From contig CAZWVK010000002.1 of assembly GCA_964636785.1 (NCBI GenBank), positions 3,347-67,346 on the forward strand: a stretch of DNA of 64,000 bases, written 5' to 3'. Origin of the DNA: an uncultured Pseudobdellovibrionaceae bacterium (GTDB taxonomy: Bacteria; Bdellovibrionota; Bdellovibrionia; Bdellovibrionales; UBA1609). Under the pieces are notes generated by a model. It searched no databases. It was given only the letters and a program-made list of their open reading frames with translations, and was not told the origin of the DNA. Position numbers and translations under genes: made by a program. Position 1 is the first letter of the stretch. Each line of letters opens with the position of its first letter. Positions 1 through 64,000 of this stretch are shown in pieces.

Positions 1-493
1 AATGTGAAGACACTAAGGGCAGAAGCGTATTTAAAGCGTCCCATCCGCGATCTCTGACATTCCAATATGGACGCACGGAAGAAACTTTTTTAAGTCCCAC
101 GTTGTGAAGGTGAGCCAAAGATTTTCCAAGCTGAGGAAAATCCTTCGCTAGAATTTCCTGAGGAAGACGTCCCATTGCTTTTGGAAAAACAGCAAAATAA
201 ATGTTCTTGTGCACAGACAAAGTGGAGCCTGATGGCAGAACAAGGGGGCTTACCACCGGGAAGCCTTCAAGTCGTAAATCTTCAAGGAATTCATGCTCTT
301 CGAGGATTGCGTCTTTTGACCACCGGCCTGGACGATAAAATTTTGCAACGACGCGCTCACTGGATTCCAAACTCAACTGAAAAACTCGATTTTCATAAGA
401 GTTCAGTTGAAGATACTCTCCAGTGGACTCAAAACCTTCTTGGTCCAGAGCTGAAAAAACTTCGTCGGGCGTTAAATCAAAAAAAGATTTCAT
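1..493 (-). CDS. srkA: Stress-response Ser/Thr kinase SrkA/YihE-like; N-terminal 164 codons only, gene runs off the left edge
   Basis: Absent from the ORF track because it is edge-truncated. The minus strand is open from ATG (493-491) to position 2. It reads MKSFFDLTPDEVFSALDQEGFESTGEYLQLNSYENRVFQLSLESSERVVAKFYRPGRWSKDAILEEHEFLEDL... This matches the YihE/SrkA N-terminal signature (LNSYENRV.Q ... KFYRP.RW...ILEEH.F). Confidence 0.8.
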   Translation of the reverse strand, partial: MKSFFDLTPDEVFSALDQEGFESTGEYLQLNSYENRVFQLSLESSERVVAKFYRPGRWSKDAILEEHEFLEDLRLEGFPVVSPLVLPSGSTLSVHKNIYFAVFPKAMGRLPQEILAKDFPQLGKSLAHLHNVGLKKVSSVRPYWNVRDRGWDALNTLLPLVSSH

Positions 494-525
494 AACCACT
501 TCCTTTTATCTATTCTTTGACCAAG

Positions 526-1317
526 ATGCAGTCGTTTTTATGGCAAGGTTTTAAAATAGAGGTTAGAAGGCGCGCTTTTCAAAGAACGCTCTCGCTTCGG
601 GTTCCGGCTCCTGGGCTCATTCGGGTTTCCTGTGCGCGCAAACTCTCTATTGAAACGATTCTAAAGTTTATTGAAGAAAAGAAAGATTTTGTTGAAGCCC
701 GTCAAATAGAGTGGCGCACACACTTATCAAAAGCTTTGGTTAAAAATTTTGAAAGCGGGGAAATTTGCCCGTTCTTAGGCCAGCCCCGCACACTCCAAGT
801 GATCGAAAAAAAAGGGAGAAGCAAAGCCGAGCTAAAATCCGATCGGATTCTTGTACATGTCGAAGATCCAAAGCCAGAAGAGGTCCAAAAAGCATTGATT
901 CGATTTTATCAAAAATCAGGGAAGAACTATTTAAGTCATCTTACGAAAATTCAAAGTGAAAGAATGGGTCTTTATCCAAAAGCGTTAAGCTTTCGCTCTC
1001 AAAAAACCAGGTGGGGAAGTTGCAGCTCTCAAGGAAAGATCAGTTTGAATTGGAGATTGGTTGCGGCACCCTCACATATTGCCGAATACGTGGTGATTCA
1101 CGAGCTGGCTCATCTCAAACATCAGGATCACTCCAAGAATTTCTGGAGACTGGTTGAGCAGTTTTCACCAGACTATCGCGATCACAAAGCCTGGCTCAAA
1201 AAACATCAGATTCAGTTTGAGTTCTTAGATCCGAGTTATATTGCTTTAGGCGAGTTTTTCTCATCTACAAAAATAAGCGATGGCACATGGGATGCGGCTT
1301 CTGCATCATCCATCTGA
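526..1317 (+). CDS. YgjP/DUF45-family (SprT/M48-like) metal-dependent hydrolase
   Basis: HExxH motif in [19 protein letters not shown], preceded by [16 protein letters not shown], as is typical of DUF45. ATG at 526; the ORF track uses TTG at 517. The 3' tail overlaps panD by 82 nt. Confidence 0.8.
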
Positions 1318-1583
1318 ACGTAGCTCGCAATGATCACCAAATCTCCAGAATGAACCAATCGTGCTGCGGCTCCATTGAGGCAAATATCTCCTTCTTTGCC
1401 ATGGATCACATAAGTCGCAAACCTTTGTCCGTTGTTGCAGTTGTAAATTTCAACACGTTCAAAAGGCCTTAATTTGGCATGATCGCAGAGTCTCGGGCAG
1501 ATTGAAATAGAACCTTCGTAATTCAAATTTGCGTCCGTGACAGTTGCGCGGTGAATTTTTGATTTTAACATTGTTACCTGCAT
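1236..1583 (-). CDS. panD: Aspartate 1-decarboxylase
   Basis: [24 protein letters not shown] contains the Gly-Ser self-processing site. Length 115 aa. Lies in the pantothenate/CoA operon. Confidence 0.9.
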
Positions 1584-1594
1584 TAATTCTCTCC

Positions 1595-2371
1595 TTAACT
1601 TTTAAAATTCATTTGAAAGGCGTCATGGATTCCATGAAGCACAAGGTCTGGATGCTCTTGATCAAAAACTTCCGTCTTATTATACAATGAAGCGATTCCG
1701 CCTGTTCCAATAATAAGTGGACGTTCACCATCAAAGACCTCATTGGTGATATTTTGTGAGATCTCCTTGATCGCACCCTTTGTTCCATGAAAAAGACCGG
1801 ACTGAATGCTCTCGATAGTGCCGCGACCTAGAGTGAATTTGGTCGGAACAATTTCTACAGGGGGAAGTTTTGAGGTTTGAGACTCCAAAGCTTCCATTGA
1901 AATCCGCAGTCCCGCAATAATGACTCCACCAAGATATTCAGCATTTTTAGAAATCGCACAAAACGTCGTCGCTGTACCGAAATCAATAATCAAAAGGTTT
2001 TGATTAGGAAACTTTTTAACTGCGGCAATCGCATTTGCGATTCGGTCGGCCCCGACTTCCAATGGATTTTTGTATTTGATTTTAAGGCCCGTTTTCACAC
2101 CGGCCTGAAGGACAAAAGGCTCACCATCAAAGTACTTTCGGCAGGCATTTCTCAAAGAATGAAGTGTTTCAGGTACCACCGTGCAGATGGCAATCTGCTC
2201 GACTTCTTTTGGATCAAGGCCGTTCTCTCTTAAAATGGACCGCAAGAAAACTCCTGTTTCATCCGAGGAATATCCGGCTTTCGATGATTTCCTGAAACGT
2301 AGAATCAGCTCACCATTTCGAAAAACTCCACCAAAAATCTGAGAGTTCCCGACGTCAAGACATAAGATCAT
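1595..2371 (-). CDS. coaX: Type III pantothenate kinase
   Basis: [17 protein letters not shown] start and [10 protein letters not shown] and IIGTGG motifs of the CoaX/ASKHA fold. 4-nt overlap with coaBC. Confidence 0.9.
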
Positions 2372-3555
2372 TGTGATTCCTCCAAAACCGTTTGAATCTG
2401 TTGAAACATTTGAGATTTGTTCTTAAATTCAATCACTTCATCATCAGAGCGGATTAATAAACCTTTATGTGAACTCTGAGTTTTATCTCGTAAGTCATTT
2501 GCGACCACGGCACTCAGTTGATTTTTCTTCAAAAGATCATTCGCAATTCGCTTTTGACCGGCTTGAGTCTGATCAACAGTGAGCTTGAACCCAACAATCT
2601 TTAATTCTTTGTTTCGACTCCATTCCCGTAAGTGCGATATAATTTTAGGAGTTCTCTTTAATTCAAGAGTGATTTTTTCTAGATCGGAGCTGATTTTTCC
2701 GGATTGAATTTCAGGCGAAAAATCGCTGACGGCTGCTAAGTGCACAAGACCCGAATAAGTTTCTGATTGAAGCTTTTCTTTCAGTTTCTCACTCAGATCC
2801 CCATGACTTGTGAAATAGGTGACCATCGCCGAGTTGGAGTGAAAGCGTGCTGTCTGAGATAAAAGAAGTTCAACTTCAAATCCTTGAGAGGAAAGATGAT
2901 CTGAAAGAAGACAGGCCGTTTCACCGGAGCTTGTGTTGGTGATAGAGCGTACTGCATCAATAGATTCTGAAGTGCCACCGCCGGTGATCAGGATTTTTCC
3001 TTTCCTTTGATGTTTTCCAGAAAGTGTATCTTTGATCTCTGCTAGAATATCTTCTTGTTCGGGAAGTCGTCCTTCTCCTGTTTCACCACAAGCCAGATTT
3101 CCCGAAGAAGGCTGAATAATTCGCGTGTATGGAAGAGTGGAAATCAACTCCACATTCTTTTGCACAAATGGGTGATTCCACATGACTGTATTCATCGCTG
3201 GAAAAATCATTGCAGGCACTTCGGGCTTTTTGGCTAAAAAAAGACTTGAGATCAGATCTCCTGCTGATCCGTTTGCAAGCTGAGAGAGTTTTTGTGCGCT
3301 TGCAGGACAGAGCACGAAAAGATCCGCCCACCTGGCATAATCGATATGAGCCATTGCCTCTCCGGATTCGAACAAATCGTCCAGAACCTTTCGATTCGTT
3401 AATCCCTCAAAGGTCATTTTGCCAACAAACTGTGAAGCCGTAGGAGAAAAGACGACTTGGACTTCGTGTCCTTGCTTGACCAAATCAGACACCACTCCAG
3501 CAGCTTTGAATGCAGAAATAGATCCAGATACACAAAAAAGAATCTTTGCACTCAT
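2368..3555 (-). CDS. coaBC: Bifunctional phosphopantothenoylcysteine decarboxylase / phosphopantothenate-cysteine ligase
   Basis: N-terminal flavoprotein domain ([22 protein letters not shown]) plus C-terminal ligase domain ([19 protein letters not shown]). 395 aa. Confidence 0.9.
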
Positions 3556-4322
3556 TGTGCACTCCTTGTATCGACCTGAACATTGTCGATCAGTCGAACA
3601 GACCCAATCAAAACCGCTCCAAAGCGACGGCCATTTAGATCTTGAACATAATCGACCTTGAAGTCTTTCTGATTCAGCCAGTTGATAGCGTCCTCGGCAC
3701 TTCGGGATTCTTTTAACGCCTTATAAAATTCCGCAGCAATTCTTTTTTCATCTTCAGAAAGACGTAAGTTTCTAGAGCTCATGGCCAATCCGGATTCTTC
3801 GCGGACTGTGGGCACTGCTATAATCTCAATATTCAAAAAGAATTCACGAACCATTTTCTGAATGAGTAGAAGCTGCTGATAGTCTTTCTCGCCAAAAAAG
3901 GCTTTATGCGGCTGAGTCAGTTGAAAGAGCTTCATAACAACGGTTAATACACCATCAAAGTGGCCTGGCCGCGCCTGACCGCAAAGCTTGTTGGATAATT
4001 CAGATTCGGTGACCTTCATGGTCATCCCCTGAGGGTAAAGATCATTCACACTTGGAATCCATACGGCATCTACGTCCTTTAATAACTTTAAGTCCTCATC
4101 CAGTCGGGTTGGATACTTCTCGAAATCGTCTTTATCATTAAATTGAAGGGGATTGACAAAGATGCTCACCAAAACCTTGGAGCAGGATGATTTGGACTTT
4201 TCCACAAGGCTTAAATGACCCTGATGAAGGGCGCCCATGGTCGGTACAAAGCCCAGCTGATCATTTTTATTCAGAGAGCTTCGCCACTCGATCAATTCCC
4301 GGTTGGATCTCAATATCCTCAT
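3552..4322 (-). CDS. panC: Pantoate-beta-alanine ligase
   Basis: GFVPTMGALHQGHLSLV (HIGH-like motif), FVNPLQF, FGEKDYQQ. Confidence 0.92.
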   Translation of the reverse strand: MRILRSNRELIEWRSSLNKNDQLGFVPTMGALHQGHLSLVEKSKSSCSKVLVSIFVNPLQFNDKDDFEKYPTRLDEDLKLLKDVDAVWIPSVNDLYPQGMTMKVTESELSNKLCGQARPGHFDGVLTVVMKLFQLTQPHKAFFGEKDYQQLLLIQKMVREFFLNIEIIAVPTVREESGLAMSSRNLRLSEDEKRIAAEFYKALKESRSAEDAINWLNQKDFKVDYVQDLNGRRFGAVLIGSVRLIDNVQVDTRSAQ

Positions 4323-5107
4323 TCGTAGCTTTCCTTGACACTTGGAAAGTCACCATCCTTCACCGCTTTGGTGTAGCTCTGAGTGGCATTTATCAAGAAC
4401 TCTTCGCCCGCTCCAAATTTTCGCACAAAGCGAGGTTGGAGATCGGCAGTCATTCCAAGTAGATCATGTAAGACAAGAACTTGGCCGTCACAATCCACTC
4501 CGGCTCCAATTCCAATAACAGGTATTGAGAGTTTCTCGCTCACTTGCTTGGCGAGTGAAGAGGGAACACACTCAAGAACCACTGAAAAGGCACCGGCCTC
4601 TTCCAAAGCCAAAGCATCTCTTAATAGGATCTCCTGAGCACTTTCTGATTTCGCTTGAACTTTAAATCCACCAAACGCATGAACAAACTGAGGAGTCAGT
4701 CCCAGATGTCCCATCACAGGGACTCCGGATTGAGTGAGGCGCTCAATCAATTCAAGATTGCCTTTTGCACCTTCGAGCTTTACTGCATTTGCTCCAGCCT
4801 GAATAAGTTTCCCCGCCGCCTCAATGGAAGAGTCCATGCTCTTTCGAAAAGAAAGAAACGGCAGGTCCCCAATGATGAATTTCTGTGGGGCTCCACGACG
4901 AACGGCTTCTGTGTGAGTGACCATCAGGTCCATTGTGGCCCTGGTTGTATCCGGATATCCATACACCACCATGGCCAGAGAATCTCCAACCAGGATCATA
5001 TCGACATCTGTTTTTGCTAAGAGTTTTGCGCTCCATGAATCGTAACAGGTCACCATCGTGAGTTTTCGTTTTGATTTTGCTTCTAAGACTTTAGGTAAGG
5101 TCATCAT
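4319..5107 (-). CDS. panB: 3-methyl-2-oxobutanoate hydroxymethyltransferase
   Basis: MVTCYDSWSA, LVGDSLAMVVYGY, VKLEG, GHLGLTPQ motifs. 262 aa. Confidence 0.92.
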   Translation of the reverse strand: MMTLPKVLEAKSKRKLTMVTCYDSWSAKLLAKTDVDMILVGDSLAMVVYGYPDTTRATMDLMVTHTEAVRRGAPQKFIIGDLPFLSFRKSMDSSIEAAGKLIQAGANAVKLEGAKGNLELIERLTQSGVPVMGHLGLTPQFVHAFGGFKVQAKSESAQEILLRDALALEEAGAFSVVLECVPSSLAKQVSEKLSIPVIGIGAGVDCDGQVLVLHDLLGMTADLQPRFVRKFGAGEEFLINATQSYTKAVKDGDFPSVKESYE

Positions 5108-5828
5108 GATTTTCTCGTGTGTTAAAGGATTCTAAGAAATGGGAGTAAGAGGTCTTTAATGAAGGAAAGGCATTAAGGCTTTCGAGGTGAGCGGAAATCG
5201 TATTAAGATCTTTACGTCCAAAGGGGCCGGCATTGAGATCTGTTTTACTATCGATCACTTGTTTTAAAACCTGGTGAAGATAAGGGTAAAAGATTTCGCG
5301 TGGCAGATTCAGATTCTGTTCGAGTTCCGAGCAAATATTCTCCCAAATCAGCTTGGGATAGTTTCCAGCCAAGTGACAAAAGCTGTGATAGAGGGGCTTG
5401 TCTTTTGATTTAAGAACAAACTTTGGATTTGGAAGCTGGTCGAGCCATGACAATTCCAGCGCGTCTGGGTCCATAACCAGAGGAATTCGATCATATTCAC
5501 CGGGCTCAAGCGGAGTATGAGCGAATGTCATCAACGGATGGATGCCAACAGCCAATGATGTGGAAGTGGAGCCTGAAAAATGAATCTTTGTTAGATCCTT
5601 TGGAAGTTTCTTGGCGACATCTTCAATCGCGTGGTCAGAGACGGCTAAGAATGCCACTCCTGCATTTGCTGCCTTTGAGGTTAGATCCTCAAAAGATTCA
5701 TCACGACTCCATGATAGCCAAGAAGAAACACCTTTTGACCTGAGATATACTTTCAAATGGGTCGCTAATCGGCCGCTCCCGATGATAAGAGGAGGAGTGG
5801 GAAAATCTTTTCCAGTATTTTTCATCAT
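5091..5828 (-). CDS. Rossmann-fold + DUF2520-type oxidoreductase, candidate ketopantoate reductase (PanG-like)
   Basis: N-terminal IIGSGRLATHL dinucleotide-binding motif. C-terminal AGPFGRKD resembles the DUF2520 TGP..RGD motif. First gene of the pan/coa operon, 17-nt overlap with panB. No panE or ilvC in the window. Confidence 0.6.
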   Translation of the reverse strand: MMKNTGKDFPTPPLIIGSGRLATHLKVYLRSKGVSSWLSWSRDESFEDLTSKAANAGVAFLAVSDHAIEDVAKKLPKDLTKIHFSGSTSTSLAVGIHPLMTFAHTPLEPGEYDRIPLVMDPDALELSWLDQLPNPKFVLKSKDKPLYHSFCHLAGNYPKLIWENICSELEQNLNLPREIFYPYLHQVLKQVIDSKTDLNAGPFGRKDLNTISAHLESLNAFPSLKTSYSHFLESFNTRENHDDLT

Positions 5829-5952
5829 TTGGTACCTGTCCTAAACGTTGATGGATCAAGTCCTTACTGACTCTTAAATACTGCTGTTTGGATCTCGGCG
5901 CAAGGCGATATTTTGATGTCTTTTTTCCAGGGACGTTGGTAAAAGGCCCCTT

Positions 5953-6690
5953 ATGTTGAGATGGGTATGGGTATTCGTTGCAGTCGTGTTGTCATCAGGA
6001 ATTTACTTTTCCATTCGTTATGGTTTGCGGCCAAAGCCCATTCCAATGATGAAACCAACGGTTTTTGCTGATTATGAAGAGATGGGCTCTATGCTCTTCA
6101 AACGGCTCAGTCAGCCCATTCGCTCAGAGAAAATTATTGTTTTGGGATACGAGCCCACGCTGAGCGAAGCCAATCTTATTTGGCAGGGACTTCTTAAAGC
6201 AGCGCGCTCTCACCGAGTCCAAATTAACAAGATTTATTATTTGGGAAGTGAGAATCTTCCCGGTTATTTTCAGTCTCTAAAGGTCGAGGATCTTGATCTC
6301 TCGCAGATTGAGAGCATAAAAGAACAGCTGATTCGGGCCAAAAGAAGAAATGGTATTAATGTATTCATAGTACCTACCGATCAAGCCACTCATCTCAGAA
6401 AAGATTCTTTAACAAAGAAGCTTGAATCTTCGGCGCTTGGACCCGTCTTATCTCTTTCTCAGCTTCCCTTGATTCTTGATTCTGAAGAGCAGGAAAAGGT
6501 TTCGAGTTCATGTACAGAATTGGATCCGGATGACTTCCGTGCAAAGCTCGACTGCACGTCTTTTAAATTCGCAAAATCTCAGGCTCGTCGAAAATTAGAT
6601 CCATCAAAAACCTATGGCGCTCTAGAGCGCCATGGATTAAAAGAGTATTTGATTTTCGTTCACCCAGTTGGCGGCCCGGTCGATCAATAA
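5953..6690 (+). CDS. Hypothetical N-terminally membrane-anchored protein
   Basis: ORF of 245 aa with a hydrophobic N-terminus (WVWVFVAVVLSSGIYF). I recognise no family. Confidence 0.5.
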   Translation: MLRWVWVFVAVVLSSGIYFSIRYGLRPKPIPMMKPTVFADYEEMGSMLFKRLSQPIRSEKIIVLGYEPTLSEANLIWQGLLKAARSHRVQINKIYYLGSENLPGYFQSLKVEDLDLSQIESIKEQLIRAKRRNGINVFIVPTDQATHLRKDSLTKKLESSALGPVLSLSQLPLILDSEEQEKVSSSCTELDPDDFRAKLDCTSFKFAKSQARRKLDPSKTYGALERHGLKEYLIFVHPVGGPVDQ

Positions 6691-8057
6691 TCGTGTGCTA
6701 AGGGCTTTTTGACAGAGCGAAAATAGGTCCGAGGTGAAAGCATGACCAAATCAGAGAGTTTCGACATGTACACACAGGCGAAACGATCCACTTGGTAGCC
6801 AAAATAGCTTTCTTCAATTCCTGCGCGCATCACTTCACCCCAATAAGGATTATAAATCTTTTGGAGATCCTTAATTTTGCCAGAAATAGAACGATCAATT
6901 TTATTGATCCGCTGAATGAGTTCCTGAACCATGGACTCATTGGATTTATCGCCGGTTTCAATCTGTACTGAGATCAACTCATCCACTTGCACTTCCAGAG
7001 GAACTTTAGAAGCCATGAGTCGGTCAATTTCATCTGTAATCGGTTTAGCTTCCTTGTTTTTGCCGACCTCAGTGCCGAGCTCCTCGATCACCAAAGCCGT
7101 GCGCCATGCACAGTCCTTTTTTAACCGAACAACATCTCCATAAATATGATCCCCGATATAAAGAATTTCATCAGGCTCGGTCTGTAGTGCTTCCGTGAAA
7201 GAAAGTGCATACCCTCCCTGATAAATCCCGGGCACTAAAGGTCCCTCGGTATTTGAGAGAGTGCCATGGGTCGGATCAACCGCGAGAAATGAGTTTTTAT
7301 CGGTGAAGAATCGTGGCTTGGCAGCCAGCGTGATCGTGTACTCAAAAAGCTCCTGCCAGCTTTTATGATTTTCAAGATAAGGCGTTATGCAGTAATCAAG
7401 AAGAAGTTTTGTGTAACTGAAATCACTATTAGTCAGAACAAAGAGCTTTTTCCCGTGTATTTTAAAGCGCTCAAGACCTCGGACCATTTCTGCATCTACA
7501 ATAATAAACTGATCCAGATTTTCGCGGACACGATCTTTTAAACTTCCATCCCGATGAGCCTGATCCAGTGTGAAGTTTAAATCCTCTGCAATCTGTGTAT
7601 AGCTAGGAAAGTTCAGTTCAGTGTGAGTGTCTTTGAAGTCCACCAATTGCATGAATAGTCCAGCAAACGCAATTGAGAATGTGGTGTCCACAGTGTCATA
7701 GTTCGGATCACGAAGATCGACGTAGGTGCTCCCATAGAGTTTTCGTTGCTCACGATAATCGATGGGCTTTATGCCGTGATAGCTCACCCGAATCCCGCCA
7801 TGGCGTGAAAGCTTGAGAACGTTTCCTTTGGCCTTATCAATAACAAGGCCACGAATGGCGCGATCAAAGGAAAATTGGATATTTAAAATATCCTCTGGAT
7901 AGTTCTTAAGGCTGACTAATTTTTTAAGCATCACTTCATGCGCAACTCTCTCAAAGTTTTCACTTTTGTAGCGCACCAGAGTGTGGTCCATGTCAAAGCC
8001 AAGGTATTTGATTCGTTTTAAATTGAGTGTGCGATTAACAAAAACTGTTTGGGTCAT
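6684..8057 (-). CDS. HAD-superfamily 5'-nucleotidase, cytosolic cN-II-like (eukaryote-type family)
   Basis: HAD motif I in YLGFDMDHTLVRY. FVLTNSDFSYT and YIGDHIYGD motifs and the 457-aa length are typical of the cN-II family. Confidence 0.8.
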   Translation of the reverse strand: MTQTVFVNRTLNLKRIKYLGFDMDHTLVRYKSENFERVAHEVMLKKLVSLKNYPEDILNIQFSFDRAIRGLVIDKAKGNVLKLSRHGGIRVSYHGIKPIDYREQRKLYGSTYVDLRDPNYDTVDTTFSIAFAGLFMQLVDFKDTHTELNFPSYTQIAEDLNFTLDQAHRDGSLKDRVRENLDQFIIVDAEMVRGLERFKIHGKKLFVLTNSDFSYTKLLLDYCITPYLENHKSWQELFEYTITLAAKPRFFTDKNSFLAVDPTHGTLSNTEGPLVPGIYQGGYALSFTEALQTEPDEILYIGDHIYGDVVRLKKDCAWRTALVIEELGTEVGKNKEAKPITDEIDRLMASKVPLEVQVDELISVQIETGDKSNESMVQELIQRINKIDRSISGKIKDLQKIYNPYWGEVMRAGIEESYFGYQVDRFACVYMSKLSDLVMLSPRTYFRSVKKPLAHDY

Positions 8058-8071
8058 TCCTTTTAGACTTT

Positions 8072-8431
8072 CTATTTAACGGGAAGCTCTAACTGATTCC
8101 AGAGTATCATTCCACCGGCCATATTGTAGGCCTCTAGGCCTTCTTCCTGGGCAAAAGAAGTGGCGACCGCAGATCGGCCACCGCTTCGGCAAATAAACAC
8201 AATGGTTTTATCTCTTGGCAATTCAGCAAGGCGTCCCCCGATTTCGTCCAAAGGGATGTGATGGATGCCCTCGGCGTGTCGCAGTTCGCCTTCCAGCTCT
8301 TCAGAGGTTCGAACGTCGACTAAGTGGAGCTCAGATGCCTTTTTATGCACTTCCTCTGGAGAAACATCCAAAACATTGGGATTATTCGGGTTCATTTTGG
8401 CGCTTTCCAATGGAACTTTTTGACTTGGCAT
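8072..8431 (-). CDS. Single-domain rhodanese sulfurtransferase
   Basis: Active-site loop FICRSGGRS and LVDVRTSEE. Start refined to ATG 8431, with AAGGAG 6-7 nt upstream. The longer tracked ORF (to 8620) would overlap the divergent hmgA-like gene. Confidence 0.8.
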   Translation of the reverse strand: MPSQKVPLESAKMNPNNPNVLDVSPEEVHKKASELHLVDVRTSEELEGELRHAEGIHHIPLDEIGGRLAELPRDKTIVFICRSGGRSAVATSFAQEEGLEAYNMAGGMILWNQLELPVK

Positions 8432-8494
8432 GTAAGACTCCTTAAACCTGGCCTCTCGATAAAGTAGCGGTAAAATCCAGGTCTGTCGAGACGA

Positions 8495-9631
8495 ATGGAG
8501 GCACTTATAATGCATCAGTACCAACAAGGAATTTATACGAAGCAGGCCCACAAAGGCATTCCTGACGGTTGCTTTGAAGAAGAGCAGGGGCTCAAGGGTT
8601 TCTTCGGCCCAGCCTCTCATTTAATCAAACGTGAGCCGAGCACACGCTGGAAAAAAATCGATGGTCCTTTGAAGCCACGGATGTTTGATCTTGTTCCCGT
8701 ATTTTCAAAGCCAAGTGATCCAGTTTCATTTGAGCAAAGAGTTCTTTTTAATCGGGATATTTCTATTGGCATCAAAGTCCTTCACCCTTCACCAGAGCAT
8801 TCTGCAAAAGCTTTTCGTAATGCGGACGGGGATGTTCTTTATTTTTGTCATGAAGGTCATGGAGTTGTTTTAACGGAATACGGACTTTTGGATTACTCAA
8901 AAGGTCAGTACCTTGTTGTGCCGAAATGTTTAACTCACTCGATTATCCCCGAGGCTGCTTCTCAATTCTTTGTTGTAGAAAATAAGACCAGTCACTTTCA
9001 AGAGCCGGATCGCGGGATTGTCGGACGTCATGCGATTTATGATACAGCTGCACTCGGAAAGCCGGATTTGGATCGGATGAAAGAGTATATGAAATACATT
9101 GAAGATGGCACTCTGGAAATTTCCGTAAAAAGAGGAAATGAAATTACAAGATTTGAGTATGACAACTCCATCTACGACACCTTGGGATGGAAGGGAGATC
9201 TTTTTCCTTTTACTCTTCACACAGACGATATGATGCCGCTTATGAGCCATAGAGCCCATTTGCCACCCAGCGCACATACGACTTTTGTGGCAAAAGAGTT
9301 TGTTGTCTGCACGTTTTTGCCACGTCCACTTGAAAGTGATGAAGACGCTTTAAGGGTTCCTTTTTACCATCAAAATATTGATTACGATGAAGTGCTTTTC
9401 TATCATCGTGGGGATTTTTTCAGTCGTGACAATCTCCATGCGGGAATGATGAGCTTTCATCCGGCAGGATTTCCTCATGGGCCTCATCCAAAAGCGGTTA
9501 AGTCCATTGGCGGAAAGACTCACACCAATGAGTATGCCGTGATGATTGATACTCGCTGGCCTCTTGAGGTGGATCAAACCGCAAAATCATTGGAGCTTCC
9601 GGATTATTGGCAGTCATGGCAATCGAAGTAG
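8495..9631 (+). CDS. hmgA: Homogentisate 1,2-dioxygenase-like (short form)
   Basis: Cupin-type enzyme with SFHPAGFPHGPHP near the C-terminus and FRNADGDVLYFCHEG, which resemble HGD motifs. The start could be 8495 or the ATG at 8510. Confidence 0.75.
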   Translation: MEALIMHQYQQGIYTKQAHKGIPDGCFEEEQGLKGFFGPASHLIKREPSTRWKKIDGPLKPRMFDLVPVFSKPSDPVSFEQRVLFNRDISIGIKVLHPSPEHSAKAFRNADGDVLYFCHEGHGVVLTEYGLLDYSKGQYLVVPKCLTHSIIPEAASQFFVVENKTSHFQEPDRGIVGRHAIYDTAALGKPDLDRMKEYMKYIEDGTLEISVKRGNEITRFEYDNSIYDTLGWKGDLFPFTLHTDDMMPLMSHRAHLPPSAHTTFVAKEFVVCTFLPRPLESDEDALRVPFYHQNIDYDEVLFYHRGDFFSRDNLHAGMMSFHPAGFPHGPHPKAVKSIGGKTHTNEYAVMIDTRWPLEVDQTAKSLELPDYWQSWQSK

Positions 9632-10779
9632 GGGATAGAATTTCAATAACCGATGCCTTTAAGCTTGCGATTTTTGAGGCGGAAAAAGGAAAAGGATTTG
9701 TGTCTCCAAATCCTCCTGTTGGATGTGTGGTACTCAGTGAAGATAACCGACTGCTGGCCACAGGATTTCACCGGAGATTTGGGGGGCCACATGCGGAAGT
9801 TGAAGCTGTAAATTCACTGAGTGATCCATCGGTTTTAAAAGGAGCAAAAATCATAGTGACTCTTGAGCCGTGCTCTCACTTTGGTAAAACCCCACCATGT
9901 GCAGAGTTTTTGGCTCAGTTTCCTATTGCAGAAGTGCACTATGGACTTAAAGATCCAAATCCAAAAGTGTCCGGTCGCGGACTTCAAGTACTTGAAGATG
10001 CTGGAATCAAAACAGAAATGGCTCCCGCGAGTTTCGCTGCCGAGCTGGAAGTTTTGGTTGAGACATTTGTTTGTAACCAGAAGTTCAATGAACCCTTTGT
10101 GGGGGTTAAAGTTGCGACGTCTTTGGATGGTATGATGTGTTTGAAGAACCGAGAAAGTCAGTGGATAACCGGAGCAGAAGCTCGTGAGCAGGGTCATCGC
10201 CTTCGTGCACACTATGGATCGGTTTTGACCTCGGCAAACTCATTAGTGAATGATAACTCGCGTTTGAACTCGCGAATTGAGCCCTTTAAAGATAAATCTA
10301 TCCCGGTGTTTTTATTAGATCAAAATGCCAAGAGTGCGGACTTTCTAGAAGATTCGGAATTATTAAAGGTCAGAGATAAAAAAGACCTATTTGTGTTTAC
10401 GAAGTCAGAAAATCTGAAGCGGTTCTCAGGTTTACCGTCATCACATGTTATTGGACTGAGTTGTTCAGAAGAGGGTTTTGATCTACGAGAGATTCTTAGA
10501 AAAATAAGGGATCTTGGAATGCATTCGTTATTGATTGAAGCTGGACCGGTTTTAACCTCAGCCATGATTTCTCAAGGTCTATTCCATCGTTTAGAAGTTT
10601 TTATTGGATCAAAAATCATTGGATCCAACCCGACTGGCTCCTGGACGAAGGGACTGAATTTTTCTCAAATGAGCGACGTCCTGGAATTTCATCCATCAAA
10701 AATTATGACTTTAGGCCGGGACTTTTACTTATCTGGCCGAAATCCAAAGTCTTTTTCTCCGCTGTTCAATCAAGCTTAG
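9616..10779 (+). CDS. ribD: Riboflavin biosynthesis deaminase/reductase
   Basis: Deaminase zinc motifs HAEVEA and TLEPCSHFGKTPPC, with a C-terminal reductase domain. ATG at 9616 (TTG at 9607 in the track). Overlaps the hmgA-like 3' end. Confidence 0.9.
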   Translation: MAIEVGDRISITDAFKLAIFEAEKGKGFVSPNPPVGCVVLSEDNRLLATGFHRRFGGPHAEVEAVNSLSDPSVLKGAKIIVTLEPCSHFGKTPPCAEFLAQFPIAEVHYGLKDPNPKVSGRGLQVLEDAGIKTEMAPASFAAELEVLVETFVCNQKFNEPFVGVKVATSLDGMMCLKNRESQWITGAEAREQGHRLRAHYGSVLTSANSLVNDNSRLNSRIEPFKDKSIPVFLLDQNAKSADFLEDSELLKVRDKKDLFVFTKSENLKRFSGLPSSHVIGLSCSEEGFDLREILRKIRDLGMHSLLIEAGPVLTSAMISQGLFHRLEVFIGSKIIGSNPTGSWTKGLNFSQMSDVLEFHPSKIMTLGRDFYLSGRNPKSFSPLFNQA

Positions 10780-10804
10780 AGATTCGGAATCCGATAGATA
10801 GAGC

Positions 10805-12664
10805 ATGAATCAGTTCCGCGTGGTCTTATCTCTAAGATATAAACTATTATTGCTATTGACGCTTATTCCAGCGGTCTGTTTGAGTCTTTATCTTTTAATG
10901 GCCACTGATTTGTTTAAAAAAGATAAAGTGGCTTATGTTTTTGACTCAAGTGTTGCAGTTTCACGAGCTCTATCTGTTCAGACTCGCTTAACGATTCAAT
11001 CTCTTTTCGATGCGATCAAACCCATTGTGGAATCATACGACTATCAGCTCAGAGATTTTGATGAGTCCGCAAAAGACCAATTTTTAAAATCGTCGCGATT
11101 AAAAGCAGTTGTTGTGTATCAAAAGCCCAATCGAGGGAAATATGTTTTTCTTGGACGATTGGTCGACAATGAAGATCCAAAAGTTCATGAACATCTTTCG
11201 AACCGTGATTTCATGGGAAATGCTCATCATCAGGCGGTGCAAAATCAGCTATTTATCGCCTCAGCTGGCGGGAATTCAGGTTTAGGGGTTTTTAGTTTTA
11301 GAATCAATCGCGAGAAGGATCAGAGTCATCTTATAGTTACAGCTATTGTCGATGTTTCGGGCTTAGAATCTTCGTTTACGAACTCTGGACTATACATGAG
11401 TTATTTGTGGAGTCCGAAGTATGGCAAACTCTTTGGACCTGAAAGCGAAATGGCCGTTGAGCTTCTAAATCATATTGGCTCGCTTCCAGAAGGAACAGCG
11501 GAAATTTCAGAAGATGGCCATAATGGGGAAAAACGTGAAACTCTGCTTTCGTACTCAAAGCTTGGTTTGAGCGATTTTATAGTGATATCAACTTTAGACA
11601 AAGCAAAAGCACTTAAAGCGGTTGAGGTTTTAATTAAGAAATCTGCTTTGTTTTTTATCGCATTGATCGCCTCTACGCTTTTAATAAGTTTATTTGCATC
11701 CTTTAAACTCACTTCCGCTTTGCGCGAGCTGTTTGAAGCGACACAGAAAATTGCAGATGGGGATTTCTCAGTCCGTGTGAAAGCGACTTCTAAAGATGAA
11801 GTCGGTGGACTTGCTCAAAGTTTCAATTGGATGGCAGAAAAAGTCTCTCAGCTTATGACGGATACTGCGCAAAAGGCGAGGATGGAAAATGAGTTGGCGA
11901 CAGTTAAGACAGTCCAAGAAACGCTATTTCCGTCTGAGAATCTTTCAGAAGATAGAGCCCAAGTTGTTGGACATTTTCAACCAGCTAGTGAGTGCGGTGG
12001 CGACTGGTGGAGTTATACTTTAATTGGCGATCGACTTTACCTCTGGATTGGGGATGCCACGGGTCACGGCGCGCCCGCGGCACTCATCACCAGTGCAGCA
12101 AGATCTGCAGCAGCTATCGTTGAAAGTATTCCTAATCTTGAACCGGGTCAGGCCTTAAAAGTAATGAACCATGCGATTCATCAAACTTCGCGTTCAACAA
12201 TTAATATGACCTTCTTTCTAGGTTGCTTAGATTTAAATACGGGTGAGCTTATTTATTCGAACGCCAGTCATGATCCGCCATACCTTTTAAAGCGGCCTCA
12301 GGAAGGAAAGATCAAAAAGAAGAATCTAGTTCCTTTGATGGATGTGAATGGACCAAGACTTGGTGAAAGAAATGAAGCCGAGTATGAAACAGCTCGAGTT
12401 ATTCTGGAGCCCGGTGATCAGGTCTTTTTCTATACAGATGGAATAATGGATGTACAGAACCCTGGCGGTGAAAACCTAGGAGAACGCGCATTTTTAAAGT
12501 CTCTTTTAGATTCGGTGAATCAAGGAGAGGATCCCGAGAACCGAATGGAGATTCTCCAGAATCAGATAGAGTCTTACCGTCAAGAATCTGAACTTATAGA
12601 TGACGTAACGATGTTCTTACTTCATTTTGGTCCACGAGAAATACAAAAGAGGGAGGCTGCATGA
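10805..12664 (+). CDS. Membrane sensor HAMP-PP2C (SpoIIE/RsbU-type) serine phosphatase
   Basis: Two TM segments flank an extracytoplasmic domain of about 240 aa. HAMP region (ATQKIADGDFSVRVKATSKDEVGGLAQSFNWM). PP2C motifs GGDWWSY, IGDATGHGAPAAL, TDGIMD. Confidence 0.85.
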   Translation: MNQFRVVLSLRYKLLLLLTLIPAVCLSLYLLMATDLFKKDKVAYVFDSSVAVSRALSVQTRLTIQSLFDAIKPIVESYDYQLRDFDESAKDQFLKSSRLKAVVVYQKPNRGKYVFLGRLVDNEDPKVHEHLSNRDFMGNAHHQAVQNQLFIASAGGNSGLGVFSFRINREKDQSHLIVTAIVDVSGLESSFTNSGLYMSYLWSPKYGKLFGPESEMAVELLNHIGSLPEGTAEISEDGHNGEKRETLLSYSKLGLSDFIVISTLDKAKALKAVEVLIKKSALFFIALIASTLLISLFASFKLTSALRELFEATQKIADGDFSVRVKATSKDEVGGLAQSFNWMAEKVSQLMTDTAQKARMENELATVKTVQETLFPSENLSEDRAQVVGHFQPASECGGDWWSYTLIGDRLYLWIGDATGHGAPAALITSAARSAAAIVESIPNLEPGQALKVMNHAIHQTSRSTINMTFFLGCLDLNTGELIYSNASHDPPYLLKRPQEGKIKKKNLVPLMDVNGPRLGERNEAEYETARVILEPGDQVFFYTDGIMDVQNPGGENLGERAFLKSLLDSVNQGEDPENRMEILQNQIESYRQESELIDDVTMFLLHFGPREIQKREAA

Positions 12665-13383
12665 GTGCCGCTCCAAAATTGGATATCGAAGTGGACCATA
12701 CAGAGTCCCTTGAAGAGATTCTCAAGGGCAATCTCATTCAATGCGCGCCTCGCAATCCGTTCTATGACTTGGATCTGAGCGTCTTAGTCGCATTGGATCA
12801 GATTATCGATTTTGCAGAAAGCGACCCAATCACTCTTCTTGGGGGTCGTGTAAAATCCTTCCGATTTCAAATCTGGGCGCTCACGGAAAAGCAAAGTATT
12901 TTGGCACAGACTTCAGATATCCTCGACGCTTATAAAATCAACAGGTCTCTAAAGGAAGATTGCCTTCAGTGTGCCGATGAGTTGATTACAAACTCTATTT
13001 TCAATGCGCCGTTTGAGGAGAGAATTGATAGAAGTGTGGTCGATCTTAAAGTTCCCGGTCAGGTTCCGGTGCTGTTTGATGTCTCGATTGGAGAATCCGA
13101 ATTGGTTCTTTGTTGTGTGGATCCTTTTGGATCAATTGAAATTCCGAGTTTCTTTAAGAAAATTCTGAATTGTTATAAGAGTGGTGTTGGCGAATCGATC
13201 AATTTCGGTCAGGGCGGAGCCGGGATAGGCAGCTTTATGATCTTTGAACAGTGCTTGAGTCTCATACTTGGAGTTGTCCCAGGGAAGCGAACGGCATTTT
13301 ACTGTCGCTTTCCTTTAAAAATGAGCTCCAAAAATCGCAAATCTTTACCGAAAAACATAATCGTATTCAACAGGGAGAAGTAA
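12661..13383 (+). CDS. GHKL-like protein, RsbW/SpoIIAB-like putative serine kinase / anti-sigma-like switch protein (atypically long, 240 aa)
   Basis: N-box-like ADELITNSIFNAP, G1-like VDPFGSI, G2-like GQGGAGIGSFMIF. ATGA overlap with the upstream phosphatase gene. The next gene is a STAS protein. Confidence 0.45.
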   Translation: MSAAPKLDIEVDHTESLEEILKGNLIQCAPRNPFYDLDLSVLVALDQIIDFAESDPITLLGGRVKSFRFQIWALTEKQSILAQTSDILDAYKINRSLKEDCLQCADELITNSIFNAPFEERIDRSVVDLKVPGQVPVLFDVSIGESELVLCCVDPFGSIEIPSFFKKILNCYKSGVGESINFGQGGAGIGSFMIFEQCLSLILGVVPGKRTAFYCRFPLKMSSKNRKSLPKNIIVFNREK

Positions 13384-13384
13384 G

Positions 13385-13858
13385 GTGAGTGGATTTAAAA
13401 TGACACAATCAAAAGAAGGCGACGTCTTAAAACTAAGTTTGGATGGCCATATCGATGAGGAATCGGTCTTTGAGAGTTTAGACCTTGGCGGTGTCAGCAA
13501 GATCAGTATTGATCTAGGAAAAGTGTCTGCCATTAACTCGGTTGGAATTCGGGAATGGGTCAAATGGTCTAAGGGGCTAAGTGCGGTTCCACAGATTCAG
13601 ATTGAAAATTGCCCGAAGGTGGTAGTGGATCAAGTGAATATGGTGGCTGGATTTCTTCCACCGAATGCGAAAATGGAAAGTTTTTTTGTGCCATATTACT
13701 CAGATGATTCTGGCGAAGAAGTGATGGTGCTGTTCAAGCGCGGCGAACACTTCGATGACAATGGCGTTCGTCCACCTGAGGGATTAAAGGATTCTGAAGG
13801 AAATGAAATGGAAATCGATGTTATTGAGGCGAAGTACTTTAAGTTTATAAATGGATAG
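13385..13858 (+). CDS. STAS-domain anti-sigma-antagonist-like protein with a C-terminal extension of about 70 aa
   Basis: LKLSLDGHID...IDLGKVSAINSVGIREW resembles the SpoIIAA/RsbV phospho-serine motif (DLS.V.F.DSSGL). Start is GTG 13385 or ATG 13400. Confidence 0.6.
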   Translation: MSGFKMTQSKEGDVLKLSLDGHIDEESVFESLDLGGVSKISIDLGKVSAINSVGIREWVKWSKGLSAVPQIQIENCPKVVVDQVNMVAGFLPPNAKMESFFVPYYSDDSGEEVMVLFKRGEHFDDNGVRPPEGLKDSEGNEMEIDVIEAKYFKFING

Positions 13859-15794
13859 ATTTACCGTCTTTGATCAGCTTTTAGATGCCGTTTTTGTTGT
13901 CAGTGAGACGACTGAGATTGCTTATGTCAATCGAGTGGCCGCAGATTTATGTGGAGTTTCACAAAAACGGCTGATTGGAAAGAAAAAGCTTTCTGAGCTC
14001 TTTTCTTTCAACTCATTTGAGTTTCCATTTAATGAAAACTCTCTTGGTTTCAAGGAGCCCGGACCGTATCTAGAAACTATATACACGTCGTTAACTGATA
14101 AGGGGAAATCGGGCCGGGTGCAGATGGCAGTTGCGCCGTGGTTCTCAGAAGAGGAATCTGCTGAGAAGCTTTGGTATTTTGTTATGCATGATGTGAGCCT
14201 TGAAGAGGTCTTACATGGCAAATATCGCAGCGAGCTTGAGGCCAAAGAAGGTTACATCAAAGATCTAGAGGTCGCACGCGCTGAACTTGAAAAATACTCT
14301 AAGAATTTGGAAGAGATCGTTGCTCAGCGGACTCAGGAGTTGAGTTTGGCGAATAGAACTCTCCAAGCCGTCATTGATAGTCTCGGACAGGGCTTTTTCA
14401 CGTTTGATAAAGATGGAAAGTGTGGAAACTTATTCACGAAAGCCTGTAATGATCTTTTGCAAACGGAGCCTGCTGGAAAGCTCATTGATAAGGTTTTGAA
14501 GGTCGATGAGGGTGCGAAGAGTGAATTTAAAATGTGGGTAGACTCTCTGTTTTCAGAGCCTCTCCCATTTGAGGATTTAAGATCACTCGGGCCAGATTGG
14601 TTTAAAGGCGACGTGAATCGATCCGTTTTTCTGGAGTATTTTCCAATTCGTGAAGAAAGTGGAGCGATCTCAGATGTGGTTGTTGTTGCAACCGATAAAA
14701 CATTTGAGATTGAAGCACAGAAAAAGTTAGAAGAAGAAAAAAGCTTCGTCGATATGATTTTAAAGTTTGTTCGAGGGCAGAGCCCATTCATTCGATTTCT
14801 TAAAAGTGTTCCGGATGTGTTTGCTCGTCTGGATGTGCTCATCGATCAGGCTGCGCAACATGAAGAAGAATGCTTCAGATTGCTTCACACTTTGGAAGGT
14901 GAGGCGGGAACTTTTTCCTTGCAGAAACTAAGAATGAGTTCTCGTGTGCCGCAGCAGATTCTTCAAGTTAAGGAAGATCGTTGGGAGGAGGATTTTAAAA
15001 ATTCCATTCAATCCCTTAAAGATGCTTATACTGAGTCAGTAAATACTATAGAAAGCTTCTTTGGAAAAGTGATGTCATCAAATTCGGATCATATCTCATT
15101 GAGCTTTGAGGAAATTGATGATCTCGCAAGTCGCATAGATAAAATCGAAAGTGGAAAAGATGTGGCTAATGAGCTTCGCTCACTTAAATTTCAAGAAAAA
15201 ATTGGTTCGGCTTTTAATCACTACGATGGATTGGTACGAACAGTTGCTGAGAAGCTCGGCAAAAGAGTTAGGCCTATTCAATTTATTGGTGGAGACCTCA
15301 AAGTTGACTTAAGGCCACTGCGACCACTCGTTTCGTCGTTCGTTCATCTTTTCAGAAATATTGTTGATCATGGGATTGAAGAGAGTGAAGAGCGTCAAAT
15401 TGTCGGGAAGTCGGCCGAAGGCAATATTTCTGTATTGTTCGAAATGAAAAATAATACTCTAGTCATTAAGGCCTCTGACGATGGTCGTGGAATTAGTCCA
15501 TCAATGATTCGAAAGAAGCTTACTGCGAAATTCCAAGATGAGGATTTTTCCGGTATCTCAGATGAAGATGTGATTCAAGAGATCTTACGCCCGAATTTTT
15601 CTTCTCGCGAACAGGTCGGTGAGTTCTCTGGTCGAGGGGTCGGAATGGACGCCGTAAGAGAAGAAGTTGCCAACTTGGGGGGTACAATGAGAGTCTTATC
15701 AAAGGAGGGTGAAGGGACTTCATTTATTATTGAAGTACCACTAACGTCTTCTCCCAAGAATGAGGTTCATGGAGAACTGAAGAGGTCGGCATAG
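13851..15794 (+). CDS. PAS-PAS-HPt-HATPase class II (CheA-like) histidine kinase lacking the CheW-like P5 domain
   Basis: HPt motif FRLLHTLEGEAGTFSL (compare CheA HSIKGGAGTFG). N-box VHLFRNIVDHGIE, G1 DDGRGIS, G2 FSGRGVGMDAVREEV. The protein ends about 20 aa after the ATP-lid/G2 region. Confidence 0.8.
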   Translation: MDRFTVFDQLLDAVFVVSETTEIAYVNRVAADLCGVSQKRLIGKKKLSELFSFNSFEFPFNENSLGFKEPGPYLETIYTSLTDKGKSGRVQMAVAPWFSEEESAEKLWYFVMHDVSLEEVLHGKYRSELEAKEGYIKDLEVARAELEKYSKNLEEIVAQRTQELSLANRTLQAVIDSLGQGFFTFDKDGKCGNLFTKACNDLLQTEPAGKLIDKVLKVDEGAKSEFKMWVDSLFSEPLPFEDLRSLGPDWFKGDVNRSVFLEYFPIREESGAISDVVVVATDKTFEIEAQKKLEEEKSFVDMILKFVRGQSPFIRFLKSVPDVFARLDVLIDQAAQHEEECFRLLHTLEGEAGTFSLQKLRMSSRVPQQILQVKEDRWEEDFKNSIQSLKDAYTESVNTIESFFGKVMSSNSDHISLSFEEIDDLASRIDKIESGKDVANELRSLKFQEKIGSAFNHYDGLVRTVAEKLGKRVRPIQFIGGDLKVDLRPLRPLVSSFVHLFRNIVDHGIEESEERQIVGKSAEGNISVLFEMKNNTLVIKASDDGRGISPSMIRKKLTAKFQDEDFSGISDEDVIQEILRPNFSSREQVGEFSGRGVGMDAVREEVANLGGTMRVLSKEGEGTSFIIEVPLTSSPKNEVHGELKRSA

Positions 15795-16199
15795 ATGTTT
15801 ACGAAAGAAACTCATATTCTCGTGGTTGACGATTCATTAAATATCCGCAGAATGGTTGTGGACACGCTGCAAAGGCTCGGCTTTACGAAAATCACATCTG
15901 CCGAGGATGTTCCAGAAGCAGAAAGTAAATTGGATTATTTTAACAAAACTGATAATAAAATAGGACTTATTCTATCTGATTTAAACATGCCGGGTCCATC
16001 TGGATTGGATTTTCTAAAGGCTGTACGCGAAAGACCAGAAACCAAAGATCTACCTTTTCTTTTGGTAACAACTGAAAGTGAAAAGGGCGCAGTGATTCAG
16101 GCTGCTGCCAGTGGTGTAAGCAGTTATGTGGTTAAACCGTTCACTCTTGAGACATTAGGAAAAAGAATTAAAGACGCCTGGAGCAAGCACAATTCGTGA
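15795..16199 (+). CDS. CheY-like single-domain response regulator
   Basis: ILVVDDS, SDLNMPGPSGLDF, YVVKPFT. ATG directly abuts the stop codon of the kinase gene. Confidence 0.9.
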   Translation: MFTKETHILVVDDSLNIRRMVVDTLQRLGFTKITSAEDVPEAESKLDYFNKTDNKIGLILSDLNMPGPSGLDFLKAVRERPETKDLPFLLVTTESEKGAVIQAAASGVSSYVVKPFTLETLGKRIKDAWSKHNS

Positions 16200-16258
16200 A
16201 AGCAAATTGCACTAAAGTCTAGTTTTCGTTTTTGTTCGATCTTCCGATAAGTTACCTG

Positions 16259-18205
16259 ATGAAGCGAAATGAAATAACCCTTCTCATTGTTGAAGATGAT
16301 AAAAGTTTTGGGAGAGTTTTAAAAGAGGCTCTGTCAAAAACAGGTATGAAAGTGATCCATTCCGGATCTCCTTCCGAAGCGCTTAATCAATGTAAAATGC
16401 AAACTGTTCACCTTGCAGCCATTGACTGCATGTTACCTAAGATGAATGGCATTGATTTATCCATCGAGATGAGAAAAACCCAGTTTGATCAAAACCCGAT
16501 TATTTTGATAAGTGGAATCTTCAAAGAAAAGGCTTTTGAGAATGAAAGTTTAACTAAAACTGGTGCGGTTTCGTTTCTGAGAAAACCTTTTGATCTCAAA
16601 GAGCTCGAGTTACTCGTTTCTAAATCATTAGAGGGTCTTTTAGAATCAGATTCATGGAGTCTAAAGTCACTTCTCGCTCGAAGATTGCGCTCGGTTCGTG
16701 ATCGAATGAAGGTCATTGAGAGTTTAGAGTCCATCTCAGGATTAGATATTCCGATGCTCGTTTCTATTCTAAGTGATGCAAAGGTCAACGGTCACTTAAA
16801 CCTAGTTACGCCCGAGGCGGAAATTTTTGGTGTTACTTTTGTAAAAGGAAGAATTGTTTCTTTCGATAGTGAGCACGCAGAGGAAATAATTCTCACAGAA
16901 TTAAAATCAAATAACTTCTTATCTGAAGAAGACTGGAACGAGTTTCAGACTCTCGGAGAGAAAAGAAGTATTGTTAATAAGCTCATCAATAAAGGATATG
17001 TCAGTCCGCATGCTATCGAGTCTGCAAAGGCTCTTCAGATCAAGCGGGAGCTCACAGAGATTATCAAGTTTTCAACTCTTCAGGTGACGTTTGTTCCAGA
17101 TGATTCCATCGATGTCTCTGGCGGTCTTGATTTTACCGATGCTTATTTAGCTATCCAGGATCAGTTCTTCGAAGCCACCGATTTGCCATTTTTTCACGCC
17201 CTTTATCAGGATTATATGGAGTCTCCCATTCGTCTTACAGAAGCGAAAGACGAAGTGGACTTTATCTGGAACGCTGAGGTTGTGGCATCCATTCCAGGTT
17301 TGAAGGAAAAAATTGAAGACAGTCAGTCATTGAGTGATATTCTGACTTCAATAGATACAGATGAAATAAAATTGTTTTTTGCGATTCATTCACTTTTTTT
17401 AAACCGATTGATTTTGTTTGATGATCTTCAAAAGACAAGGAATGCCGAAGCTTCTCTCGAACGAGTTAAAAAGCTTAAACGTGATCTTTCGAATTTAAAT
17501 CCGATGGAAATTTTTGTTTATTTTGGATCTTCCCCAAAAGTGAATCCGTCTGAAGTCCAGAAGATTTACGCGAAGTTCAAAGAGACAAATGATCCTTCAC
17601 TTTTGAAAGATGATCAAAAAGAGGCCAAAGAGAATGCTCTTGAGGTATTTCAGATTGTCACCAAAGCTTTTGAGACTTTAACAGATGAAGCGAAGAGGGC
17701 ACAGTTCTTTGAAGAGCAAAAAGCCAAATCTGAAAATATGCAAGTCGAAGCTGGCGTTCTTTCTGAGCAAGGGCTTAATTTTCTGCGTCGTGGGCAAAGT
17801 CAGTCGGCCCTTGAGGCTCTTTCCAAAGCATATGATCTTTCTCCCACTCCACGACTTTACTGTTTAAAGGTGTGGGCAGAATTAAAAGCAAAGGCTGGAG
17901 CCGAGTCTCAAAGTCGACTTATAGAGATCCTTCACAAGCTTGAAACCTTGGCAGCAGAAGATCGAAGAGATCCATTTTATTGGATGGCGCTAGGGCTTGC
18001 GAAGCGAGCATCAGGTGATCCACTTGCGGCTACATTTTTCGAACGAGCCTTGAATTTGGATTCCGCTTTTGTGGAAGCAAGACGGGAATTGAATGCCATT
18101 CAGGTTCAGACAGCTCAGTCTAAATCTTCCTCTAAAACCATGGAGTTTTTAAAAGGGGATATCACAGAGCTAGTCAGCCAGATCTTTCGAAAGAAGTCGG
18201 GATAG
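16259..18205 (+). CDS. Response-regulator receiver + PATAN/DUF4388-like + degenerate J-domain + TPR protein
   Basis: REC domain (LLIVEDD, DCMLPKMNG, LRKPF). DUF4388-like DIPMLVSILSDAKVNGHLNLVTP..FGVTFVKGRIVSF. J-like EVQKIYAKFKETNDPSLL...AFETLTDEAKRAQF with no HPD tripeptide. C-terminal TPR-like repeats. ATG at 16259 (track start 16232). Confidence 0.7.
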   Translation: MKRNEITLLIVEDDKSFGRVLKEALSKTGMKVIHSGSPSEALNQCKMQTVHLAAIDCMLPKMNGIDLSIEMRKTQFDQNPIILISGIFKEKAFENESLTKTGAVSFLRKPFDLKELELLVSKSLEGLLESDSWSLKSLLARRLRSVRDRMKVIESLESISGLDIPMLVSILSDAKVNGHLNLVTPEAEIFGVTFVKGRIVSFDSEHAEEIILTELKSNNFLSEEDWNEFQTLGEKRSIVNKLINKGYVSPHAIESAKALQIKRELTEIIKFSTLQVTFVPDDSIDVSGGLDFTDAYLAIQDQFFEATDLPFFHALYQDYMESPIRLTEAKDEVDFIWNAEVVASIPGLKEKIEDSQSLSDILTSIDTDEIKLFFAIHSLFLNRLILFDDLQKTRNAEASLERVKKLKRDLSNLNPMEIFVYFGSSPKVNPSEVQKIYAKFKETNDPSLLKDDQKEAKENALEVFQIVTKAFETLTDEAKRAQFFEEQKAKSENMQVEAGVLSEQGLNFLRRGQSQSALEALSKAYDLSPTPRLYCLKVWAELKAKAGAESQSRLIEILHKLETLAAEDRRDPFYWMALGLAKRASGDPLAATFFERALNLDSAFVEARRELNAIQVQTAQSKSSSKTMEFLKGDITELVSQIFRKKSG

Positions 18206-18943
18206 TTCTCTCAATTTACGCAAATTCTGCTCTAAGATGGCTTCAATAACCTGAATTTCGTGTTCAGTTGGGCGCTGTACTAAAAACAATCTTTTCAAAG
18301 TGATATAGGCGCTCGATTTTCGCGCTGAAATATCAAATCCCATTTCAATGAGCCAATCTTTGATGAGCTGATCCGGGAAATAAAGCGGCATAACCGCCTT
18401 CGGATCTTCTCCCGTGATCTGTTTGACCGGTTGAGTGGGAGGGAAGCTTCGCCTCGTCATGAACAATGCCAAAAGGACAGCTTGAGCGAGATTAAGACTT
18501 CCAAACTCTCCATAAATCGGCAAGTGACAGCAGTAATTCATAAACGAAACATCCTCAAGACTCAGACCATCAGCTTCAGGACCGAAGAAGAGATAGATGA
18601 TTTGTCCTTCCTTGGCTTTTTCTTGGGCGAACTTGGTTTTTACTTCATTTAAACTTTCTTCTAATGAGTAGACTTTTCGCTTCTTTCCACCTCGTCTTGT
18701 AAGGGCGATGCGAATTCCATTGCCTTCCGACTTAAAAAACTCATCCCAGGATTTATAGATGATTGCAGCTTCCAGTGCCGCCTGGGCTCCGGCCGCATTT
18801 TGCTTAGCCTTAGAGTTGATCACGGTCTGGGGGTCAATGAGGATCAGGCGGCTTCCGCCCATATTTGCCATAGCTCGCGCAGCGGATCCAATATTTGAGG
18901 AATATTCCGTGCGAACCAATACAACGCGGATGTCAGCGATCAT
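18170..18943 (-). CDS. trmJ: SpoU/TrmH-family tRNA 2'-O-methyltransferase, TrmJ-like
   Basis: N-terminus IRVVLVRTEYSSNIGSAARAMANMG parallels the E. coli TrmJ N-terminus. SLNLAQAV knot motif. Confidence 0.8.
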   Translation of the reverse strand: MIADIRVVLVRTEYSSNIGSAARAMANMGGSRLILIDPQTVINSKAKQNAAGAQAALEAAIIYKSWDEFFKSEGNGIRIALTRRGGKKRKVYSLEESLNEVKTKFAQEKAKEGQIIYLFFGPEADGLSLEDVSFMNYCCHLPIYGEFGSLNLAQAVLLALFMTRRSFPPTQPVKQITGEDPKAVMPLYFPDQLIKDWLIEMGFDISARKSSAYITLKRLFLVQRPTEHEIQVIEAILEQNLRKLRELSRLLSKDLAD

Positions 18944-20664
18944 TGGCTTTTAGCGAGGCGAATACCGTCCTCGATATTCGATTCAAAGGGTTTGAATTCA
19001 TTCTTGAGCTCACGAGTGATCTTATCTTCAAGTTCTTTGTCATGGATCTGAATCGCAAGCTCTAAGATTTCTAAGCCCATAAGCCATGTTTTTTCAGGTA
19101 AACCATGAAACTCCAGCCAAAGGGAAGCGATCTGTTGGGAAGATGGCTTGGGATCTTTGGCCAACTCGTGCACTCGATTATAAAAGGAATGCTTTTTTAC
19201 TTGCGCTGGAGAGAAAGACTTGGTGGGAACTCTTTCCGCAACGAAATCTTCGATCTCACCGTAACTTTCACGATCTGCGGGTCCGCCAAAAACAGAAACA
19301 ACCTTCTCACCGCAGGCCAGATCAAAAGTCCCCCAGCTTGGATCGAAAAGGACTGTATTGCCTTGAGTGACGCTGCAATTTGAGAATGTCATCAATATAA
19401 AGCGGTCGTCCTTTTTCAACGACTTAACGAATGTGCCTTTGAGAAGAATCCCATTGGTAAATTCCAATTCAACGGATTTAGAAGGCTGAAGCGAAAGTGT
19501 TTCTGCTTCTGAGTCACTCAATAAGTGAAGGGGCTTTCCAAATGGACGCACTCGTCCCAGAGGCGATGAATATCCATGGCTGTGGTAATCTTTGTTATGT
19601 CCATCCAACTCGGTATCTTTGTAAGACAACTGAGTCGGCCCTGAAAATTTTAAAAATGAAATAGAATCCTCGGATTCCAAATCGAATCTCTCAAGAACTC
19701 CGGAGATCTGAAGACCCGAGTCAAGCTCCACTGAATTTACGGAATTTGCCTTTTTCGCCTGCTTTAATCCGTAAACCCCACCAATTCGAAACGATAAACG
19801 ATTGGCAAGATCATCAAGCACCTTATGGAGGTGTTGAAAATCAGGAGTTACAAACAATTGTGGTTGCGGTTCGGTGATATCATAGGAAACATCCACACAA
19901 GAAACATCCAAGGGGATCTTCTTGACGTGATCTTTTAGACAATCTCGACTCTCACCCAAAGACGAAAGCAGACCCGCACCATAAATTTTTGGATCAGATA
20001 GTGTTCCAATCAAACCATATTCAGCCGTCCACCAGTTCATTCGCGATAAAAGCGAGGCCTCTGAAACATGAGTCATGGCATCATTGATCTCAATCAGCTT
20101 CTTTTCTGCAGCTTCGATTTCCGCCGCAGTGGAATTTGGATTCTCTTTCTGGTCACTGAGCTTACGAATGGCTTCATACTGATCGAGATCTTCGCTTGAA
20201 ATGATCGATTTCTTTGCCACTTGCGCGTAGCTTTTTAAATACTCGGCATATTCCGGATCAATCAGAATAGGGGCGTGCCCAGCCGCCTCGTGAACAATAT
20301 CCGGAGCTGGCGTGTAAAGAAAATGATCAAGTGACCTCATGTCACAAGCAATGGGTAAAACACCGAGGGATTGAAACTCCATAAATGCGGCCGGTGGAAT
20401 AAATCCGCTCACTGGAACCGCTCCCCATTCAAACTTTTGTAAGAGTTCATCCATTTCAGAAATCTTTGGAATTCGATCTACAGAAATTCCGGTTTTCTTT
20501 AATCCTTCAACATAGCGAGGATGGGCCGCTCGACCTAGGAAATCCCTGAGCTGTCTTAGAAGGTATCTCCACGTTGCATGCTCTTCAGGGGTGTAGCGCT
20601 CGTAATTCTGAGCGACAACATATTTCTTAAGATGCGAGGGAAGAGTTGTTGCCGTAGAGCTCAT
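18940..20664 (-). CDS. Aromatic amino-acid hydroxylase (phenylalanine-4-hydroxylase-like), long form with an internal insertion and a C-terminal domain of about 280 aa
   Basis: Iron ligands in VHEAAGHAP and WWTAEYGLIG. Start ATG 20664 forms an ATGA overlap with the hldD stop. 574 aa, against roughly 270-300 aa for typical bacterial PAH. Confidence 0.7.
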   Translation of the reverse strand: MSSTATTLPSHLKKYVVAQNYERYTPEEHATWRYLLRQLRDFLGRAAHPRYVEGLKKTGISVDRIPKISEMDELLQKFEWGAVPVSGFIPPAAFMEFQSLGVLPIACDMRSLDHFLYTPAPDIVHEAAGHAPILIDPEYAEYLKSYAQVAKKSIISSEDLDQYEAIRKLSDQKENPNSTAAEIEAAEKKLIEINDAMTHVSEASLLSRMNWWTAEYGLIGTLSDPKIYGAGLLSSLGESRDCLKDHVKKIPLDVSCVDVSYDITEPQPQLFVTPDFQHLHKVLDDLANRLSFRIGGVYGLKQAKKANSVNSVELDSGLQISGVLERFDLESEDSISFLKFSGPTQLSYKDTELDGHNKDYHSHGYSSPLGRVRPFGKPLHLLSDSEAETLSLQPSKSVELEFTNGILLKGTFVKSLKKDDRFILMTFSNCSVTQGNTVLFDPSWGTFDLACGEKVVSVFGGPADRESYGEIEDFVAERVPTKSFSPAQVKKHSFYNRVHELAKDPKPSSQQIASLWLEFHGLPEKTWLMGLEILELAIQIHDKELEDKITRELKNEFKPFESNIEDGIRLAKSQ

Positions 20665-21635
20665 AATATCTTTAAACCTGGAATCAAATAGTTGATAAAA
20701 TAATCCTGAACACCTCGGCTCACATCCCATTCGGGCTGCGACAGGCCTTCAGAAAATAATTTATCCATCTTAGCTTCAGTAAAATACTGATACTGATTGC
20801 GGATATTTTCCGGAATATCAATCCAATCAATTTCCATTGGCTTATTCATTGCTTTAAAGGCCGGAGCTGCAAGATCAAGCCAGGTGTGAGCTTTTCCAAA
20901 CCCCATATTGTAAATGCCACTTTGAACTTCCGGTTTTTCCATCAGCTCAGAGATCCATCTTGTAATATCCTTCACATATACAAAATCTCGCAACTGCTTG
21001 CCATCCTCATAGTCCGGGCGATGAGAGCGAAACAATTTAAGTGATCCAGTCTCTTTGATCTGATGAAACGCTTTGAACGCAAGGCTTGCCATCGATTGTT
21101 TAAAGTATTCATTTGGACCGTACACGTTAAAGAATCTCAGTCCATACCAAACCGGTGGTGTTTTCGTTTGTTGCTCCGCCCAGATATCGAAATTTAATTT
21201 TGACCATCCATAAGGATTTAACGGAGTAAATCCCTCACTTGGGATCTGATCGCTGAATCCACGCTCACCCGATCCATAAACAGCGCCGCTGCTTGCATAT
21301 ATAAATGGAATCTCTTTTTCCGTACAAAACTGGAAAAGTTTTTTCGTGTATTCCGTGTTATTCTCTTTTAAAAACTCCACGTCCATTTCAGTCGTATCCG
21401 AGCAGGCGCCCATATGAATGACCCCAACCACAGATTTCGCGATGGAAGAGTCTTCCAACGCTTCAAAGAGCTCATTCGTGTGTAGAAACCTGGAATAAGT
21501 CTTACCCTTCACAAGATCGAATCGATCATTGGGAAGAATGGAATCGGTGAGAAGAAGATCCAAAATCCCTTTTCGATTGAGTTCAGAAAGAAGTGCACTT
21601 CCAATAAAACCGTTGGCGCCAGTTAGAATCCACAT
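20661..21635 (-). CDS. hldD: ADP-L-glycero-D-manno-heptose 6-epimerase
   Basis: TGANGFIGS Rossmann motif, ASSGAVYG, YGWSKL, RFFNVYGPNE. Collinear with E. coli HldD over the full length. Confidence 0.88.
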   Translation of the reverse strand: MWILTGANGFIGSALLSELNRKGILDLLLTDSILPNDRFDLVKGKTYSRFLHTNELFEALEDSSIAKSVVGVIHMGACSDTTEMDVEFLKENNTEYTKKLFQFCTEKEIPFIYASSGAVYGSGERGFSDQIPSEGFTPLNPYGWSKLNFDIWAEQQTKTPPVWYGLRFFNVYGPNEYFKQSMASLAFKAFHQIKETGSLKLFRSHRPDYEDGKQLRDFVYVKDITRWISELMEKPEVQSGIYNMGFGKAHTWLDLAAPAFKAMNKPMEIDWIDIPENIRNQYQYFTEAKMDKLFSEGLSQPEWDVSRGVQDYFINYLIPGLKIL

Positions 21636-21677
21636 GACTTGGTTGTAATGAATTAAGCAGAGGTCGCCAAGCCTTTT

Positions 21678-23501
21678 TTAGATGTCTTCGTTGTGTTCCT
21701 GGAGCACTAAAAGCAGCGTCTCCATTAGTTTTGGAGGAGGCGCAGCTGTTGGGCCGGGCGTCGAATTGGATTGATAATCAGGATTTAGTGTCTGGTAATC
21801 GATAAATTCCTCAATGACCGCCTGAATTTTTGAAGAATCTGAAATTTTCCTGTCATAATCAAGAATTTCGCTAACCACACCAATCAGTGCATTGCCGGTC
21901 GCACGATCTTCTCTGTTTATGAGGTTTGAGCGCTCGGAAATCACTTTCAGCAGATCTTTTCTATTTTCCACGACACTCACTGAATCGATCACAGTTTGAT
22001 AAAGATTTAGCCAACGATTGATTTTCTTTTTCAGTCGATTGGACATCTTTCGATCTTTAGGTGCTGCAGTCTGAGCGATCACCAGCTTAAAAAAGGCTCT
22101 TTCATTAAGCGCATTTTTTGTGAGTAAACTCTTTGGCACTTCTGCCATTGCAGAGCGCAAGTTTAATATCGCTGGGCGGTTGAGTCCGTCTGGGACACGC
22201 TGCATTTTTCGATAAGTTTTAATCTTCTCCAAGTCGGTGTGAACGGCATAGAGTTTTTGAATCAAACCCTTATGCTTTTGAAGAAGAATTCGCTGATAGT
22301 TTTTGGGAAATCCAAGCTGCCATACAAAGCGCTCTAAAAGAAAGCTGTGAAATTGCTCATCAAACACTTTTAAAGCCGAGTGCTTTTTAAAGTGATTGAG
22401 CGCCTTTTTCTCTTTTGTTTCTAAAAAGTCCACCATCTGCGCGAAAACCTGAACCATGAGTCGAGCTTTTTGCTTTTGTTCATTGAGATTTGTGGAATAA
22501 CGATCGACATCATCATAACGGTACTGATCATGCCTCAAGCCAAACTGGCGAACGCTTCCGTAATCAATAATCCCAGCATCGGCCAGGACATTGTCACCAT
22601 CCCAATCCAGCCATGCAAAAACATAATCTCGCTCCATATAGGCGGCAAATTTCGCAAAGTCAGATGTGATTCGCTCGAGCATTTTTTGATACTTTTGTGA
22701 AGAGCGCGGTGAGATGGACCATGCCTTGTTATCAACTTGCCTTTGGATCAAAAAATCGGTCGCTCGCTTTAACGAATCGAACTTTCCCTGTTTTAGGTAA
22801 AGAAAAAGATGGGCAGGGCGGAGAAGATTTTTGCCGGCACGAACTCCGATGCCGACTCCTTTGCCAAGATCGATCACAGTCAAAACTCGCTCGGTGTTGT
22901 AACCTTGACGATGAAAAACTTCCGATAAAAGCGCCGCTGAATACAGTTCATCAATCTCCGCGAGTCCGCAGCTGTAACCAAAATCCTCACATCCTGATGG
23001 CAGTGGACGGCCGGCTTTTACCACACCAGGTGCAAGAGCAGTCACTCCGGTTCCACGGCTGGATACATCCCAAATTCCAGACCTTGAGTGCCAAGCTCCG
23101 TTCCATATGCCGCGTCCATCTCCGCTTGTTCGTCCGGTTTTATCCGGATGCTGAAGTTGAAGATAGCGAGTGGCCATAAATTTGTTTTCCTTCATTTCAC
23201 TCTTTGGAAACTTTGTTCCTTTTTCCTGGTCGTATTCGTTTACTATACGAAGGCAAAAGGCATCGAGGAGTTTCTTTTCAAGACGTTTATTCAGGCGATG
23301 AGGATGATCTTTTTCGATCAAACCCATTTCTTTAGCCAAGTGAAAATTGAAATAAGTGACTCTTCCGTTCTTGAGTTTTCGTGTGGGATAAAGGATGGAG
23401 CCTTCTGGAACAGATTCAGTCCACGGATGTGTGCCATCCAGGTGATCAAAGCTGTCGTAAGTCTCTGCCGATGTTGTGGCTTTTTTCTTTGTCCATTTCA
23501 T
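21678..23501 (-). CDS. selO: SelO/YdiU-family (UPF0061) pseudokinase-fold protein nucleotidyltransferase-like
   Basis: N-terminal YFNFHLAKEMGL (compare YdiU WYNDKLAQQLAI). TSGDGRGIWNG...WDVSSRGTGVT (compare GDGRGILLGE...WHLKGAGLT). 607 aa with an extended C-terminus. Confidence 0.65.
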   Translation of the reverse strand: MKWTKKKATTSAETYDSFDHLDGTHPWTESVPEGSILYPTRKLKNGRVTYFNFHLAKEMGLIEKDHPHRLNKRLEKKLLDAFCLRIVNEYDQEKGTKFPKSEMKENKFMATRYLQLQHPDKTGRTSGDGRGIWNGAWHSRSGIWDVSSRGTGVTALAPGVVKAGRPLPSGCEDFGYSCGLAEIDELYSAALLSEVFHRQGYNTERVLTVIDLGKGVGIGVRAGKNLLRPAHLFLYLKQGKFDSLKRATDFLIQRQVDNKAWSISPRSSQKYQKMLERITSDFAKFAAYMERDYVFAWLDWDGDNVLADAGIIDYGSVRQFGLRHDQYRYDDVDRYSTNLNEQKQKARLMVQVFAQMVDFLETKEKKALNHFKKHSALKVFDEQFHSFLLERFVWQLGFPKNYQRILLQKHKGLIQKLYAVHTDLEKIKTYRKMQRVPDGLNRPAILNLRSAMAEVPKSLLTKNALNERAFFKLVIAQTAAPKDRKMSNRLKKKINRWLNLYQTVIDSVSVVENRKDLLKVISERSNLINREDRATGNALIGVVSEILDYDRKISDSSKIQAVIEEFIDYQTLNPDYQSNSTPGPTAAPPPKLMETLLLVLQEHNEDI

Positions 23502-23529
23502 CTTTATATATATTCATCGGTGTCTCTCT

Positions 23530-24654
23530 TTAAGACTTGAGGCGAACTGGACAAAAGCCGCCATTTGGCGTCGAGAAATTGGTCACTTGCCCCTGATAAA
23601 GGCGTGCTGTCACGAACTGAATTTCGTCTTTGAATGCAAAACAACGAATATCGAATTTCCATTCCTGCCACTTTTGTGGTGGGAAGTACTCCTGAATCAT
23701 CGGATCCTCTTTGATGATTCGATCGAAAACTTTGTGACTAAGTGATTGGCCGCGATAAACAGACTTTCCGCCAAAAGACATTTTAGGTTTAAAGAAAAAC
23801 TTCTTACGCTTCTTCCACAGTTCATCTGCGTCTTGAAAATCCTTGAACTCATAAGCTTGTAGCAAGACATCTTGAATAGATTGAGGCAGGCTTTCGCGAG
23901 AGGCTTGAAGTTCTAACAGGCGATTTTTGTCAGCTAAAAGATCATATTCCTTGGGCTGAGGACTAACCACAGCATAGTTTTTGGACCAAGCCTCATTGAG
24001 CGCCTGGTGATCAGGAGCGGTGAGGAAAAAATCCGTGGTCCGATTGTATACGAAGTTCACACGAGTCCCGGTGGGAGTCCTAAGAGTTTCATTTTCAATT
24101 CTTAAATCTTTGGCTTCGCAGATCTCTGCAGTCCAGCCGAACTGCTCGAAGAGTTCTTTGTACAAGTAAAACTCGATAAGCATTTTCTGTTGCATGACTT
24201 GATCGTCAACAATGGCAATGCTTGGACTTTCTGTTTGATCGCCAAATTCAGCAAGGAAAGAATATTTTAAACTTTTAATCTCAGGTCGCTCTAGAAAGTC
24301 GATCTCTTCTCTGAGCGACGTTCCTAAGCTTCCAATCAGATATCCTGAAGCATTGGTATTGATTTCAATCAGTTTTGCTTCGCCATCCTCGTTGGTATGA
24401 AAGTCGTAGGACATTAAAACGGAGTGGTTTTGAGTTTTATAAGAGTGCGGTCGGCTACGGCTCCACTTGAAAATCTCTTTAACGGCCTCATTCATTCGCT
24501 CAATGCTTTTTGGGGATATTTCCAACTCGAAGGGTGAGATCAGATGATCCCAGCTCACATTCAATTTTTTTTGCTCGACAAGTTCGGCGGTCTTGGGAAA
24601 GGAGAGCTGAAATTTTTCTTTTAGCTGAGCGAAGATGTCTTTCGTGTTCGTCAT
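23530..24654 (-). CDS. Eukaryote-type glutathione-synthetase-like (permuted ATP-grasp) ligase, shortened
   Basis: LMSYDFHTNEDGEAKLIEINTNASGYLIGSL parallels human GSS SDYMF...LKQIEINTISASFGGL. FFFKPKMSFGGKSVYRG parallels FVLKPQREGGGNNLYGE. Start ATG 24654 has AAGGAG upstream. Confidence 0.5.
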   Translation of the reverse strand: MTNTKDIFAQLKEKFQLSFPKTAELVEQKKLNVSWDHLISPFELEISPKSIERMNEAVKEIFKWSRSRPHSYKTQNHSVLMSYDFHTNEDGEAKLIEINTNASGYLIGSLGTSLREEIDFLERPEIKSLKYSFLAEFGDQTESPSIAIVDDQVMQQKMLIEFYLYKELFEQFGWTAEICEAKDLRIENETLRTPTGTRVNFVYNRTTDFFLTAPDHQALNEAWSKNYAVVSPQPKEYDLLADKNRLLELQASRESLPQSIQDVLLQAYEFKDFQDADELWKKRKKFFFKPKMSFGGKSVYRGQSLSHKVFDRIIKEDPMIQEYFPPQKWQEWKFDIRCFAFKDEIQFVTARLYQGQVTNFSTPNGGFCPVRLKS

Positions 24655-24711
24655 AAAAAAAGCGCTCCTTTGATTAAAAGAAGCGCTTTTGAAAAACAAA
24701 TCAATACAAAA

Positions 24712-25236
24712 TTACTTGGCTTGAACAAAATCAGAACCAGGTTTCCACCCGGCGCCGCAAAGCTCTCCGGACTTGAGACCTTCCACAACACGAAGAATTT
24801 CTTGAGCATCACGTCCAACGTTTAAGTTGTGAATTCCCATGTACTGAATCTTTCCTTCTGGATCGATAACAAAAGTTCCACGAGTGGCAATCCCTTGATC
24901 TTCAAGTAACACGCCGTAATCGCGGCTTACGCGACGAGTGACATCTCCGATCAGCGGATAGCCAAGGTTTCCAAGATCATCTTTGATCCAACGCTTGTGA
25001 GAGTGAACAGAGTCCACACTGCATCCGATCACTTCAGCACCAGCTTTTTTAAAGCTCTCTAGGTGGTCACGAAACTGAGTGATTTCAGTTGGGCAAACAA
25101 AGGTGAAATCCAGTGGGTAGAAAAAGAGCACCACATATTTGCCTTTGTAATCGGCAAGATTGATCTCTTTAAAATCTCCGCCATCGACGACAGCTTGAGC
25201 GACAAATTGAGGAGCGGGTTGTCCAATCATCGGCAT
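24712..25236 (-). CDS. Typical 2-Cys peroxiredoxin (AhpC/Tsa family)
   Basis: Peroxidatic Cys in DFTFVCPTE, resolving Cys in ELCGAGWKPG. Start refined to ATG 25236 (GGGAG upstream); the tracked ORF runs 78 nt further. Confidence 0.92.
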   Translation of the reverse strand: MPMIGQPAPQFVAQAVVDGGDFKEINLADYKGKYVVLFFYPLDFTFVCPTEITQFRDHLESFKKAGAEVIGCSVDSVHSHKRWIKDDLGNLGYPLIGDVTRRVSRDYGVLLEDQGIATRGTFVIDPEGKIQYMGIHNLNVGRDAQEILRVVEGLKSGELCGAGWKPGSDFVQAK

Positions 25237-25337
25237 TTTAAAACTCCCTTTTTTAAGTTTACGGTTTGATAAGTTTATTGAGGTGCCATACTTTGGGCAC
25301 TTCATCAAGGCCACTGGGGTCTAAAGAAGGATAATCG

Positions 25338-26102
25338 ATGAGGATTTGCACTTGGAATGTGAATGGAATTCGCGCTTGCTCGCAAAAGGGCTTTTTTGAT
25401 TTTTGGGAGAGCGCAGATGTAGATATTTTATGTCTACAGGAAACGAAAGCTCACCCCGAGCAACTCACGCCCGACATCGTCTCTCCGCTTGGATGGCAGG
25501 CCTATTGGTCCTCCGCACAGCGAAGAGGGTACTCGGGCACAGTCGTGTACACCAAAGAGACGCCGAAGGATGTGAGTTATGGGATTGGAATCCGAAAGTT
25601 TGACACAGAGGGACGATTTGTCATCTGTGATTACGGGGATTTTATTCTCTTTAATATTTATTTCCCCAATGGATCTGCGCGGGAAGAGCGTCATCTCTTT
25701 AAGCAAGAGTTCCTTAAAAGATTAAATTTTCATTTAAAAGGTCTGATTCGACAGGGCCGCGAAATCATTGTCGTTGGTGATTACAATGTGGCCTATATGG
25801 ACATCGATGTTTTTGATCCTGTCCGATTGAGTACGGTGAGTGGCTTTCTTCCTGAAGAGCGAAAGTGGTTTCGTGAATTTCTGGATCTGGGGTTTATAGA
25901 TGGCTTTCGGCATTTTCATCCAGATGAGGCGGGCAAATACACCTGGTGGTCCTATAAGGAAAATGCTCGCATCGGAAATCGCGGTTGGCGCATCGATCAC
26001 ATCTGTATGACCAAAGGCCTGCTTCCACGTTTAAAAAACGTCGAGATTTTGCAGGACCAACTCGGTTCCGATCACTGCCCCGTCCTCGCTACTTTCTCCT
26101 AA
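25338..26102 (+). CDS. xth: Exodeoxyribonuclease III
   Basis: MRICTWNVNGIRA, LCLQETK, GDYNVA, WRIDH, SDHCPV motifs of the EEP AP-endonuclease family. Confidence 0.92.
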   Translation: MRICTWNVNGIRACSQKGFFDFWESADVDILCLQETKAHPEQLTPDIVSPLGWQAYWSSAQRRGYSGTVVYTKETPKDVSYGIGIRKFDTEGRFVICDYGDFILFNIYFPNGSAREERHLFKQEFLKRLNFHLKGLIRQGREIIVVGDYNVAYMDIDVFDPVRLSTVSGFLPEERKWFREFLDLGFIDGFRHFHPDEAGKYTWWSYKENARIGNRGWRIDHICMTKGLLPRLKNVEILQDQLGSDHCPVLATFS

Positions 26103-26103
26103 C

Positions 26104-26179
26104 GGGTACCTGCTTCCTTTCTTGATATGCAGTGCGCATTTCATGCCGCGCCGCATATCAAGAAAGGAAGCAGGCACCT
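26104..26179. repeat. Long inverted repeat / hairpin: 22-bp perfect stem with a 22-nt loop
   Basis: 26109-26130 cctgcttcctttcttgatatgc is the exact reverse complement of 26153-26174. Flanking bases extend the stem imperfectly. Begins 2 nt after the xth stop. No T-tract on either side. Confidence 0.85.
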
Positions 26180-26399
26180 TCCAGACGTTGGTCTAGGGCT
26201 TTATTAGGGGCGAATTAAGGTTTTGTCAGAGAATGTAGCAATAGGTTTACTTCTCGAAAAATCTCCCTGGCCTTTAGTTTGTCTCTCGACATGCCGATAC
26301 GGTTCTTCAGTTCTTGAGTCTGCCTATAAAGCTTTGTGCGCGACGCGCCATCTGTAAGATGGTTTAAGATTTTTGCTTGCAAAATTTATAGGGGTGATG

Positions 26400-26568
26400 T
26401 GTAAATAATTCAGTTCCAAATTGGCACTGCCAAGGGGGGACTAGGCTCAGGGAACGAGCGTTGGGGCGATGGATTGTGCTCCTAGTCATGGCTGTGTTGG
26501 GGGGACTCGTCGTTCGACAAAGTCGTGGCTTCAAATGCTCGACCCAAGGATGCGGGTCCCGTTTTTTC
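26400..26568 (+). ncRNA. Candidate small RNA or 5' leader upstream of the dksA-like gene (unclassified)
   Basis: G-rich, non-coding-looking segment. Hairpins: ttggc-act-gccaa at 26421-26433, and gactagg 26440-26446 pairing with cctagtc 26481-26487. GGGGGGACT occurs twice, 65 nt apart (26434 and 26499). Weak terminator-like gaccc-N8-gggtc followed by ccgTTTTTT at 26541-26567. Confidence 0.25.
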
Positions 26569-26594
26569 TGGGCTCAAATAAGGAGGGGGAGACA

Positions 26595-26966
26595 ATGGCC
26601 TCAAATAACAATCTAATCGATCAGTGCAAAGAGAAGCTCGTTTCTGCTAAAGCGGAAATTCTAAATCGTGTACGCGAGTCTCGTTTGGATCTCTATAATA
26701 ATGATGATGGTAAAGGCGGGGACGAAGGTGACCAAACTGTTCGCGCTCTTCAAGAGAGTGAGTTCCTTAGCATGCACGAACGTCTTCGCAGACAGCTTAT
26801 GGAAATCGAAATGGCGTTAGGCCGAATTGAAAATGGCACTTACGGAATTTGCGAAGAGACAGAAGAGCCCATTGAAACTGAGCGGCTTCTTGCAATTCCT
26901 TGGACTCGCCTAAGCATCGAGGGTGCTGAGCTTCGCGAATCCCTGGGAAAACGCTTCGCTCGTTAA
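26595..26966 (+). CDS. DksA/TraR-family regulator, Zn-finger-less (DksA2-like)
   Basis: ATG 26595 preceded by AGGAGG. Coiled-coil tip GDEGDQTVRA (DxxDxT, close to the DxxDxA motif). C-terminus is CEET-x17-SIEG where CxxC-x17-CxxC is expected. The tracked ORF extends 126 nt upstream, into the G-rich leader. Confidence 0.75.
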   Translation: MASNNNLIDQCKEKLVSAKAEILNRVRESRLDLYNNDDGKGGDEGDQTVRALQESEFLSMHERLRRQLMEIEMALGRIENGTYGICEETEEPIETERLLAIPWTRLSIEGAELRESLGKRFAR

Positions 26967-28012
26967 TTCGACTGCGAAAGCACAGTCCAACCGCAAAGTT
27001 TAAAAAGAATTCGGGCGCCAACATTTCCATCCCATTCGGAATCCTTGCTTGGCGCCACTTCATTCAAATCAAAGCTGACAATTTTTCGACCGGATTCCAC
27101 CAAAGTTTTTAATAAATAATTGGCCTCTCCGAACTGAAGTCCGCCAGGAACAGGGGTTCCTGTATTGGGACAGAGCACAGGATCAAATCCATCAATATCA
27201 AATGAAATATGCACCTTTTTAGGGAGCTCACCCACGATCTTTTCGCTCATGCTTTTCCAGCTGGCTCCCGCGTAAAGTTCATTTTTAATGTTCTGATCAA
27301 AAAAAGTGGTGATGTCTGATCGCTCTTGAATAAGATCGAACTCTTCCTCACAGAAATCCCTAATTCCCACCTGAACGAGCTTTGCTGGCCGATGCTTCTT
27401 GTTCATCACATTGTACATAATGGAGGCGTGAGAGTGAGTGAATCCCTGATACGCATTTCTCAAATCCGCATGAGCATCGATGTGCAGAACGCCAATCTCA
27501 CCATGCTTCTCGCAGGACGCCTCTATAAGACCCTCTGGGCTTGAGTGATCTCCCCCAAGAACGGCTGGAATTTTCGAATGATTCAAGCTGGATTTGGAAG
27601 TTTCATACACCCATTGATTCACTTCCGCACAAGCTTCATTGATGGTTTCCAGGGATTTCTCCAATGATTTACTGAGGCGTCCCTTTTTCTCCAGGCTTTC
27701 ACGGATTTTTAGGGCCTCTTTCTTGAGTTGATTGTTCAGCTTTAACCATTTCTTTGAGATCGGAAGGAGGTGATAGCCCTTTTCATAACTCTTTCCCAAC
27801 TCCAAGTCGTAAAGATCAATTTGTGGAGAGGCATCGAGGACCGCTTGAGGACCCAATGCCGTGCCTTTTCCGTAAGAGGTCGTCACTTCCCATGGCACTG
27901 GTAAAATATGGATCAGAGAGTCATTGGAAGTTGGAATGCCGAACAATCCATCTTCGGAAGAGCCAGTTAAGCCAGGGTTAAAGCTTTGATCGTGTTTTTT
28001 TGACATCATCAT
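26963..28012 (-). CDS. Arginase-family ureohydrolase, agmatinase-like
   Basis: Mn-binding motifs GGDHS, HIDAHADL, SFDIDGFDP. 349 aa. speA lies elsewhere in the window. Confidence 0.8.
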   Translation of the reverse strand: MMMSKKHDQSFNPGLTGSSEDGLFGIPTSNDSLIHILPVPWEVTTSYGKGTALGPQAVLDASPQIDLYDLELGKSYEKGYHLLPISKKWLKLNNQLKKEALKIRESLEKKGRLSKSLEKSLETINEACAEVNQWVYETSKSSLNHSKIPAVLGGDHSSPEGLIEASCEKHGEIGVLHIDAHADLRNAYQGFTHSHASIMYNVMNKKHRPAKLVQVGIRDFCEEEFDLIQERSDITTFFDQNIKNELYAGASWKSMSEKIVGELPKKVHISFDIDGFDPVLCPNTGTPVPGGLQFGEANYLLKTLVESGRKIVSFDLNEVAPSKDSEWDGNVGARILFKLCGWTVLSQSN

Positions 28013-28151
28013 TTCCTTCTTACAAACTCCATTTTTTGAACCATTTCAGATACTTTGGTCAAAAAACAAAGCATTTCTTGATAATTGGTGAGCCTTGTAT
28101 AAATTGAGTGGGTTCGTTTTTAAATCCTTTTTTTGTGTGAAGGGAGCAGCG

Positions 28152-29804
28152 ATGCGAAATTCTCTTAAACTTTTAGTCTTAGTTCTGACGCTGGGTCTAG
28201 GCTCATCCATTCTGGCGGCCAAGCACCCTATGGTGATTGGAAATCCAGAGGCCCCTCGAGGTGGGACTTTTTATTCGAATTTGAACTCTGAACCAGAGTC
28301 GTTGAATCCCATCAACTCAACAGACCGTTATGCCTCAATAGTTCAGGCTTATGTTATGGATGGTCTTTTAACCTTGAATCCGGAAACCTATGAGCTTGAG
28401 CCGGGAATGGCTGAAAAATGGGAAGTTTCAAAAGATGGTATGACTTATACGTTCTTCATTCGAGATGGACTCCAGTTCTCAGATGGAAAACCAATCACAA
28501 TTGAGGACATCAAGTTTAGTTTTGAGAATGTTAAGGACCCAGCATACAAAGCAGCGCATAGGCTTCCTTATTACGAGAATATCAAATCGATTGAAATTGT
28601 TGATCCAAAAACGATCCGTTTTCATATGAACAAGAAGTACTTCAAGAATTTGGATGTTCTTGGAAGTGGTGGATTTTCTCCGATTGTTCCCAAGCATGTT
28701 TATGGCGATCCCAAAAAGATGGGCAGCAAGAATCTTGTAGGTTCTGGTCCTTACAAAGTTGAAAAGTACAACCGCGGGAAAAACATCACCCTGGTTCGTA
28801 ATGACAAATGGTGGGGGTATAAGGACGAACGATTCAAAGGAGCATTTAAATTCGATAAAATCTTCTATCGTTTTATCAAGGAAGAAAATCTTGAGCTTGA
28901 AATGGTCAAAAAGGGCAATCTCGATGTGATGACAACTACGCCTGAGGTTTTTGTTCAAAAAGCAGTCGGTGGGCCTTTTGGAAAGACAATTCTTAAACAT
29001 CAAATTGAGAACCAAGATCCTGGCACTAAAGGTTACAACTATGTTGGATGGAATTTTGAAAATCCGATGTTTCAGGATAAAAAAGTCCGCCATGCTCTTG
29101 TTCACCTGATGAATCGTAAGTTGATGAATGAGAAGTTTCGCTTCAATCTTTCTGATCTCGCAACAGGTCCAACTTATTATCGCAATGACTTCATTGCAGA
29201 TAAATCCATCAAGCCAATGGAGTTTGATCCGGCGAAAGCGGGAAAGCTCCTGAAGGAAGCGGGGTGGGCTGACAAAGATAAAAATGGAATTTTGGAAAAA
29301 ACAATTGATGGCAATAAGAAGGAATTTCGTTTCACACTTCTTCTCGCCAATCGAGACTCTGAAAAATACTACACCATGTACAAGGAAGACTTAAAAAAAG
29401 CTGGAATTCATATGGATATCAAAATCCTTGAGTGGAATGCTTTTTTGAAGCTTCTTGACGAAAAAAAATTCGAAGCGGTCACTTTGGGATGGTCCGTCGG
29501 AAGCTTAGAACAGGACTTAAAACAGATTTGGCATTCCGAGAGCGCGCAACCAGGTGGATCGAACTACATCAGTTATAAAAACCCTGAGGTTGATAAATTG
29601 ATCGATCAAGCGAGAGAAGAACTCGACAAAGATAAGCGTCGCAAGATGTGGCAAAAGGTTTATCGTTTAATTGCAGAAGATGCTCCATACGCGTTTATGT
29701 TCAGCACACGCTATGATCTATATTTGGTTAACAATCGAATTGGTATGATTGCTCCAACCTTAAAATATAGCCGCGGGCAAGATTATTGGTGGGTTACAAA
29801 GTAG
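28152..29804 (+). CDS. ABC peptide/opine-type substrate-binding protein (family 5, YejA/OppA-like)
   Basis: Signal peptide MRNSLKLLVLVLTLGLGSSILAA after ATG 28152 (GGGAG upstream). Length and composition fit SBP_bac_5. Followed by two permease genes. Confidence 0.88.
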   Translation: MRNSLKLLVLVLTLGLGSSILAAKHPMVIGNPEAPRGGTFYSNLNSEPESLNPINSTDRYASIVQAYVMDGLLTLNPETYELEPGMAEKWEVSKDGMTYTFFIRDGLQFSDGKPITIEDIKFSFENVKDPAYKAAHRLPYYENIKSIEIVDPKTIRFHMNKKYFKNLDVLGSGGFSPIVPKHVYGDPKKMGSKNLVGSGPYKVEKYNRGKNITLVRNDKWWGYKDERFKGAFKFDKIFYRFIKEENLELEMVKKGNLDVMTTTPEVFVQKAVGGPFGKTILKHQIENQDPGTKGYNYVGWNFENPMFQDKKVRHALVHLMNRKLMNEKFRFNLSDLATGPTYYRNDFIADKSIKPMEFDPAKAGKLLKEAGWADKDKNGILEKTIDGNKKEFRFTLLLANRDSEKYYTMYKEDLKKAGIHMDIKILEWNAFLKLLDEKKFEAVTLGWSVGSLEQDLKQIWHSESAQPGGSNYISYKNPEVDKLIDQAREELDKDKRRKMWQKVYRLIAEDAPYAFMFSTRYDLYLVNNRIGMIAPTLKYSRGQDYWWVTK

Positions 29805-29813
29805 AAATAATCT

Positions 29814-30842
29814 ATGCTTTGGAAATACTTTCTTAGACGACTTCTATTAATGATCCCGACACTGTTCGGGATCACAGTTATTTGCTTCATCGTGATTAAT
29901 CTTGCACCAGGAAGTCCTCTTGAGCAGAAGCTTGCTATGATCAAATTCGGATCTCAAGTTTCCGGTGGCGGAGCCGGAGGCGGTGGGGACTCGATGGTTT
30001 CTGAGCAGGTCATTGAAGCGCTGAAGGTTCAATATGGATTCGATAAGCCGCTTCATATGCGCTATCTGATCTGGCTTAAGAATATTTTAACTTTGGACTT
30101 TGGAGAAAGCTTCTCCTACGAGATGCCGGTTACTGAGCTTATCTTAGAAAAACTTCCGATCTCGCTTCAGTTCGGGCTAGCGTCTTTGATTTTGATTTAT
30201 ATAACCTGCATTCCACTAGGCATTGCAAAAGCAGTTCGAAATGGAACTCGATTTGATATGGCCTCGAGTGTTGTGCTAATGGTGCTCTATTCCATTCCAC
30301 CACTCACCTTAGGGATTCTACTTCGAATGTATTTTGCCGGAGGAGGGTTTTTAGATATTTTCCCTCTTGGAGAGGCTTATTCCGACAACTACTTTGAGTT
30401 AAGCACTTGGGGCAAGATGGTCGATCGCGCCCATCACTTTGTTCTTCCGCTGATTTGTTATGTCGTAAATAGCTTTACGGTTTTAACATTTCTGATGAAG
30501 AACTCTTTATTAGAAGAGGTTCGCCTGGATTATGTCCGTACGGCTCGTGCAAAAGGTTTAAACGAGCGAACCGTTATTTATAAACATGCATTAAGAAATG
30601 CATTGATTCCGATTTTAACAGGGCTTGGAAGCTTTCTAACTGTTTTCTTTGCGGGCTCTATTATTATTGAGCAAATGTTCAGCCTAGATGGCATGGGACT
30701 TCTTTCTTATAAATCGATTCTCGCTCGTGATTACAATGTGATTATGGCGTTGATATTTTTCCAGAGTGTTCTCGCCATGGTTGGGCGTTTGATTTCTGAT
30801 TTAACTTATGTGGCAGTGGATCCAAGGATAGATTTCCAATGA
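29814..30842 (+). CDS. ABC permease, YejB/OppB-like
   Basis: Multiple TM segments. EAA-like region VRTARAKGLNERTVIYKHALRNALIP. Gly-rich periplasmic insert GGGAGGGGD. Confidence 0.88.
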   Translation: MLWKYFLRRLLLMIPTLFGITVICFIVINLAPGSPLEQKLAMIKFGSQVSGGGAGGGGDSMVSEQVIEALKVQYGFDKPLHMRYLIWLKNILTLDFGESFSYEMPVTELILEKLPISLQFGLASLILIYITCIPLGIAKAVRNGTRFDMASSVVLMVLYSIPPLTLGILLRMYFAGGGFLDIFPLGEAYSDNYFELSTWGKMVDRAHHFVLPLICYVVNSFTVLTFLMKNSLLEEVRLDYVRTARAKGLNERTVIYKHALRNALIPILTGLGSFLTVFFAGSIIIEQMFSLDGMGLLSYKSILARDYNVIMALIFFQSVLAMVGRLISDLTYVAVDPRIDFQ

Positions 30843-31855
30843 TTGAACGTCGTATTAAGAATGATCTGACATTAAAGCGATATCGACGTTTCAAAAGCGT
30901 GAAGCGCGCAGTTTGGTCGACTTGGGTTTTTATATTTTTAATATTCTTAAGTATAACGGCTGAGTTTTGGGCAAATAATAAGCCGATCATTATGAGCCAT
31001 CAGGGCTCAATCTATTTTCCTGTTGTTAAGACCTATCATCCATCTGTTTTTAACCAGCCTGGCTTTGTAACCAACTATAGAGAACTAAGTGACGAAGATG
31101 GAGTTTGGGCCATTTGGCCTCCGGTGAGATGGAATCCATTGGAATCAAATCGAGAGCTCGAATCTTATCCAGCACCTCCATCCAATGTGAATCTTCTGGG
31201 AACGGATGATCGGGGACGGGATGTTTTATCCCGACTGATTTACGGCTTTAGGTACTCCATCGGATTTGCCGTCTTAGTTTGGTTTTTTTCTTATTTGGTT
31301 GGAATTGCTCTTGGTGGGAGCATGGGATTCTTTGGAGGAAAGATTGATCTTTTTGGCCAAAGGATTGTGGAAGTTTTCGACTCACTTCCTTACCTGCTCA
31401 TGCTTTTAACTCTGATTGCAATGCTTGGAGCCAGTCTTGAGCTATTGGTGCTCTTTTCGGTACTGCTTGGTTGGATGAGAATTTCTGCTTATATGAGAGC
31501 TGAATTTTTAAAATTGAGAAAACGGGATTTTGTGGATGCCGGGCGTGCACTTGGAGTGGGAACAGGTCGAATCCTAAGCCGACATATTCTTCCAAATGCC
31601 ATGGGTCCCATTATTACCTTTTCACCGATTGAGATTGCGGGTGGGATTTATACGCTAGCGATTCTTGATTACCTAGGTCTTGGGCTTCCGCCACCAACTC
31701 CGAGTTGGGGTGAGCTTCTTCAACAAGCGCAAAACTACTTCTCCATTGCATGGTGGCTTGGGGTTTTCCCATCCATTGCGATTATTATTTCGCTAACTTC
31801 ACTGACGTTCATTGGTGAAGGTGTGCGAGAGGCGTTTGATCCGCGCAAAACATAG
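30839..31855 (+). CDS. ABC permease, YejE/OppC-like
   Basis: LGTDDRGRDVLSRLIYG motif typical of OppC/DppC-type permeases. ATGA overlap with the upstream permease gene. Confidence 0.88.
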   Translation: MIERRIKNDLTLKRYRRFKSVKRAVWSTWVFIFLIFLSITAEFWANNKPIIMSHQGSIYFPVVKTYHPSVFNQPGFVTNYRELSDEDGVWAIWPPVRWNPLESNRELESYPAPPSNVNLLGTDDRGRDVLSRLIYGFRYSIGFAVLVWFFSYLVGIALGGSMGFFGGKIDLFGQRIVEVFDSLPYLLMLLTLIAMLGASLELLVLFSVLLGWMRISAYMRAEFLKLRKRDFVDAGRALGVGTGRILSRHILPNAMGPIITFSPIEIAGGIYTLAILDYLGLGLPPPTPSWGELLQQAQNYFSIAWWLGVFPSIAIIISLTSLTFIGEGVREAFDPRKT

Positions 31856-31890
31856 CGCATCTCCTACGATAGATTAGTTTTTTCTTATTC

Positions 31891-31965
31891 AGCACCACGG
31901 ACTCCTTTCATCGCCAGCATCTCGCTTTCAGCGAGAGCGCATCCTGCTTGCTGGAGGGTGCCTCT
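31891..31965 (+). repeat. Copy A of a roughly 70-nt GC-rich structured element (nested hairpin)
   Basis: ccagca (31914-31919) pairs with tgctgg (31949-31954). The inner stem tctcgc/gcgaga (31920-31936) has loop tttca. About 75-80% identical by eye to the reverse complement of 32125-32200. Confidence 0.7.
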
Positions 31966-32106
31966 AAAGAAAAATAAAATTTTGTAATCGATGCTTCCCG
32001 CTGGGGGGAGCGGGTGTTTCAGAAGGAGGGAAGTGAAAATGCGAATGAACTTCTTTCGCTGGAGCCAGCTTGGTGAAGAGGGAATGGAGATAAAGACAAA
32101 CTTAAA

Positions 32107-32228
32107 TCCTTATCGGATGTGAACTCATTAAATGCACCTCCAGCAAGCGTGAAGCGTTCTCGCCTGAGGCGAGATGCTGGCGAGGGCAGGAGCCCGTGTG
32201 CATTTAAAGAGTTCACATCCGATAAGGA
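32107..32228 (-). repeat. Copy B of the same element, inverted, embedded in 31-bp inverted-repeat arms (MITE/REP-like long hairpin)
   Basis: 32107-32137 tccttatcggatgtgaactcattaaatgcac pairs with 32198-32228 (30 of 31 positions). Inner core: ccagca/tgctgg (32140-45 and 32175-80) and tctcgcc-tga-ggcgaga (32158-32174). Confidence 0.75.
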
Positions 32229-32239
32229 AGTATCTGCCT

Positions 32240-34903
32240 TTAATTCCTTTTATTCTGTGTGCTCAGGGCTTTGCTTAGGATTTTCTGACATCTTTGGCCT
32301 TCTTCTTGGTCCTTGATGATTCGTTTTGCAAGTGAAGTGTCCATCATCTCTTGATTGGATTTTAAAAAACGACTCGACTGCGCAAGGCTTTGCGAAGAGC
32401 AAAGAGAGGGTCTTAAGCTGTAGAAGACTTGCTTTTCCGTCTCCTTCTTGTTTTTCAGAACTTCTTTAAAATCATTATAGAATTTTTCAGAGTACCTGGA
32501 TCGCAGTTCCTCTTGAGCCTTTGGAAATAGTCCGCCGAGTTCTGCCCAAAGCTCGTGAAGACTTTGATCTCCAGAACTCTGTTTGAAGCGCTCAATGGTT
32601 TTTAGCTTGTCCGGATATTCGAGAAGCATACTTTGAGACGAGACTGAAGAAAGTTTGCCGTTATAAGACGGATCGCTTTTGAGTTCAGCTTCGATGAGTT
32701 TATCAACCTCCGGAAAGCGGTGTGCGGCGAGTTGGCGAATCAAACTCCATCGTTTGTCTTGGTCAATTTTTAGCCCTTTGAAACGGATCTGGTTGGTAAG
32801 AATTTTAGCAACTCTCGCTAAGTTTTTTTCATTTCTCGCCAAGCGGACGTACGTATCAAACAAGCTCTTTTGAAACTCTGTTCCGGCGCGAGCCTTGCTT
32901 AAAATATCAAATACGACGGTTTGAAGTCGATTCATAAGTGTTTTCGTTTCAGAGAGATCCTTCAGAGCCGGCTTCTCAAAATAATCGAGTAAATCTCCGC
33001 CGCCACGTCGACTAACAATGATTCCTAGGAGATCTTCAAAAATCATTTCATTTCTTTCGCCAAGAAGGCCTTTTTCGATCAGCACATCCGTAAATGAAAA
33101 CAGATCTCTTTCACCATCGCGCACCTGATCCCAAAGTGCGTACCACACCATCTGTCTTAGCAGATCGTTTTTGACTCTGTTTACGTTCTGAATAAAGAAC
33201 TCGTTGGATACCCGATCCAATTTAATTTTGATGTACGCATGATCGCCGAAGTTCGGGTGAACTGCCTTTGGACATGGAATGTCTTGGATCTGAACTGAAG
33301 TTTCAGCACCAGTCATTAGAACATCCTGATTGTAACGAACAACGGCCTGACTTCCAGAATTATAGACAAATCCGACATTGAGGCGGTGAGATCTTAATGT
33401 TGGGTGTTCTTTTGGTGCGCTTTGTATCAGCTGTAAGCTTGAGAGTTTTCCGCTTTCGCACTTCCACTTCGCTTCAACGAGATTAAGGCCTGCAGTCTCA
33501 AGCCATTCCTTTTTCCAGAAGCTTAGGTCTGTTCCAGAAGCTTTAGAGAGTGATTGAATGAAATCATCAAGCCTTGTGTTTTTTTCCGCATAGGTTTGAA
33601 AATACTCTTTTAGGCCGTTTTGAAAATCTGTATTGCCAAGAAGATAATGAAGCTGCTTTAAAACAGCGGCTCCTTTGGCATAGGTGATTCCGTCAAAATT
33701 TGCTTTGGCCTGATCGGTATCATGGACCTCAGCAAGAATTGGGTGGGTTGTAGACATTTGATCTTCCCAGTATCCCCATCCCTTTGTTCCTAGAAAATCC
33801 TGCCAGGCCGTGGATTTGAATCTTGGATTTTGAGACAGAGCAACAGACGCCATATATGTTGCGAAGCTTTCATTGAGCCATAAATCATCCCACCACTTCA
33901 TTGTCACCAGATTTCCAAACCACATATGTGCCATTTCATGAAGAATCACATTGGCCTGATTTCTTAAAAGCTCTTCTGAATACTCACCACGAGAAATAAA
34001 TCTCTCTGTGAAAGTTACCGCTGCGACATTTTCCATGGCGCCCGAATTGAACTCAGGTGCGATCACCTGGTCATATTTTAAATAGGGATATGTGTATCCA
34101 AAATAGCTATTGAAGAATTTGAATCCAGCTTCAGTGGCACTAAACCAATCATTTGGGCGAACATACTGCGCAAGAGTCTGTCTTGCAAAAAGGCGAAGCG
34201 GAATTTTTCCTTTCCGCTCCCACTTCTTATATGGTCCGGCATGGAGGGAAATCAAATAGGTGCTGAACTTCTGACTCTCTGGAAAGCTCCACAGGACTTT
34301 TTCGTTTTCAGTGGGTGTTTTTTTATTTTCCCTTACAGATGTGATCACTTCCCAGTCCTTTGGAGCGATAACATTCATGGTGTAAGTGGCTTTGATATCT
34401 GGTTGATCAAAGGATGGAAACATTCGGCTTGCATAATAAGTTTCGAACTGAGTGTGAAGATAAGTTCTTTGATCTTCAGGGTCTGTAAAGCGATGAAGTC
34501 CTTTTCCATCATTTGCATATTTACGTTCATATTTTATCTGGATTTCGTTTCTACCAGATTGCAATTGGTTTTGAGGGATCGTTATAAAATGGCCATTGTA
34601 ATTGAGGGGTGTGGCTTGCCCGTTGGTTTTGATCTCAAAGAGGGTCGCATGCTGAAGATCAATTCTTAAATCCTGACTTGCATCCTTTAAATCAAAAAAT
34701 ATCTTTGTTGTTCCATCAAAGGTTTCTTTTTCCGATCCAATTTCTAAATCAATCGTGTACTGGACATTTTCAATTCGGGAGGCTCGAGATTTGGCTTCAT
34801 TCCAGGATAGGCTAGGTTCAAGGGGAAGCTCATTTTTCTTGGATAAATGAGAGCAGCTCGTTGAGATGAAGAAAAAAGTGAGTAGCAGAATCAAGTTTCT
34901 CAC
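32240..34903 (-). CDS. pepN: Aminopeptidase N (M1 family), probable lipoprotein
   Basis: GAMEN exopeptidase motif and HEMAHMWFGNLVTMKWWDDLWLNESFA zinc motif. GTG 34903 is preceded by GAGGAGG and gives the signal RNLILLLTFFFISTSC. Track start is TTG 34933. Confidence 0.9.
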   Translation of the reverse strand: MRNLILLLTFFFISTSCSHLSKKNELPLEPSLSWNEAKSRASRIENVQYTIDLEIGSEKETFDGTTKIFFDLKDASQDLRIDLQHATLFEIKTNGQATPLNYNGHFITIPQNQLQSGRNEIQIKYERKYANDGKGLHRFTDPEDQRTYLHTQFETYYASRMFPSFDQPDIKATYTMNVIAPKDWEVITSVRENKKTPTENEKVLWSFPESQKFSTYLISLHAGPYKKWERKGKIPLRLFARQTLAQYVRPNDWFSATEAGFKFFNSYFGYTYPYLKYDQVIAPEFNSGAMENVAAVTFTERFISRGEYSEELLRNQANVILHEMAHMWFGNLVTMKWWDDLWLNESFATYMASVALSQNPRFKSTAWQDFLGTKGWGYWEDQMSTTHPILAEVHDTDQAKANFDGITYAKGAAVLKQLHYLLGNTDFQNGLKEYFQTYAEKNTRLDDFIQSLSKASGTDLSFWKKEWLETAGLNLVEAKWKCESGKLSSLQLIQSAPKEHPTLRSHRLNVGFVYNSGSQAVVRYNQDVLMTGAETSVQIQDIPCPKAVHPNFGDHAYIKIKLDRVSNEFFIQNVNRVKNDLLRQMVWYALWDQVRDGERDLFSFTDVLIEKGLLGERNEMIFEDLLGIIVSRRGGGDLLDYFEKPALKDLSETKTLMNRLQTVVFDILSKARAGTEFQKSLFDTYVRLARNEKNLARVAKILTNQIRFKGLKIDQDKRWSLIRQLAAHRFPEVDKLIEAELKSDPSYNGKLSSVSSQSMLLEYPDKLKTIERFKQSSGDQSLHELWAELGGLFPKAQEELRSRYSEKFYNDFKEVLKNKKETEKQVFYSLRPSLCSSQSLAQSSRFLKSNQEMMDTSLAKRIIKDQEEGQRCQKILSKALSTQNKRN

Positions 34904-35036
34904 GAAGGGACCTCCTCGAATGAATTGAAGCAATCTATGAAATTTCTTTACAAAAGAACAGAGCAGGCATGTGTTTTGAACATAACGTCATAATATGAGC
35001 AAAGCGCAAAATGAACGATGGTTAGAAGGAGGACTC

Positions 35037-35996
35037 ATGAATAATTTTCGAGAGTGTCGAAGAGTTAGCTGGTGGTCCATTCTGTCGACCGGCCTGTTTG
35101 TCGCATTTGCCGCGCTGGCCAGTGCCCTAATTGGACGAGCTGTCGCCTCCGCCGATCCCGTGGTCTCTCCTCTATCTATCCACCCGGGGAACCCTCCAGA
35201 AGGGCGAATGAGCTTGTCCATTGATCAAGAGAATTATGAGTGTAAGGGTCAGGTTTCTCCTGGCGAAGTTTCAATTTTGGAATGTGGAGAACAGCGGCAA
35301 GCGCAAGCGGAGTTTAAGCCCTTCAATGAGAATAAAAATGGTGTTCTTGCAGTTTATCAGTCGGGGAAGCAATCAGGTGCACTTTTCCTCATGGAGCGAC
35401 AGGGGCAGACATTCGCAGTTCTTGGATTCAGTCCGGTCACAATTCCTGGTTTTGGCAGCCTCAAGGTTTTCGAAACTTATATTATAAACCCTATGAAATC
35501 AGATCTTTCGGAAGACGAAATCTTTCAGACTCTCCCATCCTTTATTCGCTCTCTTGGTGCCAATGTGAATATTTCGACTTTAAGGGATAAGGTCGCCAAT
35601 AAGGAGTATAAAAGCTTTGTCGTGAAGGAGGAAGCGGCCAGGTCCGTAAACCCCAAGACCAACCCATCTCCAGTCACAGAGAAAAGGAACTCCATCGAAG
35701 CCGAGACAAATTCCGAAATTGAGAGGGAATTAGAAATAGAGGCAAAACCTAAAAAAGATCCGGTCCCCACTAAGAAGCCCAAGGTTTCTCGAAAGCCAGT
35801 AAAGAAAAAGACGACCACTATTCGTATTCAGCGCGGGCCTTATCAGTACGAAGAGGTTGAGGTGCCCAGAAACGATGGAGATTTCTTTGGATCTCCGCGA
35901 AGAGTGATTAAAAATCCGCACGGATACAATCTTAAAAATCTAAGTCTCAAAGAGATCGAGGAACTTGAGCGACGCGGTCTTATTTATAGAGATTAG
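35037..35996 (+). CDS. Hypothetical secreted protein with a Lys/Glu-rich C-terminal half
   Basis: ATG 35037 with AGGAGG 5 nt upstream. Signal-like WWSILSTGLFVAFAALASALIG. I recognise no family. Confidence 0.5.
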   Translation: MNNFRECRRVSWWSILSTGLFVAFAALASALIGRAVASADPVVSPLSIHPGNPPEGRMSLSIDQENYECKGQVSPGEVSILECGEQRQAQAEFKPFNENKNGVLAVYQSGKQSGALFLMERQGQTFAVLGFSPVTIPGFGSLKVFETYIINPMKSDLSEDEIFQTLPSFIRSLGANVNISTLRDKVANKEYKSFVVKEEAARSVNPKTNPSPVTEKRNSIEAETNSEIERELEIEAKPKKDPVPTKKPKVSRKPVKKKTTTIRIQRGPYQYEEVEVPRNDGDFFGSPRRVIKNPHGYNLKNLSLKEIEELERRGLIYRD

Positions 35997-37117
35997 TATT
36001 GCTTGAAGAGACTTTGAATTTCGCCGAAAACGATTTTCTCATCGTAAACATGAAGAGCTTTCTGGCGGGCGTTTTGAATCATTTTAGCTGATAGTTCTTT
36101 ATCATCCAAAATGACCTTAACTGCCTTTGTAATTGCATCGTGTTCCTTGGGTGGTATTAAAATTCCGCTTTCCATATGATCGACAATATCAATGGGCCCT
36201 CCTGCACGAGTCGCAATAACTGGGACTTCACAAGACATGGCTTCAATCAAAACATCACCAAAAGTTTCTTCGTAAGAGGGCATGACAAAAACATCGAGGT
36301 TTGCGATGACCACATCCACATCCGATCTATGACCAAGAAACTGAATTCGCTTCTCAAGACCTTTTGATGAAACATAATCTTTCAATTTTTTCTCAAATCC
36401 TGGAGTGTCCGGTGTTTCCTTGCCAATCAGAAAGAATTTGAGATTCGGCCGGACTCCTAAAAGTTCAACGGCGGACTCAATGAATTCCTGACTGCCTTTT
36501 TGAGGGTCTATGCGACCAACCAAACCGATGGCTTTCTCATCTTCATTAAGAAGAAAAACGGACTTTCTAAACCCAGGGCTTCGTTTTGCTTTCGAGAAGC
36601 TCTTCGTGTCGACAGAGTCGGGAATGACCTTCAATTGATCTTCTGAAATCGGAAGGCAATCCATCAAAGCTTTCGCTTGGATGTGGGTCAATGCGATGAG
36701 CTTTTCAAGGCGTGAGTAAATCCATCTGTGTAAGAAGTCCTTTTTATTCACATTTTTTAAGAACATGCGAGCAAATCCAAAGACTCGAATCTTAGAAAGC
36801 CCAATAAGAGACAGGCGGAGTCGCCAAAGATTTTTCAGGTGATGAACAAAAATGATTTCAATACGGTTGGAAACCAAAAACTTTCTTAATAAAAGCGATT
36901 CTCTAAAAGAGAGATAACCCGTTTTTTGGAGTGAAAGAAATGGAATTTGATTTTCAATAAAGTGCTTTTCAAGAGGTGAGTCCTTAAGACAGACTCCGAA
37001 TATTTCATGCCCTGCATTTTTGAACCACAGGGCATGTTTAAGCGTGCACATCTCAAGCCCTCCCCAAGAAGGGCTTATACACATCTGTAAGACGGTTGCT
37101 TTACTTTCCAAGGACAT
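35993..37117 (-). CDS. Glycosyltransferase family 4 (GT-B, GT1-type)
   Basis: N-terminal SPSWGGLE and C-terminal PSYEETFGDVLIEAMSCEVPVIATRAGG (E-x7-E region). Start taken at ATG 37117, a 17-nt overlap with the upstream gene. Track start is 37159. Confidence 0.8.
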   Translation of the reverse strand: MSLESKATVLQMCISPSWGGLEMCTLKHALWFKNAGHEIFGVCLKDSPLEKHFIENQIPFLSLQKTGYLSFRESLLLRKFLVSNRIEIIFVHHLKNLWRLRLSLIGLSKIRVFGFARMFLKNVNKKDFLHRWIYSRLEKLIALTHIQAKALMDCLPISEDQLKVIPDSVDTKSFSKAKRSPGFRKSVFLLNEDEKAIGLVGRIDPQKGSQEFIESAVELLGVRPNLKFFLIGKETPDTPGFEKKLKDYVSSKGLEKRIQFLGHRSDVDVVIANLDVFVMPSYEETFGDVLIEAMSCEVPVIATRAGGPIDIVDHMESGILIPPKEHDAITKAVKVILDDKELSAKMIQNARQKALHVYDEKIVFGEIQSLFKQY

Positions 37118-38066
37118 ACGAAAAGACGAGAGGAGCAACGATAGAGGCATCCGACTCAATAATATGTCTTTTCGAAGACTTCTCTAATTTGCCCCAGGTG
37201 ATCTTTTCATTGGGAACCGCTCCAGAGTAAGAGCCGTAAGAAGTTGTTGAGTCGCTGATTTGACAGAAATAGCTCCACTTCGGAGTTTCTCTTCCAATAT
37301 CTTGTTCGAGCATGGGAACAACGCAAATTGGAAAGTCACCAGCAATTCCTCCGCCGATCTGAAAGAATCCAATCCCTTTACTATTCTCATTGGCCATGTA
37401 CCATTCTGCTAAAGATACCATGTAATCCACACCGGATTTCAAACAGTCCCTTGTGATCTTCTTTTGCATCATTCGACCTGCAAAAATATTTCCCAAAGTG
37501 GAATCTTCCCAACCAGGAACAAAAATCGGAAGATTTTTTTCAGCAGCTGCAAGCATCCAAGAGTTCTTAGGATCAATTTGGTAACTGTCCTTTAAAGCTC
37601 CACTTCTTAAGATTTGATAAAAGTATTCGTGTGGGAAATAGCTTTCCTTTTTCTCTGAAGCACTTGCCCAAGCTGCAAGAATGGGCTTTTCAAGTTTTCG
37701 AAACGCCTCTTCTTCTGGAATACAGGTGTCAGTAACCCGATTTAGATGACGGTTCAGAAGATCCATTTCTTGATCTGCCGTCAACTCTCTCCATTCTGGA
37801 ACACGCACATAGTGCTCATGAGCGACCAAGTTAAAAACGTCCTCTTCGAGATTCGCGCCCGTGCAGCTGATTCCATGAATCTTATCTTGGCGGATCATTT
37901 CAGCTAAAGTGATGCCAAGCTCTGCGGTACTCATTGCACCGGCCAGCGTGACAAGCATCTTTCCGCCTTCTTCAACATGAGATTTATAATCGCGTGCAGC
38001 GTACTTTAATGAAGCGGCGTTGAAATGAAGATAGTTCTTATCAATAAATTCGCTGATTGGTCCCAT
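37101..38066 (-). CDS. Deoxyhypusine-synthase-like protein (DHS family homologue)
   Basis: LAGAMSTAELG, GISCTGANLEEDVF and FQIGGGIAGDFP resemble DHS NAD-binding motifs. Overlaps the speA 3' end. Confidence 0.75.
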   Translation of the reverse strand: MGPISEFIDKNYLHFNAASLKYAARDYKSHVEEGGKMLVTLAGAMSTAELGITLAEMIRQDKIHGISCTGANLEEDVFNLVAHEHYVRVPEWRELTADQEMDLLNRHLNRVTDTCIPEEEAFRKLEKPILAAWASASEKKESYFPHEYFYQILRSGALKDSYQIDPKNSWMLAAAEKNLPIFVPGWEDSTLGNIFAGRMMQKKITRDCLKSGVDYMVSLAEWYMANENSKGIGFFQIGGGIAGDFPICVVPMLEQDIGRETPKWSYFCQISDSTTSYGSYSGAVPNEKITWGKLEKSSKRHIIESDASIVAPLVFSYVLGK

Positions 38067-40020
38067 TGGTCTCCTTATTTGACGTCGTGGTCATATGATA
38101 TTTGGGTGAATCGGGCTCTTCCTCAGAGAGATAAGTGTAGCTTGAAAGACCACGTTCATAGTGCTGAAGCAAGAGCTTCGCTTCGGATCTTGAAATAGAT
38201 CCGTTTAAAATTCCTGTTTCCGTGGCCTTTCGAACTTTTTCAATCAGATCCCCTTTGGAATATTCCACATAGGCTAAAACTTCGCGAACCTCATCCCCTT
38301 CAACAACGTGATCTACGGAGTATCCGCCATCGGTGATTGAAACGTGAACCGCATCGGTGTCACCAAAGAGATTGTGAAGGTCACCAAGAATTTCCTGGTA
38401 CGCACCCGTGATAAAAACTCCCATTAAATAAGGCTCATCACGCTTTAAGGAATGAACTTCAAGGTAAGGCTGTGAACCTCCGGTTTCGATATCGATAAAG
38501 TTTGTGATCTGTCCATCCGAATCACAAGTTAAATCCACAAGGGTTGCGCGTCGATCCGGCTGTTCGTTCAAACGATGAATGGGCAGGATCGGAAATAGTT
38601 GATCGAGTGCCCATGAATCTGGAAGAGATTGGAAGACGGAGAAGTTGCAATAATAAGTATCCGAAAGTTCTTTTTCCAATGAGTAACGAATATCTTCTAA
38701 GTCTTCTTTGCCACGAGAAAGCTCAAGCATGCGAGTGGCAATCGCGCGGAAAAGGTCTTCCGCCTTAGCTCGCTGCTCGAGGGTGAGAACTCCGTAAGTG
38801 AACATTTGCAAAGTGTCTTTTTTCTTTTCCACCAAATCGTTGTAATACTCGTTGAGATTAGAGAGATTCAACGATTTGTAAATATCGTAAAGATCCTGAA
38901 CAAGTCTCGATTCTTTTTCCGGAGAAGAAAGCTGAAGATCTTTGACTTTAAGTTCATTATTTCCAAGTACGTCAAAGATCAAAGCGGTAGAGTGGGCCAC
39001 CAAAGAGCGTCCAGATTCAGAGATGATGTTTGGATGGCTCACGTCTTTTTCATCACAAATGGATTGTAGAATAGAAACCACATCGTTGGCATACTCTTGT
39101 TCGGAATAGTTTGTTGAACTGTCCGAGCGTCCTGATCCGTCATAATCCACGCCAAGACCACCACCAACATCAATGTATTTTAGCGGTGCGCCCATCTTCA
39201 CTATTTCTGTGTAAAACTGAGCACCTTCTTTAATGGCGGCCTTGATGGACTGAATGGAAGGAATCTGAGAGCCGATATGGAAATGCAAAAGCTCCACACA
39301 GTCCAAAAGCTCTGCTTCCTCAAGAATTTTTAAACCTTTAACAATTTCAGAAGGCGTTAATCCAAATTTTGATTTCGCACCGGAAGTCTCTGCCCAACGA
39401 CCTGCGCTTGGAGTGTTTAATTTTGCTCGGAATCCAATTCGCGGGCGGATATTCAAACGTCGGTAAGCATTGATGATCAGCTGAATCTCTGAAAACCGAT
39501 CAACAACCACAAAGGTATTGCGCCCCAGTTTTTGAGAGATCAATGCCATCTCAATATACTCTTGGTCTTTAAAGCCGTTGCAGATGATCAAAGCATCTGG
39601 AGTGTCCATTTGTGCGAGCGAAATCAGAAGTTCTGGTTTGCTTCCAGCTTCTAGGCCAAAGTTAAACTTATGTCCGAACTCAATGATCTCTTCCACAAGG
39701 TGTTTTTGTTGATTCACTTTGATGGGATAAACACCTTGATAACGACCTTTGTAATTGGAGTCTTTGATGGCACGGTCAAAAACTCCAGTTAAAAGTTCAA
39801 TGCGGCTTTTCACCACATCTGGAAAACGAATCAACAAAGGAAGTCGCATTCCGCGCTCAAGTAAATCCTGCGTGAGAGCGTGAAGATCTAGTGCTGGTCC
39901 TTCCTGACCTTGAGGTAGGATCTGAAGATTTCCTTCTTCACTCACACTGTAATGACGGGCGCCCCAGTATTTAATACCGTAAAGTTCGCTGCTTTTTTGG
40001 ATGTCCCAAGTATCTGACAT
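38041..40020 (-). CDS. speA: Biosynthetic arginine decarboxylase
   Basis: YGIKYWG..YSV N-terminus. PLP-lysine region YPIKVNQQ. HFHIGSQ, DVGGGLGVDYDG. 659 aa. Confidence 0.92.
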   Translation of the reverse strand: MSDTWDIQKSSELYGIKYWGARHYSVSEEGNLQILPQGQEGPALDLHALTQDLLERGMRLPLLIRFPDVVKSRIELLTGVFDRAIKDSNYKGRYQGVYPIKVNQQKHLVEEIIEFGHKFNFGLEAGSKPELLISLAQMDTPDALIICNGFKDQEYIEMALISQKLGRNTFVVVDRFSEIQLIINAYRRLNIRPRIGFRAKLNTPSAGRWAETSGAKSKFGLTPSEIVKGLKILEEAELLDCVELLHFHIGSQIPSIQSIKAAIKEGAQFYTEIVKMGAPLKYIDVGGGLGVDYDGSGRSDSSTNYSEQEYANDVVSILQSICDEKDVSHPNIISESGRSLVAHSTALIFDVLGNNELKVKDLQLSSPEKESRLVQDLYDIYKSLNLSNLNEYYNDLVEKKKDTLQMFTYGVLTLEQRAKAEDLFRAIATRMLELSRGKEDLEDIRYSLEKELSDTYYCNFSVFQSLPDSWALDQLFPILPIHRLNEQPDRRATLVDLTCDSDGQITNFIDIETGGSQPYLEVHSLKRDEPYLMGVFITGAYQEILGDLHNLFGDTDAVHVSITDGGYSVDHVVEGDEVREVLAYVEYSKGDLIEKVRKATETGILNGSISRSEAKLLLQHYERGLSSYTYLSEEEPDSPKYHMTTTSNKETNGTNQRIY

Positions 40021-40034
40021 TCTGAGGATCCCCC

Positions 40035-42428
40035 TTACTTCACAATCAGGTTTAAAATCTTGCCCGATTTGTATATCACTTTCGCGATTGTTTTTCCCTC
40101 AAGTGCGTTACGAACGGAAGTGATTTCTTTTGCTTTCTGAACGGCCTCATCTTCGGACGCATCTGGACTAATTTCAATGGTTCCTCGGGTTTTGCCTAAA
40201 ACTTGAACGGCCATGGTTATAACATCGTCAATCACCTTTTTAGGGTCGAACTTGGGCCACGGTGCCAAAGTCACAAGCCCCTGGCCACCGAGCTTTTCCC
40301 ACATTTCCTCACTCATATGCGGTGCGAATGGGGCCAAAAGCTGACAGAGGGTCAATAAAAGTTCTCTGGAAGGTCGCTCCGACTTATAGGCTTCGTTCAC
40401 AAAGATCATCAGCGCACTGATTGCGGTATTGAAGTTCAAAGACTCAATGTCTTCGGAAACCTTTTTAATGGTTTTGTGAAGAGTTTTTTCCAGATTTTCC
40501 GGAGCCGATTCTGAAAGAGGCAAAAGAGCACCATTTTCATCAATGACTAAGCGCCACACTCGGTCCAAGAAACGCTTAACCCCTTCAATCCCTGAAGTCG
40601 CCCAAGGCTTGTCTTTGTCAAAAGGTCCCATAAAACAAATATATAGACGAACAGCATCGGCTCCGAACTCACGTTTCATGTCGTCTGGGTTGATGACATT
40701 TCCGCGACTCTTCGACATTTTTTGATGGTCTGGACCTAGGATCATTCCTTGATGAGCTAGCTTCATAAAGGGCTCGTCATGACTAACAAGCCCACAATCA
40801 AAGAGAACTTTTTGCCAGAATCGAGCGTAGAGAAGATGTCCCACAGTGTGCTCGGCACCACCGACATAGAGGTCTACAGGCATCCAGTATTTCTGAGCTT
40901 CAAATGAAAAAGCCTCATTCGAGTTCTTTGGATCTGTGTATCTGAGAAAGTACCAGGACGATCCTGCGGATCCGGGCATCGTATCTGTTTCTCTTAAGCC
41001 TTTTTTTCCAGTTTGAGGATCCGTGTACTCCACAAACTCGCGAACACGCGCGAGCGGCGGCTCGCCACTTTCCGAGGGCTCGTAATCGGCGACACTTGGA
41101 AGGCTGACCGGAAGCTCATCAAGGCTTACGCCTTTTTGGGTGCCGTCTTCCATATTTACGATTGGAAAAGGCTCACCCCAGTAGCGCTGCCTTGAAAATA
41201 GCCAGTCGCGAAGCTTGTACTGAACCTGCCTTATGCCTAGATTTTTTTCTTCAAGGTGAGCGATCATTTTTTGAATGGCTTCATCTTTATTAAGACCATT
41301 GATGAAGTCAGACTCCACGGCCTTTTCATCCTCGATGACTTTGAGAACTGGCAAATTGAAAGCATTTGCAAATTCAAGATCTCGCTCGTCATGTCCTGGA
41401 ACGGCCATAATCGCGCCCGTTCCGTAGTCCATTAAAACATAATCGGAAATCCAAATTGGAATTTGAACATCAGGTTTTAGAGGATGTGTAGCGTGTGCAC
41501 CCGTGAATACTCCAGTTTTTTCTGTGTTCGCCTTACGATCCACTTCGCTGATGCGTGAGGTGCGATCGATGTATTCATCCACAGCTTTTTTTTGATCCTT
41601 TAAGGTGATTTCGGGAACAAGCGGGTGTTCTGGTGCAAGAACCATAAATGTAACACCAAAAAGTGTGTCCGGACGGGTGGTGAAAACCTCAAAGGTTTTT
41701 TCAAGGCCTGCGACTTGGAAAGTGATTTTTGCACCCTCACTTTTTCCAATCCAGTTTTTCTGACCTTCCTTGGTTCGCTCCGGCCAATCCACCTTATCGA
41801 GATCATTTAAAAGGCGCTCGGCATATTCAGTGATTTTCAGCATCCACTGCTTCATTGGCATGCGGACAACCGGATGTCCCCCTCGCTCACTTTTGCCATC
41901 CACCACTTCTTCATTGGCTAAAACCGTGCGCAGCGCGGGACACCAGTTCACAGGAACTTCTTTTTGATAAGCCAGGCCACGCTCATAAAGCTTTAGAAAA
42001 ATAAACTGAGTCCACTTGTAATACTCCGAATCGCAGGTGGAAACTTCCCGGGACCAATCATAGGAAAAGCCAAAATCCTTAAGCTGCTTGCGAAAATTTT
42101 CGATGGCTTTTGCGGTCGTCTCAGCCGGATGAATTCCCGTTTGAATGGCGTACTGTTCTGCCGGAAGACCGAAAGCATCGTAGCCCATAGGATGAAGGAC
42201 TTCGAATCCCTTACAGCGCATAAATCGAGAAAGAATATCTGCAGGCAAATAAGACGCAAGATGTCCCACGTGAAGGCCAGATCCAGATGGATAAGGAAAC
42301 ATACTCAAAGCATAATACTTTGGTTTTTCAGAGCTTGGATTTTGACTATCCACTTGGGACTGATAAGCTTTATTTTGCTCCCAGCGGGACTGCCACTTTT
42401 TATCAATTGTATCAAAGGGATAACTCAT
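40035..42428 (-). CDS. leuS: Leucyl-tRNA synthetase
   Basis: HVGH (HIGH) motif in PYPSGSGLHVGHL, and KMSKS present. 797 aa. Confidence 0.95.
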   Translation of the reverse strand: MSYPFDTIDKKWQSRWEQNKAYQSQVDSQNPSSEKPKYYALSMFPYPSGSGLHVGHLASYLPADILSRFMRCKGFEVLHPMGYDAFGLPAEQYAIQTGIHPAETTAKAIENFRKQLKDFGFSYDWSREVSTCDSEYYKWTQFIFLKLYERGLAYQKEVPVNWCPALRTVLANEEVVDGKSERGGHPVVRMPMKQWMLKITEYAERLLNDLDKVDWPERTKEGQKNWIGKSEGAKITFQVAGLEKTFEVFTTRPDTLFGVTFMVLAPEHPLVPEITLKDQKKAVDEYIDRTSRISEVDRKANTEKTGVFTGAHATHPLKPDVQIPIWISDYVLMDYGTGAIMAVPGHDERDLEFANAFNLPVLKVIEDEKAVESDFINGLNKDEAIQKMIAHLEEKNLGIRQVQYKLRDWLFSRQRYWGEPFPIVNMEDGTQKGVSLDELPVSLPSVADYEPSESGEPPLARVREFVEYTDPQTGKKGLRETDTMPGSAGSSWYFLRYTDPKNSNEAFSFEAQKYWMPVDLYVGGAEHTVGHLLYARFWQKVLFDCGLVSHDEPFMKLAHQGMILGPDHQKMSKSRGNVINPDDMKREFGADAVRLYICFMGPFDKDKPWATSGIEGVKRFLDRVWRLVIDENGALLPLSESAPENLEKTLHKTIKKVSEDIESLNFNTAISALMIFVNEAYKSERPSRELLLTLCQLLAPFAPHMSEEMWEKLGGQGLVTLAPWPKFDPKKVIDDVITMAVQVLGKTRGTIEISPDASEDEAVQKAKEITSVRNALEGKTIAKVIYKSGKILNLIVK

Positions 42429-42484
42429 GGTGGTGAGATAGTGGACAGGGTGCTAGGAGTCAACCATAGAAGCTGGAGGAGCGC

Positions 42485-44611
42485 TTGAAAAGATGGAGTG
42501 TGGGCCTGGCGCTTCTCTGTATCGGTTGTGGAGTGGCCTTGTTTCTTTTCCAGGAAAACGAAAAGGAGAATCTGATGTTTTCGAAGTTTGCAGAAAAAAA
42601 ACCAGTGGGGCTCGAAAAGCATGGCGACAAACGCATCGACAATTACTTTTGGATGAACGAGCGCGATTCACGGCCGGTTTTAGAGTATTTAAATGCTGAA
42701 AATGAGTTTGCGGACCAGGTTTTAAAGCCAACAGAAAAACTTCAAAAGATTCTTTTTGAAGAGATGAAATCCCGTTTGATTGAGGATGAGTCGACCGTTC
42801 CTGTCCAGGTGGATGAGTATTATTACTACCGCCGCTTTGAGCCAGGAAAAGAGTACCCAATTTCAGCTCGAAAGAAGGGAAGCCTCGATGCCCAAGAAGA
42901 AATTCTGGTGGATGGCAATGAGTGGGCCAAGGGAAAGAACTTCTTTCAGATGACAGGGGTGCAGGTGACCCGTGACCATCAAATCCTTGCTGTTGGAGCT
43001 GACACAGTGGGAAGACGGTTTTTTGATCTGCGCTTTAAGCGGACGGATGAAAAAGAGTTTTTGCCTTTTCAAATCGAAAACACCACGGGGAATTTTGTTT
43101 GGGCCGCGGATTCGAAAACACTGTTCTTTTCCAGGCAAGATCCCGAGACTTTGCGCTCCTTTCAGATTTTTCGTTATAAATTGGGAGAAGATAAAGAGCC
43201 TGTTCTTGTTTTTGAAGAAAACGACACCACCTATGCCGTTTCCGTTTGGGGCTCGAAAGACCGATCGAAAATATTCATCACAAGTGGAAAAAGAGATTCT
43301 TCTGAAGTGAGATGGGTTTCGGGATTTTCTCCGACTGATGAGTTCAAAGTCTTTCTAAAGCGCCAAGAGAACTGGGAGTACGACCTCGCGGATGGGGGAG
43401 ATCGATTCTATATTCTGACCAATTACAAGGCCGAGAACTATCGCCTGATGGAAGCACCTATTCATGCTCAGAATGAAAATGAATGGAAAGAAGTCGTTCC
43501 GCATTCGCCAGAAACTTTTATTGAGAATTTTGATGTCTATCAGGACTTTTTGGTTTTGGAAGAGCGCTTCAATGGTTTGACCCAGATTCGCATTAAAAAT
43601 CGAGGCGATGGCAAAGAAAGAACTTTGGCATTTAACGATCCAACCTATGTGGTTGGAATGCACTCACTGCCCAATTATGAGAGTGAGGAATTTCGCTTCA
43701 CTTATGAGTCACTGAATCAGCCTGAAACCACCTATGAGGAAAATCACTCTACAGGTCAAAGAATTATTAAGAAGGTGAAGGAAGTCCCTGGATTTGACGC
43801 TGGAAAATATGAATCACAACGGGTTTGGGCCACTGCTAAAGACGGAAGAAAAATTCCTATTTCAATTCTACTTAAAAAGGGTCAGAAGCTTGGGCCGGAA
43901 ACACCACTTCTTCTTTACTCCTATGGATCCTATGGTTACAGCACCGAGCCCTATTTCCGTTCCTCTGTTTTTTCCCTTGTAGATAGAGGGTTCGTTTACG
44001 CTCTCGCCCATATTCGCGGTGGATCTGAGATGGGACGTTTTTGGTATGAAGAAGGGCGCTTAAAAAATAAGATGAACACCTTCACAGATTTTATTGCTTG
44101 TAGTGAACACCTTATTCAAGAGGGCTACACTTCGAGCAATCACCTTCATATCATGGGTGGAAGTGCTGGTGGCCTTTTAATGGGAGCCGTAATCAACTTA
44201 AGACCGGATCTGTTTAAGTCCTCCATTGCGGCAGTTCCGTTTGTCGATGTTTTAACGACGATGTTGGATGAAAGCATTCCGCTGACGACGTTTGAGTACA
44301 AGGAGTGGGGAGATCCAAGAAAGAAAGAAGATTATGAGGTCATGAAGGCCTATTCCCCTTATGACAACGTCAAATCTCAGAATTATCCTAATTTATTTGT
44401 GACGACAGGTTATCACGACTCTCAGGTGCAATATTGGGAGCCAGCGAAGTGGGTCGCCAAACTGAGAGAATATAATACAGGTCCGAATCAGATTATTTTC
44501 TTTACGGAGATGGATGCAGGGCACTCGGGTGCTTCAGGAAGGTATGAGAGTTTGAAGATGGTTGCTAAAGAATATGCTTTCTTTCTGATGATGGAAGGGA
44601 TTTTAGATTGA
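42485..44611 (+). CDS. ptrB: Oligopeptidase B / prolyl-oligopeptidase family S9A serine protease
   Basis: HGDKRIDNYFWM N-terminal motif. Catalytic GGSAGGLLMG, and later D and H (DAGHSG). Two plausible starts. TTG 42485 (GGAGGA upstream) gives a hydrophobic signal-like N-terminus. ATG 42575 (AAGGAG upstream) gives a cytosolic form. Confidence 0.88.
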   Translation: MKRWSVGLALLCIGCGVALFLFQENEKENLMFSKFAEKKPVGLEKHGDKRIDNYFWMNERDSRPVLEYLNAENEFADQVLKPTEKLQKILFEEMKSRLIEDESTVPVQVDEYYYYRRFEPGKEYPISARKKGSLDAQEEILVDGNEWAKGKNFFQMTGVQVTRDHQILAVGADTVGRRFFDLRFKRTDEKEFLPFQIENTTGNFVWAADSKTLFFSRQDPETLRSFQIFRYKLGEDKEPVLVFEENDTTYAVSVWGSKDRSKIFITSGKRDSSEVRWVSGFSPTDEFKVFLKRQENWEYDLADGGDRFYILTNYKAENYRLMEAPIHAQNENEWKEVVPHSPETFIENFDVYQDFLVLEERFNGLTQIRIKNRGDGKERTLAFNDPTYVVGMHSLPNYESEEFRFTYESLNQPETTYEENHSTGQRIIKKVKEVPGFDAGKYESQRVWATAKDGRKIPISILLKKGQKLGPETPLLLYSYGSYGYSTEPYFRSSVFSLVDRGFVYALAHIRGGSEMGRFWYEEGRLKNKMNTFTDFIACSEHLIQEGYTSSNHLHIMGGSAGGLLMGAVINLRPDLFKSSIAAVPFVDVLTTMLDESIPLTTFEYKEWGDPRKKEDYEVMKAYSPYDNVKSQNYPNLFVTTGYHDSQVQYWEPAKWVAKLREYNTGPNQIIFFTEMDAGHSGASGRYESLKMVAKEYAFFLMMEGILD

Positions 44612-45540
44612 GTTCCAAGTTTGAGAACCAGTCTCGAAATATTTTAGTCGTGGATGACGATCCGCAAAGCCTTAGGATTTCCAAGGCCACATTGGAACAT
44701 GAAGGTTACAATGTCAAAACAGCGGATTCTGGGGAACAAGCTCTTGAGGAGATTCAATCCTTTCAGCCACATTTGATTCTTTTGGATGTGAGTATGCCGG
44801 GCTTGAATGGGATTGAAACATTAAGAAAGATTCGTCGAAAAGAGCGCTATATTTCGGTGATCTTTCTGTCTGGAAAATCCAATCCTGAAAGCGTCATCAA
44901 GGGGCTGGATGCTGGAGCCAACGATTATATTCGAAAACCTTTTGATATTTCCGAGTTATTGGCACGAGTGCGTACTCAACTCAGAATTAAAGATTTGAAC
45001 GATCGATTAAAGGCAGCCAATGAGCAGTTGAAAGAGTTGGTTGATACAGACGATCTGACGGGCCTTTTTAATATGAGGTCTCTTTATCAAAAGCTGGATT
45101 TCGAAATTGAGCGCGCAAGACGATATGATCGAAAAGTCGCTGTTGTGATGATGGATCTGGATCATTTCAAGCAGGTTAATGATAGCAACGATCATCTCTT
45201 TGGAAGTTATGTCTTAGCTCAGGTTGGAAAGATCATAAAAGACAATATGAGAAAGGTCGACTTTGCCGCAAGATATGGCGGTGATGAATATCTGATTGTC
45301 TTAACAGAAATCAATGAAGAGGGCGCACGAACATTCTGTCAGAGACTTTGCGACACCATTGCCCAAACTCGTTTTGAAAAAGACTGTTTCAAAGTGGATT
45401 TGACGGCCAGTCTTGGGTTTGCTGTCGCCAATCCATCCCGGCAGGAGATCGATAGCCGAAGCTTGGTTCGCGCTGCGGACCGTGCGCTCTATGATGCTAA
45501 AGAGCAGGGGAGAAACCGTGTTGTCTCGAAACCGACATAA
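44608..45540 (+). CDS. Response regulator with GGDEF diguanylate-cyclase domain (PleD/WspR-like)
   Basis: REC domain (ILVVDDD, LDVSMPGLNG, IRKPF). GGDEF domain with a GGDEY active-site variant and RKVD (RxxD I-site) 5 residues upstream. TTG start overlaps the ptrB stop (TTGA). Confidence 0.9.
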   Translation: MSSKFENQSRNILVVDDDPQSLRISKATLEHEGYNVKTADSGEQALEEIQSFQPHLILLDVSMPGLNGIETLRKIRRKERYISVIFLSGKSNPESVIKGLDAGANDYIRKPFDISELLARVRTQLRIKDLNDRLKAANEQLKELVDTDDLTGLFNMRSLYQKLDFEIERARRYDRKVAVVMMDLDHFKQVNDSNDHLFGSYVLAQVGKIIKDNMRKVDFAARYGGDEYLIVLTEINEEGARTFCQRLCDTIAQTRFEKDCFKVDLTASLGFAVANPSRQEIDSRSLVRAADRALYDAKEQGRNRVVSKPT

Positions 45541-45670
45541 AAGATATCCACAATGCTCTCTTTGTTATTAGGATTCTGTCAGGGCCTTTTTAACCGATTG
45601 GCGTCACTCCATTAAATCAGTATTTCTTTTAAGGCTCGGTGTTATTCAAACGGATTTGAATGGGGGGAAA

Positions 45671-46195
45671 ATGAATCGATCTGGATTCCAGGCTTTATGT
45701 CTAAGCCTATTATTTGTTTTTAGTATGAATTCATATGGTGAGTATCCGGTCGTTCCTGACCCGGAAATGACTCCAGGGGATGTGTGCACTCGTCAGGACC
45801 GTCATTTCGATGGCTATAGATATCGCGAAAAGATCGCACACTGTAAGCGCTCTGTTAAACGGGGTTTAAAATCCAAAATTTATAACGATTATCAGATTCC
45901 TAGCCGCTGCAGGAATCGATACACGATCGACCATTTCTATCCACTTTCAATTGGTGGAAACAACTCGGTTAAAAATCTGTGGCCGGAGCATGTATTTGTA
46001 AAAGCGCTTCGTGAAGATCTTGAACAAGATGTTTTTGATCAGGTTGCGCAAGGTCGCCTCAAGCAAAAGGAAGCTTTTGAAATCATTTATGAAGCTAAAA
46101 TGAACCCACCTGTGGAAGAGCTAAAAGCTCTTATTGTTCAGGCGGGATCAAGTTCCTGTGACAAGGCTGCCCTCGAATATTACTATAATTTCTAA
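45671..46195 (+). CDS. Secreted HNH-motif nuclease-like protein
   Basis: Signal peptide MNRSGFQALCLSLLFVFSMNSYG. HNH-like IDHFYPLSIGGNNSVKNLWPEH. ATG 45671 preceded by GGGGGGA. Confidence 0.6.
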   Translation: MNRSGFQALCLSLLFVFSMNSYGEYPVVPDPEMTPGDVCTRQDRHFDGYRYREKIAHCKRSVKRGLKSKIYNDYQIPSRCRNRYTIDHFYPLSIGGNNSVKNLWPEHVFVKALREDLEQDVFDQVAQGRLKQKEAFEIIYEAKMNPPVEELKALIVQAGSSSCDKAALEYYYNF

Positions 46196-47859
46196 AATCC
46201 ACCTGAGGCGCCTTCGCCTCTGGAGTCATGGGCGGACTTAAGCAGTCCGTCCTGTGTTCTTTGGACAGCATAGACTTTGGCCATCCCGCCCTCTTTGACT
46301 TCATGGCCGCGCTTTTCAAGAGCCTTGATCACATCCGGCGAGAGCCGATTTCGATCCACATATAGAGTGTTTGGAAGGAACTGATGATAAACCCGCGGAG
46401 ACTGAGTAGCGAGATCAAGATCAAGGTTTTGGGCGAGCACACGGTAAAGAACATGAAGAACGCCGGAAATGATTCTTGGTCCTCCTGGGGCTCCCAGTGC
46501 CAGAACGACTTTTTTATCTTTCATAACTAGGGTTGGAGTCATTGAACTGAGTGGACGCTTTCCGGGCTCAACATTATTTACTTCACCTTGTATCAATCCA
46601 AACATATTGGGCTTTCCGGGCTCCGTCGTGAAGTCATCCATCTCATTGTTTAAAGCAATTCCATAAATATTGCTGACGACCTCAGAGCCATAATTTCCAT
46701 TGAGTGTGGTTGTGAATGTAACCGTATTTCCTTTTGAGTCCATCACTGTGAAATGAGTCGTTTCAGTGGACTCCTGAGAGAAAAACTTTTTCTCGTCAAT
46801 GGGAGAGAGCGCTTTTGCTTTTTTTAGAGAGATTGTTTTTGCTAGCCCTTCCAATTCTTTTGGATCCAGGAGTCGATCGATTGGATTTTTATGAAAATCC
46901 GGGTCTGCAAGAAGGGCGCGTCCTCGATATGCTCGTGAATGGATCTCGCCAAATAGATGAAGTTCATCAACAGAAAGAAAAGGATATTTTTCGAGACCAA
47001 CAAGCTCTATAAGCTTTAAAGCTTGAGCAATCACAACGCCGCCACTGCTTGGTGGTGGCATAATATAGATTTCATGACCCTTGAATTCTGTTTTAAGTGG
47101 CTTCAACCAGCGAGTTCTATAATTTTTTAAATCTTCAAAACTTAAAACTCCGTTGTTCTCTTTGACGGTATTGACGAGATCTTTTGCAACCTCACCTTCA
47201 TAAAATCCTTTTGGTCCTTGATCGCGAAAAAGGCGTAAAGCTTTAGCAAGTTGTCTTTGTTTTAACTTTTCCCCTGGAAGATAAGAGGTTTTTGGATCTT
47301 TGAAAAAATACTTGATTCCAGCCGGATTGAAATTCTTTTTACTGCCTTCAGTCTTATCTATCCACTCACCTGACAGTTGAAAGCCTTCTTCTGCGAGTTT
47401 AAGTGGAGCTGCGAAAAGTGTTTTCCAACGGAGTTTGCCGTATTTTTTATGAAGATCGTATAAGCCCATTGGATTGCCAGGAACACCAACCGCACTGCCA
47501 CCGAGTCTTGAAGATAGTTTGTTTTTAGTGAAATAATCCGGTGAAGTGCCAAGCGGTGCAACCTCACGAAAATCCAAAGCAATAGGATCTTCATCACCCA
47601 TTTTCACAAGAGCGAATCCGCCACCTCCCAGTGCTGCATAGTAAGGAGTCGTCACTGAGATCGTAAGGCCAATCGCAACGGCCACATCGACCACATTGCC
47701 GCCCATCTCATAGATCTTTTTTCCGACCTCAACAGCATAAGGTGTAGGAGCAGAAATCTGTAATCGATGTCCCTCAGCGGGAATCGCTCCGCTCGAAAAA
47801 GAAAATGCGAACAGCGAGATCAGCACCACCGGTCTAATGAAAGATTTGCAAAAATTCAT
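46192..47859 (-). CDS. ggt: Gamma-glutamyltranspeptidase
   Basis: Autoprocessing/nucleophile Thr in ESTETTHFTVMD. PLSSMTP, GAPGGPRI. Signal peptide after ATG 47859 (AAGGAG upstream). Confidence 0.9.
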   Translation of the reverse strand: MNFCKSFIRPVVLISLFAFSFSSGAIPAEGHRLQISAPTPYAVEVGKKIYEMGGNVVDVAVAIGLTISVTTPYYAALGGGGFALVKMGDEDPIALDFREVAPLGTSPDYFTKNKLSSRLGGSAVGVPGNPMGLYDLHKKYGKLRWKTLFAAPLKLAEEGFQLSGEWIDKTEGSKKNFNPAGIKYFFKDPKTSYLPGEKLKQRQLAKALRLFRDQGPKGFYEGEVAKDLVNTVKENNGVLSFEDLKNYRTRWLKPLKTEFKGHEIYIMPPPSSGGVVIAQALKLIELVGLEKYPFLSVDELHLFGEIHSRAYRGRALLADPDFHKNPIDRLLDPKELEGLAKTISLKKAKALSPIDEKKFFSQESTETTHFTVMDSKGNTVTFTTTLNGNYGSEVVSNIYGIALNNEMDDFTTEPGKPNMFGLIQGEVNNVEPGKRPLSSMTPTLVMKDKKVVLALGAPGGPRIISGVLHVLYRVLAQNLDLDLATQSPRVYHQFLPNTLYVDRNRLSPDVIKALEKRGHEVKEGGMAKVYAVQRTQDGLLKSAHDSRGEGASGGF

Positions 47860-47921
47860 TCCAACAATCTCCTTAAAAGAATCTTGCACTTAAACTAGGC
47901 TTAAGCGAAAGTCACCATGCT

Positions 47922-48608
47922 ATGTCTAAGGGTGCTCAACTTCAACTTACTAAAACAAAAGCCATTCCGAATCCAAACTATTACGTTCTCGCACTTCTGG
48001 ACGAGTTCTCAAAGTGGGCATTCGATGAGGAGCGCTCTCCTGAGCTCAAAGGCCTTTGGCGCAAAGAGCTTGGTGTTTCGGAGGAACACCCTGTAGACCT
48101 TGAGATTGGAACGGGAAATGGATTTCATTTTGGTCATCAAGCGTTATCTCATCCTGAGCGTGGACTGATTGGAATTGAGCTCAAATACAAACCGCTCATT
48201 CAGTCCATTCGACGTGTGGTTAAAGCGCAAGGGAGCAATGCTAGAATCTGCAGATACAATGCAAGGTGTGTGAAAGATCTTTTTGCAGACGGTGAAATCA
48301 ACGATGTTTTTATTCATTTTCCTGATCCATGGATAAAAAAGACCAAACATCGACTGATTCAGGACGAATTTCTAAAGGATCTCCATTCGATTCAAAAGCC
48401 GGGCGGACGAGTTTATTTCAAGACGGACAGTCGGGATTATTTTGATTGGGCGCTTCCGAAGTTTGAAAGCAGCCCTTATCAGATGGTTGGTCATACTTTT
48501 GATTTGCACAAATCGGAGTGGGCGGATCGAAATTTTATTACCCATTTCGAGAGACTCTTCCTAAGGAAAAATCTCCCGATTCATTATGCGGAACTTTTAA
48601 AGAACTAA
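47922..48608 (+). CDS. trmB: tRNA (guanine-N7)-methyltransferase
   Basis: LEIGTGNG SAM motif, IHFPDPWIKK, and the YFKTD region typical of TrmB. Confidence 0.88.
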   Translation: MSKGAQLQLTKTKAIPNPNYYVLALLDEFSKWAFDEERSPELKGLWRKELGVSEEHPVDLEIGTGNGFHFGHQALSHPERGLIGIELKYKPLIQSIRRVVKAQGSNARICRYNARCVKDLFADGEINDVFIHFPDPWIKKTKHRLIQDEFLKDLHSIQKPGGRVYFKTDSRDYFDWALPKFESSPYQMVGHTFDLHKSEWADRNFITHFERLFLRKNLPIHYAELLKN

Positions 48609-49957
48609 GGGCAATTCGAATTTATAAGTGCCTGTCGGGTCTGAGCTTCAGAACCCAATCCCATAAATACGGTTTTAGGAAGCGCAGCTCTTTCCTTTTG
48701 AATGATTTGAAATCCTTGTGAATCCTCTTTCAAGCGGAGCAACTCATAGTCGAAACTTTCTGAGACGATTTCGCTTTTTAAATAAGCTCCCACTTGAATG
48801 GGGGACTTTCCATTGTATTCCATAGGGAGATTATAGGTGGCACTTGCTTGGGTCTGAGGAGCAATCCTCACAACCCGATGAGACTCTGTCTCTGATACGA
48901 CTTCTATGTGACTCTCAGCTGAAAACCACAATGCATCACCTCGAAAACTAAGGCATCGGCCTCTGTTGTTAAAATCTGGATAAGTCGCTACCGAGTGAGC
49001 CTTTAGAATTTTAGGAATTGAAATATAGCCAGAAGACTCGCCTTCGTTAACGATATTAATGCGGATGAAAGGAAAGCTACCTAGTGCTTTGTGCTGTGGC
49101 GTGAGCCAATGCTCAGCCATTAATTTGGTATTAAACATCGACATAGAGTGAGCTTCCACTCGAATTGGATTTGGTCCTAGTATCAGATCAAACGGCGCAG
49201 AAATTTCAGCGACGAGTCCATCTTCGTTTTTCGTTAGAATTTGACAGCTTCTGACTGGATTTGCTTTTAAATCCGTGATGACAGAGGAATCCGACAGAGT
49301 TGAGTGGAAATCAAAGTCATCCAGTGATCTTAGCTCAGCAGCTGGGAAAGTGCTCTGGAACTGAAATGGATCACAATAAAGATGCGCTGTGCGCTCGCTT
49401 CGAACTGGAAGCTGAGCTTTTAAATCTTTCAATTGAGAGAGCTGCAGCGGAAGAGTGGACTGATCAAATGGAGTTTGATCAGAATTGAGAATCCGAATGG
49501 AGTTTTCTTTAAGAGGTGAAAGTTTAATTTGATTGATTGAAAATCCATGCCGATCTTTATTTATCGTCCAGGCGTTGAATTCAAAGCTACAGATGATGTC
49601 AGATGCTCCACGGACGATCAGAGTTTCAGGTACGAGTTGAAACAATTTAAAAGATTTTCTTATTCTCGTTTGAAATGCAGCTGCGAATTCCTCAGCGCCG
49701 GCCTGGCATCGAGTTGAAACATCTAGGTCCGTAAATTCGCCTGTTTCAGGGAAGTTCAAAGTATCTGATAATGACCAGTTGTTAGACTGTGTCGTGATCT
49801 GGCTCTTTAAATCCACAGCCTCGCCATTTTCAGATGAAAGATAGGGGGTGGAAATCTTCTTTGGACTTTGGACCTCAGCCTCTTGTTCTTTAGAGCAAGA
49901 AACCGATCCAAGAATGAAGACTGCAGTGACACTAAAAAGCTTTAATTTTGATTTCAT
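48605..49957 (-). CDS. Hypothetical lipoprotein
   Basis: Signal plus lipobox-like VFILGSVSCS. 450 aa. I recognise no family. Confidence 0.5.
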   Translation of the reverse strand: MKSKLKLFSVTAVFILGSVSCSKEQEAEVQSPKKISTPYLSSENGEAVDLKSQITTQSNNWSLSDTLNFPETGEFTDLDVSTRCQAGAEEFAAAFQTRIRKSFKLFQLVPETLIVRGASDIICSFEFNAWTINKDRHGFSINQIKLSPLKENSIRILNSDQTPFDQSTLPLQLSQLKDLKAQLPVRSERTAHLYCDPFQFQSTFPAAELRSLDDFDFHSTLSDSSVITDLKANPVRSCQILTKNEDGLVAEISAPFDLILGPNPIRVEAHSMSMFNTKLMAEHWLTPQHKALGSFPFIRINIVNEGESSGYISIPKILKAHSVATYPDFNNRGRCLSFRGDALWFSAESHIEVVSETESHRVVRIAPQTQASATYNLPMEYNGKSPIQVGAYLKSEIVSESFDYELLRLKEDSQGFQIIQKERAALPKTVFMGLGSEAQTRQALINSNCP

Positions 49958-50006
49958 CGATAGTTCTCCTTATTGGGAGAAAGAGATCGCAAAATAAGAG
50001 CCAGGA

Positions 50007-50318
50007 TCACCAATAAGTCGTATCGATTAGGATATCGCCGAGGACCTCCGTTTGGCAGGAAATTCTTTCATTGGGTTTGAGATTGAGGCGATCTCTTAAG
50101 ATTTTCTCTTGTTCATTGGGCGGAGAGAGTTTATCTGCTCCTGCCAGGATCTGAATGCGGCATCGGCCACAAATACCGTCTCCCTGACAGGAACTTGCAA
50201 CCGGAATTTTCTGCTCACGCAAGACCGCCATTAAATTATCATGAACTTCACAAAAAATCGGAGTGTGTCCTTTATTGAAAGATATAATCGGCACAAGAAC
50301 ATCTTGCGTCGAATTCAA
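50007..50318 (-). CDS. 2Fe-2S ferredoxin
   Basis: Cys cluster SSCQGDGICGRC (C-x5-C-x2-C) plus a distal ISCQ. 103 aa. TTG start is uncertain. Confidence 0.7.
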   Translation of the reverse strand: MNSTQDVLVPIISFNKGHTPIFCEVHDNLMAVLREQKIPVASSCQGDGICGRCRIQILAGADKLSPPNEQEKILRDRLNLKPNERISCQTEVLGDILIDTTYW

Positions 50319-50340
50319 GAGCAGGGCAAACCATTATAGT

Positions 50341-51024
50341 ATGGAGAAACGCAAGATCGCGGTATTGGGATCCAGTCGGGGACTTGGAGCAGAGCTCGCA
50401 CGAGTGGCTGTCAGTGAAGGCTCAAATCAAGTTCCGTTTCATGTCTTGGGTGTCGCTCGGAAAACAGAACACTTAAGCCAGTTAAAAGATGAACTGGGGC
50501 CGAATTTTTCATTTTTAAATCTCGATCTTTCAAAAGAAGATGATCTTTCACATCTGGAAGGTGAGCTTAATGATTTCATGCCCTCACAGATTTTTTATGT
50601 GGCGGGCGGTGGTCCTTATGGAGCTTTTGGTGATCGCCCCTTTCACTCCCATCAGTGGGCATGGCGGGTCACCTATGAAGCCGCTGCGCGGATCTGCCAC
50701 TATGCCTTAAGAGCTCATGAGCGACCTCAGGTGATCTTAATCGGATCAGCCATATGTGAGAGTCAGCCTGACCTTCATGCGTCCTCCTATGCGGCAGCCA
50801 AACATGCAGTGAAAGGGCTCTATACCTCACTTCGTCGGGAGTATCCGGATTGGGATTTGAGGTTGTTTTCACCGGGGTATTTGGACACAGAGCTTCTCCC
50901 CAAGAATGCGCAAGTGAGATATAAAAAGCTCTGGGAGCCTAAGGTCGTAGCACATATGCTTTTTGATTGGTCGCAAGACAAAGGCCATTTTGGCTCGCAT
51001 AGAGTTTTATCAGATCACCCATGA
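50341..51024 (+). CDS. Short-chain dehydrogenase/reductase (SDR)
   Basis: IAVLGSSRGLGAELA (TGxxxGxG-like) and YAAAKHA (YxxxK). ATG 50341; the tracked ORF start (50263) would overlap the ferredoxin gene. Confidence 0.75.
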   Translation: MEKRKIAVLGSSRGLGAELARVAVSEGSNQVPFHVLGVARKTEHLSQLKDELGPNFSFLNLDLSKEDDLSHLEGELNDFMPSQIFYVAGGGPYGAFGDRPFHSHQWAWRVTYEAAARICHYALRAHERPQVILIGSAICESQPDLHASSYAAAKHAVKGLYTSLRREYPDWDLRLFSPGYLDTELLPKNAQVRYKKLWEPKVVAHMLFDWSQDKGHFGSHRVLSDHP

Positions 51025-51971
51025 AAGGAAATCTTGTGGATAAAAAAGTTGAGAATGTGATTATCATTGGTTCAGGACCTGCAGGTCTTACTGCTGCCAT
51101 TTATGCTGCGCGCGCGAATTTGGAACCGATTATGATCGAAGGGTTTGAGTCCGGCGGCCAACTTATGACAACAACGGATGTCGAAAATTTTCCGGGCTTT
51201 GCGGAAGGGATCATGGGTCCTGATTTGATGATGGTCACTCGCAAACAGGCCGAGCGGTTTGGAACTCGATTTGTAACTAAAAATGTGACTAAAGTGGATT
51301 TTTCATCACATCCATTTAAAATCTGGGTTGATAATGATCTTTACCAATCGAAAGCGGTGATCATTTCCACAGGAGCTAGCGCGAAGTACTTGGGATTAGA
51401 GAACGAGCGCAGATTGCTTGGCCGTGGCGTTTCCGCATGTGCCACCTGTGATGGAGCCTTTTTTAAGAACCAGGAAGTTTGTGTGGACGGTGGCGGTGAC
51501 ACGGCTATGGAAGAGGCGAATTTCTTAACTCGATTTGCTTCCAAGGTTTATATCATTCACCGTCGGGATGAGTTTCGAGCCTCAAAAATCATGGTCGAGC
51601 GTGCATTAAAGAATCCAAAAGTGACTGTTCTTTACGACACTCAGCTGGTCGATGTTCTTGGAGATAAAGGCGTCACTGGAATTAAAGTTCGCAATTTAAA
51701 ATCTGGTGAAGAGCAGGAAATGAAAATGGATGGTGTGTTTATCGCGATTGGACACCAGCCCAATACGGACCTTTTTAAAGGGCAAATCGAGACCAATGAA
51801 GTGGGATATATTCTTACAAATGGAAAATCCACTTACACATCTGTTCCAGGCGTATTTGCGGCCGGCGATGTGCAAGATCCGGTTTATCGCCAGGCGGTGA
51901 CCGCAGCGGGAACAGGATGTATGGCCGCGATTGATGCAGAAAGATGGCTTGAGTCTCAGGAACATCAATGA
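51021..51971 (+). CDS. trxB: Thioredoxin-disulfide reductase
   Basis: IIIGSGPAG FAD motif, redox-active CATCDG, GGGDTAMEEA NADPH motif, GVFAAGDV. Confidence 0.93.
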   Translation: MKGNLVDKKVENVIIIGSGPAGLTAAIYAARANLEPIMIEGFESGGQLMTTTDVENFPGFAEGIMGPDLMMVTRKQAERFGTRFVTKNVTKVDFSSHPFKIWVDNDLYQSKAVIISTGASAKYLGLENERRLLGRGVSACATCDGAFFKNQEVCVDGGGDTAMEEANFLTRFASKVYIIHRRDEFRASKIMVERALKNPKVTVLYDTQLVDVLGDKGVTGIKVRNLKSGEEQEMKMDGVFIAIGHQPNTDLFKGQIETNEVGYILTNGKSTYTSVPGVFAAGDVQDPVYRQAVTAAGTGCMAAIDAERWLESQEHQ

Positions 51972-52459
51972 AGAAAATCAATGCGAAGGACTTTGTTGCG
52001 AAGGTTGAGAAAATCACAAAAGAAAGAATGGCCAAAGAAGAGGTCATTTCTTTTGAGGATTTGCGAAAACTAAAAACAAAGGCTTCGCATTATACTCTTC
52101 TAATCATTGAAGATGACGAAACGGTCCGCCAAGCTTTAAAGAGAGTTTTCGAGCGGGAAGATTACAAAGTCCTAGTTGCAGCTGATGGAACACAGCTTTC
52201 TGAAGTTCTAGATGATTCGCAACTCGATTTAATTATTCTTGATATTGGACTTCCCTGGATCAATGGCTTTGAGCTGGCTGAAATGATGAAAGAGCATCAG
52301 GACTTAAAAGAAATTCCACTGGTCTTTCTCTCGGGTCGCGACAGTGAAGAGGATATTAAACGAGGATTTGAAGTCGGGGCTGATGATTACATCACCAAGC
52401 CCTTTGATCTCGAAAAAGTTAAAAAAACCGTAAAGACTCTGATCCAGCTGGCCAAATAA
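51968..52459 (+). CDS. Stand-alone response-regulator receiver protein with an N-terminal extension of about 45 aa
   Basis: LLIIEDDE, LDIGLPWINGFE, ITKPF. ATGA overlap with the trxB stop. Confidence 0.8.
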   Translation: MKKINAKDFVAKVEKITKERMAKEEVISFEDLRKLKTKASHYTLLIIEDDETVRQALKRVFEREDYKVLVAADGTQLSEVLDDSQLDLIILDIGLPWINGFELAEMMKEHQDLKEIPLVFLSGRDSEEDIKRGFEVGADDYITKPFDLEKVKKTVKTLIQLAK

Positions 52460-52470
52460 AACTTAAGAGA

Positions 52471-54198
52471 CTAAAGCCGCTCAAGCACTGTTTTTGGCAT
52501 TCCCTTCGGGATCGCACTCAATAACTTCTTAGTATAGTCATGTTGAGGGTTTTCATAAATCCCAACCGCATCGTTCATTTCAACGACTTTACCGTTGTAC
52601 ATCACAGCAACCTCATCAGAGATAAACTTCACAACAGCCAAGTCATGAGAAATGAAAATATAAGTTAAATTGAGTTGCTCTTGAAGATCCAGCAGGAGGT
52701 TTAAAATCTGCGCTTGAATGGAAACATCCAGTGCCGAAACTGATTCATCGCAAATAATGAACTCTGGCTCAACGGCAAGAGCTCTTGCAATACAGATCCT
52801 TTGGCGTTGTCCTCCAGAAAACTCATGCGGATATCTATTGAGCATAGAGGGCTCAAGTCCCACTCGCTTCATAAGACTTGCGGCCATATCTAGTCGTTCG
52901 GATTTGGAAGAGCCTAAGTTATGAATCACCATAGGCTCCATCAGTGCGGCACCAATGGTCATTCGAGGATTGAGAGAGGCATATGGATCTTGAAAGATGA
53001 TCTGCATCTTTCTTCGCATTGCTCTCATATCGCTTTTATTGAGCTGAGTGACATCTGTTCCATTGTAGTTGATGGAACCAGCTGTTGGCTCAATCAAACG
53101 AAGGACAGTACGACCTAAAGTGGTTTTTCCACATCCGGATTCACCCACAAGTCCCAATGTTCTTCCTTTACGAACGGACAAAGACACATCATCGACCGCC
53201 TTCACCCAATTCTGTACTCCGCCGAAAAATCCCTTCTTGAGAGGGAAGTGCTTTTTTAGGTTTTTGATTTCCAAAAGGGGAGTCTGATGGCTTTTAACTT
53301 CTCTAGTTTCCTTTGCCGCCTTAATGACAGCTTGGTCCGGTGTGCGCTCTTTTCCATCCGGAGTCATGAAATCACTGACCACGGGAAGTCGTTTAGGGTG
53401 CTCATCCAGATTCGGACGACATGCTAAAAGACCTTTGGTGTAAGGATGTTTTGGATTCAAAAAGAGCTTCTCAGTGTCTTCCTTTTCAACAATGTCCCCG
53501 CGATACATCACGACGACTTCATCAGAGATGTCTGCGATCACACCGAGATCGTGAGTGATAAAGAGGACACTCATTCCATATTGCTTTTGAAGGTCAGCTA
53601 TCAAATCCAAGATTTGCTTTTGAATTGTGACGTCCAGAGCCGTTGTTGGCTCGTCGGCAATAAGAAGGTCCGGATTACAAGAGATAGCCATTGCAATCAT
53701 CACACGCTGACGCTGACCACCACTCATTTCATGAGGGTAACTTTTGATTCGCGAATGAGGATCAGGAATTCCAACTTGCTCAAGAAGCTCGATGGCGCGC
53801 TTCCAAGCCTGCTGTTTGGTCATTCCCTCGTGAAGAATCAAACTCTCGCAAATCTGATCTCCAACCGTGAAAACAGGATTCAAGCTTGTCATAGGCTCCT
53901 GGAAAATCATGGAGATTCTTTTTCCACGGATTTTTCTCATGGCGGGCTCAGAGAATTTTAAAAGATCTTTTCCTTCAAAAAGGATTTCACCAGAAGTCAC
54001 TTTTCCCGGTGGGTTTGGAATGAGTCCCATAATGGCCAAAGAGCTGACACTTTTTCCAGAACCGGATTCACCAACGAGACCAACTGTTTTTCCTTTTGGG
54101 ATGTCGAACGAGATATTTTTAACTGCTTTGACAGTGCCCTCGTCAGTTTGAAACTCTACGGAGAGATTTCGAATTTGAATTAAAGAGTCTGCTCCCAT
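52471..54198 (-). CDS. Fused double-ATPase ABC protein (YejF/GsiA/Opp D-F fusion type)
   Basis: Two Walker A motifs ([16 protein letters not shown]). Two signature motifs ([16 protein letters not shown]). Two Walker B motifs ([16 protein letters not shown]). Confidence 0.92.
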
Positions 54199-54207
54199 TC
54201 ATCTACC

Positions 54208-55080
54208 TCACTTGTCTCTTAACTTGGGATCCAAAGCGTCTCGTAATGCATCATTAAACAACGTAAAAGCCAAAACCAAGAAGAACATAAAAAGCGTGGC
54301 GGCGGCAAGTCCCCACCAGACCTCTCGCGCCAATTCAAGGCGGGCATCGCTGATCATCATCCCCCAGGAAGGCACTCCAGGCTCAACGCCAAGCCCCAAG
54401 TAACTTAAAATCACTTCGGCCTTAATCGCAGAAACAAAACCAAGCGAAAAATTAATAAGGATCAAGTGACTGGTATTTGGGAGGATGTGAGTAAAGATTC
54501 GTCTCGCGTGACTGGCTCCCATCGCAAATGCGCCCTGAACATACTCCTGTCCACGCTGTTTGATAAATTCGGATCGAACAAGGCGGCAGTGACCGACCCA
54601 GGAAGTCAGTCCAATTGCCAAACAGAGAGTTTTGAGTCCAGGCCCGGAAACAAAGGAGAATGCAACAAGTAAAAGAATATAGGGGATATTATCGAGTGTG
54701 GAGTAAAACCAGGTGATCAATTCGTCCACGAGCCCACCAAAATACCCAGCGATCGCGCCAAGCAGTGTCCCAATTAAAATTGAAATTCCAGCAGCAGAAA
54801 AGCCAACAATGAGCGAGGTCACAGTTCCATGGGAGGCTCGCGCCAAAACATCTCGACCAAAGATATCTGTTCCAAACCAGTGCTCAGAGCTGGGTGGTTG
54901 AAATGAAATGGAGTTATTCACTTCATTGTAACTTGTAAAGATCAGATCCATGGCACATAGAGCGGCAAGACCCAAGTAAAAAGCAATGATCCAAAAGCTA
55001 ATCACTGCAATCTTATTGCGTTTGATTTTACGAACGGCATCGGCCCATAGGCTTCGACCTTGAGAGGATGCTTTTGTCAT
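54208..55080 (-). CDS. ABC peptide permease (OppC/DppC-like)
   Basis: WFGTDIFGRDVLAR motif. Six predicted TM segments. Confidence 0.9.
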   Translation of the reverse strand: MTKASSQGRSLWADAVRKIKRNKIAVISFWIIAFYLGLAALCAMDLIFTSYNEVNNSISFQPPSSEHWFGTDIFGRDVLARASHGTVTSLIVGFSAAGISILIGTLLGAIAGYFGGLVDELITWFYSTLDNIPYILLLVAFSFVSGPGLKTLCLAIGLTSWVGHCRLVRSEFIKQRGQEYVQGAFAMGASHARRIFTHILPNTSHLILINFSLGFVSAIKAEVILSYLGLGVEPGVPSWGMMISDARLELAREVWWGLAAATLFMFFLVLAFTLFNDALRDALDPKLRDK

Positions 55081-56012
55081 TCCAACCTCACCTTTGGATC
55101 TACCACGGCATAGAGAAGATCCGAGATCAGGTTAAATGTCGTATAAAGAATAGTTAGAATCACAATCATGGCTTTAATCACTGGAAAGTCGGCATTATTG
55201 ATCGCATTCACCAGCAACCCGCCAAGTCCTGGGATCCCAAAGAAAGATTCAATAAGAAGAGATCCAAGAATTAAAAAGGGAATCTGTAAAACCACCAGAG
55301 TGATAATTGGAATCAAAGCATTTCGAAGAACGTGTTTGATTAAAATTTTAAAACGAGAAATTCCTTTGGATCTTGCAGTACGCACATAGTCCTTGCTCAT
55401 CTCTTCAATAAAAATGGTGCGGAAAAGGAGAATGTATGTGCCCAAAGATAAAGAGATAAAAATAAAAATTGGCAAAATTGCATACTCCCACCGTCCGACA
55501 AAACTGGAGTCCCATCCACTGATTGGAAAAAGGTTCCATTTGTATGCAAGGAAGTATTGGCCAGCAAGGATATAAACCAAAGAGGAAACACTGATCAGAG
55601 CCAAACAGGTTACCATAGCGGTTTTATCAATTAACGAGTCGCGTTTGTAACCTAAGAAGAGTGACAAGGGGATGGTGATCAATAGTGAAATCAAAAACGC
55701 AGGCAAAGTCACTGTTAAGCTTGGACCGATTCCGGAAACAAACATCTCAGAGATTTGCTGTCTGGTTGACCATGAACGTCCGAAATCGAAAGTGATGATC
55801 TGTCTTAAGTAATCGAGATACTGAAAAACGAGAGGTTTATTTAATCCAAGTTCAGCACGAATGGCTTCGATCTGCTCAGCGGTGGCATACTTTCCAGCAG
55901 CCTGGGCGGCTGGATCGCCACCAGCCACATTGAAGAGTAAGAAGCAGATCAAGGTGACCCCAAAGAGAATTGGGATCATGTAGAGAATTCTTCGGAGGGA
56001 ATATTTGAGCAT
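55077..56012 (-). CDS. ABC peptide permease (OppB/DppB-like)
   Basis: MLKYSLRRILYMIPILFGVT N-terminus and YVRTARSKGISRFKILIKHVLRNALIP EAA region. Confidence 0.9.
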   Translation of the reverse strand: MLKYSLRRILYMIPILFGVTLICFLLFNVAGGDPAAQAAGKYATAEQIEAIRAELGLNKPLVFQYLDYLRQIITFDFGRSWSTRQQISEMFVSGIGPSLTVTLPAFLISLLITIPLSLFLGYKRDSLIDKTAMVTCLALISVSSLVYILAGQYFLAYKWNLFPISGWDSSFVGRWEYAILPIFIFISLSLGTYILLFRTIFIEEMSKDYVRTARSKGISRFKILIKHVLRNALIPIITLVVLQIPFLILGSLLIESFFGIPGLGGLLVNAINNADFPVIKAMIVILTILYTTFNLISDLLYAVVDPKVRLE

Positions 56013-57808
56013 TAGAGATTTTCTCTCAATTTCGCCTTTTGTTCCAAATCGATTCTTAAATACTTAGTATCGCCATTCAAAATAGCATGTGTTTTAAAAT
56101 TCTTCAGCCAGCCATGATAGGGGACGTAACCCTTTCGATGAATGCTCGTGATCCAAGGAAGCTCCTCAACAAAAATCTTCTTCATCTCTGTATAGAGCTT
56201 GGTTCTCTCAGGACCAGGTGGGAGCCTTAGGGCTTTTTCATAAAGTTCATCAAATTTCTTATTTTTGAAATTGGATCCGTTCGGACCAGGACTTTCATTT
56301 GGACCATAAAGAAGTTGAAGAAAGTTCTCCGCATCCGGATAGTCGGCCGACCACGCAATACCCCACATCTGAGCTCTTTTATCACGAATCTTATCTGTGA
56401 ATTGCGGCCAAGATGTTGCGCTGATCTTTAAATTGATTCCAATAGCAGCAAGATTTTGTTGAACATACTCGGCCATTTGACGTGCAGTTGTGGAGTTGGT
56501 TGTCGAGTATTCGATTGTTGGAAGACCCTTACCACCTGGGTATCCTGCTTTTTCCAAATAGGATTTTGCAGCATCCAGATCGAATTTTTTGTAAGGATTT
56601 ACAAAGTCTTTTGAGTAGCCATCAATGCCTGGTGGAATTAGGCTATGAGCGGTAATTCCGCGACCGTTATAGAATTTTTCTAAAAGAGTGTCGGTATCCA
56701 TCGCATGTGAAATGGCTTTACGCAAATTTAAATTTTTACCGAGGACGGGATCCAGCATATTGAATGCTGTGTAGGTGACGTCTGGCTCCTCACTGATATT
56801 GAGCTTCATTCCTTTTTTAGTAAACTCTTCGGCCAAAGCGTCGCCTTTTACAGAGGAATCAAAGTTATCTTTAGGGATTCCAGTAAAATCCAGATCACCT
56901 CTTAAGAAATTTAGCCAACGAGGTTGGTCTTCAATGATTTCATGAAAAACCACCTTATCAACAAACGGCAGATCTTTTCCGGCGTCTTCAAGAAGACCAT
57001 TCTCTTCGTCACCAGCTTCACCTTCGGTTGGATATTTTCCGCCATGCCATGCTGGATTCTTAACAAGAACGACTTTGCTGTTTCTGGTCCAGGACTCGAG
57101 CTTATAAGGGCCTGTTCCGACGGGATGGTTAAGGAATTCCTTGTCATACTTTTCGACAGCTTCTCTCGCCACTGGAGCTGAGTAAGGCATCGCTAAAACA
57201 TAATGAAGTTGGAAATAGGGTCCGGTTAGCTTCACGACCAGTGTTTCATCATCGGGAGCTTGAAGACCTTCAACTGGAGTGTCGTAATCCACTTCGCCTT
57301 TTCCGACTTTCTCTCTCCATTCATTAAGACCTTTGATCTTTCCATCAAAGATCCAAAAGCCATCGCTGGCGTTTCTTGGATCAGCAAGGCGCTTCCAAGC
57401 ATAAATAAAATCCGCTGCTTTTAATTCGCGACCTTTTCCTTCTGGAAAGGCCTCGTCATCATGAAAGCGAACTCCCTTTTTAATTTTAAAGGTGTGAGTC
57501 AGTCCATCTTTGGAAACCGTCGGCATCTCTCGCGCCAGCAAAGGCTCAAGTTCTAAAGGGCGCTTTAAATAATGATATTGAAGAAGTGTTTCATACATAT
57601 TTGAAATCACTTGGTTGCTGTAAAGATCAGAAGCAAAAATCGGGTCCATACCTTTAAGATTTGCTGTGAGAGCGCGATTGAGGGAGTTCTCATTTCCAGA
57701 AGATTTTTTTGTGCATCCAGAAAGTCCAATAACAGCAAACAAAGCTGCAAAGAGAAGTGAGAAAAGAGCACGGTTTTTCGATACTTGGGTTGAAGCAGCA
57801 ATATTCAT
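56012..57808 (-). CDS. ABC peptide substrate-binding lipoprotein (family 5)
   Basis: ATG 57808 preceded by GGAGG. Lipobox FAVIGLSGC. Operon with two permeases and the fused ATPase. Track start is 57877. Confidence 0.88.
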   Translation of the reverse strand: MNIAASTQVSKNRALFSLLFAALFAVIGLSGCTKKSSGNENSLNRALTANLKGMDPIFASDLYSNQVISNMYETLLQYHYLKRPLELEPLLAREMPTVSKDGLTHTFKIKKGVRFHDDEAFPEGKGRELKAADFIYAWKRLADPRNASDGFWIFDGKIKGLNEWREKVGKGEVDYDTPVEGLQAPDDETLVVKLTGPYFQLHYVLAMPYSAPVAREAVEKYDKEFLNHPVGTGPYKLESWTRNSKVVLVKNPAWHGGKYPTEGEAGDEENGLLEDAGKDLPFVDKVVFHEIIEDQPRWLNFLRGDLDFTGIPKDNFDSSVKGDALAEEFTKKGMKLNISEEPDVTYTAFNMLDPVLGKNLNLRKAISHAMDTDTLLEKFYNGRGITAHSLIPPGIDGYSKDFVNPYKKFDLDAAKSYLEKAGYPGGKGLPTIEYSTTNSTTARQMAEYVQQNLAAIGINLKISATSWPQFTDKIRDKRAQMWGIAWSADYPDAENFLQLLYGPNESPGPNGSNFKNKKFDELYEKALRLPPGPERTKLYTEMKKIFVEELPWITSIHRKGYVPYHGWLKNFKTHAILNGDTKYLRIDLEQKAKLRENL

Positions 57809-57869
57809 GAAGGTCCTCCAAAAGATAGAATGTTGTGTAGCGTTAAGGGCGGGGGCTGTCAATGATTGC

Positions 57870-58544
57870 TCACTCAAGGCCGCTTCGCAAAACAGTTAAT
57901 AAATCCTTAAAATCATCAATATGGTTATGCGCTCCTAAGGCTAATAATTGCTGAATTGGCGTGTAGCCAAAGCTAACAGCAATAGAGAAGCTACCAGCCG
58001 CATGTGCGCCCTCAATATCGGGTGTTCCATCTCCCACAATAACGGCCTCGGATGGATGTACTTGCGCAGCATCTATGGCCAAAAGCAGCGGCGCTTTATC
58101 GGGCTTCATCGTCGGAAGAGTGTCACCTCCGATAATTTTCACCCATGGCAGCTGATCCAATTGCAATTTTTTTAAGATGGGATGAATGAGATCTTCTCGC
58201 TTATTGGAAACAATGGCGATTTTGTACTCACCTTGAACACTTTGAGAAAATAAAAAATCTTTCGCACCTGGAAATAATTGAGGCGAGTTCAAAAAAACAG
58301 AGCGATATATTTCAAGAAACTCGTTTGTCAGTTGGAGTTCTTTCTCAAGGCTCTCACGAGCCTCTGGAAAAAAATCGAATAAAAGATTTTTAAGGCCGGT
58401 GCCAATGTCCTGTCGAATCACTTCAGGAGCAAGGGGTGGGTGACCATATTTGAGCAACAACTGATTGGTCGCTAAAACGAGATCGGAAGCGGTGTCGACA
58501 AGAGTGCCGTCAAAATCGAACATCACGAGCTTAATTTTGTTCAC
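57870..58544 (-). CDS. HAD-family phosphatase (phosphoglycolate-phosphatase-like)
   Basis: HAD motif I VMFDFDGTLVDT, motif II IVSNK, motif IV VGDGTPDIEGA. Confidence 0.8.
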   Translation of the reverse strand: MNKIKLVMFDFDGTLVDTASDLVLATNQLLLKYGHPPLAPEVIRQDIGTGLKNLLFDFFPEARESLEKELQLTNEFLEIYRSVFLNSPQLFPGAKDFLFSQSVQGEYKIAIVSNKREDLIHPILKKLQLDQLPWVKIIGGDTLPTMKPDKAPLLLAIDAAQVHPSEAVIVGDGTPDIEGAHAAGSFSIAVSFGYTPIQQLLALGAHNHIDDFKDLLTVLRSGLE

Positions 58545-58597
58545 GAACGAAACTTTAATCGATACAACGCGGAAGTCACTTTTTTTCTGGAGTAATT

Positions 58598-59248
58598 ATG
58601 AGATACGAAACGCCTGAATCGAAATACATGGCCAAATACTTCACCGTCAGCGATCCACTTCTTGAACAGCTGAAAAGCAGATTACAGAATGAAGATTTGG
58701 ACTTCATGTCTGTTTCACCGGTTGAGGCGCGATATCTTCAGTTTTTCGTAAGTTCATTTCAGGTGAAGACGATTGTTGAGATCGGAAGTTTGATTGGGTA
58801 TTCAGCGCTCGCAATGGCAATGAAGCTTCCTGCAGACGGAAAGATCTATTGCTTTGAAAAAGAAAAAGCTCGCGCACAGCAGATCTCACAAAACTTTGCG
58901 ATGGCGGCACTCAAATGCAGTCACGAGGTTTTTTCTGGGGAGGCATTGCCTGCATTGAACGGAATTGAGGAAGACGGCCCTTTTGATTTGGTCTTTATTG
59001 ATGCAAATAAAAATGGATATCTCGAATATTTGGATTGGGCGGAAGCCAATACGAAATCGGGTTCCATCATAATCGGCGATAATACGTTTTTATTTGGAGC
59101 CTTGTGGGGGGACTCTCGCTCTCAGAATGTGAGCGAGAAACAAATAAATACAATGAATCAGTTCAATGAGCGAATCGCTGATTCGAGGAAATATGATTCA
59201 ATTATGATTCCTACTCTCGAGGGAATGACAATCGGGCGGCGAATCTAA
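58598..59248 (+). CDS. Class I SAM-dependent O-methyltransferase (caffeoyl-CoA OMT / YrrM-like)
   Basis: VEIGSLIGYSA SAM motif, and FIDANKNGYLEY typical of cation-dependent OMTs. Confidence 0.8.
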   Translation: MRYETPESKYMAKYFTVSDPLLEQLKSRLQNEDLDFMSVSPVEARYLQFFVSSFQVKTIVEIGSLIGYSALAMAMKLPADGKIYCFEKEKARAQQISQNFAMAALKCSHEVFSGEALPALNGIEEDGPFDLVFIDANKNGYLEYLDWAEANTKSGSIIIGDNTFLFGALWGDSRSQNVSEKQINTMNQFNERIADSRKYDSIMIPTLEGMTIGRRI

Positions 59249-59252
59249 AGAA

Positions 59253-59729
59253 TTATTTCACAAGATCAATGATGGAATATCCATCTTCTCTGAGATCGAC
59301 GATTTCATCGATTCGCTCAAGAGTGGAATTGAGTCCAATGCGATCCAGATCCGCTCTTAGACAAGCTTCAAAATCTTCCACATAAGGATTGGGATGAAGC
59401 TCATCTGACACCACGGAATCCCACGTGAACTGTGAGTTTTTAAGATCTTCCTGAAGCTGTTTTGGATTCTGCACGGAAACTTGTGAGATCACCTTAGCAA
59501 CTTTAAAAACCACCTTAGGATCCGTGACGATGATCTTATTAAAATGAAGTGGAAGCTTATCCTGTTGGGAATAAGGTCTTAAAATAACAGCATAGGCATT
59601 GATTCGGCCGCTGAATTCACGAAATGAAAGCTGAGAAAGCTCGCCACAAAATGAAGTTGTAACCGCGGCGTGAACGAAGTTCGTCGAAAAAGTTAGGGTC
59701 GCCGCTGTAAGTATTAATAAATTTTTCAT
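59253..59729 (-). CDS. Hypothetical small secreted protein
   Basis: Signal peptide MKNLLILTAATLTFSTNFVHA. I recognise no family. Confidence 0.45.
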   Translation of the reverse strand: MKNLLILTAATLTFSTNFVHAAVTTSFCGELSQLSFREFSGRINAYAVILRPYSQQDKLPLHFNKIIVTDPKVVFKVAKVISQVSVQNPKQLQEDLKNSQFTWDSVVSDELHPNPYVEDFEACLRADLDRIGLNSTLERIDEIVDLREDGYSIIDLVK

Positions 59730-59759
59730 GATGTCCCCCGTAGAAAGACGGGATTAGCC

Positions 59760-60557
59760 TTATCTTTTGAAAGTTTCAAGAAAAGAGCTGTGATTTTGCA
59801 AAAAGGTAAGAACTACCGACTGATAACGTGACGCATCAGTCTTGATGGCGTCGAGGTGATTGGAGTGAGCAAAAGTCTCGCTCTCGACTCTTAAGCTGTT
59901 GGGAAGGCTAAAGAAATCGGAAACGGCGTGAGCTGGAACAAGACGATCCTGGCCCGCCCGCAAACTGAGTGTTGGAACCTGCCTATTATTTATGCGTAGC
60001 CATCGTCTCATCCGAGTGCGGTAGAAAACGCCGCCAAAGAATAAGAAACCAAATGTATTAAAGAAAAGAATAGAAAAGAAATTGGACCGTTTGGCCTCGT
60101 ATTTTGAATAGTTCCAGAAGCACTGCCACACTTTTAAAAACGGCCCGCAATCACAAACCCAGGCCTGAATGTCTTGTCTTTTTTTGGGTCCAAGACATCC
60201 GACCACAGCTGTCGAAGGGGAAGATAACGAATAGATGATTTTCGGACCAGGGATCTGATTCAGAATCTCATTCAGTTCATCCGTCCAAATTGAAATAAAA
60301 CTCCTTGGGACTTTGAGATAATTTTTAAATAGCCGGAGTAGGCGCTGATTCGGAGAGTGAGTGGCCTTTGATGAGTTGTAGTGAAGGTTAAATATGACAC
60401 AGTCATAGCCCGCAGCAAGGACCATCTCCTGATGCCGTCGAGTGCTTCGTTTTTGTCCACCAAAGTGATGGACGAAAACTATCACTTCATTAAATCGCTT
60501 TGAAGGGGCCTTTCGGTATTCCCCTTCATAAGGCAGGTTTTCAAATTTCTCACTCAT
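59760..60557 (-). CDS. Alpha/beta-hydrolase-like protein with an atypical nucleophile elbow
   Basis: VIVFVHHFGG (oxyanion-like), IYSLSSPS where GxSxG would be expected, and a distal HSNHLD. ATGA-type 4-nt overlap with the upstream E1-like gene. Confidence 0.45.
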   Translation of the reverse strand: MSEKFENLPYEGEYRKAPSKRFNEVIVFVHHFGGQKRSTRRHQEMVLAAGYDCVIFNLHYNSSKATHSPNQRLLRLFKNYLKVPRSFISIWTDELNEILNQIPGPKIIYSLSSPSTAVVGCLGPKKRQDIQAWVCDCGPFLKVWQCFWNYSKYEAKRSNFFSILFFNTFGFLFFGGVFYRTRMRRWLRINNRQVPTLSLRAGQDRLVPAHAVSDFFSLPNSLRVESETFAHSNHLDAIKTDASRYQSVVLTFLQNHSSFLETFKR

Positions 60558-63337
60558 CTATAGGAAGAATGTGAACTGGTAAAACGAGTTTCACGAGTCA
60601 CGTCCTGATCTTCAAGAACCTTTCGTGAAACCTGCAAAGTTTCAAGAGCAGTTTCATTTAGAACTTTTAAGCAGGCCTCTTTGACCGATTGATGATCAAT
60701 TCCATGATAGGCGTAAATATCCGAAGGGCGTCCGGACTTACTATGCTTTCTCACGCCAAGAGCCTCTTGCTTGGCTCCAACAATTGAACCCAGGTTATCC
60801 AAAATTCCAATCTCACCATCGTGGACACTCACCATTGGAATGCGGCGGCCCGCAACAGTTTTAAGCTCCGCAGAATGTAAGTTTCCATTCAGTTGCGGTT
60901 GCAAGTAAAGAGTTGCATCGATACCTAGATTCTGGCGCAAGTGTTGATAGTCATTCAGATGAGCTAGATTTCCGCTGAGTAAATCTGGAGAGGTGACAAC
61001 AATCACATTCGCGTAAATGCCTTCTTTGAGAAGCTCATTCGATGCTTTGATGGCCTCAGTCGTAGGTGAACCCATTGAGAAAATATTTACGACGTTATCG
61101 CCGGGCTCATAGCCTTTGTAACCACGATAATCGATCAAATAGTAAGCTCCATCGAGAACATCTTTTCGTACACTCGCGAGAATTTCTTCTTCAGAAATCG
61201 CCTCAACGTCATCGCAGTTTGTGGCGCCACTCAACTCGAATTCTGGCGGATGAAGGCTTATGCTTTCAGTTTTGAATCTCAATTGACGCTTGAGGTACTT
61301 CATAAAGTCCTTTTGATCCGCTCCACGAGTCACTCCACGAATGATGACACCTGAGCGTCCCTCGTTGTCGTAGGTCAAATGACGACGAATCGACTCAACA
61401 AGAATCCAATCCAACTCCTGACAGAAGAATGGCTCCCAGGTGATTTGATTTGGAATCTGGATATCCGATTTCCAGCCGTGTTGTGCTCCTTCTGGCGCAA
61501 GCGTCACACCAGATGGGGTTCCGACCAAAATAAAGGATGATTTCCAATAAAGATTGTAAAAAAGTTGATCGAGTGCGCGCTTAATAAAAAAGTCATACAC
61601 GGTCATCAAGGGAATTAGCGGGATTCCCAGAAGATCTCTCATTTGTCCGAAAGAGCCTTTGCAAGACATCGTATTGGCTTCCGTGATTTCAAAGCGAAGG
61701 AATCGATCTGTGATTTCTTCTCCAGGAACCAAGTCCGGTTGTTTTTTGTCTTTAACGCCAAACTCAGTTTCCTCATCTTTAACTTCAATTGCGGAAAAGA
61801 TTTTTCCGTCCATTGTCGGATTGAGGTTTGTGCTTGTTCCTACATCCGGAGCCATGGCGACAATCATTTCACCAGCTTGTTTGAATGCTCGTTCAGAGTC
61901 TTTGAGAGCCTTCATTCCTTTTTCAAGCTTATTTTCATCTAGCGGCGTATTGGCAATTCGAGTCAGCTTGGAAGTCAGCTGGCCGAGCATCCATTGAGTG
62001 TGCGGGTAATTGGCCATCTTAAAATTAATATCCAAAGACTCCGGCATTTCGCCAAGCTCATTGAGTTGGTCTAAAAACTTCTTTTTATTTCTTTCTTTCA
62101 ATTCATGCTGAGCCAATATGTCCTTGTATAACTTGGCCCCGCGCTCCTTAAGAAATTTTCCCTCTTTGCTGGACTCATCAAACCGCGCAAAAGGAACATC
62201 TCCTTTAAGGCCGATGGATTTGGCCAAAAGATCAATTTCCTCTCCATCAGGAAGTGCCGAGTGGTTTCCTGGAGTGGCTGCCATATCAAGGCCCCATCCT
62301 TTCAATGTATGGGCAATAATGATGGTTGGTTTGTCTGTGACTCGCTTGGATTCTTCCAAAGCTTCAATAAGGACTTCAAAGTCATGTCCACCAAAGTCAC
62401 GAATAGCTTGAATCAAATCATCATCTTTTACGGATTTTAGGAATCCAGATAGGTTTTTATCCTTTGATAAAATAAATTCTTTTGCGGCTTTTGGATCACG
62501 CAATTGCAAAAGTACCTGAAGGTCATAGTCATCCAGTTTTTCATCGAAAAGGGCTTTGAACTTATCGCCGTCTTTTCCTGCAAAAAGTTTTTCACGCAGT
62601 TTTCCATGCTTTGCTTGAATGACGTGCCAACCATTCGCAGCCATGCTTCGTTCAATTCTTATATCATCCGTTCCGGCCATAATTTTTCGATTCGAAATTC
62701 GGTGGCCATCTAGACTTTGACGGTTGTAATCAATAATCCAAGTGAGATTGCCAAGCTGTCTTTCTGCAAACTCGGGAATGGCTTCGTGAAGGCTTCCTTC
62801 GCGAAATTCGGAATCACCCAAGATGGACCAAAAATGAGCGTCGGGCACCTCGTGGCCATGTTTCTTTGCGTAAGTGTAAGCCAGTGCTAAATATCCGGCA
62901 TTTACGGGTGGAATTCCAACTGTTCCAGATGGGAAAAAGTTATGGAAATCAGGATCAAATGCGGAGTGATAGCTTTGAAAAACAGGTTCACCATTTTGCG
63001 AGAAGGATCGAAGATTCGACATCGCGGTATTTGCTTCTTCTAATGTGAACTTTGATTGATCCTTGTGAAGTAGAAGATCAAGCAGATAGTTATAAGAGTG
63101 ATCTGCAGGTGAGGCATGCGGTTTATTGGCGATATGATCAAATCCGGATTTCACAACAAGATGAAGGGCACCAAGGATGTGTAAAGCGCTCGCGCTCGCA
63201 GAAACATGGCCACCCACTTTTGGATCACCTTTTTCAACATTATCGCGATGGTTGGCCATATAGATCATACGTGTCGCAAGATAATGGGCTCGCTTGGCGA
63301 TGGACTGTAGAGTTTGAACGTCAAATTTTTTTGCCAT
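60554..63337 (-). CDS. AceE-like (homodimeric-type 2-oxoacid dehydrogenase E1 / ThDP-dependent) enzyme lacking the N-terminal E2-binding segment
   Basis: GGHVSASASA (compare AceE GGHMASFQSSA). ThDP motif ILGDSEFREGSLHEAI...NLTWIIDYNRQSLDG (compare GDGEMDEPES...NLVFVINCNLQRLDG). IIAHTLKGWG. 927 aa. Confidence 0.75.
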   Translation of the reverse strand: MAKKFDVQTLQSIAKRAHYLATRMIYMANHRDNVEKGDPKVGGHVSASASALHILGALHLVVKSGFDHIANKPHASPADHSYNYLLDLLLHKDQSKFTLEEANTAMSNLRSFSQNGEPVFQSYHSAFDPDFHNFFPSGTVGIPPVNAGYLALAYTYAKKHGHEVPDAHFWSILGDSEFREGSLHEAIPEFAERQLGNLTWIIDYNRQSLDGHRISNRKIMAGTDDIRIERSMAANGWHVIQAKHGKLREKLFAGKDGDKFKALFDEKLDDYDLQVLLQLRDPKAAKEFILSKDKNLSGFLKSVKDDDLIQAIRDFGGHDFEVLIEALEESKRVTDKPTIIIAHTLKGWGLDMAATPGNHSALPDGEEIDLLAKSIGLKGDVPFARFDESSKEGKFLKERGAKLYKDILAQHELKERNKKKFLDQLNELGEMPESLDINFKMANYPHTQWMLGQLTSKLTRIANTPLDENKLEKGMKALKDSERAFKQAGEMIVAMAPDVGTSTNLNPTMDGKIFSAIEVKDEETEFGVKDKKQPDLVPGEEITDRFLRFEITEANTMSCKGSFGQMRDLLGIPLIPLMTVYDFFIKRALDQLFYNLYWKSSFILVGTPSGVTLAPEGAQHGWKSDIQIPNQITWEPFFCQELDWILVESIRRHLTYDNEGRSGVIIRGVTRGADQKDFMKYLKRQLRFKTESISLHPPEFELSGATNCDDVEAISEEEILASVRKDVLDGAYYLIDYRGYKGYEPGDNVVNIFSMGSPTTEAIKASNELLKEGIYANVIVVTSPDLLSGNLAHLNDYQHLRQNLGIDATLYLQPQLNGNLHSAELKTVAGRRIPMVSVHDGEIGILDNLGSIVGAKQEALGVRKHSKSGRPSDIYAYHGIDHQSVKEACLKVLNETALETLQVSRKVLEDQDVTRETRFTSSHSSYR

Positions 63338-63375
63338 AAGAATTCCCCTTAAAAATGATTCACGAGAAGATGAAT

Positions 63376-63933
63376 CTAAAGGCTGTCTCGCTGTGGTGCA
63401 AGGTCTTCCGGTGTAGGAAAGACGGAATGAAAAAAGCTAAGGCGTAAATCGAAAAGAGAGGTCAAATTAGGCTCATTCATGAGCAAATGGCGACCTAATC
63501 TTGTAATAAAGAGTGGAAAACCCCAGTGCCACGGCGCACCTTTTTCATCGGTTAACTGAATAATTGCCTTTTTTGTCGAAAAACCCGTTTTTTGAAAAGC
63601 CTGTTTGAGTGCAATCCAAACTGCTTTTTCCGGACACGGAATTTCTAAAGGAAGTGCAAAGCAGGTTTGAGAAGATGCAAGAACTCCTGCTTTTAAATTC
63701 GTTATCATATTGGAAAGATTGTCATTTGTGTCGAAGACAAGCTCACATTTCCTAAGCTGCTGACTTTTTCGTAAAATTTCATCGGCATCCAATCCAGATA
63801 AAACAACAATTGGATTTAGCCCTAAATTTTGAAGTGCAATCAATTGTTGATCGAAAAAAATGATTCCATTGGATTCTTGAAGAGCTGTTTCTGAAAGATT
63901 GGAGCGATAGCCGGAAAGCAGTAAAACATCCAT
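63376..63933 (-). CDS. Hypothetical protein, possibly a degenerate MobA-like nucleotidyltransferase fold
   Basis: 185-aa ORF. Weak resemblance only (VLLLSGYRS ... IVVLSG). Confidence 0.3.
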   Translation of the reverse strand: MDVLLLSGYRSNLSETALQESNGIIFFDQQLIALQNLGLNPIVVLSGLDADEILRKSQQLRKCELVFDTNDNLSNMITNLKAGVLASSQTCFALPLEIPCPEKAVWIALKQAFQKTGFSTKKAIIQLTDEKGAPWHWGFPLFITRLGRHLLMNEPNLTSLFDLRLSFFHSVFPTPEDLAPQRDSL

Positions 63934-63945
63934 GTTTCTATACCC

Positions 63946-64000
63946 TTAAGCTTCTAGGACAAAGTCCCAGCGAATTTTAATCGTCCCATCACCTTCAATG
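63946..64000 (-). CDS. C-terminal fragment of an unidentified gene entering from the right edge
   Basis: Minus-strand frame reads ...IEGDGTIKIRWDFVLEA then TAA (63948-63946). It ends 12 nt upstream of the ATG at 63933, with AAGGG in between. Too short to classify. Confidence 0.35.
   Translation of the reverse strand, partial: IEGDGTIKIRWDFVLEA

Follow-up and report, generated by a model that had tools for sequence, protein, structure and literature searches.

Among short bacterial repeats, REP-type elements are biased toward the junctions of convergent genes, often occur there as inverted pairs, and vary in presence between relatives (PMC3184786). REPs in 3′ UTRs can be partial terminators and can stabilise mRNA, and one REP of E. 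coli does both (bioRxiv 10.64898/2026.03.23.713779). MITEs are built from terminal inverted repeats that bound a short non-coding core, while Correia/NEMIS, ERIC, RUP and SPRITE elements are intergenic, lie near gene 3′ ends, in some cases carry terminator-like motifs, and leave empty sites in relatives (PMC3184786). The locus described here, a 384-nt spacer between the convergent genes oppC and pepN in a 64-kb window (the whole stretch of DNA that was analysed), holds two homologous hairpin-forming sequences in inverted orientation, denoted copies A and B. Tentatively, we take both to descend from one small palindromic MITE/REP-like insertion, to have diverged since, and to form the 3′-UTR hairpins of both convergent mRNAs today, a reading that may well be right but of which we are less than confident.

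The resemblance to the described systems is partial in every case. Like REP, BIME and REPIN sequences, A and B are G+C-rich imperfect palindromes arranged as an inverted pair in intergenic DNA between convergent genes. Unlike REPs, which are simple hairpins of ~20–40 nt with a GT(A/G)G head, they are 68–70 nt long, contain three stems and begin GCAC(C)ACGG, and no GTAG or GTGG head is visible in the sequence at their ends. REPs also number tens to hundreds of copies per genome and are linked to RAYTs, whereas here two copies are seen, at one locus in 64 kb, and no RAYT is encoded by the window ORFs scanned. REPINs have conserved arms around a variable spacer; here it is the core that is common to A and B, and the arms are unique to B. 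The stem-loop MITEs (Correia/NEMIS, ERIC, RUP, pneumococcal SPRITE) come closer, being likewise non-coding, 100–150 nt long and folded into a very stable hairpin. The units at this locus, of 122 and 70 nt, indeed fall below the ~400 bp usual for such elements, include a long stem-loop, and are accompanied by spacer ORFs that lack Pfam matches and encode no transposase. Unlike those MITEs, they show no shared terminal inverted repeat, no identified parent insertion sequence, no demonstrated multi-copy family and no target-site duplication, as direct repeats at seven candidate boundaries never exceed 3 nt when 3 nt of slack is allowed. As to inverted repeats, those flanking B are 97% complementary but missing from A; alternatively, the inverted ends could be A and B, each contributing 62 nt (81%) to a 310-bp unit. 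Membership of the REP, SPRITE or stem-loop MITE families is therefore not established, as the locus lacks both the target-site duplication and the REP head.

Several other classes were considered. The locus does not match an inverton, as the repeats are only 81% identical, the spacer has no promoter-like site and the window ORFs scanned have no recombinase domain. attC sites, retrons, CRISPR and DGRs were discarded for absence of the required partner genes or repeat geometry, and a replication origin or terminus because GC skew tracks gene strand only.

The junction and its flanking genes

Domain matches confirm the identification, made in an earlier note on this DNA from the sequence alone, of the flanking genes as a plus-strand permease gene and minus-strand pepN (Table 1). 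The top NCBIfam match of the permease product is a microcin C/oligopeptide permease, so that peptide import on one side of the spacer faces an aminopeptidase on the other, two functionally related activities. Translation of pepN probably starts at a GTG at 34903, upstream of which lies an AGGAGG Shine–Dalgarno sequence. The 887-aa product has a single 100% identical protein at NCBI, a next match of 58%, and beyond that matches of ~43% from metagenome-assembled genomes of Bdellovibrionota, Bacteriovoracia and Oligoflexia. This profile marks the host as a sparsely sampled member of the Bdellovibrionota/Bacteriovoracia/Oligoflexia group.

Table 1. Features of the oppC–pepN junction, in window coordinates
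Feature	Positions	Strand	Description
oppC/yejE-like ABC transporter permease gene	30839–31855	+	Pfam BPD_transp_1 and OppC_N; TAG stop; last gene of an SBP-permease-permease operon
Spacer	31856–32239		384 nt, lineage-specific; may reach ~32262, into the final 8 pepN codons
Copy A with weak outer A/T stem	31879–31974	+	TTTTTCTT (31879–31886) paired with AAGAAAAA (31967–31974); fold of 31866–31992, z = −2.0
Copy A core	31892–31961	+	70 nt; nested stems GCACC/GGTGC, CCAGCA/TGCTGG, TCTCGCT/AGCGAGA; covariance model 104 bits
Small GC hairpin	31997–32014	+	CCCGCT-GGGGGG-AGCGGG followed by TGTTTC; weak, terminator-like, downstream of A
Candidate small ORF	32024–32122	+	AGGAGG at 32024–32029, 9 nt, ATG at 32039; 27 codons (MRMNFFRWSQLGEEGMEIKTNLNPYRM); TGA inside the left arm of B
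U-rich tail	32090–32106	−	TTTAAGTTTGTCTTTAT; directly 3′ of the 122-nt B hairpin in the pepN-sense strand; read from sequence
Extended B hairpin	32107–32228	−	122 nt; 31-bp arms 32107–32137/32198–32228 with one mismatch, around copy B
Copy B core	32134–32201	−	68 nt; three stems as in A; covariance model 98.7 bits
pepN (aminopeptidase N)	32240–34933	−	TIGR02412, 724 bits

For so compact a genome, 384 nt of non-coding DNA between convergent genes is exceptional: elsewhere in the window, convergent neighbours overlap at six junctions, are separated by gaps of 11 nt or less at two, and by 277 nt at one. A domain scan of ~50 window ORFs matched housekeeping genes wherever it matched at all, and found no transposase, RAYT (Y1_Tnp) or recombinase domain among them. 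An ATPase gene is missing both from the SBP-permease-permease operon beside the element (28095–31855, plus strand) and from its counterpart in the relative L033 described below; a second opp-like operon in the window (52471–57877, minus strand) encodes a fused double ATPase of 575 aa.

Two homologous copies in inverted orientation

Aligned core to core, A and B are 80% identical, with 14 differences. A repeat search returned them as an inverted repeat of 62 nt (31896–31957/32137–32198), 81% complementary with 179 nt in between, and a blastn comparison of copy A with the whole window recovered B at E = 1.6e-12 and everything else at E of 0.6 or above. Each strand of the window has exactly one occurrence of the 15-mer TCGCCAGCATCTCGC. 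The two inverted, homologous, hairpin-forming copies described in the earlier note are thereby borne out. Its limits for them, 31891–31965 and 32125–32200, needed correction to those of the cores in Table 1. Outside the cores, similarity between A and B, including that between the flanks of A and the arms of B, is not significant (p = 0.67, 0.81). The description of the region as much more GC-rich than its surroundings proved overstated, as the 100-nt windows of the spacer range from 0.45 to 0.54 against a whole-window mean of 0.435; the cores themselves reach 57%.

Each copy is, as had been noted, sense to its nearest gene. This orientation is no evidence of function, because an inverted pair placed between convergent genes must be either both sense or both antisense, a 50:50 outcome.

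Hairpins and maintained pairing

The arms that flank copy B are 97% complementary, though the A and B cores have diverged by 20%. Folded as a whole, the 122-nt B hairpin reaches −75.9 kcal/mol, compared with −33.5 on average for shuffles (z = −10.9), in agreement with the earlier picture of B as lying within 31-bp arms in an extended hairpin that resembles a MITE or REP-type element. The cores folded alone do little better than shuffles (z = −0.9, −1.9), and the evidence for their structure accordingly comes from how the differences between A and B are distributed rather than from folding energy.

The centroid structure predicted from A alone comprises 18 pairs (1–5/66–70, 23–28/58–63 and 29–35/39–45). 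None of these is broken in B. Ten of the 14 differences fall at unpaired positions, and the other four make up two compensated events: a loop-closing T-A (U-A) pair that becomes C-G, and an outer-stem C that is absent from B together with its partner G. When 14 differences were placed at random, zero half-hit pairs resulted in 0.024% of trials (P = 2.4e-4). An RNAalifold consensus likewise has 16 of 17 pairs invariant and one compensatory, and the loops are the least conserved parts of the cores. Compensatory change between the copies, which the earlier note had named as a check on its proposal, is thus present, as one pair exchange and one paired indel. Base pairing is preserved through 20% divergence, by selection or by palindrome-templated correction. 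Since every pair in A and B is Watson–Crick, with zero G-U, the pairing fits RNA and DNA equally, and likewise either strand.

Gain of the spacer

L033, the closest of the syntenic relatives, is a 35-kb sediment-metagenome contig fully syntenic with the window, in the order ahpC, xth, dksA, arginase-like, SBP, oppB, oppC, pepN, hypothetical, GT4, deoxyhypusine synthase, arginine decarboxylase and leuS. In L033, oppC and pepN overlap by 4 nt (CTAG), and the same overlap is found in L029, which is the same organism. In a third relative, L038, a different convergent gene follows oppC after 6 nt and there is no spacer. These relatives thus show the empty site that is one mark of MITEs, and the 4-nt overlap and the 6-nt gap identify the spacer as a gain in the window's lineage. 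Compared with L033, the window's PepN carries ~8 extra C-terminal residues (LSTQNKRN; 32240–32266, minus strand), from which it follows that the present pepN stop codon probably lies within acquired DNA. As for independent assemblies of the spacer, an exact-sequence look-up of the pepN and oppC products found none on record, and the same-species Logan contigs stop inside oppC.

The window's only other large intergenic region is also occupied by a hairpin. Situated 2 nt past the xth stop, this 74-nt, near-perfect structure (26105–26178) has 32-bp arms (91%), a 10-nt loop and a z of about −10 to −12. L033 lacks the ~84-nt stretch that contains it (26103–26186), whereas two independent assemblies of the same species (L036, L037) carry that stretch unchanged. 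The similarity of this hairpin to the B hairpin is not significant, and its sequence is unrelated to A and B. Taken with the spacer, it indicates that, over 18 kb of conserved synteny, this lineage has acquired hairpin DNA just past a stop codon on at least two occasions.

The non-coding DNA that follows, between xth and dksA (~26187–26330), shares the conserved blocks GACGTTGGTCTAGG, TTAAGGTTTTGTCAGAGAAT and GCCGATACGG with L033 (3172–3310). Conservation of these blocks exceeds that of much of the coding DNA against the distant relative, and Rfam has no match to them at the gathering threshold. They could represent an sRNA or a leader that lacks annotation, or else a short ORF on the minus strand (55 aa, with a weak HTH-like match at E = 0.1).

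Putative transcript ends and termination

Both copies resemble intrinsic bidirectional terminators in lying directly past stop codons, in the stability of the hairpin and, on the pepN strand, in the U-rich tail that follows B. They differ from the usual 5–15-bp stem with a short loop in that B is 122 nt long with a branched apex and A has no adjacent U-tract. On the pepN strand the B hairpin runs into TTTAAGTT, with five T in the first 8 nt, while A runs into CTCTAAAGAAAAA. The earlier statement that neither copy is followed by a U-tract therefore stands for A and is not fully accurate for B once the full 122-nt hairpin is considered. A terminator scan called none in the spacer; the apex of B exceeds its loop limit. 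Canonical hairpin-plus-T motifs are no commoner in the window than in shuffled sequence, so a weak U-tract after B is not disqualifying, and termination in this host presumably relies on something besides canonical intrinsic terminators. From ~31995 to 32105 the plus strand is purine-rich, with a GC skew of +0.45 to +0.53, giving the pepN-sense strand a C-rich, G-poor stretch of ~110 nt after B, which is the composition expected of a Rho loading or utilisation region and could act as one. Downstream of A, the small GC hairpin of Table 1 folds no better than shuffles, and the terminator scan is silent there as well.

On the insertion reading, the element would have entered a junction at which oppC and pepN at first had adjoining or overlapping stop codons, and would have been duplicated there in inverted orientation. 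We infer that the element was mobile and that each copy today belongs to the transcribed 3′ untranslated end of one convergent mRNA, where the hairpins would probably stop or slow RNA polymerase and block 3′-to-5′ exonucleases. Together with its U-rich tail, the 122-nt B hairpin may constitute the terminator and stabiliser of pepN, followed by the C-rich, G-poor stretch onto which Rho could load; the hairpin of A may play the matching role for the opp operon.

Search for further copies

The covariance model (R1), run with filters off, and blastn found no third copy in the 64-kb window, nor did the model find one in ten related loci. Of two patterns run against the JGI metagenomes, one gave 0 matches and the other 3, all chance matches in GC-rich coding DNA; core and arm patterns gave 0 matches each in viral contigs, and blastn in distant mode returned no match in plasmids and phages. 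At the protein level, an HMMER search with a 65-aa ORF across B against 1.84 billion representatives yielded low-complexity matches only, a word-indexed search with the antisense 65-aa ORF gave nothing, and none of eight spacer ORFs has an exact counterpart in the protein collection. These searches do not bear out the repeat family proposed in the earlier note.

Searches for known RNAs were equally negative. Rfam 15 has 0 matches at the gathering threshold across the window, and at permissive settings its best match (E = 1) is a plant miRNA model that fits any long hairpin, so the suggested Rfam check yields nothing credible. No tRNA or tmRNA was found, and a scan for sigma-70-like promoters in the spacer found none. 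With neither a promoter-like site in the spacer nor an Rfam match, the idea of an sRNA precursor, also raised earlier, finds no support. A Pfam scan and the protein look-up gave no coding signal in the spacer. The candidate 27-codon ORF is absent from the protein collection by exact match, and Pfam matches nothing in the longer 43-aa form around it. AGGAGG occurs at 16 sites in the window, three of which mark real gene starts.

Origin and possible function

The insertion reading draws together the homology and hairpins of A and B, the gain of the spacer in a compact genome, the second gained hairpin at 26105–26178, the maintained pairing, the near-perfect arms of B around cores that are only 80% identical, the U-rich tail and the excess of C over G that follows it, the lack of coding signal, and a match to the known behaviour of REPs, the pneumococcal SPRITE repeat and stem-loop MITEs (PMC3184786; bioRxiv 10.64898/2026.03.23.713779). 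Against it stand the two copies, the only ones known, which lie in a single spacer with none elsewhere in the 64 kb or the collections searched, and the lack of both a target-site duplication longer than 3 nt and a transposase, RAYT or recombinase among the ~50 ORFs scanned. A further difficulty is that the core is shared and the 31-bp arms are not, whereas a TIR-defined MITE or a REPIN should show the reverse. The cores alone, moreover, are no more stable than shuffles, and their Watson–Crick pairs fit a DNA palindrome equally. Several of these points feed its main rival, a local by-product of mutation, in which the gained DNA underwent an inverted duplication from A to B, the palindromes were then extended and kept perfect by intrastrand template switching (quasipalindrome correction), and the outcome is neutral or mildly selfish with no selected RNA function. 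Two adjacent and inverted copies, without target-site duplication and without a transposase among the scanned ORFs, are what such a local origin would leave. The confinement of the arms to B, and their 97% complementarity against 80% between the cores, fits a recent templated extension, and a single event of templated correction is expected to yield compensated changes and exclusively Watson–Crick pairs. Near-perfect arms around an older imperfect core, with paired changes, are indeed the signature of quasipalindromes formed by template switching, and the unrelated near-perfect palindrome at 26105–26178 was gained as well. Template switching, however, perfects and lengthens hairpins; it leaves unexplained both the two 80%-identical copies and the source of ~400 nt of new DNA (384 nt in the spacer), given that convergent genes elsewhere in this genome overlap. 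Between A and B, the interior retains no residual dyad symmetry (overall self-complementarity is 62%, arms included), and both hairpins sit just past stop codons, where a function is plausible. On balance we regard a purely local origin as unlikely, albeit a serious contender. A third reading makes A and B the terminal inverted repeats of one element of ~310 bp (31892–32201), either an invertible segment or a passenger-bearing MITE, that carries the 27-codon ORF or an sRNA. The 62-nt inverted repeat does bracket 179 nt, the length falls within the MITE size range (PMC3184786), and the ATG of the ORF is preceded at optimal spacing by a strong Shine–Dalgarno sequence of a type that marks real starts at 3 of 16 sites in the window. 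Yet 81% identity is low for recombination or for ends recognised by a transposase, no target-site duplication is present, and the model does not explain why the right 31-bp arm falls outside the element and the left one inside. Given also a spacer devoid of promoter-like sites, the absence of a nearby recombinase, and an ORF found neither in the protein collection nor, in its 43-aa form, by Pfam, this arrangement appears improbable.

Two proposals grant the hairpins a selected function as RNA. One sees in them a new class of cis-regulatory RNA, such as a 3′-UTR module that binds a ligand or protein and co-regulates the peptide-uptake operon and the peptidase gene. Pairing kept with compensated changes while the loops diverge, the related functions of peptide import and aminopeptidase, and the sense orientation of both copies speak in its favour. 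Against this, the orientation is a 50:50 geometric outcome, the loops, in which ligand or protein recognition would be expected, are the least conserved parts, and no homologue is found in Rfam, the JGI metagenomes or viral contigs. The closest relatives, furthermore, possess the same two genes without the element, which is therefore not needed for their regulation in those organisms. We consider this proposal very improbable. The other, itself a long shot, holds that the 70-nt three-stem fold is a selected, previously undescribed 3′-UTR RNA module, installed in mirror image so that importer and aminopeptidase transcripts share an end structure; transcripts reading through from either side would form a 62-bp duplex between A and anti-B that marks them for RNase III. 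If true, the module would insulate convergent genes by itself, in a genome where such genes are otherwise allowed to overlap. That the pair might reflect chance similarity or an assembly artefact can scarcely be credited. The source is a metagenome-assembled contig and the same-species Logan contigs end inside oppC, which leaves room for such a suspicion, but the match between A and B within the window (E = 1.6e-12) is far from chance, copies produced by an assembler would be identical rather than 80% so, and the other hairpin of the same contig is exactly reproduced in two independent assemblies.

Implications

The pair is real, structured and lineage-specific, and most probably belongs to an ordinary kind of bacterial intergenic palindromic element rather than to a new type of system. 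The host, a Bdellovibrionota-like bacterium of a poorly sampled lineage, has a very compact genome, and the junction provides a clean contrast of before and after: two genes that overlap in relatives are separated here by 384 nt and two structure-preserving hairpins. While it opens no long-standing question, this contrast would serve as a neat natural experiment on whether insertions of this kind provide termination, insulation or mRNA stability.
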